Notes: generated by a model from the letters alone, not told the origin. 32,000 nt of DNA from Cylindrospermopsis raciborskii Cr2010 (GCF_003367075.2 NZ_CP065936.1:870001-902000); one strand, 5' to 3'; counted from the stretch's first letter, positions 1 to 32,000 are shown. Program-made: numbers and translations.

Positions 1-332
1 ATTGGGCTAAGCAAGGTATCTTAATGCTAAATGCGGTGTTAACCGTAAGAGAGGGACAAGCCAATTCTCATAAAAATCAAGGTTGGGAACTTTTCACCGA
101 TGAGGTGATTAAAAAGGTTAATGAAAAAACAAAACCCGTCATCTTTGTTCTTTGGGGTGGATATGCGAGAAAAAAAGTCAAACTAATTGACACAAATCGA
201 CACTTAGTGATTGAATCAGCCCACCCTTCTCCTTTATCCGCCTATCATGGCTTTTTTGGTAGCAAACCCTTCTCAGCAATAAATTCAGCTTTAAAGATCT
301 GGGATAAACCAGAAATTGACTGGGGATTATAG
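1..332 (+). CDS. ung: Uracil-DNA glycosylase, family 1 (C-terminal part; 5' end lies outside the window)
   Basis: The frame is open from the window edge (codons from nt 3 read [15 protein letters not shown]...). Contains GQANSH and the family-1 UDG motif HPSPLSA. Stop TAG at 330-332. Confidence 0.85.
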
Positions 333-396
333 CTTTAACCAAAACCAACCACGGATCCCATCTGTTAGAATCACTTTATAACTACCTTATGAAAAT

Positions 397-1875
397 ATGA
401 GCATAGCCACAGCTGTAAAAACAGAATACGAAGCCATCATAGGACTAGAAACCCATTGTCAACTTAGCACCAATACCAAAATTTTTTCCAGCAGCTCTAC
501 TGCTTTTGGTGCTGAACCCAACACCAATATTGACCCAGTCTGTATGGGTTTACCGGGTGTCTTACCAGTCCTCAATGCTAAAGTTCTAGAATATGCAGTT
601 AAAGCAGGTTTAGCTTTAAACTGTCAAATTGCCAAGTATAGTAAATTTGACCGTAAACAGTATTTTTATCCTGATCTGCCAAAAAACTATCAAATTTCCC
701 AATATGACCTACCCATAGCTGAACATGGTTGGCTAGAAATCGAAATGGTAGATGATCATGATAACCCCGTTCGTAAACGGATTGGTATTACTCGTCTACA
801 CATGGAAGAGGATGCAGGAAAGTTGGTGCATGCTGGCAGTGATCGATTAGCTGGTTCCAGTTATTCCCTAGTAGACTACAATCGTGCTGGTGTACCCTTA
901 ATAGAAATTGTTTCGGAACCCGATCTACGTTCCGGTCAAGAAGCAGCTGAATACGCCCAGGAATTACGTAGAATTATGCGATATTTGGGTGTGAGTGATG
1001 GGAATATGCAAGAAGGTTCCCTCCGCTGTGATGTGAATATTTCTGTTCGTCCAGTGGGGGAAAAGAAATTTGGCACTAAGGTGGAAATCAAAAATATGAA
1101 CTCCTTTAGTGCTATCCAAAGAGCAATAGATTATGAGATTCAACGTCAAATTGCTGCTATAGAAGCAGGAGAGAGAATAATTCAAGAAACCCGTTTGTGG
1201 GAGGAAGGTTCCCAACGCACTAGCAGTATGCGAGTGAAAGAAGGTTCTAGTGATTATCGTTATTTCCCCGAACCGGATTTAGCACCTATTGAAGTTTCCC
1301 ATAGCCAACTAGAAACCTGGAGATCTGAATTACCAGAATTACCCGCTCAAAAACGTCACCGTTATGAACATGAGTTGGGACTTTCAGCATACGATACCAG
1401 AGTCTTAACGGAGGATCTACCAGTCACAGAATATTTTGAAACTGCTATAAATGCTGGTGCTAACCCCAAATCAGCTGCTAATTGGATTACTCAAGATATA
1501 GCTGCCTACCTAAACAAACAAAAACTTACCATATCAGAAATTAAACTGACACCCCAGACCATAGCGGAGGTGATTAGTCGTATTGAGAAAGGTAAAATTA
1601 GTAATGCTCAAGCAAAAGAAAAATTGGCGGATTTACTTACAGGTATTTCTGTGGAGGAAGTCTTTGCTGGTCAGGAATTAATCACGGATCCAGCCGTGTT
1701 AGGTCCCATAGTGGATGAAATAATTGCTGCTAATCCACAACAGGTGGAGAAATACCGGGGTGGCAATATTAACCTCAAGGGTTTCTTTGTGGGACAAGTA
1801 TTGAAAAAGACTAATAAACGAGCGGAACCCAAACTAACCAACGAACTAGTGGAAAGAAAACTCAACAACTCATAA
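397..1875 (+). CDS. gatB: Asp-tRNA(Asn)/Glu-tRNA(Gln) amidotransferase subunit B
   Basis: 492 aa. The N-terminus (YEAIIGLETHCQL), RLHMEEDAGK and the C-terminal GatB/YqeY-like tail (KGFFVGQVLK) are typical of GatB. Confidence 0.95.
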   Translation: MSIATAVKTEYEAIIGLETHCQLSTNTKIFSSSSTAFGAEPNTNIDPVCMGLPGVLPVLNAKVLEYAVKAGLALNCQIAKYSKFDRKQYFYPDLPKNYQISQYDLPIAEHGWLEIEMVDDHDNPVRKRIGITRLHMEEDAGKLVHAGSDRLAGSSYSLVDYNRAGVPLIEIVSEPDLRSGQEAAEYAQELRRIMRYLGVSDGNMQEGSLRCDVNISVRPVGEKKFGTKVEIKNMNSFSAIQRAIDYEIQRQIAAIEAGERIIQETRLWEEGSQRTSSMRVKEGSSDYRYFPEPDLAPIEVSHSQLETWRSELPELPAQKRHRYEHELGLSAYDTRVLTEDLPVTEYFETAINAGANPKSAANWITQDIAAYLNKQKLTISEIKLTPQTIAEVISRIEKGKISNAQAKEKLADLLTGISVEEVFAGQELITDPAVLGPIVDEIIAANPQQVEKYRGGNINLKGFFVGQVLKKTNKRAEPKLTNELVERKLNNS

Positions 1876-1923
1876 CCAACCGGAAAAAAAATGGAAAAAT
1901 TTGAAAAAAAACTAAAAAGGGGT

Positions 1924-1952
1924 TTGACCCCTCACACTAATAGTGTTATAGT
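1924..1952 (+). promoter_or_regulatory. Near-consensus sigma70-type promoter: TTGACC (1924-1929), 17 nt spacer, TATAGT (1947-1952)
   Basis: Hexamers and spacer were read directly from the sequence. Four A-tracts (1884-1891, 1895-1899, 1904-1911, 1914-1918) lie directly upstream at about 10 bp spacing, as in an UP element. Confidence 0.5.
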
Positions 1953-1958
1953 GTGATA

Positions 1959-2008
1959 AGTAGATGCACCCTGATGATTTGGAGAGCTATTTCATGGCTC
2001 TCTTTTTT
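1959..2008 (+). ncRNA. Candidate small RNA of about 50 nt (unnamed) between gatB and argJ
   Basis: The predicted start is about 7 nt after the TATAGT box, and the transcript would end at the hairpin plus T6 terminator at 1982-2008. No ORF. argJ has its own TATAAT box at 2060-2065, downstream of the terminator. Confidence 0.35.
1982..2008 (+). terminator. Intrinsic terminator: GAGAGC / 9-nt loop / GCTCTC followed by TTTTTT
   Basis: Stem 1982-1987 pairs with 1997-2002, loop is TATTTCATG, T-run at 2003-2008. It may also terminate gatB read-through. Confidence 0.6.
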
Positions 2009-2105
2009 CATTTCTGGTAATTTTTGGTGATTTTTTTAGGTTCCCTTCGCCTTATATATGTATAATGGTTGTGCTAAGAACTTGTGGAGTTTTGGGGCCT
2101 TCATT

Positions 2106-3347
2106 ATGGCAGACTGGGATGAAATCACGGGTGGTATCACCGCAGCACGGGGATATAGAGCTGCAGGAATCGCAGCTGGGTTAAAACCTTCGGGACTACC
2201 TGATTTAGCTTTAATTCTATCAGACGTAGATGCAATTGCTGCTGGTGTATTCACCACAAGTCATGTAAGGGCCGCCTGTGTAGATTATTGTCGTCAAAGA
2301 CTACAGACCAAGCATACAACCAGAGCTATACTGTGTAATGCAGGTCAAGCTAATGCTGCAACTGGTGACCAAGGTATCAAAGATACAATAGAAAGTGCAA
2401 ACCTATTAGGGAAAGAACTAAATATAAACCCGGAGTCAATTTTGCTTGCTTCTACGGGGGTAATTGGTCAGAGAATTAAAATGGATGCTTTGGCAAATGG
2501 TATACCCAAACTGGTTGCCCAACTCTCGGAAACAGGTTCAGATGCAGCAGCTAAGGCTATTGTGACTACAGATTTAGTCACCAAATCCATTGCGTTGGAA
2601 ACCACCATACATGACCGTCCAGTACGTATTGGTGGTATTGCCAAAGGTTCAGGGATGATTCACCCGCAAATGGCTACCATGCTGGCATTTATCACCTGTG
2701 ATGCAGCGGTTTCCCCCACTCTATGGCAGCAAATGTTAACACGCGCTGCAGATAGAAGCTTCAATTCCATTACCGTAGATGGTGATACCAGCACTAATGA
2801 TAGTTTAATTGCCTTAGCCAATGGAGAATCTCGCACACCCGCTATTACCGAAATAGGACCAGAATCCGAAAAACTAGAAGGGATGTTAACAGCTGTTTGT
2901 CAACACTTGGCAAAAGCGATCGCTCGTGATGGTGAAGGTGCAACTTGTTTAGTAGAGGTACAGGTTACAGGTGCAGCGGATGAAACCGCAGCGCGACAAA
3001 TAGCTAAAACCATTGCTGGGTCATCCCTAGTCAAGGCGGCAATTTTTGGACGTGATCCCAATTGGGGACGTATTGCTGGTGCTGCTGGACGTGCGGGAGT
3101 GCCATTTGAACAAGATCACCTGAAAATTAAGATTGGTGACTTCCTGCTGATGGAAAATGGTCAACCCCTACCCTTTGATAAAGGTGCTGTCAATGCCTAT
3201 TTAAAACAAGCAGCTTCAGGAACTTATCTCAAAGAAGATACGGTGTTAATTACTGTCAGTGTTGGTCATGGAAATGGTTTTGGTCAAGCTTGGGGTTGTG
3301 ATTTGAGTTATGACTATGTAAAAATTAATGCCAAATATACAACTTAA
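2106..3347 (+). CDS. argJ: Bifunctional ornithine acetyltransferase / N-acetylglutamate synthase
   Basis: ArgJ-type sequence with the autoprocessing region GMIHPQMATMLAFITCDA. I prefer the ATG at 2106 (MADWDEITGG...) to the ORF-track start at 2058, because a TATAAT box at 2060-2065 lies inside that extension. Confidence 0.9.
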   Translation: MADWDEITGGITAARGYRAAGIAAGLKPSGLPDLALILSDVDAIAAGVFTTSHVRAACVDYCRQRLQTKHTTRAILCNAGQANAATGDQGIKDTIESANLLGKELNINPESILLASTGVIGQRIKMDALANGIPKLVAQLSETGSDAAAKAIVTTDLVTKSIALETTIHDRPVRIGGIAKGSGMIHPQMATMLAFITCDAAVSPTLWQQMLTRAADRSFNSITVDGDTSTNDSLIALANGESRTPAITEIGPESEKLEGMLTAVCQHLAKAIARDGEGATCLVEVQVTGAADETAARQIAKTIAGSSLVKAAIFGRDPNWGRIAGAAGRAGVPFEQDHLKIKIGDFLLMENGQPLPFDKGAVNAYLKQAASGTYLKEDTVLITVSVGHGNGFGQAWGCDLSYDYVKINAKYTT

Positions 3348-3370
3348 CAACTTAGATATAACACATAACT

Positions 3371-4660
3371 ATGAGTGCGACTTCTCAGTTTCTAACCCTA
3401 ACGGGGATAAATAAGGTAACTCCTTGGGAAGAACTAGGTCAGACTGTACAAGAACGGGTGCGATTGGCAATGGATCAAACCCACCCCAGTTGTATGGTTT
3501 ATCCCCAAACCCAAGAAGAACTAAGTACGATTATAGCCACAGCAAATAGTAATAGATGGCGAGTTCTGACCTGTGGGGGGATGACGAAAATTAACTGGGG
3601 TGGTTTAACCAGTCCTGATATTATTGTCATTGTCAGCACAGAATATATAAATAAACTCATAGAACATGCGGTTGGTGATTTGACCATTACAGTAGAAGCG
3701 GGAATCAAATTCAGGGAAATCCAGGAGATTTTAGGCAAACGTGGGCAAACCTTGGGATTAGATCCTGCGTTTCCTGAACATGCGACTATTGGGGGTATAG
3801 TAGCGACTGGGGACACTGGTTCTCTACGTCAACGTTATGGAGGAGTGCGTGACCAACTTTTAGGCATAACTTTTGTCCGCGCTGATGGAAAAATTGCCAA
3901 AGCTGGGGGAAGGGTGGTGAAAAACGTTGCTGGTTATGATCTGATGAAATTGTTGACTGGTGCTTATGGTACTCTGGGGGTTATCAGTCAAGTTACCCTT
4001 AGGGTTTATCCTTTACCAGAAACTTCGGGAACAGTAATACTAACTGGTCAACCTGAACCTATTTCCCAGGTTGCCAAAATTCTTCAAAGTTCTCAATTAA
4101 CACCAACCCAAGCTGATTTAATATCCCATGGATTAGTTTCCCAATTAGGTTTAGGAGACGGTATTGGTTTAATGGTTAGGTTTCAAAGTATTGAGAACAG
4201 CGTCCAGCAGCAGTTACAAAGATGTTCAAGTATGGGGGAAGAACTAGGTTTAACATCAACAGTCTATTTAGGTGATGAGACTAAGCAAGAAGCCAGTCTA
4301 TGGCAACAATTACCAGAACTAATCTATAACTGCGGGCACAATTGGGAAATTACTGCCAAAATAGGAGTATTGCCAACTGCTGCTGTGAACATCATTAGTC
4401 AAATCCAGTATGGATTAATTCATCTCAATAGCGGGTTAGGTTTAGTCCGGTTAGAAGACGAAAATCCGGTTCTCACCTTGCGCAGTTTGTGTCAGGAGAA
4501 TTTAGGGTTTTTAAGTATGTTATCCGCACCGGTAACAGTCAAAAAAAATATGGATGTTTGGGGTTATAATGCCAATAACATAGAAATTATGCGACGGATT
4601 AAACAACAATTTGATCCCAATTCCATATTAAATCCTGGTCGATTTATAGGTGGGATTTAA
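3371..4660 (+). CDS. glcE: FAD-binding (PCMH-type) oxidoreductase, glycolate oxidase subunit GlcE-like
   Basis: FAD-binding region (GGMTKINWGG, VKNVAGYDLMKLLTGAYGTLGVISQVTLRV). Lies directly upstream of a GlcF-type Fe-S protein gene. Confidence 0.75.
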   Translation: MSATSQFLTLTGINKVTPWEELGQTVQERVRLAMDQTHPSCMVYPQTQEELSTIIATANSNRWRVLTCGGMTKINWGGLTSPDIIVIVSTEYINKLIEHAVGDLTITVEAGIKFREIQEILGKRGQTLGLDPAFPEHATIGGIVATGDTGSLRQRYGGVRDQLLGITFVRADGKIAKAGGRVVKNVAGYDLMKLLTGAYGTLGVISQVTLRVYPLPETSGTVILTGQPEPISQVAKILQSSQLTPTQADLISHGLVSQLGLGDGIGLMVRFQSIENSVQQQLQRCSSMGEELGLTSTVYLGDETKQEASLWQQLPELIYNCGHNWEITAKIGVLPTAAVNIISQIQYGLIHLNSGLGLVRLEDENPVLTLRSLCQENLGFLSMLSAPVTVKKNMDVWGYNANNIEIMRRIKQQFDPNSILNPGRFIGGI

Positions 4661-4776
4661 GTTTGGCGACTTAAATTTGGCAATTTAAATTTTGGTAATA
4701 ATTAATCAAGCAGATTTTTAAAAAGTATAAATCAAAAATATCAAAAACTGTCAAAAACTAAAAGAGGAACAAAATC

Positions 4777-6132
4777 ATGCAAATTGCCAGTGGTTCCAGC
4801 AATGATATGAAAAATCTACAGGGATTTGATTCCAACCATCCCCCCGACCCAAAATTAATTGATAGTTGTGTGCATTGTGGATTTTGTCTTTCCACATGTC
4901 CTAGTTATCGGGTGATAGGTAAAGAAATGGACTCACCCAGAGGTCGTATTTATTTAATGGATGCTATTAACGAAGGGGAAATTGCCCTAAATACTGCTAC
5001 AGTTCAACACTTTGACTCTTGCTTAGGTTGTCTTGCCTGTGTTTCTACTTGTCCTTCTGGAGTACAGTATGATAAGTTGATTTCCGCGACTCGTCACCAG
5101 GTAGAAAGGAATTATCAGCGCAGTTTTGCTGATAAATTAATCCGACAATTAATCTTCTCCCTTTTTCCTAATCCAGATATTTTAAGAATATTGCTTTTTC
5201 CCCTATTTCTCTATCAGAAGTTGGGAATTTCCCAATTGTTACGCGCTACCAGACTAATCCAGAAAATCTCTCCTAGGTTAGCTGCGATGGAATCAATTTT
5301 ACCGAAAATTACCATCCAGTCTTTTGGTAATAATTTACCAGATATCATTCCCGCTCAGGGTGCAAAACGCTATCGAGTAGGAATGATTTTAGGATGTGTA
5401 CAACGTCTGTTTTTCTCCCCCGTTAATGAAGCAACAGTGCGGGTTTTAACTGCTAATGGTTGTGAGGTAATCATTCCCAAGTCCCAGGGTTGTTGTGCTG
5501 CGCTTCCTGAACACCAAGGACAAACAGAACAAGCAAAAGCTTTAGCAAGACAAATGATTGACAGTTTTGCAGATAGCAATGTGGATTTTATCATTATTAA
5601 TGCTGCTGGTTGTGGTCATACCTTAAAGGAATATGGTCATATTTTAGCTGATGACCCAGAATACGCAGCAAAAGCTCAAATATTTGCAGCAAAGGTAAAA
5701 GATGCGCAGGAATTTTTAGTGTCGGTTGGGTTAACTGCTGAACTTTCATCCTTGAGCGACAAACCTTTAACTTTAGTTTATCAAGATGCTTGTCATTTAT
5801 TGCACGGTCAAAAAATTAGTCTTCAACCTCGTCAACTTCTAAAACAAATTCCAGGGGTAAATTTAAAAGAACCTTTAGATGCTGCTTTGTGTTGTGGAAG
5901 CGCAGGAGTTTATAATCTCCTACAACCAGAAATTGCTCAGGAGCTGGGTGAGCAAAAAGCACAGAATTTATTAAATACAGGTGCTGATGTTATTGCTTCT
6001 CCTAACCCAGGATGTAGTTTACAAATCAGTAAATATTTGGGGGATAGAAAAGCATCTGTCATGCACCCTATGGAATTATTGGACTATTCTATTCGCAATC
6101 AAAAATTGCCACTGGAGCAGATTATTTCATAA
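4777..6132 (+). CDS. glcF: Glycolate oxidase iron-sulfur subunit (2x[4Fe-4S] plus two CCG domains)
   Basis: Two ferredoxin motifs (CVHCGFCLSTCP, CLGCLACVSTCP) and cysteine-rich CCG-type repeats (CCAALPE, LCCGSAG, NPGC). Confidence 0.85.
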   Translation: MQIASGSSNDMKNLQGFDSNHPPDPKLIDSCVHCGFCLSTCPSYRVIGKEMDSPRGRIYLMDAINEGEIALNTATVQHFDSCLGCLACVSTCPSGVQYDKLISATRHQVERNYQRSFADKLIRQLIFSLFPNPDILRILLFPLFLYQKLGISQLLRATRLIQKISPRLAAMESILPKITIQSFGNNLPDIIPAQGAKRYRVGMILGCVQRLFFSPVNEATVRVLTANGCEVIIPKSQGCCAALPEHQGQTEQAKALARQMIDSFADSNVDFIIINAAGCGHTLKEYGHILADDPEYAAKAQIFAAKVKDAQEFLVSVGLTAELSSLSDKPLTLVYQDACHLLHGQKISLQPRQLLKQIPGVNLKEPLDAALCCGSAGVYNLLQPEIAQELGEQKAQNLLNTGADVIASPNPGCSLQISKYLGDRKASVMHPMELLDYSIRNQKLPLEQIIS

Positions 6133-7126
6133 AGAACTTGGATAAATATTTACCTACTTTGGGAAGTAGGGATTTCAGTACATTTGGTATAAAGAGCATA
6201 AGTAGGGAATTTTCTATCAATGAAACTGAATCATGGGAGAAAACATTGACGCTGATTACCAAGTTAGTGACTACCCAAACCAACCAGCTAATAACAGGTT
6301 CTATAAATTTATCCACAGATTTATTTCTTATCCTTACCAGTAGTTTTTTTAATTGACTGATAATTAGTAAACTCAATGTTCCCAAAACTAAAAATATTAT
6401 TATCCAACCCAAGGTTGAGATTAATATTGATAACCACAATGACATTCCGGAGGAGATTTTCCAGGTTATGACAGCTGCGGGAAATATAGCAGATACAAAC
6501 CAATACACTGAATTCAAATTACTTCTTAGACATTTGGTGACTTGTTCTGTTAGCCAATAATGGGAATTGACAATACCAGAAGCATCCCCATTGTTTATTA
6601 AGTCCTGGGATATTTTTTGGATAATATCACCGTCAAATAGTATGGTGCTTTGCATCATAATATTTAAATTATCAAAATGCTGATTTTCAGTTGATTGATA
6701 ATAGGAATTAAAGGTAAACCCAGATTGAAATTTAATGGTTTTATTGCGGTTCTGACTGGTGAGTATTTTCCAAGTTTTTACCAGGAAGAAATATATTAAA
6801 ACAGATAACTGGGGATGTTGATAAATATCCACACTCTTATCATAATTCTCATCCCTATCAACAAGGGAATCAAAAATGGAATAGTACCATAAATTCAATA
6901 ACAGTCCCTTGGGTATATCTAAAGATATACCCTGCAATTTTAACTGTGCAATTTTTTCTAAAATAGTTCTATTTAAATAAAAACTATATGCTCCTTCCTC
7001 AGCTTTTACCTCTAAGCAACAATTATCTTGGCCATTATTTTGGGGAAATTGCCAGGGAAATAAGAAACCATAATTCAAACTATAATTCAGGTCTGGTTTC
7101 TGGTAATTTTCTTGGAATATATTCAC
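6122..7126 (-). CDS. Hypothetical protein: about 200 aa soluble N-terminal part with a 'DGDI' module, then a C-terminal 3-4 helix membrane domain
   Basis: 334 aa ORF and third gene of a tight minus-strand operon. Hydrophobic segments include VYWFVSAIFPAAVITW, LWLSILISTLGWIIIFLVLGTLSLLII and VISWLVWVVTNLVISVNVF. I recognise no known family. Its 3' end overlaps glcF by 11 nt (convergent). Confidence 0.6.
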   Translation of the reverse strand: MNIFQENYQKPDLNYSLNYGFLFPWQFPQNNGQDNCCLEVKAEEGAYSFYLNRTILEKIAQLKLQGISLDIPKGLLLNLWYYSIFDSLVDRDENYDKSVDIYQHPQLSVLIYFFLVKTWKILTSQNRNKTIKFQSGFTFNSYYQSTENQHFDNLNIMMQSTILFDGDIIQKISQDLINNGDASGIVNSHYWLTEQVTKCLRSNLNSVYWFVSAIFPAAVITWKISSGMSLWLSILISTLGWIIIFLVLGTLSLLIISQLKKLLVRIRNKSVDKFIEPVISWLVWVVTNLVISVNVFSHDSVSLIENSLLMLFIPNVLKSLLPKVGKYLSKFFMK

Positions 7127-7160
7127 GCATCACCCACCCAAACTACTAACATATCTAAGT

Positions 7161-7958
7161 TCAAGAAGCAATACCTTTGATAAAATTAATCAGGAAGTCT
7201 ATTACCTCACGCCATTGTTTTTCTCCAGATACCACTCCATCATTATGAACCTTCATAATTAGATCTTTATCAGATTCCTTCAAACTGAATAAATCGCGGT
7301 GATAACGAGTAATAATATCTCCGTCTAATTGGATGATGGTTTGAGCATAGATGGTATCCACATTTTCACTTGTGACATCACCCCCATCCAGTGCTGCTTT
7401 CATTTCTGAAACCTTCCGCAAGGTCAATACAAACTTATCATCAGTCACTAGTTCGGCGATTTTCTGATAATTTTCCACCTGACTTTCCTGGTCAAAAGGT
7501 GAGGGTAAAACTATTTGGGATACTTTTGTACCATCGGAATTTAAGCGATTTTCATCTATATATTGCAGACGACTACGATATTCCTGCACCACCCGAGCTT
7601 TGGGTGATGGAGACTCTAATTCCTTGATTAAAAGCGTATAAATATATTCTCTTTCCAATTGCAAGAATATATTAATATAACGGTCTTCTAACTCGGACAC
7701 AATGTTCTTACTGGCAAAATAATTGGGTTGACTTATGGCATAAATATTATAGTATGATTGCCAGGGGTTGAATTTGGAACCGCTAATACTACTTACAACT
7801 ATTGTATTTACCTCTAAGCTTGTAATATCCCTAACTATTACGCCTACGGTATCAACAAATTTGCCCAGTAGGTCTTTAGCTCTCCCTGCTGTACCTTGAT
7901 TTGGCTGAGATTCCAAAGAATTTGAGTCTTTTGCTAACATGGGGGTTGCTCTCCGCAT
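7161..7958 (-). CDS. Hypothetical soluble protein, paralogous to both neighbours (N-terminal D..V..D[IV]..L.[IV].T.V module and C-terminal 'DGDI' module)
   Basis: 265 aa ORF, 19 nt downstream of the previous gene and 34 nt upstream of the next. I recognise no known family. Confidence 0.6.
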   Translation of the reverse strand: MRRATPMLAKDSNSLESQPNQGTAGRAKDLLGKFVDTVGVIVRDITSLEVNTIVVSSISGSKFNPWQSYYNIYAISQPNYFASKNIVSELEDRYINIFLQLEREYIYTLLIKELESPSPKARVVQEYRSRLQYIDENRLNSDGTKVSQIVLPSPFDQESQVENYQKIAELVTDDKFVLTLRKVSEMKAALDGGDVTSENVDTIYAQTIIQLDGDIITRYHRDLFSLKESDKDLIMKVHNDGVVSGEKQWREVIDFLINFIKGIAS

Positions 7959-7977
7959 TAAGTACCGTGGATAAATG

Positions 7978-8466
7978 CTAGGGAAGTTTTGCTAGTTGCG
8001 AACTTTGGCTATTTTGACTTTGTTTAACCATTGACATCAAAATCTCACCCAGTTTTTGCACGCTTTCTATGTTTTTTTGGATTATTTCCCGACCTTCCTG
8101 AACTTGGCTCAAATGAAATTCCCTCAGCTCTACATAGGGACCACTACCAATGAAGCTAGTACCTATTTCATTTCTAATGTCACCATCAACCAGGTTAATA
8201 CGGGTTACCATTTTGTTCTCTGGTTTGGCACTAGAAGCGTTGTTGTTATATGATGACTCATCAATAACAGAAGTTTCAATTTGTAACTCAATTACATCTG
8301 CAAGGACTGTCTTAACAATATCCATGACACTACTCAAGTTCACAGCATTGCTCTTAAAATCTAAATTGTTAAGCTGGCTTTGGAACTTATTTACTTTTGC
8401 TGACTCGACCTTTTCAATTTGCACTGTTTGGATTTCTAGGTTGGCGGAGAGGTTGGTTTCAGACAT
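7978..8466 (-). CDS. Hypothetical small soluble protein, first gene of the three-gene operon; shares both modules with the 265 aa protein
   Basis: 162 aa ORF. VMDIVKTVLADVIELQIETSVI aligns with FVDTVGVIVRDITSLEVNTIVV in the 265 aa protein, and TRINLVDGDIRNEIG aligns with TIIQLDGDIITRY. Confidence 0.6.
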   Translation of the reverse strand: MSETNLSANLEIQTVQIEKVESAKVNKFQSQLNNLDFKSNAVNLSSVMDIVKTVLADVIELQIETSVIDESSYNNNASSAKPENKMVTRINLVDGDIRNEIGTSFIGSGPYVELREFHLSQVQEGREIIQKNIESVQKLGEILMSMVKQSQNSQSSQLAKLP

Positions 8467-8604
8467 ACTTACTTTTAGGTACTATGTGAAAAAGTGTGGA
8501 TAGGACTGTATGGGTTTCCATTAGCACTCCACTAGGGCATTATTAACTACTTGAGATTTTTTTTCCATTGTTTTTAAAAAAACTTAACAAGAGTAAATTT
8601 TACT

Positions 8605-9390
8605 ATGCTATCAGCTCGCGAATTGATTATTGCTCCCTTGGTTTTTAGCCTGTCTATTCTCGCTGTGACTTCCAATCAGTACCTACGACTACAGGAATTG
8701 GTAACCGCTCCAGAAAATAGGTCAGGGGAGTCTGTGGAAAAAGATGACCAGAAAAATGCTTTACGTCTTAAATTGCTTGATAACATGCCCAGTTTTGGTT
8801 ATAACAATATACTCTCTAAATGGGTGTATATCGAGTTTTTACAATACTTTGGGGATGACCAGCAAAGACAGAGGACTGGTTATGGTCTAAGTCCGGAGTT
8901 TTTAAAAATCGTTCTCAAACATGATCCAAGATTCCTTGATGCTTATTTAAGTCTTTCTGTTAGCACCTCTTTATATGCTGGGATGCCTAAAACTGCTGTT
9001 AATCTAATGACGACTAATTTACAATTGCTCTCCCCCAAATTACCGCCAAAGTCCTATTATGTGTGGAGTTATAAGGGTATTGATGAGTTATTATTTTTAG
9101 GTGATCATCAAGCAGCTCGTCAGTCTTTTATAAAAGCTGCTACTTGGGCGCGGGAATATGATGATCCAGAGGCGCAAAAAGTGGTTTTCTTCTCTGAAAA
9201 AACTGCTAATTTCCTTTTGAGGAATCCTGACAGTAAGTTTGCTCGTATTGCCACCTGGAGCATGGTTTTACAAAATAATATGGATGGTAAAACTCGACAA
9301 ATTGCTATTGGCGAAATTGAAAATTTAGGTGGTAAGGTAGTTGTTAATAACTTGGGTTTACCCATTGTTATTTTTCCTGAAAGGGACTGA
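8605..9390 (+). CDS. Hypothetical protein with an N-terminal signal anchor or signal peptide
   Basis: 261 aa ORF transcribed divergently from the three-gene operon. Hydrophobic N-terminus LIIAPLVFSLSILAVTS. No motif recognised. Confidence 0.55.
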   Translation: MLSARELIIAPLVFSLSILAVTSNQYLRLQELVTAPENRSGESVEKDDQKNALRLKLLDNMPSFGYNNILSKWVYIEFLQYFGDDQQRQRTGYGLSPEFLKIVLKHDPRFLDAYLSLSVSTSLYAGMPKTAVNLMTTNLQLLSPKLPPKSYYVWSYKGIDELLFLGDHQAARQSFIKAATWAREYDDPEAQKVVFFSEKTANFLLRNPDSKFARIATWSMVLQNNMDGKTRQIAIGEIENLGGKVVVNNLGLPIVIFPERD

Positions 9391-9415
9391 CTTTTTCGGT
9401 TATGAATAGGAACGG

Positions 9416-10210
9416 ATGATGTATTGGTATTGTGGTCAACTGATAAAATCAACAACACTGACATTAGATGTTGATGACCCAGGACTAATTTACGGAGCTA
9501 CAGTTTTTACAACTATTAGGGTATATCAAAGCTGTATAAATCATAGACTAACTAGTTGGCATGCTCACTGCTTTCGTTTAAAATCTACTCTAGAGACATT
9601 TGACTGGAAAGAGCCTAATTGGCTATCTATACGTCAAGGTGCGGAAATACTTTCACAAAATTTCCCCGTCATCAGAATCACTGTTTTCCCCGATGGTCGA
9701 GAATGGATTACAGGTAGATTCCTCCCAGAAAACCTAGCTGAAAGACAAAATCATGGTATAATGGTCGCTGTTGGCGATGTTAGATGGAACCGTTCCCTAC
9801 CCGAGCATAAAACTGGTAACTATCTGGCTCCTTGGTTGGCAAAAACTAATGCCCAAAGTCTCAAAGCCCAAGAAGTAATCTTAGTAGATAACCAGGGAAA
9901 TTGGCTGGAAACTGCCACTGGTAACCTCTGGGGTTGGAAAGACCACTGCTGGTGGACACCACCTCTCACAGAGGGAATTCTCCCGGGAATCGAGCGATCG
10001 CTCATTATCGGGCACTTACAAAAAAATCAAATTCCCGTCAAGCAAGAACCATGGACAGGAAACCTGGTCAAAAACCTAGAGGCGATCGCCTATAGCAACA
10101 GCGTGGTAGAGATAGTTCCCATATATATGGTGCAGGATTGTCAAGAGAGGTTAGAATATAATCCTAGACATTCATGCTTTTGGGAGATCAAAAGATTATT
10201 TCTATCATGA
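9416..10210 (+). CDS. Aminotransferase class IV family protein, aminodeoxychorismate lyase (PabC)-like
   Basis: 264 aa. N-terminus DDPGLIYGATVFTTIRVY and the PLP-lysine context EHKTGNYLAPW are typical of fold-type IV enzymes, and the size fits PabC better than IlvE. Confidence 0.7.
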   Translation: MMYWYCGQLIKSTTLTLDVDDPGLIYGATVFTTIRVYQSCINHRLTSWHAHCFRLKSTLETFDWKEPNWLSIRQGAEILSQNFPVIRITVFPDGREWITGRFLPENLAERQNHGIMVAVGDVRWNRSLPEHKTGNYLAPWLAKTNAQSLKAQEVILVDNQGNWLETATGNLWGWKDHCWWTPPLTEGILPGIERSLIIGHLQKNQIPVKQEPWTGNLVKNLEAIAYSNSVVEIVPIYMVQDCQERLEYNPRHSCFWEIKRLFLS

Positions 10211-10319
10211 CAGGAGTGAAGTTTTGGTATATCTTAAAATAAGTTAACATAATTCTCATAAAATCTCTCTTATTTTAGAGAACTTAGACTAACGCCCAAA
10301 ACTAGGAGGATATACCTCA

Positions 10320-12161
10320 GTGAACAAGAGATGGAGAAATGCGGGGCTGTACGCGCTGTTATTTATAGTAGTAATAGCCTTAGGGACAGCGTTTTTTGAC
10401 AATCAACCGCCACAGGTAGAAACGTGGAGGTATAGTGAATTTATCCAACAGGTGGAACAGGGGCGGGTAGAAAGAGTTAGCCTCAGTTCAGATCGGACCA
10501 CAGCGGTGGTGACACCAAAATATGATCCGAATAAAAAGCGGGTCATCCTGGTCAACGACCCAGATTTAATCAACACCCTAAGCAATAAAGGTGTAGATAT
10601 TGCCGTACTACCTCAAACAGACGACGGATTTTGGTTTAGAGCACTCAGTAGCCTATTTTTCCCTGTATTGCTATTAGTAGGTTTATTTTTCCTACTACGT
10701 CGGGCCCAGAGTGGTCCTGGTAGTCAAGCGATGAACTTTGGGAAATCTAAAGCCAGAGTGCAAATGGAACCCCAAACCCAAGTTACCTTTGGGGATGTGG
10801 CGGGTATTGACCAAGCCAAACTGGAATTAAATGAAGTTGTAGACTTTTTAAAAAATGCTGATCGCTTTACTGCTATTGGCGCGAAAATTCCTAAAGGTGT
10901 ATTATTAGTAGGACCACCAGGGACAGGTAAAACCCTATTAGCACGAGCAGTAGCAGGGGAAGCGGGTGTACCCTTCTTCAGTATTTCCGGATCAGAATTT
11001 GTGGAAATGTTCGTGGGTGTGGGTGCATCTAGAGTGCGAGACCTGTTTGAACAGGCAAAATCCAATGCTCCCTGTATAGTCTTCATTGATGAAATTGATG
11101 CGGTAGGTCGTCAAAGAGGAGCAGGTTTAGGGGGAGGTAACGATGAAAGAGAACAAACCCTCAACCAATTACTAACGGAAATGGATGGTTTTGAAGGTAA
11201 TACAGGAATTATCATTATTGCTGCCACTAACCGTCCAGACGTTCTTGATTCAGCTCTATTGCGTCCTGGTCGATTTGATCGTCAAGTAGTAGTAGACCGT
11301 CCTGACTATGGTGGAAGGAGTGAAATCCTCAGAGTTCATGCTAGAGGTAAAACCCTATCAAAAGATGTAGACCTAGATAGAATTGCCCGTCGCACTCCCG
11401 GATTCACCGGTGCGGACCTATCCAACCTGTTGAACGAAGCAGCAATTTTAGCAGCACGTCGCAACTTGACCGAAATTTCCATGGATGAAATTAACGATGC
11501 TATTGATCGGGTATTAGCAGGTCCAGAAAAGAAAGACCGGGTAATGAGCGAAAAACGCAAAACCTTGGTAGCATATCATGAAGCTGGTCATGCTTTAGTT
11601 GGTGCATTAATGCCTGATTATGACCCCGTACAAAAAATTAGCATTATCCCCCGTGGTCGTGCAGGTGGTTTAACCTGGTTTACTCCCAGTGAAGACCGGA
11701 TGGATACAGGCTTGTATAGCCGCGCATATCTAGAAAATCAAATGGCCGTTGCGTTGGGTGGTCGTTTAGCAGAAGAAATTATTTTTGGTGAAGAAGAAGT
11801 AACCACTGGTGCTTCCAACGACCTGCAACAGGTAGCTAGAGTAGCTAGACAAATGATTACTCGTTTTGGTATGAGCGATCGCTTGGGTCCTGTAGCTTTA
11901 GGTCGTCAGCAAGGTAATATGTTTCTAGGTAGAGACATCATGTCCGAACGGGATTTCTCGGAGGAGACTGCCGCTGCAATTGACGAAGAAGTTCGCAAAC
12001 TTGTTGATACGGCATACTCCCGAGCCAAGGAAGTACTACTAAATAACCGTCAGATTTTAGACCAAATTGCTCAAATGCTGATTGATAAAGAAACGGTGGA
12101 TGCTGACGAATTGCAGGATATCCTATCTAATAATGATGTAAAAACGGCAGCCTTTGCCTAA
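10320..12161 (+). CDS. ftsH: ATP-dependent zinc metalloprotease FtsH
   Basis: GTG start. Two TM segments, Walker A GPPGTGKT, the AAA second region of homology, and the zinc motif HEAGHA. Confidence 0.95.
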
Positions 12162-12183
12162 ACTAGCAAATCACCGATCTTAA

Positions 12184-13635
12184 TTAGGTCGGTGACACTA
12201 GATTTAATTGAGTAATAATTTCCCAGGGGTCTGCTACAAAAACAATAGTACCATCGGAGTCAATGGTAACTCCTGCAAGACCAGTGGGTTTGGGTAAAAT
12301 TCCCGGGAATTGTTTAACAAAGATTTCCCTTTCACCCAACACCTGGTCAACCTGGAGAGCGACTACAATATCACTACTACCGGGGTGAAGAATAACTACA
12401 GAAGTGTTTTGACCATTGTCCGTTGAGGGAGTATTAAAAATTTGACGATGAAATCCTAATACTTCAGAGAGAGTGCGTAAAGGCAAAATCCGTTCTCCCC
12501 AGCGGATAAATGGTTTACCTTTAGCATCCCTGGCCAGGTCTTTCACCAATATATCCATGGTTTCCATCACATATTCCTGATGGAAAGCAATTGTGTAGTT
12601 ATGGAAAACACAACATATAGCTCCACAAGCAGTCAGACCACTTAAACTAATAGGTAACTTGATAGTCAAAGTTCTAGAGGAATCAGTGCTAATAGTGCCA
12701 TAAACTTGGTGAAGAATGGGTAGCAAATTTTGGATTAGCCTATGGTAGTTAATTCCCAGAGTATTATTAGCTACAGATATAAAAGTTATAGATAGGAGAT
12801 TATATTTACCCTTAACAGAAACCTGGATAGTGATTTTTCCTGCAGGTGATTTGCCAGAAGCAATGCGAACTGAAGGAGTTTTAGTTTCCTGGGACATAGC
12901 ATGATGGAGTATATAAATCAGACAATCAGTCAGGTGGGGTAAAATTAGCTTATCCACAAGAGTTTCTTGTCCTTGTATAACCAAGTCTACCTTTTTGCCA
13001 TACTTCACTCCATCAATAGTCACCTGATTACGTAATCGTTCACTAGCTCGAGCAAAAGGGATCCGTTGTATGCTGACACAACTATCTCGTAATTTTTCCG
13101 TGACTTGATCACACTGCTCACTTAAAGTTTGAATTTCCTCTTGAACAAAATCAATATCTACTGCGGACTCCACCATGGTGGAAGTACATTCTATAATTTC
13201 TTGGTGCAGGGAATAAAAAGGACTAGATGGGTCATTTAACTCTTGTATTCTGATACCGATCTGAGAAAGCTGTTGAATTTGAGAGAGCAGATGGTCTAAA
13301 GATTGGCACAGGTACTGGTGATTATGTGCTAGGACATGGTGACTGGTCAGCAAGTCCCCCACCAAACTTGCCATTTGATTTAAATGATCAAAAGAAATAT
13401 TGACACCCTCCTTACCCGCAAGAGACGAGGGCTCTGGTATTTTGGCAACTTGGTATTTTCTCTCTGTGGGAGTAGGACCAGCTCCCTTTTCCCTGACTAT
13501 TTGTGATGAGACTTGTTTAGATCCTGCCAATAAGCTATCTTCCAACTCCTTAATCAAATCTTCCAAATTCTCATCTACAGGTTTTTTTTCAGGTTTGTTT
13601 CCCGTATCTTCCCAAAAACTATTAGCATCATGCAT
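12184..13635 (-). CDS. CheA-like protein without an Hpt domain and with a degenerate ATPase domain (P3 dimerisation - decayed P4 - P5/CheW-like)
   Basis: It aligns by eye to the CheA P3-P5 region (GKKVDLVIQGQETLVDKLILPHLTDCL..., GKSPAGKITIQV..., C-terminal CheW-like VVALQVDQVLGEREIFVK). However, the N-box reads YILHHAMSQETK, the G1 box reads SVANN, and the F/G2 lid region is absent. Confidence 0.8.
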   Translation of the reverse strand: MHDANSFWEDTGNKPEKKPVDENLEDLIKELEDSLLAGSKQVSSQIVREKGAGPTPTERKYQVAKIPEPSSLAGKEGVNISFDHLNQMASLVGDLLTSHHVLAHNHQYLCQSLDHLLSQIQQLSQIGIRIQELNDPSSPFYSLHQEIIECTSTMVESAVDIDFVQEEIQTLSEQCDQVTEKLRDSCVSIQRIPFARASERLRNQVTIDGVKYGKKVDLVIQGQETLVDKLILPHLTDCLIYILHHAMSQETKTPSVRIASGKSPAGKITIQVSVKGKYNLLSITFISVANNTLGINYHRLIQNLLPILHQVYGTISTDSSRTLTIKLPISLSGLTACGAICCVFHNYTIAFHQEYVMETMDILVKDLARDAKGKPFIRWGERILPLRTLSEVLGFHRQIFNTPSTDNGQNTSVVILHPGSSDIVVALQVDQVLGEREIFVKQFPGILPKPTGLAGVTIDSDGTIVFVADPWEIITQLNLVSPT

Positions 13636-13670
13636 ACTTTTTGTTTTTACCTAGGTTTAAATAATGGTAT

Positions 13671-15122
13671 TTAGGGGGAGTTAAGAGTTGCTTTCTCAAT
13701 TGAGGAGTCTATATCAGCTATTATAGGAGTAATATCTTCCAGAGATTGCCTAGCTTGTTGTGCAAGTTTCGTGCTATTGATAACTCGTTGTTTACTCCCT
13801 TCCATAGTGAGTAGGATATGGTTAGTCTCCTTATCAATGTTTCCAAACATGTCTTGAATCTGCTTAATAGATTTAGCTGTCTTATCTGCTAGTTGGGATA
13901 TTTCATTGGCCATAATTGCCAGTCCTCTTCCTCCTACGCCAGATTTTGTTGCTTCAATACTGACATTTAATGTTAACAAATTAGTACGAGAGGCTAATTG
14001 GGATGCTAAGGTAGCCAAGGAATTAATTTCTTGACAAGACTCGACCAAGTATTTTAGTTGAGGTTCGGTTTTTGTTAGGGTTTCTCCAACTACCAAAATT
14101 TCCGCCACCATGTTTTCCAGAGCTTCACTAACTTGACTATTAATGTCATTAACGCGATGAACCGAGGTTTGAGCTGCTTTACCTATTTTCCTGACTTCCT
14201 CTAGGGATTGGGTCATAGTTACTACGGAGTTAAGAGTGACTGCTAACTCTTTGGCTTGGCCGGAGTTTTGTTCCTGAAAAGCACGTCGAACAGATTGATG
14301 TGCCAGACCACCCATGGAAGCAGCAGTGATTCCACCTATAATTCCAGCACCTAGCGGTACTCCCCAATTGGCATTTCTCATCCATTCACGTTGGGATACC
14401 CATGAGCTGGTTCCAAAGCCAACTACAGCAGCTGTTAGGGCTGAGGTAAAACCTACTACTAGTGCGGTAGACCACTGCTGTTTTTTTAAAACAGCATTTA
14501 AGGAAGAATTTTGTCGAACGGGAACATTCTCTGGTAATGGATCTTGGGTACTTACGGATTTATCTTCTAGTAACCTTTGGTTATGGTTACCAGCTAATTC
14601 ATCATGGGTATCTATGTTTTCATCCATTTCTACCGGTTCCCAAGATGAAATACTTTTTAAATCATCAAATTCATCGAAATTAACCAGGAATTCAATTTTG
14701 TCCATATCGTTATAACTATACTTTTTATCTGATTCCAAAAGGTGTGATGGATCATTTTCTTCTATATCGGAAAACAGTTGTTCCACACTACTGGGATCTC
14801 CAATGAAAGCACCATCAGAACCACTCTTTAAAGCAGAGCTGTCAGTGACTAGCTCCTGTTCAATCACTTGCAATTTTTGACGAGCTGAACCTAGTATTTC
14901 TTGATTATTTGTTAAACCCAGTACCCGATCATATTCCGCTTTGGCAACCTTAAATTTTCCTAGAGCATAGTATATATTACCCCGCAACAGGTGGGAATTA
15001 GGGTCTTCTCCTAAAATGCTGACTACTTGGTCTATTAGAGTAGCAGCACTTTGATAATCACCTCTTATGTAAGCTGTTAATGCCTGCTGATATTTGGAAT
15101 TTGGCTCATCTGTACTTATCAT
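13671..15122 (-). CDS. Methyl-accepting chemotaxis protein with an N-terminal TPR domain, acidic linker, two closely spaced TM helices and a short signalling domain
   Basis: Signalling hairpin TNLLTLNVSIEATKSGVGGRGLAIMANEISQLADKT. TPR-like N-terminus (YQQALTAYIRGDYQSAA..., GNIYYALGKFKVAKAEYDRVL). The TM helices WSTALVVGFTSALTAAVVGF and VPLGAGIIGGITAASMGGLA are separated by only about 17 residues. Confidence 0.85.
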   Translation of the reverse strand: MISTDEPNSKYQQALTAYIRGDYQSAATLIDQVVSILGEDPNSHLLRGNIYYALGKFKVAKAEYDRVLGLTNNQEILGSARQKLQVIEQELVTDSSALKSGSDGAFIGDPSSVEQLFSDIEENDPSHLLESDKKYSYNDMDKIEFLVNFDEFDDLKSISSWEPVEMDENIDTHDELAGNHNQRLLEDKSVSTQDPLPENVPVRQNSSLNAVLKKQQWSTALVVGFTSALTAAVVGFGTSSWVSQREWMRNANWGVPLGAGIIGGITAASMGGLAHQSVRRAFQEQNSGQAKELAVTLNSVVTMTQSLEEVRKIGKAAQTSVHRVNDINSQVSEALENMVAEILVVGETLTKTEPQLKYLVESCQEINSLATLASQLASRTNLLTLNVSIEATKSGVGGRGLAIMANEISQLADKTAKSIKQIQDMFGNIDKETNHILLTMEGSKQRVINSTKLAQQARQSLEDITPIIADIDSSIEKATLNSP

Positions 15123-15679
15123 TTCTCCTCCTGATTAAATTTGACCATACTTGCCCATTTATCGCTTTGCAGAATTATTTTTTGATTAATCAGTTTTACG
15201 GACTTGTTATTTTCACTATCTAGCCATTCCCCGTGAACAAAAGGAACTGTGTCATCTGGTACATCGGTTGGAGCTACTACAGATTCCATATCTAACCAAA
15301 ACGTAGCACATATTTGGTCTACTGCTAAACCAATTATGGTGTCTTCATACTCAGTCGTAATAACTGATACTTGTGATCTACGTTCTAGATTTAAAGGTAT
15401 CATTTCTCCCATAAACTTTCCTAAGTCTACTACCCAAATTAACCGACTTCGCCAATTGACTACTCCTAAAACCAATGGGGAGGTGTTAGGAATGGGTATG
15501 ATTTGATTGGGAGTAACTTCTATTACCTCTTTGATGCTAATTAAGGGTAGGGCAAATTCCTCGGGTGAGGACAAATAAAACCTCAGATACAACTCGTCTT
15601 TTAAAGACGGGGATTGATTGAGACCTTTAGTATCAGTATTTTCTGGTAATTTGGCGTGTCGGTTTTGGCGAGTGATCAT
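15119..15679 (-). CDS. cheW: CheW-like coupling protein
   Basis: 186 aa with a CheW domain (FALPLISIKEVIEV, LVLGVVNWRSRLIWVVDLGKFMG). Its TGA overlaps the ATG of the MCP gene (ATGA at 15119-15122), which suggests translational coupling. Confidence 0.85.
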   Translation of the reverse strand: MITRQNRHAKLPENTDTKGLNQSPSLKDELYLRFYLSSPEEFALPLISIKEVIEVTPNQIIPIPNTSPLVLGVVNWRSRLIWVVDLGKFMGEMIPLNLERRSQVSVITTEYEDTIIGLAVDQICATFWLDMESVVAPTDVPDDTVPFVHGEWLDSENNKSVKLINQKIILQSDKWASMVKFNQEEK

Positions 15680-16190
15680 ATTTTCGGGAGTTTTCCAAGT
15701 GGGTTGTGGCCCATTCTAACTTTCTTTTTCTGTTGGAGTTAGAAACGGTTGTCGAATAACTATGGAAGCATTTTCTACTATTGCTATGCTACCACCAGGA
15801 AAAGGATCACTTTGAGAACGGTTGGGGGCGTTAATTAAATCCGTGATTTTTTCAATATGATCAAAATTGGGGGTTTGTGGTAACGCTTCCTGCAATATTT
15901 GACGGATCACCCGGCATTGGAGAGCTAAGGGCTGTTGTTTTAATAAATGACGATTCAGACGTAAATCACCATTTTCACACTTTGTTAAGGCTTGTAACCG
16001 CAACTGGTGAGCTACTTGTTCTAGATACTCTACTTCTGCTCGTAACAACTCTGCTGTATGAGATAAATGGGATTCCACCTGGGGGTTGAAGTTTGCTGCA
16101 AGATAGGGGAGTAACTGCTGACGAATACGATTTCGGGGGTACTGTAAATTTTGTGGAATGGTAAATCCCAACTAGTTGCTAGATTTTTTA
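15632..16190. repeat. Direct repeat, copy A (cheW 5' end + spacer + tilS 3' part), about 97% identical to 19562-20458 apart from two indels
   Basis: Base-by-base comparison of the two stretches gives about 13 substitutions over the ~470 nt tilS-derived part. Relative to copy B, copy A lacks 24 nt and about 312 nt. Confidence 0.9.
15716..16190 (-). pseudogene. tilS pseudogene fragment: duplicate of the C-terminal 144 codons of tilS joined to a ~40 nt piece from further upstream in tilS
   Basis: The 151 aa ORF (15716-16171) differs from tilS residues NLQYPRN...EKES at 7 positions. It lacks the PP-loop N-terminal domain entirely. Confidence 0.85.
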
Positions 16191-16409
16191 ATAGCCTAAT
16201 TAAATGGCTACATATATTATGCTTGCACGCATTTAATCAAAGCCGCAATATATAAAACTCAGATTGGTAAATTAATTACCCGATGTCAAAGCAAAAATAA
16301 TTAATCACTGGAGGCTGAAAAATTATCACAAAAATATAGTATTCCTATTTAATTTGTAGAGTTACTCATGTATGATGATAACTGCAATTTTTAATTGAGG
16401 ATATTAATA

Positions 16410-17483
16410 ATGAGTCAACCGACTTACAAATTATTATTTATGTCCACAGGTGTTGGTGCTTTGGGTTCAGGGTTAGGTGGTGGAATAGAAGTCACCCTCC
16501 CCAATATTGTCAAAGCAATGCAGCAAAGAGGACACACAATAGATATTGTCGCACCAGCAGGTTCTCGCAGTGGTTCGTTACCTTTGATAGAAATACCCGG
16601 AAATACACAAAATGCCGCCCAAGATCAAAAGTATGATGCAGAAATAGGGATTCCGACAAATTCAGTTTTAGCAAATATGTGGAGTTATGCTTATCAAGTA
16701 CAGGGAAATTATGATTTAATTTTGAATTTTAGCTATGATTGGTTGCCATTATATTTAACGCAATTTTTTCATCGTCCAGTTGCCCATTTAATTAGTATGA
16801 GTTCTTTACTGGATGCGATGGATGATATGATTGCCAAGGTAGCAACTCAGTTTCCCCATGCTATTGGTGTTCACTCAAAAACACAAGCTGCAACTTTTCC
16901 TTGCCCTGATGAATGTGTTTGTTTATTTAATGGATTAGACTTGTCTTTGTATCAGTTTTGTGATCAACCTGGTAATAGCTTAGGTTGGGTAGGCCGCATA
17001 GCACCAGAAAAAGGTTTAGAAGATGCGGTAGCAGCAGCAAATACTTTAGGAATGCCTCTAAAAATCTTTGGTTTGATGCAAAATGAGGAATATTGGCAGC
17101 AAGTTCGTCAAGCGTATCCCGATGCACAGATAGATTACCAAGGATTTGTCTCTACAAACGAATTACAAGCGGGACTGAGGGAATGTCAAGCTATGTTAGC
17201 TACTCCCCACTGGATAGACGCTTTCCCCACTGTAGGTTTAGAATCTTTAGCTTGTGGAGTACCGGTGATTGCTTATAGTCGGGGCGGTTTAGTGGAAATA
17301 GTGGAAGATGGCAAAACTGGGTTTTTGGTTGAGCCAGATAGTGTACAAGGTTTAATAGATGCTGTTAAACGGGTACACACTATTGATCGTCAAAATTGTC
17401 GCCAGCAAGCAGAGAGTTTATATTCTTTGGCAGCAATGGGCGCTCGTGTAGAACAATGGTTTGAGAAGATTTTAAACAGATAA
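16410..17483 (+). CDS. Glycosyltransferase, GT-B fold, family 4-like
   Basis: N-terminal glycine-rich GVGALGSGLGGGIEV and the C-terminal E-x7-E region GLESLACGVPVIAYSRGGLVEIVEDGKTGFLVE. I prefer the ATG at 16410 to the TTG at 16395. Confidence 0.8.
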   Translation: MSQPTYKLLFMSTGVGALGSGLGGGIEVTLPNIVKAMQQRGHTIDIVAPAGSRSGSLPLIEIPGNTQNAAQDQKYDAEIGIPTNSVLANMWSYAYQVQGNYDLILNFSYDWLPLYLTQFFHRPVAHLISMSSLLDAMDDMIAKVATQFPHAIGVHSKTQAATFPCPDECVCLFNGLDLSLYQFCDQPGNSLGWVGRIAPEKGLEDAVAAANTLGMPLKIFGLMQNEEYWQQVRQAYPDAQIDYQGFVSTNELQAGLRECQAMLATPHWIDAFPTVGLESLACGVPVIAYSRGGLVEIVEDGKTGFLVEPDSVQGLIDAVKRVHTIDRQNCRQQAESLYSLAAMGARVEQWFEKILNR

Positions 17484-17521
17484 GAAAAAATCAATAGTTT
17501 GCTTATTCCTTATCTGTTTTT
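17474..17521 (+). terminator. Possible intrinsic terminator: AAACAGATAAG / 24-nt loop / CTTATCTGTTT followed by a T-run
   Basis: Inverted repeat 17474-17484 and 17509-17519, overlapping the glycosyltransferase stop codon. The long loop lowers confidence. Confidence 0.4.
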
Positions 17522-17591
17522 ACTGAACATGATATGACAGCAAAATATTCAAAATCTTTTGGGGTAAGCATCTTGCTTACCTCCAATTATT

Positions 17592-18335
17592 TTATGATAC
17601 TTGGCGTAAACGTTGAGCTTCTGCACCAAAATTCGGATTTTCAATTACATGATTGGGTTGACTCCATTGAGAGTTTTTTAGTGTAATTAAGGAAAAGCAA
17701 TCACACAAAATATCGCCACACCAATTAACTATTTCTTGGTGAAAACATTGTAAGCCAGCCTCTTGGGAGTATTGCTCAAATAGTTTAGCAGTCATGCTTT
17801 CTGCTCGCCAATGAATGTTTTCTACCTCTAGCTTTCCAGTAGCGGGATTGAGATAATTGCCCAAGTTAGAATGATGGATAAATCCTACACCATTGGGTTT
17901 AAGTTTCAGGGCTATCTGTTGTAAATAGGATTTAATGACATCTTTTTCCACATGGACTAAGGAATCAAAACTAAAAATGAAATCAATAGATTCATCTTCA
18001 ATCATGGTTAATGATTTTCCATCATTGACATGATATGTAATGTGAGAACAATCTGCAAAGCGTTCTTGACAAGCGGCAATACACTTTTCAGTTAAATCTA
18101 CGATAATTAAATCTTGACAATAATCCTTTAGGTATTGTGTCCAACGTCCAAAACCAGGAGCTATTTCTAATATTGTTGTTCCTGTTTTTGTCTCAGGAAT
18201 AAAGGTTTTAATTCGCGGATGTATAGTTCCAAAAAAACAGTTATCTGTTCCACCCCATGGACTCGACCATTCATTACCCTGTTGGGTCCAATCGTAATTA
18301 GACCATGTATTTAAGTTTTCCTGAACACTAGGCAT
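17592..18335 (-). CDS. Class I SAM-dependent methyltransferase
   Basis: Motif I ILEIAPGFGRWTQYL, followed by IIVDLT and post-motif DFIFSFDSLVHV. Confidence 0.8.
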   Translation of the reverse strand: MPSVQENLNTWSNYDWTQQGNEWSSPWGGTDNCFFGTIHPRIKTFIPETKTGTTILEIAPGFGRWTQYLKDYCQDLIIVDLTEKCIAACQERFADCSHITYHVNDGKSLTMIEDESIDFIFSFDSLVHVEKDVIKSYLQQIALKLKPNGVGFIHHSNLGNYLNPATGKLEVENIHWRAESMTAKLFEQYSQEAGLQCFHQEIVNWCGDILCDCFSLITLKNSQWSQPNHVIENPNFGAEAQRLRQVS

Positions 18336-18525
18336 TTTGATCTCCTATCAATGAAAATATGTTAAAAATACAAAGGTACAGCACTTAGGCTAGAGTGTGT
18401 ACTTAGAATCATACAGCAGTTTAGGTCAATTTCCGATACAATTGTGAAATTGATGTGCTTTTAGGCATAATATCAAATATTACGCATGATTTAGCTAAAT
18501 TATTGTATTCAGCAGGTAGAAAAAT

Positions 18526-19269
18526 ATGATCACACCACCTATTCCATCTTTTTTAAATAGCTTTTGGGAAGATGCTTTTAGTTTAAAGCAACATCTTCAG
18601 GGATTTTTAAGTTTGGATGAGCAAACATTAGAAAGTAAATTAGCTGCTGGTCAAAAAGAAATGGCTGAGTTAGGCCATAAAGATTTTGACTGGGAAAAAG
18701 CTACAGCTTTCTATCAGTATCAGGTGAAAAATGAGTATCTTTTTGAGCTTGGAGCTTGGCATTTAAACAGTCATGATTATATTGGTAATACTTTACTATT
18801 AATTGCCAAATATGCCCAAGGTAGGGTATTAGATTTTGGTGGGGGAATTGGTACTCATGCTATTGGTGCTGCACGTTCGCCAAATGTTAAAGAGGTGTTT
18901 TATTTTGATATTAATCCGATTAATTGCGAGTTTTTCGAATATCGAGCTAAACAATTAGGGTTAGACAAAAAAATAGTTTTGTGTCAAGAAATGCCTAGTT
19001 CAGAAATGTTTGATACTATTGTTTGTTTTGATGTTTTAGAGCATTTACCAGATCCTATTCAGCAATTACTTACGTTTCATCAGTCTTTAGATGATGCAGG
19101 AAAAATCATTATGAATTGGTATTTCTTTAAAGGTTTTAATCAAGAATATCCTTTTCACCATGATGAACCAGAATTGCTAGATAGGTTTTTTCAGACATTA
19201 CAAACTAAATTTGTAGAAGTTTTTCATCCTTATTTAATTACTGCTCGTTGTTATCGCAAATGGATTTAA
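18526..19269 (+). CDS. Class I SAM-dependent methyltransferase
   Basis: Motif I VLDFGGGIGTHAIGAA, followed by FYFDIN and FDTIVCFDVLEHLPDP. Confidence 0.8.
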   Translation: MITPPIPSFLNSFWEDAFSLKQHLQGFLSLDEQTLESKLAAGQKEMAELGHKDFDWEKATAFYQYQVKNEYLFELGAWHLNSHDYIGNTLLLIAKYAQGRVLDFGGGIGTHAIGAARSPNVKEVFYFDINPINCEFFEYRAKQLGLDKKIVLCQEMPSSEMFDTIVCFDVLEHLPDPIQQLLTFHQSLDDAGKIIMNWYFFKGFNQEYPFHHDEPELLDRFFQTLQTKFVEVFHPYLITARCYRKWI

Positions 19270-19471
19270 TTTCATGGAAAATTTCTAATATTCCCTGATC
19301 TGCATCTAATGTTGCTTGTACCCCCACAGGTAAAGCTGCATTAGGGCTATCATGACCAAAGGGTAAATCGGAAACAATGGGAATATTGAGATCAGATAAG
19401 CGATCGCCCAAAACCTCCTCTATACTCAAACTGGGTATATTCGGAGGTGCATCACTGTACCACCACCCCAA
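19238..19471 (-). pseudogene. LD-carboxypeptidase (peptidase S66, LdcA-like) C-terminal fragment
   Basis: Only the last ~70 residues are present (IPIVSDLPFGHDSPNAALPVGVQATLDADQGILEI, which holds the catalytic-His region). The upstream frame is broken and there is no N-terminal domain. It overlaps the 3' end of the convergent methyltransferase gene. Confidence 0.6.
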
Positions 19472-19543
19472 CCATTACCCTTTAAAGGTGCGATCGCTCG
19501 ACCTGCTAAAATATCAAGTAACCGTTTCATTGACCATTCTGGC

Positions 19544-19633
19544 TCATCTTTGAGGGGGAGCATCAGCATTTTCTGGTAATTTGCCATGTAGGTTCTGGCG
19601 AGGGTCTGTTACAAAGTCCGGTTTGCTGACCAT
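19544..19633 (-). pseudogene. Relic of the cheW 5' end (29-codon ORF MVSKPDFVTDPRQNLHGKLPENADAPPQR*)
   Basis: It sits at the same distance from the tilS stop as the intact cheW sits from the tilS pseudogene. RQNLHGKLPENAD aligns with cheW RQNRHAKLPENTD. Homology ends at about 19562. Confidence 0.65.
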
Positions 19634-20458
19634 ATTTTCGGGAGTTTTCCAAGTGGGTTGTAGCCCATTCTAACTTTCTTTTTCTCTTGGAGTTAGAATG
19701 GGTTGTTGAATAACTATGGAAGCATTTTCTACTATTGCTATGCTACCACCAGGAAAAGGATCACTTTGAGAACGATTGGGGGCGTTAATTAAATCTGTGA
19801 TTTTTTCAATATGATCAAAATTGGGGGTTTGTGGTAACGCTTCATGCAATATTTGACGGATCACCCGGCGTTGGAGAGCTAAGGGCTGTTGTTTCAATAA
19901 ATGACGATTCAGATGTAAATCACCATTTTCACACTTTGTTAAGGCTTGTAACCTCAACTGGTGAGCTATTTGTTCTAGATACTCTACTTCTGCTCGCAAC
20001 AACTCTGCTGTATGAGATAAATGGGATTCCACCTGGGGGTTGAAGTTTGCTGCAAGATAGGGGAGTAACTGCTGACGAATACGATTTCGGGGGTACTGTA
20101 AATTTTGATTTGTGCTATCCACCCAAACTGGTAGGTCAAAGTCTTGGCAAAATTTTCCAGTTTGTTCCCGGGTAATCTCTAACAGGGGACGAACTAACAT
20201 CGTCTTCTTCCCTAAAGATCTTTGCCAATTTAAGGACTGTAAACCATCAGCACCACTCCCCCGAATCAGATTATATATTAAGGTCTCCGCTCGATCACTA
20301 CTGGTGTGTCCCGTAACGATGTATTTATAACCATAATCTTCAGCAATTTCCCTAAATACTCCATATCGCCAATTCCTAGCATCAGCTTCGCTATTTACCG
20401 GATCAGTGGCAATTTGTAAGTGGAATGGTAAATCCCAACTAGTTGCTAGATTTTTTAC
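19562..20458. repeat. Direct repeat, copy B (cheW 5' relic + spacer + 3' two-thirds of the intact tilS)
   Basis: Partner of 15632-16190; see the comparison given for that feature. Confidence 0.9.
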
Positions 20459-20677
20459 ATGATCCGCGTTCGCTTGGGAATCTTCTCGCCAACGATGATC
20501 ACAATGGGCGATCGCCAGTTTCCACTTCCATTTAACTTGTAAGTCCACCAACAACTTAATTAAACACAGTGAGTCCTGTCCACCGGATAGGGCAACCAAT
20601 AAATGTTCATGGGGTGCAAATAAATGACGATTCCGGATTGTGCGATGTATTTTAGCGTGTAAAGAAGTCCATGCCAT
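19670..20677 (-). CDS. tilS: tRNA(Ile)-lysidine synthase
   Basis: 335 aa. PP-loop motif ALSGGQDSLCL, plus HCDHRWRE and TGHTSSDRAETL, all typical of TilS. Confidence 0.9.
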   Translation of the reverse strand: MAWTSLHAKIHRTIRNRHLFAPHEHLLVALSGGQDSLCLIKLLVDLQVKWKWKLAIAHCDHRWREDSQANADHVKNLATSWDLPFHLQIATDPVNSEADARNWRYGVFREIAEDYGYKYIVTGHTSSDRAETLIYNLIRGSGADGLQSLNWQRSLGKKTMLVRPLLEITREQTGKFCQDFDLPVWVDSTNQNLQYPRNRIRQQLLPYLAANFNPQVESHLSHTAELLRAEVEYLEQIAHQLRLQALTKCENGDLHLNRHLLKQQPLALQRRVIRQILHEALPQTPNFDHIEKITDLINAPNRSQSDPFPGGSIAIVENASIVIQQPILTPREKES

Positions 20678-20684
20678 GTATTAA

Positions 20685-21950
20685 CTAGATTGGGTTATCC
20701 TTGGGATTGACTAGTTTTAATAGTTTCTGTTTAATTTGGGCATCGAAAACTTCCCACTTAATCTTAGCGTATGCGGAATTCTCATTACCACCAGACAGGA
20801 ATCCCATGGGAATCTCAAACCCACCAGCGCCAGTGCGTCCACCGCCAAAAAATCTTCCCGTACTATCTTGTCCAAAAGCTTCTTTAATAAACTCATCCGG
20901 ATCTAAGGTCAACTTTGTAGTTCTCAAGGATCCAATCACCACTTCCAACTCATCGTCCTCATCATGTACTATTCCATATACCATGGCAGTATGCACATTT
21001 TCTTCTGTCACCAAAAAATCCGCCGCTTGAGGTATGGCATCCCGGTCATCATACCGCAAATAACCAACACCAGCTATAGAAAAGTTATTCTGGACAATGC
21101 GATTTTTCAGAGAACGCTCAATAACATCCATTACACGCTTAGAGCGATTAGCTTGTAGAATGGCATTAAGTAGTTGAGCATCATAGAACTTGCTCAGGTA
21201 TGCAGCAGCCATAAAATCTTCTTCCTGGGCTTGCATTAACCGGTTAGTATCAGATCTTAACCCATGCATCAATGCTGTAGCACATTTCACATGCTGTCCC
21301 ATACTGCTATCCAGGGTGAGTAGACCTGACTGTAAATACTGGGTAAAAATAGTTGCTGTTGCTCGCACGTATGGACGAACATCAGTAAACTCGGCCTTGA
21401 GTTCCCCCTGTAAACTATGATGATCTACCAGGGTAATCAAAGGGATTCCAGCTTGCTGAAGGGCAGACGTTAAAGCAGAAGTAGTTCCTTGATTATCAAT
21501 CAAGACAAAACCCTGATAAGAAACCAAATCTTTGGTTTTAATGCTTTGTGCTGTACAGCGTTGAGCAGGTAAGGCAGTGAGTTTAACTAAAGCGATATTT
21601 TCCTGATGGCTGAGAGTGCCCGCATAAATAATTTCACACTTGATGTCATACTGTTGAGCAATCAGTTGATATGCCCAAGCACTAGAGAGAGCATCCGGGT
21701 CAGGAAAGTCTTGGAGGATGACCAAATGGCGCTCGTGTCGGTGGGCGAGAAGAGTTTTTTGTAATTCTTCTGACTTTTGAGCGCCCAGGGAACGGGAAGC
21801 ATTAGCAATGTTCCCATCACCATTAGATGGTAGCGCCTGAGTTCGATGCAATGGAGGAATGTCAACCGTAGTCTCTATTTCTATATCCTCCCCCTTTGGC
21901 TCTGTGGTCAGCGTGAAAGTCTCAATTTGAGAAACACTAGAATTCAACAT
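20685..21950 (-). CDS. DHH-family phosphoesterase (NrnA-like architecture with an N-terminal extension)
   Basis: Motifs FPDPDALSSAWA (DxD), LIDNQG, LVDHHS (DHH) and a DHHA1-like GGGRTGAGG. Lies 7 nt upstream of tilS on the same strand. Confidence 0.75.
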   Translation of the reverse strand: MLNSSVSQIETFTLTTEPKGEDIEIETTVDIPPLHRTQALPSNGDGNIANASRSLGAQKSEELQKTLLAHRHERHLVILQDFPDPDALSSAWAYQLIAQQYDIKCEIIYAGTLSHQENIALVKLTALPAQRCTAQSIKTKDLVSYQGFVLIDNQGTTSALTSALQQAGIPLITLVDHHSLQGELKAEFTDVRPYVRATATIFTQYLQSGLLTLDSSMGQHVKCATALMHGLRSDTNRLMQAQEEDFMAAAYLSKFYDAQLLNAILQANRSKRVMDVIERSLKNRIVQNNFSIAGVGYLRYDDRDAIPQAADFLVTEENVHTAMVYGIVHDEDDELEVVIGSLRTTKLTLDPDEFIKEAFGQDSTGRFFGGGRTGAGGFEIPMGFLSGGNENSAYAKIKWEVFDAQIKQKLLKLVNPKDNPI

Positions 21951-22041
21951 GGTGCGGACAGTTCTAATTGTTATGGAATTATATATCTATATGATCTGTT
22001 TAATCCTTTTCACCCAAACATCCCCATTCCCAGTTAATTGG

Positions 22042-22539
22042 TTAAAGTCCTATAACATATTTTTGCCACTCCTGATGAAGTCCACTTTTCAGATGTTTCG
22101 TTACCTCAAAGTAGAGACTACTATGAGGTTGGCGCGGCGGATACCGTAATGGCATCCGGGCTTCTTGGGGGGTGCGACAGCCTTTTTTGACGTTGCAACG
22201 TACACAAGCAGTAACAATATTCTCCCAAGTGTCACCTCCACCACGAGATCGGGGTATTACATGGTCCAATGTCAGATCATCACCGGTACAGCCACAGTAT
22301 TGACAAGTGTGACTATCACGGTGAAAAATGTTTCGACGTGTAAGTGGGATTTCTTTGTATGGAACGCGGACATAATGACGCAACCGAATTACGGTTGGCA
22401 GTGGAAAATCGGAACAGAGGAATTTGCCATTGTGTTCCACATGTTCTGCTTTGCCTTTAATCAACAAAACGATGGCACGTCGCCAAGTGGTAATGTTGAG
22501 CGGTTCGTAGGAGGCGTTTAGGACTAAAACCTTCCCCAT
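22042..22539 (-). CDS. HNH endonuclease-domain protein
   Basis: CQYCG...LTLDHVIPRSRGGGDTWENIVTACVRCNVKKG is an HNH motif with a zinc-ribbon cysteine pair. Confidence 0.8.
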   Translation of the reverse strand: MGKVLVLNASYEPLNITTWRRAIVLLIKGKAEHVEHNGKFLCSDFPLPTVIRLRHYVRVPYKEIPLTRRNIFHRDSHTCQYCGCTGDDLTLDHVIPRSRGGGDTWENIVTACVRCNVKKGCRTPQEARMPLRYPPRQPHSSLYFEVTKHLKSGLHQEWQKYVIGL

Positions 22540-22682
22540 TGATTTTAGCTCAAGGTATTAGTTTTGAACATTCTAACACAAATATACCTTTTTAGACAGA
22601 TGAGACAGCCCAAAGGTTAAAAATGGTAGTTAAATAGGGGTGAGAATTTTACATCTCCCCACTTTCAAAACAGGGAGATTAC

Positions 22683-23858
22683 ATGAAAATGCTTATTGTG
22701 CAAGATACTTACGCTTGGTTTTCACAACGTGCCTGGGTAGAAATTGATTTAGGAGCCTTGTCTAATAATGTGAAGCAGTTAGTAGGGTTTTTATCCCCAG
22801 GAAGCCAATTGATGGCTGTAGTCAAGGCGGATGCCTACGGACACGGTGCTGTTACTGTAGCTACAACTGTTTTAGCTGCGGGGGCCACCTGGCTAGGAGT
22901 AGCTACAGTTACCGAGGGTATTCAATTGCGGGAGGCTGGAATTAGGGCCCCAATCCTGATTTTGGGTGCTACCCATACACCAGAACAAATTCATGCTATC
23001 ACCTCTTGGCAACTGGAACCTACTTTATGTAGTCCAGGACAAGCTTTAATATTTTCTGATTTATTAAATTCTATTGACTATAATTATGAATTGCCAGTTC
23101 ATATTAAGTTAGATACAGGAATGTCAAGACTAGGTGCTGACTGGCAACAAGCGGGTCAATTTGCTCAGTTGGTGCAAGGACTGCCTCGGTTACATATTGC
23201 TAGTGTTTATTCTCACTTTGCTACAGCGGATAGTCCTGATACCACAATTATGGAACAACAGCATGCAAGATTCCAACAGGCGATCGCTCAAATTAGGGCA
23301 ATGGGCATAAAAATACCAAGTTTACACCTAGCCAATTCTGCTGCTACCCTAGGGAACAAAGAATTACACTATGACATGGTGCGTGCGGGACTAGCCATTT
23401 ATGGACTTTATCCAGCTGCTCACCAGAGAAATCATTTGCAACTGCGTCCCGCACTACAGGTAAAAGCGAGAATCACACATATAAAAACAATTAGTGAAGG
23501 AACAGGGGTAAGTTATGGGCATAAATTTATTGCTCCTAGAGAAATGCGAATTGGAGTAGTTGGTATTGGTTATGCTGATGGAGTGCCCAGAAGTCTTTCT
23601 AACCAAATGGATGTATTGGTGCAGGGTCAAAGAGTTAAGCAGATTGGTATGATTACTATGGATCAACTGATGATAGATATTAGTTCCCTGGTGGAAGTAG
23701 AGGAAGGGGAAATAGTCACCCTATTAGGGGAACAGGGAGAAGAGAACATCACAGCGGATGATTGGGCAAATCAATTGAACACTATTTCCTGGGAAATCAT
23801 TTGTGGGTTCAAACATCGTCTACCCCGTGTGGCTATAGGGATTGATGGAGAAATTTGA
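22683..23858 (+). CDS. alr: Alanine racemase
   Basis: PLP-lysine motif AVVKADAYGHG and the C-terminal region GVSYGHKF...GYADGVPR. The true start could be the ATG at 22689. Confidence 0.9.
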   Translation: MKMLIVQDTYAWFSQRAWVEIDLGALSNNVKQLVGFLSPGSQLMAVVKADAYGHGAVTVATTVLAAGATWLGVATVTEGIQLREAGIRAPILILGATHTPEQIHAITSWQLEPTLCSPGQALIFSDLLNSIDYNYELPVHIKLDTGMSRLGADWQQAGQFAQLVQGLPRLHIASVYSHFATADSPDTTIMEQQHARFQQAIAQIRAMGIKIPSLHLANSAATLGNKELHYDMVRAGLAIYGLYPAAHQRNHLQLRPALQVKARITHIKTISEGTGVSYGHKFIAPREMRIGVVGIGYADGVPRSLSNQMDVLVQGQRVKQIGMITMDQLMIDISSLVEVEEGEIVTLLGEQGEENITADDWANQLNTISWEIICGFKHRLPRVAIGIDGEI

Positions 23859-23887
23859 TCAAAAAGAAAAAAAATAGCAGATCCCTC

Positions 23888-23916
23888 TTGCCAAGGAAAA
23901 GTTGCTATGATAGTAT
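23888..23916 (+). promoter_or_regulatory. Possible tRNA promoter: TTGCCA (23888-23893), 17 nt spacer, TAGTAT (23911-23916)
   Basis: Hexamers were read from the sequence. The -10 box ends 21 nt before the mature tRNA 5' end, which is compatible with a short RNase P-processed leader. Confidence 0.4.
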
Positions 23917-23937
23917 TAGATACTAATGCGGATGTGG

Positions 23938-24019
23938 CGGAATTGGCAGACGCGCTAGATTTAGGTTCTAGTTCCGACAGGAGTGAAGGTTCAAGTCCTT
24001 TCATCCGCATTATATAAAC
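23938..24019 (+). tRNA. tRNA-Leu, anticodon UAG (class II, long variable arm), no encoded CCA
   Basis: Folded by hand. Acceptor GCGGATG/CATCCGC; D arm GCG-GAATTGGCAGA-CGC; anticodon stem CTAGA/TCTAG with loop TTTAGGT; 13-nt variable arm; T arm GAAGG-TTCAAGT-CCTTT; discriminator A. Confidence 0.9.
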
Positions 24020-24078
24020 CCGTTTACAAGCTACTGAGTGCTTATGAGGTAATAGAAACATAACGGTTTAGTAGTTTT

Positions 24079-24699
24079 ATGGATAATATACAACGTCCAT
24101 CAATTCTCAAAGTCGGTGAAACCTATACCTTTCGGAAATACTTTGATTTAAAATTTGCCCCTGGTGACATTTTAAGAGAATTAGGTGCAAATTTAATTAA
24201 GAGTAGGATTGACCTACCAACGAGTAAGAATGAGATTACTAGATTGGAGGATTTAAAACAGAGATTAGAAGAAGCAATTCAAATAGTCAATCTCACTAGC
24301 GAAGCAGCTAGAAGAGAGGTTTTAATAGCCCCGATTTTATTAGAAATTGCCCACATTACCCGATCCAGCATTAATATAGAATACCCTATAGAAATCAACC
24401 AATTTTTGCGGGGAGATTTAGATTACTACCTAAAATCTGAACACCAAATATTGGTTGTGGAAGCCAAACAAGCGGATTTAACTAGAGGTTTTACCCAACT
24501 TGCTGTGGAGCTAATTGCTCTAAATGAATGGATATGGAGGACTGAACCTATATTGTACGGAGCAGTAACCACAGGAGAAATTTGGCAATTTGGCAGTTTT
24601 CAACCTGAGAGCAAACTGGTTACCCAAGATCTAATGCTATATCGCGTCCCTATGGATTTGGAAATACTCATGAAAGTATTAGTGGGCATCTTAACATAG
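24079..24699 (+). CDS. Hypothetical protein with a PD-(D/E)xK / HsdR-N-like nuclease-fold core
   Basis: 206 aa. The arrangement EVLIAPILLEIA ... GDLDYYLKSEHQILVVEAKQ ... FTQLAVELIAL follows the E / D / E-x-K / Q pattern of restriction-endonuclease-like domains. Assignment is by motif only. Confidence 0.5.
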   Translation: MDNIQRPSILKVGETYTFRKYFDLKFAPGDILRELGANLIKSRIDLPTSKNEITRLEDLKQRLEEAIQIVNLTSEAARREVLIAPILLEIAHITRSSINIEYPIEINQFLRGDLDYYLKSEHQILVVEAKQADLTRGFTQLAVELIALNEWIWRTEPILYGAVTTGEIWQFGSFQPESKLVTQDLMLYRVPMDLEILMKVLVGILT

Positions 24700-24701
24700 C
24701 C

Positions 24702-24729
24702 AAAGGCTGTGGGTTTACAGCCTTTTTCT
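24702..24729 (+). terminator. Intrinsic terminator: AAAGGCTG / 8-nt loop / CAGCCTTT followed by TT
   Basis: Stem 24702-24709 pairs with 24718-24725, and the T-run extends to 24727. It lies between two convergent genes. Confidence 0.55.
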
Positions 24730-24749
24730 ACCCATGTTTAAATAATAGG

Positions 24750-26546
24750 TCAAAGGCTACTTTCTTTAGGTTTTACAGTGGAATTCACATGAAGTTCTTT
24801 TAACTGCTTAATCTCTACCGTTGCAGGTGCATCAGTCAATAAACAGCGAGCTTGTTGGGTTTTAGGAAAAGCGATCACATCACGAATGGACTCTTCCTGA
24901 GCTAGTAACATAACTAGTCTATCCACCCCATAAGCGATTCCACCATGGGGAGGTGTGCCATACTCAAAAGCTTCTAAAAGAAAACCAAATTTGTTTCGTG
25001 CTTCCTCTGAACTAAGCCCAATAGTCTCAAATACTCGCGCTTGTACTTCTCGTTGATAAATCCTTAAACTTCCTCCACCTACTTCAAATCCATTCAACAC
25101 TAAATCATAGGCTTGAGCGCGAGCAGTCTTCAAATCATGTAAATCATCCGGGTGAGGAGCGGTAAATGGATGATGTAAAGCTTCTAATCTTTTTTCGTTA
25201 GCATTCCATTCAAACATAGGAAATTCCGTAATCCAGAGGAAGTTGATCTTCCCAGGGGGAATTAAGTTAAACTCCCTAGCAATAAACTGACGCAATCTAT
25301 CTAAAGTCTTATTAACAACAGAAGCATCAGCAGCAGCAAAAAGTAACAAGTGTCCCTCTTTTGCAGCAGTTCTAGTTAAAATTTCTTGTTTTTGTGCTGC
25401 CGTTAAATTGTCCTTAATTGCACCAATAGTGTCAATTTCCCCATTGTCCCTAACCCGAATATATGCTAAACCTTTTGCACCAGCTTCTGCTGCTTCCCGA
25501 AAAATGTCTCCACCGGGTTTAATCCGTACGTTGGAGATGGCATCATTCCCATGGGGAATAGGTAAGATTTTCACCATACCCCCCCCAGCAACCACATCCC
25601 TGAACACCTTGAAACCACAATCTTGGACTACGTCAGAAACATCTACTAGTTCCAAACCATAGCGGGTATCTGGTTTGTCCGTACCATACTTATTCATGGC
25701 ATCCTGATATCTTAACCGGGGGAAGGGATGGGGTAAGTCAATATCTTGAACGGTTTTGAAAATGTGACAAACTAATTTTTCGTTCAGCTGGATAATTTCC
25801 TCTTCTGACATGAAACTCATTTCCATATCCAGTTGGGTAAACTCCGGTTGTCGATCTGCACGCAAATCCTCATCCCGAAAACAGCGAGCAATTTGATAGT
25901 ACCTATCCATCCCCGACACCATTAATATTTGTTTGAACAACTGCGGGGATTGGGGTAGGGCAAACCATTGACCTTCATTAACCCGACTAGGAAGGATATA
26001 GTCCCGAGCACCTTCAGGAGTAGAACGGGTCAAAACAGGAGTTTCTATTTCTATAAAACCCTCCTGGTCTTCTAAATAACGACGCATGGCTTTGACCACT
26101 TGATGGCGCAGTTGTATGTTCTTAGCCATCCTTTCCCGTCGTAAGTCCAAATAACGATATTTTAACCGCACGTCCTCCCTCACATTCTCCGTCTCCCCAC
26201 TGGAAACCTGAAAAGGTAAATTCTTACTAACGGAATTGAGTAGTTCTATATGATCTGCGTATACTTCTACTTCACCCGTGAGCAAACGGGGATTCAGGGA
26301 TTCAGCTGGACGCTCCGTCACTCTACCAGTGATTTTGAGGACGTATTCGTTGCGTATGCTATTGGCTATTTGATAAGATTCTGGAGTGCGCTGTGGATCG
26401 CTTACAACTTGCACAATACCAGAGCGATCGCGCAGGTCTAGGAAAATTACACCTCCATGATCGCGGTGACGGTCTACCCAACCATATAATATTACATTTT
26501 CTCCAATATGATGTTTTCGAGGTTCTCCGCAATAGTGAGTTCGCAT
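24750..26546 (-). CDS. aspS: Aspartate--tRNA ligase (possibly non-discriminating, since gatB is present in the window)
   Basis: 598 aa class II synthetase. Motif 2 [18 protein letters not shown], plus GGGSLRI and motif 3 GIAYGVDRL. Confidence 0.95.
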
Positions 26547-26659
26547 AGTAAGTTCTTTTTTCGGTCTGAATAAATAAATGTCAAGATTTGCCCATTGTAG
26601 ATTATAGGCAAAAAGCAGGCAAAGATTTGAGAATATAGATAGTTTGACCTATGAAGATC

Positions 26660-28003
26660 TTACTCCACCAGTTCACCACTTAAACTAAAAGCGCGAACCT
26701 CCTGAATTTGTACCCTGACCATTTTTCCTCTCAGTTGATTGATATCCCCCTGAAAGAAGGCCAGACGGTTTCCCCTGGTTCTACCCATGACCTGGGATTG
26801 ATCCTTGGGATTTTGATCTTCTACCAATACTTCCTCCATTCTCCCTAGGTAACGCTGCGATCGCTGTGCTGCTTTCACATTAACTAAGTGATTCAATCTT
26901 TGCAGGCGATCGCTCTTGATTTCTTCACTCAACTGATTATCCCACAGTGCTGCTGGAGTACCGGGACGGGGTGAGTAAGCAGCAGTATTTAAATGGTCAA
27001 ATCCAATGTCATCAACCAATTGTAGAGTATTTTCAAACTGTATTTCTGTTTCTCCGGGAAATCCCACAATAGCATCTGCGCTGATAGAAGCATCTGGCAT
27101 ATAGCTACGAATTGTGTTAATGATCCGCCGATATTTCTCTTGAGTATAACCTCGGGACATGGCCTTCAATATTTCATTATCCCCGGACTGGAAGGGAATA
27201 TGAAAGTGTTCACAAATTTTGGGTAGCTCTGCACATGCTTTGATCAGCCTTTCTGTAAAGTAGCGAGGATGACTAGTAGCGAATCTAATTCTTTCAATAC
27301 CCGGCACATCGTGGACATAATAGAGTAAATCGGTAAAGGTGTGCAGATGGCGACCTTCAGCGGTTGAACCGGGTAAATCTCTGCCATAAGCATCAATATT
27401 TTGACCCAAAAGAGTGATTTCCCGATAACCCTGTTGACCCAGAATTTCCATTTCTCCACGAATAGCTTCAGGGGTACGAGACTGTTCCACACCCCGGACA
27501 TTAGGGACTACACAATAGGTACAACGTTCATTACAACCGTAAATTACGTTCACCCAAGCAGTTACCCGACTATCACGACGGGGCTGGGTAATATCCTCTA
27601 ATATGTGTACCTCTTCTGTAGCTACTACTTGATTACCCGCAAAAACCGAATCCAATAAATCCTTCAAGCGGTTAGCATATTGGGGACCCATAACCAAATC
27701 TAATTCTGGCACTCGTCGCAACAAAGCCTGGCCTTCTTGTTGTGCCACACAGCCAGCAACAACCAGAGTCAAATCCGGTTCTTGGTGTTTACGTTTAGCC
27801 TGTCTACCCAAATAAGAGTAAACCTTTTGTTCTGCATTGTCCCGAATAGTGCAAGTATTGTAGACAATCAGATTAGCATTCTGAGGATTTTCTGACCATT
27901 CAAAGCCCATATCTTCCAGTATACCAGCCATGCGCTCTGAGTCAGCTTTATTCATTTGGCAACCGAATGTGGTAATGTGATAACGACGAGGTAAACCATT
28001 CAT
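26660..28003 (-). CDS. miaB: tRNA-2-methylthio-N6-dimethylallyladenosine synthase (radical-SAM methylthiotransferase)
   Basis: MTTase N-domain TFGCQMN, radical-SAM motif CNERCTYC, and a C-terminal TRAM-like domain. Confidence 0.9.
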
Positions 28004-28546
28004 AGTAAATTACGCTTAATCAATATTACTTACTTTGCTTACTTTATAGTAGCGAGGAATTAGCAATTAACCTAATATAACCTTTTCCTAATTATTTAGA
28101 ATGAGCTATTAGTCTGTAAATCAATCTTCCTCTATCATATATATGATAAATTAGTCAATATATCCTAGGGTAGATATTAACTATATCTTAGGATAGATGA
28201 GACAGGGGGGAAAACGTTATATCTTCTACATGAGATATAACTAAGGTCTATTCGTAGGGAATACTCTAGTCAGAGCTGGGTTGTTTTAACAATTGCAGTT
28301 AATCAATTATCAAATTTCTCAGTTGCATTCCCCCTTGCTTGCAAAAAACATTAATGACTTCAAAATACCTCTAAAAGGTCTCTACCTACATAGAAACTAA
28401 TTAGGGGTATTTTTATCGATTCTGAATCAGGATTGGTTAATACAAAAATCATCACTTATCATCACTCAATCATATATAGCTGTAGCCATCAAGATTAGGA
28501 CATAAACTAGTCAACTATAAGAGTTCCCATAATTAAACTGTACTAC

Positions 28547-29302
28547 TAATATTTGATATTCCCCTATTTGCTAAAGAGCGATCGCTTGTAGGTAGGTACA
28601 ATTATTTATAGGATAGGTTGGGGGTGTTGGGTTTCATACTTCAACCCAACCTACATTTTCTTATATTTAATTCCACTCACTAGTATTTGATATTCGCGAT
28701 CGCTTGTAGGTAGGTACAATTATTTATAGGATAGGTTGGGGGTGTTGGGTTTCATACTTCAACCCAACCTACATTTTCTTATATTTAATTCCACTCACTA
28801 GTATTTGATATTCGCGATCGCTTGTAGGGAGGCACAATTATTTGTAGGATGGGTTGGGGATGTTGGGTTTCATACTTCAACCCAACCTACATTTTCTTAT
28901 ATTTAATTCCACTCACTAGTATTTGATATTCGCGATCGCTTGTAGGGAGGCACAATTATTTGTAGGATGGGTTGGGGATGTTGGGTTTCATACTTCAACC
29001 CAACCTACATTGTCTTATATTTAATTCCACTCACTAGTATTTGATATTCGCGATCGCTTGTAGGGAGGTACAATTATTTGTAGTATGGGTTATCCATGCG
29101 GGTGTTGGGTTTCATACTTCAACCCAACCTACATTGTCTTATATTTAATTCCACTCACTAGTATTTGATATTCGCGATCGCTTGTAGGGAGGTACAATTA
29201 TTTGTAGTATGGGTTATCCATGCGGGTGTTGGGTTTCATACTTCAACCCAACCTACATTGTATTATATTTAATTCCACTCACTAGTATTTGATATTCGCG
29301 AT
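28547..29302 (+). repeat. Tandem array of 6 full copies plus a 20-nt partial copy of a 118-124 bp unit
   Basis: Unit boundaries: 28547-28680 (5' part divergent), 28681, 28799, 28917, 29035, 29159, and a partial copy at 29283-29302. Each unit carries GCGATCGC, TTGTAG-N17-TAG(G/T)AT, and the hairpin GTTGGGTT/tcatacttc/AACCCAAC followed by CTACATT(T/G)T. Confidence 0.9.
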
Positions 29303-29432
29303 TGATATTCTATCACAGCAGAATTTTTCCCATCTTTGGTAATTACACCGGAAGTCCATAAAATAGCGATCGCAATTAATTTCAAGCGAGGAATCTAGGC
29401 GCCCATTTTTTTCCCATGGTGGGGGTTGACTA

Positions 29433-29461
29433 TTGACCTTTGGACGTGATACCCTGATAAT
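29433..29461 (+). promoter_or_regulatory. Possible promoter: TTGACC (29433-29438), 17 nt spacer, GATAAT (29456-29461)
   Basis: Hexamers were read from the sequence. It lies about 350 nt upstream of the next CDS, so it would give either a long leader or a separate transcript. Confidence 0.3.
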
Positions 29462-29807
29462 GAAAATCTGTCCACTTTTTTTGCAAATGCTCACACTCCA
29501 TTATACTCAACTTTCATAGTACCACATTTTTACCCCTTCGACCACAGAAAAACTTATCTCAACCCCCTATAAACATAATTTTTTCTTATTATTTACCCCT
29601 ATATATACATATATAAATAATTTGACCAGGCAATCCCGTGGGTTTTTTGGGTTTTCTCAACCCCAACCGAGGAAAATCTATATAGAAGATAAATCCTTTT
29701 GCTATTATAGCTTTAGTCAGAACGGTGGGTAAAAGTGAGAGTAGGCGTTTTGACTCATTTTCGGGCTATAAAGCCAAAACAGTTAAGTAGGTTATAAAGC
29801 GAATTGC

Positions 29808-31829
29808 ATGAAAAGTAAACAGAAAAAAGCCAATCAAATACTAACAGGTGTTGTTACACTCACCATAGTCTTTTCGCCCAGTTCCGTCCTGGCAAACCCA
29901 CCGCGAAATCCAGGCAAAATCGTCAACTGTGAAATTCTCATTGTAGGTGGTGGACTTTCAGGAATTGCCACAGCTTACGAAAGTTTACTAGCAGGGAACA
30001 CAGTTTGTTTAACCGAAATAACTGACTGGTTAGGGGGACAAATTTCCGCCCAGGGTACATCAGCGCTAGATGAAAGACCAACCCAACGGATCAAAAGATT
30101 TTACTCTCGCGGATATTTAGAATTAAGAGACCGAATTGCAAAAAAATATGGGACAATTAACCCCGGTGACTGTTGGGTAAGCGACTCTTGTTTTCTCCCC
30201 GGGGATGGTCATCGGATTCTTTACCAAATGTTGCAAGACGCACAAAACAAAGGAAGAGGAAAATTACACTTTTTTCCCAATACCGTGGTTAAAGATCTAG
30301 AGATTTCTCAAAATGGTAAGATCATTAACAGTGCGATCGCAATTCAACATCAACCAGCGAAAAATGCACCACCTCTGAACACCTTCCCCCTATCTGAGAC
30401 CATAGAGGATTCTTACAGTTATAAAAACTCATCCCGCTTGGATAAAACCATCATTCGTTTTGTTGCCAAAACATCACCAAAAACCAAACAATGGTATATT
30501 ATAGATACTACTGAAACTGGGGAAATTATTGCTCTAGCAGATGTACCCTATCGTCTGGGAGTAGATCCCATTTCCTATCTGGAACCTTCATCTTCCAGTA
30601 CCACAGGGGATCCCTATTGTACCCAAGGTTTTACCTATACCTTTGCCATGGAGGCCACAAAAGAGCCACAAAACCAAACCATGCCAGCATTTTATCCCCA
30701 ATATGCTCCCTATTTTAGCTATGAACTACCCAGACTGGCCAACTTTGATTTAGTTTTCACCTATCGTCGTATTTGGAGTCCCCAAACAGGTCCATGGAGT
30801 AGATTTGGGGGAATTAATTTTACCACTCCCACTCCTGGAGATATATCCATGCAGAACTGGACTTGGGGTAATGACTACCGTCCAGGAACAGCCCAGGATA
30901 ATTTAATTTATACTCGCCAACAGTTACAATCCACAGGTCAATTGAATCCAGGTGGATGGATGGGAGGAATGAGAACGGAAACTCTCCGCAAAGGAGAAGA
31001 AAACGCCCTTGCCTATTATTACTGGCTAGTAGCGGGAAATACGGATAGTTTACTGGGTGAAAACATCAAACAACCCCAACCAAATCACATTTTATTAACT
31101 GGTTTGAACTCACCCATGGGAACTGAACATGGGTTATCAAAATATCCTTATATGAGGGAGGGAAGAAGAATTATTGGTCGTCCTAGTTGGGGACAACCCC
31201 AAGGGTTTAGTATTTGGGAAGTGGATATTTCTCGTCGCAATTATAATGATGAATATTACCGCAAAACCCTGTCACCAGCTATGTATCGTCAGTTGAAAGC
31301 AACCCTTGCAGGATTAGAAGCAACTTCTGTAATTACAGGTAAACTACCATCAGATAGGATAGTAAATCGTAGTCGCTCCACAATTTTTCCAGATGCAGTA
31401 GGTATCGGACATTATGCTATAGATTTTCATCCTTGTATGGATAAAAGTCCACCAGAAGCACCAAGTAATATAGAACGTCCTGGAGAAAGAAGGGGTGCTG
31501 GTTATGCTTATCCTTTTCAAATTGCACTGCGAGCAATGATCCCCCAAAAAATTGATAATTTAATAGTTGGGGGTAAAAGCATTGCTACTAGTCACATCGC
31601 TGCTGCTGCTTATCGAGTCCATTCTTTTGAATGGTCTTCCGGTGCTGCTGCTGGGACTGTAGCGAGTTTTGCACTGAGGAAAAATATATTTCCCTATGAG
31701 TTGGTTGATAATTTACCGAGATTCGAACCTAAGTTACAGATGCTCAGGAAAATTCTTGACCAGAACGGAAATCCAACTGCTTTTCCTGATACTTCCATTT
31801 TTAATCAAAGTTGGGAAGATTGGAGATAG
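29808..31829 (+). CDS. Secreted or periplasmic FAD-dependent oxidoreductase family protein
   Basis: 673 aa. Signal-peptide-like N-terminus (KKANQILTGVVTLTIVFSPSSVLA) followed by the dinucleotide-binding motif ILIVGGGLSGIATAYE. Substrate unknown. Confidence 0.7.
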   Translation: MKSKQKKANQILTGVVTLTIVFSPSSVLANPPRNPGKIVNCEILIVGGGLSGIATAYESLLAGNTVCLTEITDWLGGQISAQGTSALDERPTQRIKRFYSRGYLELRDRIAKKYGTINPGDCWVSDSCFLPGDGHRILYQMLQDAQNKGRGKLHFFPNTVVKDLEISQNGKIINSAIAIQHQPAKNAPPLNTFPLSETIEDSYSYKNSSRLDKTIIRFVAKTSPKTKQWYIIDTTETGEIIALADVPYRLGVDPISYLEPSSSSTTGDPYCTQGFTYTFAMEATKEPQNQTMPAFYPQYAPYFSYELPRLANFDLVFTYRRIWSPQTGPWSRFGGINFTTPTPGDISMQNWTWGNDYRPGTAQDNLIYTRQQLQSTGQLNPGGWMGGMRTETLRKGEENALAYYYWLVAGNTDSLLGENIKQPQPNHILLTGLNSPMGTEHGLSKYPYMREGRRIIGRPSWGQPQGFSIWEVDISRRNYNDEYYRKTLSPAMYRQLKATLAGLEATSVITGKLPSDRIVNRSRSTIFPDAVGIGHYAIDFHPCMDKSPPEAPSNIERPGERRGAGYAYPFQIALRAMIPQKIDNLIVGGKSIATSHIAAAAYRVHSFEWSSGAAAGTVASFALRKNIFPYELVDNLPRFEPKLQMLRKILDQNGNPTAFPDTSIFNQSWEDWR

Positions 31830-31845
31830 GAGGGATTTTCCGGGT

Positions 31846-32000
31846 TTAATCACCATGAATTAATTGTTGAAATCTGGGGTCATGGTTGATGTCATCAAAG
31901 TCTATATCACCTGCAGCGTCTTCCCTATAACTAGGTTTGTTTTTTATAGCTTGTTGCAAATTGATCAAGGCTAATTCTACATTCTTTTGTAGTGCATAAC
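31846..32000 (-). CDS. C-terminal end of a probable TPR-repeat protein (5' part lies outside the window)
   Basis: My own translation of the minus strand gives ...YALQKNVELALINLQQAIKNKPSYREDAAGDIDFDDINHDPRFQQLIHGD*, with the stop at 31846-31848. It resembles the terminal TPR plus tail seen in many cyanobacterial TPR proteins. It is too short to appear in the ORF track. Confidence 0.4.
   Translation of the reverse strand, partial: YALQKNVELALINLQQAIKNKPSYREDAAGDIDFDDINHDPRFQQLIHGD

Follow-up and report, generated by a model that had tools for sequence, protein, structure and literature searches.

A conserved cluster of orphan genes as a candidate membrane-anchored scaffold in filamentous cyanobacteria

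Acidic repetitive adaptor proteins, of which magnetosome MamJ is an example, connect an organelle or membrane to a scaffold. In cyanobacteria, what builds the filament beyond fraC/D/E, sepJ, cyDiv, hetR, patU3 and hetZ is a long-standing question. Sets of 'filament-only' hypothetical genes (Stucken et al. 2010, PMC2821919, Table 4) include FraD (alr2393) and CyDiv (all2320; PMC4748335), and consist of conserved hypotheticals, membrane proteins among them, that occur in Raphidiopsis/Cylindrospermopsis as well as in other filamentous cyanobacteria (PMC2821919). Here we analyse a cluster of three genes with a similar profile, A, B and C, in Cylindrospermopsis raciborskii Cr2010, a Raphidiopsis-like cyanobacterium, within a 32,000-nt window (the whole stretch of DNA analysed; NZ_CP065936.1:870001-902000). 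A, B and C could not be mapped to any gene in Table 4 of PMC2821919, and none of them resembles CyDiv, a 197-aa coiled-coil protein with one C-terminal transmembrane helix (PMC4748335). Gene A also invites comparison with the YbaB/EbfC family (PF02575; 1pug, 1j8b and 1ybx), being a small protein with the same predicted order of secondary-structure elements.

A compact gene cluster across cyanobacterial genomes

The three genes lie on the minus strand, with gene A (7978..8466) encoding a soluble protein of 162 aa, the smallest of the trio, gene B (7161..7958) a soluble protein of 265 aa, and gene C (6122..7126) a protein of 334 aa with a GTG start. Comparison with orthologues suggests that the true start of B is probably Met7 (ATG at 7940), giving a protein of 259 aa. 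Gaps of 19 nt (A–B) and 34 nt (B–C) separate the open reading frames, and these gaps, coordinates and lengths agree with the initial annotation, as do the housekeeping neighbours it had named, a GlcF-like protein (CCG and Fer4), a class IV aminotransferase and FtsH. At its 3′ end, C shares 11 nt with the convergent glcF-like gene. The genes are packed as in an operon: neighbours overlap or lie apart by 1 to 34 nt, and no terminator-like site was found; in Nostoc, Spirulina and the locus L084, overlaps or gaps between cluster genes are 1–14 nt. Transcription of A-B-C would presumably start in the 138-nt divergent intergenic region (8467..8604) between A and a 261-aa orphan gene. This region contains one weak sigma-70-like match (minus strand, 8567–8539, 9/12) that is not above chance, and a promoter and terminator scan of the A-B-C region returned nothing beyond chance expectation, nor did Rfam and repeat scans around the cluster return anything relevant. 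A, B and C are under purifying selection, with dN/dS values against R. brookii D9 of 0.138, 0.140 and 0.156, respectively.

The cluster is widespread in cyanobacteria and is not a peculiarity of Raphidiopsis. The trio and its gene order are conserved: of 83 loci, 81 have A-B-C in order on one strand (80 are Nostocales genome loci), and the same order is found between unrelated neighbours in Spirulina major and metagenome contigs. C matches the downstream ORFs at Nostoc loci with phmmer E ~1e-40. A is missing from the locus in Nostoc sp. C117 (complete genome) and CCY 9925, indicating that A is not indispensable there. Flanking genes differ among lineages: Cr2010 has glcF and ftsH, Nostoc dnaE-N, L084 mutS, and Spirulina both an EVE-domain gene and genes for HHH_3/ArsA-type ATPases, and the loci L099–L101 are bordered by subtilase, sulfatase or deacetylase genes. 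A-B-C moves as a block, and no recurrent functional neighbour was found among the flanks of five diverse metagenome loci. Clusters outside Nostocales usually contain a fourth gene, A′, which is absent from the Cr2010 cluster; in Spirulina, L099, L100 and L101 it separates A from B. Synteny yielded no counterparts in Anabaena PCC 7120, where alr3646-49 are devBCA-like and alr4781 is GlsC, and a literature search on alr3575-77, alr4939-41 and all1256-58 found no papers.

Orphan genes in which a small soluble protein is followed by a membrane protein, with different neighbourhoods in different orders and a fall in GC to 0.326 across gene C, could also describe a mobile defence, toxin–antitoxin or prophage-derived cassette. 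We consider such an origin highly improbable, as the locus is syntenic in 80 Nostocales genomes, adjoining ftsH and pabC, dN/dS is about 0.14, no integrase, repeats or tRNA were found at its borders, and the low GC of C fits a membrane protein rich in Phe, Ile, Leu, Asn and Lys. Searches of defence and phage families argue in the same direction: in PADLOC-DB 2.0, B and C had no match and A had a marginal, sub-threshold, partial 16-bit match to a Type I specificity subunit (E 0.0013), and in PHROGs v4 the best matches were families of unknown function (E 0.035–0.061), with no stretch passing alone.

The orphan status first assigned to A, B and C persisted throughout, with no matches in Pfam, NCBIfam, PADLOC, PHROGs, PDB sequences or PDB/BFVD folds. 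Scans of the four family libraries that took in A, B and C and all alignment members (in Pfam, 17, 20 and 18 family members, respectively) gave scattered noise only; a SNARE/synaptobrevin-like tail-anchored assignment (PF00957) was rejected, the match reaching 10 bits (cut-off 26.4; E=0.75) and covering the C-terminal helix of A only. The best NCBIfam 20.0 match reached E=0.0083 and 16 bits against a cut-off of 110, and profile searches of PDB sequences with the family alignments of A, B and C (A1, A2 and A3) gave best E values of 0.05–0.1, which are not significant. Cluster members were named only 'hypothetical protein' in three look-ups, as were nearly all of 193 B homologues (two stray source names, in four entries), and no paper on the A-B-C cluster or the A domain was found. 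A-B-C appears to be a genuine but undescribed system.

Modules shared by A, B and C

All three proteins carry a short GD…H module. It occupies residues 85–121 of A (8104..8214, minus strand; KMVTRINLVDGDIRNEIGTSFIGSGPYVELREFHLSQ), 203–240 of B (7239..7352, minus strand; IYAQTIIQLDGDIITRYHRDLFSLKESDKDLIMKVHND) and 156–192 of C (6551..6661, minus strand; IMMQSTILFDGDIIQKISQDLINNGDASGIVNSHYWL), and the peptides quoted when the module was first noticed are all present at these positions, that of B reading IYAQTIIQLDGDIITRYHRDLF...VHND. In A, the module follows an N-module of helix plus strand (residues 44–67; 8266..8337, minus strand; …ADVIELQIETSV) and precedes a long C-terminal helix. B has an N-module (residues 31–55; 7794..7868, minus strand; LGKFVDTVGVIVRDITSLEVNTIVV), a helical insert of ~140 aa, the GD…H module and a GEKQW helix. 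In C, the module belongs to an N-terminal, predicted cytoplasmic domain that is followed by a hydrophobic C-terminal domain.

The initial annotation had left room for chance similarity among low-complexity reading frames; the motifs instead fall on invariant or near-invariant columns in all three orthologue alignments. Both modules are conserved in orthologues and form the best-conserved parts of the A, B and C families. A1 has 23 invariant columns, and its invariant or near-invariant positions include E60 L61 T65 ... T88 N91 L92 D94 G95 ... H118; A2 has 75 invariant columns, with D212 G213 D214 I215 ... H238 conserved and the DGDI residues invariant; and A3 keeps G166 and D167 invariant, with H189, W191 and L192 near-invariant. 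Spirulina C also carries the module (SIDGDIIHQV…AHYWL). The spacing from G-D to the downstream His is 23–25 residues in all three families alike, and no residues other than G-D and His are common to the three.

The claim that A, B and C are mutually paralogous holds in part. Module regions, picked by eye, were compared as profiles with hhalign. The B–C module aligned with E=2.4e-4 over 34 columns, its score of 23.2 against a column-shuffled null of 10.1±2.2 being reached by 0 of 120 shuffles, and the A–C module scored 19.2 against 9.6±2.1 (again 0/120); full-length B–C profile comparison gave E=5.4e-4. These values support a shared module common to B and C and to A and C. Support for the A–B N-module is weaker, with E=1.6e-3 and a score of 17.1 against 9.0±2.2 that 2 of 120 shuffles reached, and the A–B DGDI module was not significant (12/120).

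These limits leave some room for a conserved operon of unrelated orphans, in which the DGDI and N-module likeness would reflect convergence or chance and no single complex would be required. Pairwise BLASTP is non-significant for A–B and A–C and reaches 0.009 for B–C, family HMMs do not cross-match at E<=1, HH-suite probabilities among the families are 1–44%, the A–B DGDI module lies inside its null, and A can be lost. We nevertheless judge this unlikely. DGDI is the sole 4-mer common to A, B and C, and any 4-mer common to three shuffled sequences arose in 166 of 20,000 trials (0.8%); it coincides with the best-conserved columns and an equal G-to-His spacing in all three families, the B–C and A–C module scores stand 4.6–5.9 SD over their column-shuffled nulls, and the motif is retained in the distant Spirulina copies.

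The AF2 model of A (pLDDT 68 overall, ~80–86 over residues 85–150) has a core of one helix, three antiparallel strands and a long helix, with the motifs within the three-stranded sheet and the helices packed on it (pLDDT ~80–86). Within the module, a strand at residues 85–91 leads through a turn at DGD to a second strand at 97–101 and a helix starting at residue 110. By contrast, the AF2 model of B is unreliable (pLDDT 59.5), and its motif regions come out helical at low confidence.

The order of elements in the A model is that of YbaB, and YbaB-family structures (1pug, 1j8b and 1ybx) were the only recurring family among the top Foldseek matches, raising the idea that the module adopts a YbaB/EbfC-like 'tweezer' fold and that the system tethers or organises DNA (the nucleoid) at the membrane. 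This reading is very unlikely: the Foldseek matches are non-significant (E 0.38–1.8, probability <=0.23, TM <=0.27 on query), the Pfam YbaB_DNA_bd model has no match at E<=1 in A, B and C or the same 17, 20 and 18 family members, and hhalign gave a probability below 1% against a five-sequence YbaB alignment (<=0.3%, with E >=0.22, for 1pug, 1j8b, 5yrx, 1ybx and 3f42). Unlike YbaB/EbfC, the A family has a long, variable loop between strands 1 and 2, where B would hold its ~140-aa insert, one paralogue is membrane-anchored and another polyanionic-tailed, and a basic DNA-binding surface is not evident. The polyanionic tail of A′, at about −25 charge per 100 aa, further argues against DNA binding.

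Strict conservation of polar residues (D, N, E, H and R) could equally point to a ligand, metal or catalytic site. A Gly-Asp…His constellation, with Asn, Glu and Arg, would then make A, B and C membrane-associated enzymes, pseudoenzymes or sensors, consistent with invariant columns that are mostly polar and charged (E60, T65, T88, N91, D94, N99, E113, H118, Q121, R126, N132 and E134 in A; D212, D214, R218, H220, H238, E246, K247 and Q248 in B) and with G-D and His being the residues that all families share. Such a role is nonetheless improbable: Pfam, NCBIfam and PDB hold no enzyme family that A, B or C resembles, C orthologues have H, Y or N in place of the first Asp of DGD, the second gives way to N, T or E in a number of A orthologues, and the only addition seen among family members, a disordered tail, brings no catalytic domain.

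Predicted membrane anchoring and polyanionic tails

Kyte–Doolittle hydropathy agrees with the membrane-embedded C terminus first proposed for C. The hydrophobic C-terminal domain (residues 207–322; 6161..6508, minus strand) is predicted to contain 2 to 4 transmembrane helices, with strong segments at ~226–264 and 274–296 (19-residue means of 2.55 at 233–255 and 1.98 at 286–288) and weaker ones at ~207–224 and 303–322. The same region is hydrophobic in Nostocales C orthologues and only weakly so outside Nostocales, with no segment >=1.4 in Spirulina. A and B have no hydrophobic segments by the same measure, and their N termini are not signal peptide-like.

A′ consists of an A domain and a polyanionic, Pro-rich tail of 150–1300 aa. 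Searching 1.84 billion representative proteins yielded at least 667 A-domain matches at E<=1e-3, counted as clusters at 50% identity, and tails of >=150 aa occur in 117 of the best 150 of these 667 representatives. The tails contain 28% D+E and 10% P, their net charge has a median of −24.7 per 100 aa, and a Pfam scan of ten long A′ proteins found no domains. A′ is thus like MamJ-type adaptors in joining a small folded anchoring domain to a very long acidic, Pro/Ala/Ser-rich disordered region. It is unlike MamJ in that the sequences are unrelated, A-B-C has no known MamK-like filament partner and the Cr2010 cluster has no A′.

As a tentative model, plausible if somewhat short of probable, we propose that A, B and C are co-transcribed and that their products form a cytoplasm-facing hetero-oligomeric scaffold of diverged paralogues anchored in the membrane. 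The data show the gene order, its conservation, the orphan status, the common motifs, the hydrophobic domain of C and the A′ tails; we infer the co-transcription, the physical association, the membrane identity and the scaffolding role. Every subunit would bear one small assembly module of two strands joined by a Gly-Asp turn, then a helix that starts just ahead of the conserved His, and A and B would additionally have a helix–strand element upstream. In C, the module helix would run directly into the 2 to 4 predicted transmembrane helices and so fix the assembly to the membrane, and the shared modules could bring A and B onto C and into contact with each other, their strands extending a sheet and their helices forming a bundle. 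Such an assembly would serve as structure or scaffold, not as a catalyst. Tethering of something at the membrane would fit the second A paralogue of most non-Nostocales cyanobacteria, which adds only a disordered polyanionic tail. The gene packing and order, movement as a block, shared modules, A model, hydrophobic C segments, A′ tails and purifying selection speak for the scaffold, whereas paralogy confined to short modules, the poor B model, loss of A, the weak C segments outside Nostocales and the conserved polar residues, which may instead mark a binding or catalytic site, speak against it.

A broader and rather doubtful extension is that A-(A′)-B-C represents an undescribed membrane-anchored cytoplasmic scaffold across filamentous multicellular cyanobacteria, built from paralogous helix–sheet–helix modules and mostly equipped with a huge polyanionic tail rich in Trp/Phe-acidic motifs. 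If this were true, the cluster would represent a novel type of element that organises bacterial cells, for example by arranging septa or cell poles, spacing membranes or tethering organelles, and an addition to the very short list of genes tied to the filamentous body plan. A membrane scaffold for filament organisation would also offer new genetically tractable candidates, with orthologues in Nostoc/Anabaena strains related to laboratory models. Even with a mundane function, the cluster would still contribute an assembly module open to testing and define three or four protein families not described before, the A domain alone comprising at least 667 clusters (50% identity) that lack a Pfam, NCBIfam or structural assignment. 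The named hosts found for A, B and C are all filamentous, and include the genome-reduced Raphidiopsis/Cylindrospermopsis lineage used for defining minimal multicellularity gene sets.

Locus and conservation of the A-B-C cluster

Genes A (7978-8466, 162 aa), B (7161-7958 as listed, 265 aa, ATG 7958) and C (6122-7126, 334 aa, GTG start) lie on the minus strand exactly where the initial annotation placed them, with listed intergenic gaps of 19 nt and 34 nt and no terminator-like site between them in a sequence scan. Alignments of B orthologues, including a 95%-identical one and all those from Nostoc, begin at Met7 (ATG 7940, not 7958) and indicate that the true start is this seventh codon, giving a 259-aa product and an A-B gap of 37 nt. 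C converges on a plus-strand GlcF-like gene (4777-6132), the two 3′ ends sharing 11 nt (6122-6132), and GC content over 6001-7000 is 0.326 compared with about 0.40 for the window. On the upstream side the cluster neighbours gatB, argJ, a glcE-like gene and glcF, and on the downstream side a 261-aa orphan gene, a class IV aminotransferase gene, ftsH and a CheW/MCP cluster. A chemotaxis-like set at 12184-15679 (minus strand) encodes a 483-aa CheW-domain protein, a 483-aa TPR and MCP-signalling protein and a 186-aa CheW protein; the ORF that follows, of 151 aa, has a TilS substrate-binding domain, and a tRNA is found at 23928-24009. The window is cyanobacterial, with protein-level identity of 94% to Raphidiopsis brookii D9 and 99% to metagenome contig Ga0172372_10001908.

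Comparison with R. brookii D9 gives dN/dS values of 0.138 (A), 0.140 (B) and 0.156 (C), C being the fastest-evolving of the three. B has 193 database homologues, nearly all named 'hypothetical protein'; four entries instead bear one of two stray source names, CheZ or J domain-containing protein. A word-indexed search returned 19 homologues of A; when 1.84 billion cluster representatives were searched exhaustively with HMMER, 667 matched at E<=1e-3, of which 319 reached E<=1e-10. The word-indexed search yielded only 4 relatives of C, but in Nostoc loci the ORFs that follow B match C by phmmer at E ~1e-40. The claim that none of the three belongs to a known family stood throughout: A, B and C had no meaningful match in Pfam, NCBIfam, PADLOC or PHROGs, a Pfam scan of all 55 members of the three family alignments found nothing, PDB profile searches with each family were empty, and Foldseek gave no match at E<=0.001 for the A model against PDB and BFVD or the B model against PDB.

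Gene order was compared across 83 loci, consisting of 80 genome loci fetched with a B profile, the window, a Nostoc locus and a Spirulina locus. The genes share one strand and the order A-B-C in 81/83. In both exceptions, the complete genome of Nostoc sp. C117 and Nostoc sp. CCY 9925, A is missing from the locus; in these related strains (L036:5664-5967 in C117, and L076) B begins about 300 nt after the 261-aa gene, and A is therefore dispensable or relocated there. Outside Nostocales, Spirulina major encodes A, a 485-aa A-like protein, B and C; metagenome loci L084 and L098 carry A-B-C, and L099, L100 and L101 carry A-A'-B-C, where A' is a paralogue of A. Packing is close: adjacent genes of the cluster in Nostoc, Spirulina and L084 are separated by, or overlap by, only 1-14 nt. 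The flanks vary by locus (dnaE-N, mutS, EVE, subtilase, sulfatase, deacetylase), and since they differ each time the cluster behaves as a self-contained unit. A mobile defence cassette is extremely improbable. The A-B-C cluster, which the initial annotation put forward as a candidate undescribed system, is genuine, widely conserved and undescribed; the interpretation given there is supported in part and extended. Genome-collection records labelled 'Chroococcales cyanobacterium' (L059), 'uncultured Acetobacteraceae bacterium' (L070) and 'Leptolyngbyaceae cyanobacterium' (L009) have Nostoc-like clusters and flanks and are probably mis-binned MAG contigs.

Credibly named hosts are all filamentous, including Raphidiopsis, Sphaerospermopsis, Anabaena, Nostoc, Scytonema, Komarekiella and others within Nostocales, and Spirulina, Symploca, Funiculus/Trichocoleus, Coleofasciculaceae and Roseofilum outside it. 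This distribution among credibly named hosts is only suggestive of a tie to filamentous hosts. Genes found only in filamentous cyanobacteria, D9 and CS-505 included, were reported by Stucken et al. 2010 (PMC2821919); A, B and C could not be mapped to that gene list. PCC 7120 locus tags guessed from synteny proved wrong or yielded no literature, and CyDiv was rejected as a different protein.

A module shared by A, B and C

The DGDI and N-terminal modules first noticed in the window persist in orthologues, where they form the most conserved columns of each family. The A consensus reads …ELEITTWV…, then T-R-I-N-L-V-D-G-D-I-x-N-E-V-G-S-Q-F…G-P-Y-x-E-L-R-E-F-H-L; that of B reads D-I-T-A-L-E-V-N-T-M-V-V…, then A-Q-T-V-M-Q-L-D-G-D-I-I-T-R-Y-H…H-N-E-G-V-V-x-G-E-K-Q-W; and that of C reads Q-S-x-I-L-F-x-G-D-I-x-H-K-I…I-V-S-A-H-Y-W-L. 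Their common denominator is a Gly-Asp pair with a His 23-25 residues on. The conserved D, H, N and E residues could build a metal, ligand or catalytic site, which we consider unlikely.

DGDI is the sole 4-mer present in all three proteins, and such sharing arises in 0.8% of shuffles. Pairwise BLASTP is weak (B-C 0.009; A-B and A-C non-significant) and the family HMMs do not cross-match. Hhalign of module sub-alignments gave E=2.4e-4 over 34 columns for B-C, E=1.7e-3 over 27 columns including the His for A-C, and E=1.6e-3 for the A-B N-module. When the columns of the target profile were shuffled 120 times, the B-C score (23.2; null 10.1±2.2) and the A-C score (19.2; null 9.6±2.1) were reached by 0/120 shuffles and the A-B N-module score (17.1; null 9.0±2.2) by 2/120, but the A-B DGDI module was not significant (14.5; null 10.6±2.7; 12/120). 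Broader full-length profiles gave E=5.4e-4 (probability 30%) for B-C, 0.01 for A-C and 0.043 for A-B. The proposed mutual paralogy is only partly supported: the module scores stand well above the null for B-C and A-C and marginally so for the A-B N-module, but the A-B DGDI comparison and the family HMMs give no support. Common ancestry of the module is likely on these alignments, not proven, with figures inflated by regions chosen by eye; that the three are unrelated orphans with convergent motifs is improbable.

The AF2 model of A, built from 17 sequences, has an overall pLDDT of 68, with about 80-86 across residues 85-150. In it a helix (44-57) is followed by a strand (60-67, ELQIETSV) and a variable loop; a second strand (85-91, MVTRINL) leads through the DGD turn to a third (97-101), and a helix spans 110-159. 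The two modules are therefore halves of one small sheet-plus-helix domain. On this model B would carry a ~140-aa insert in the loop already variable in A; the B model itself is unreliable (pLDDT 59.5). YbaB-family structures, which share the helix-three strands-helix order predicted for A, recur among the top Foldseek matches, none significant, and direct profile comparison with YbaB was negative. At the level of the fold, YbaB is retained only as the closest resemblance to the predicted structure, and a YbaB-like DNA tether is very unlikely.

Membrane subunit C and acidic-tailed A' proteins

The membrane C-terminus claimed for C is supported by strong hydrophobic regions at ~226-264 and ~274-296 with weaker ones on either side, into which the module helix leads almost straight. 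Nostocales orthologues agree on this region; non-Nostocales C proteins are less hydrophobic, and A and B have no comparable segments.

A' genes lie between A and B in non-Nostocales loci (L002:6436-7893, Spirulina; L099:5452-6807, L100:5329-7593 and L101:5510-7228, metagenome) and are absent from the window's cluster. They encode an A-like N-terminal domain and a tail of 150-1300 aa that is disordered, Pro-rich and strongly acidic. Among the best 150 A-domain representatives, 117 have tails of at least 150 aa C-terminal to this domain; total protein length runs from 250 to 1445 aa, with the A domain at residues ~8-120. A' tails contain 15.8% Glu, 12.1% Asp, 10.2% Pro and 9.9% Ser, with a median net charge of -24.7 per 100 residues and no Pfam domain; Asp or Glu occupies 58% of positions neighbouring Trp. 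DPF-like motifs recur, a terminal KRVPPPPPPPSRFPN motif is often present, and some tails include an Ala/Gly/Val-rich hydrophobic stretch.

The best-supported reading, which we hold tentatively and at somewhat less than an even chance, is a membrane-anchored hetero-oligomer, its physical association and scaffolding role being what we infer. A, B and C would be diverged, co-transcribed paralogues that assemble through the strand-GD-strand-helix module, and together they would hold something, in most lineages a polyanionic tail, to the cytoplasmic face of a membrane.

The divergent gene and upstream region

The 261-aa orphan (8605-9390, plus strand) is divergent from A, has a hydrophobic N-terminus and has no match in Pfam or PHROG. 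It adjoins A in 83 of the fetched loci, even with pabC and ftsH on the other side (L057, L066); it is absent from R. brookii D9 and not adjacent outside Nostocales. A functional link between this gene and the cluster is possible. Nostoc loci conserve an inverted repeat, TTACTTA-N7-TAAGTAA, some 75-100 nt ahead of the A start codon, with a TAnAAT box after it (~5290-5315 in Nostoc locus L001; columns ~143-166 of A4, the alignment of this region). A regulator of the operon could bind this repeat. The corresponding place in the window holds a different AT-rich palindrome, TTGTT…AACAA.
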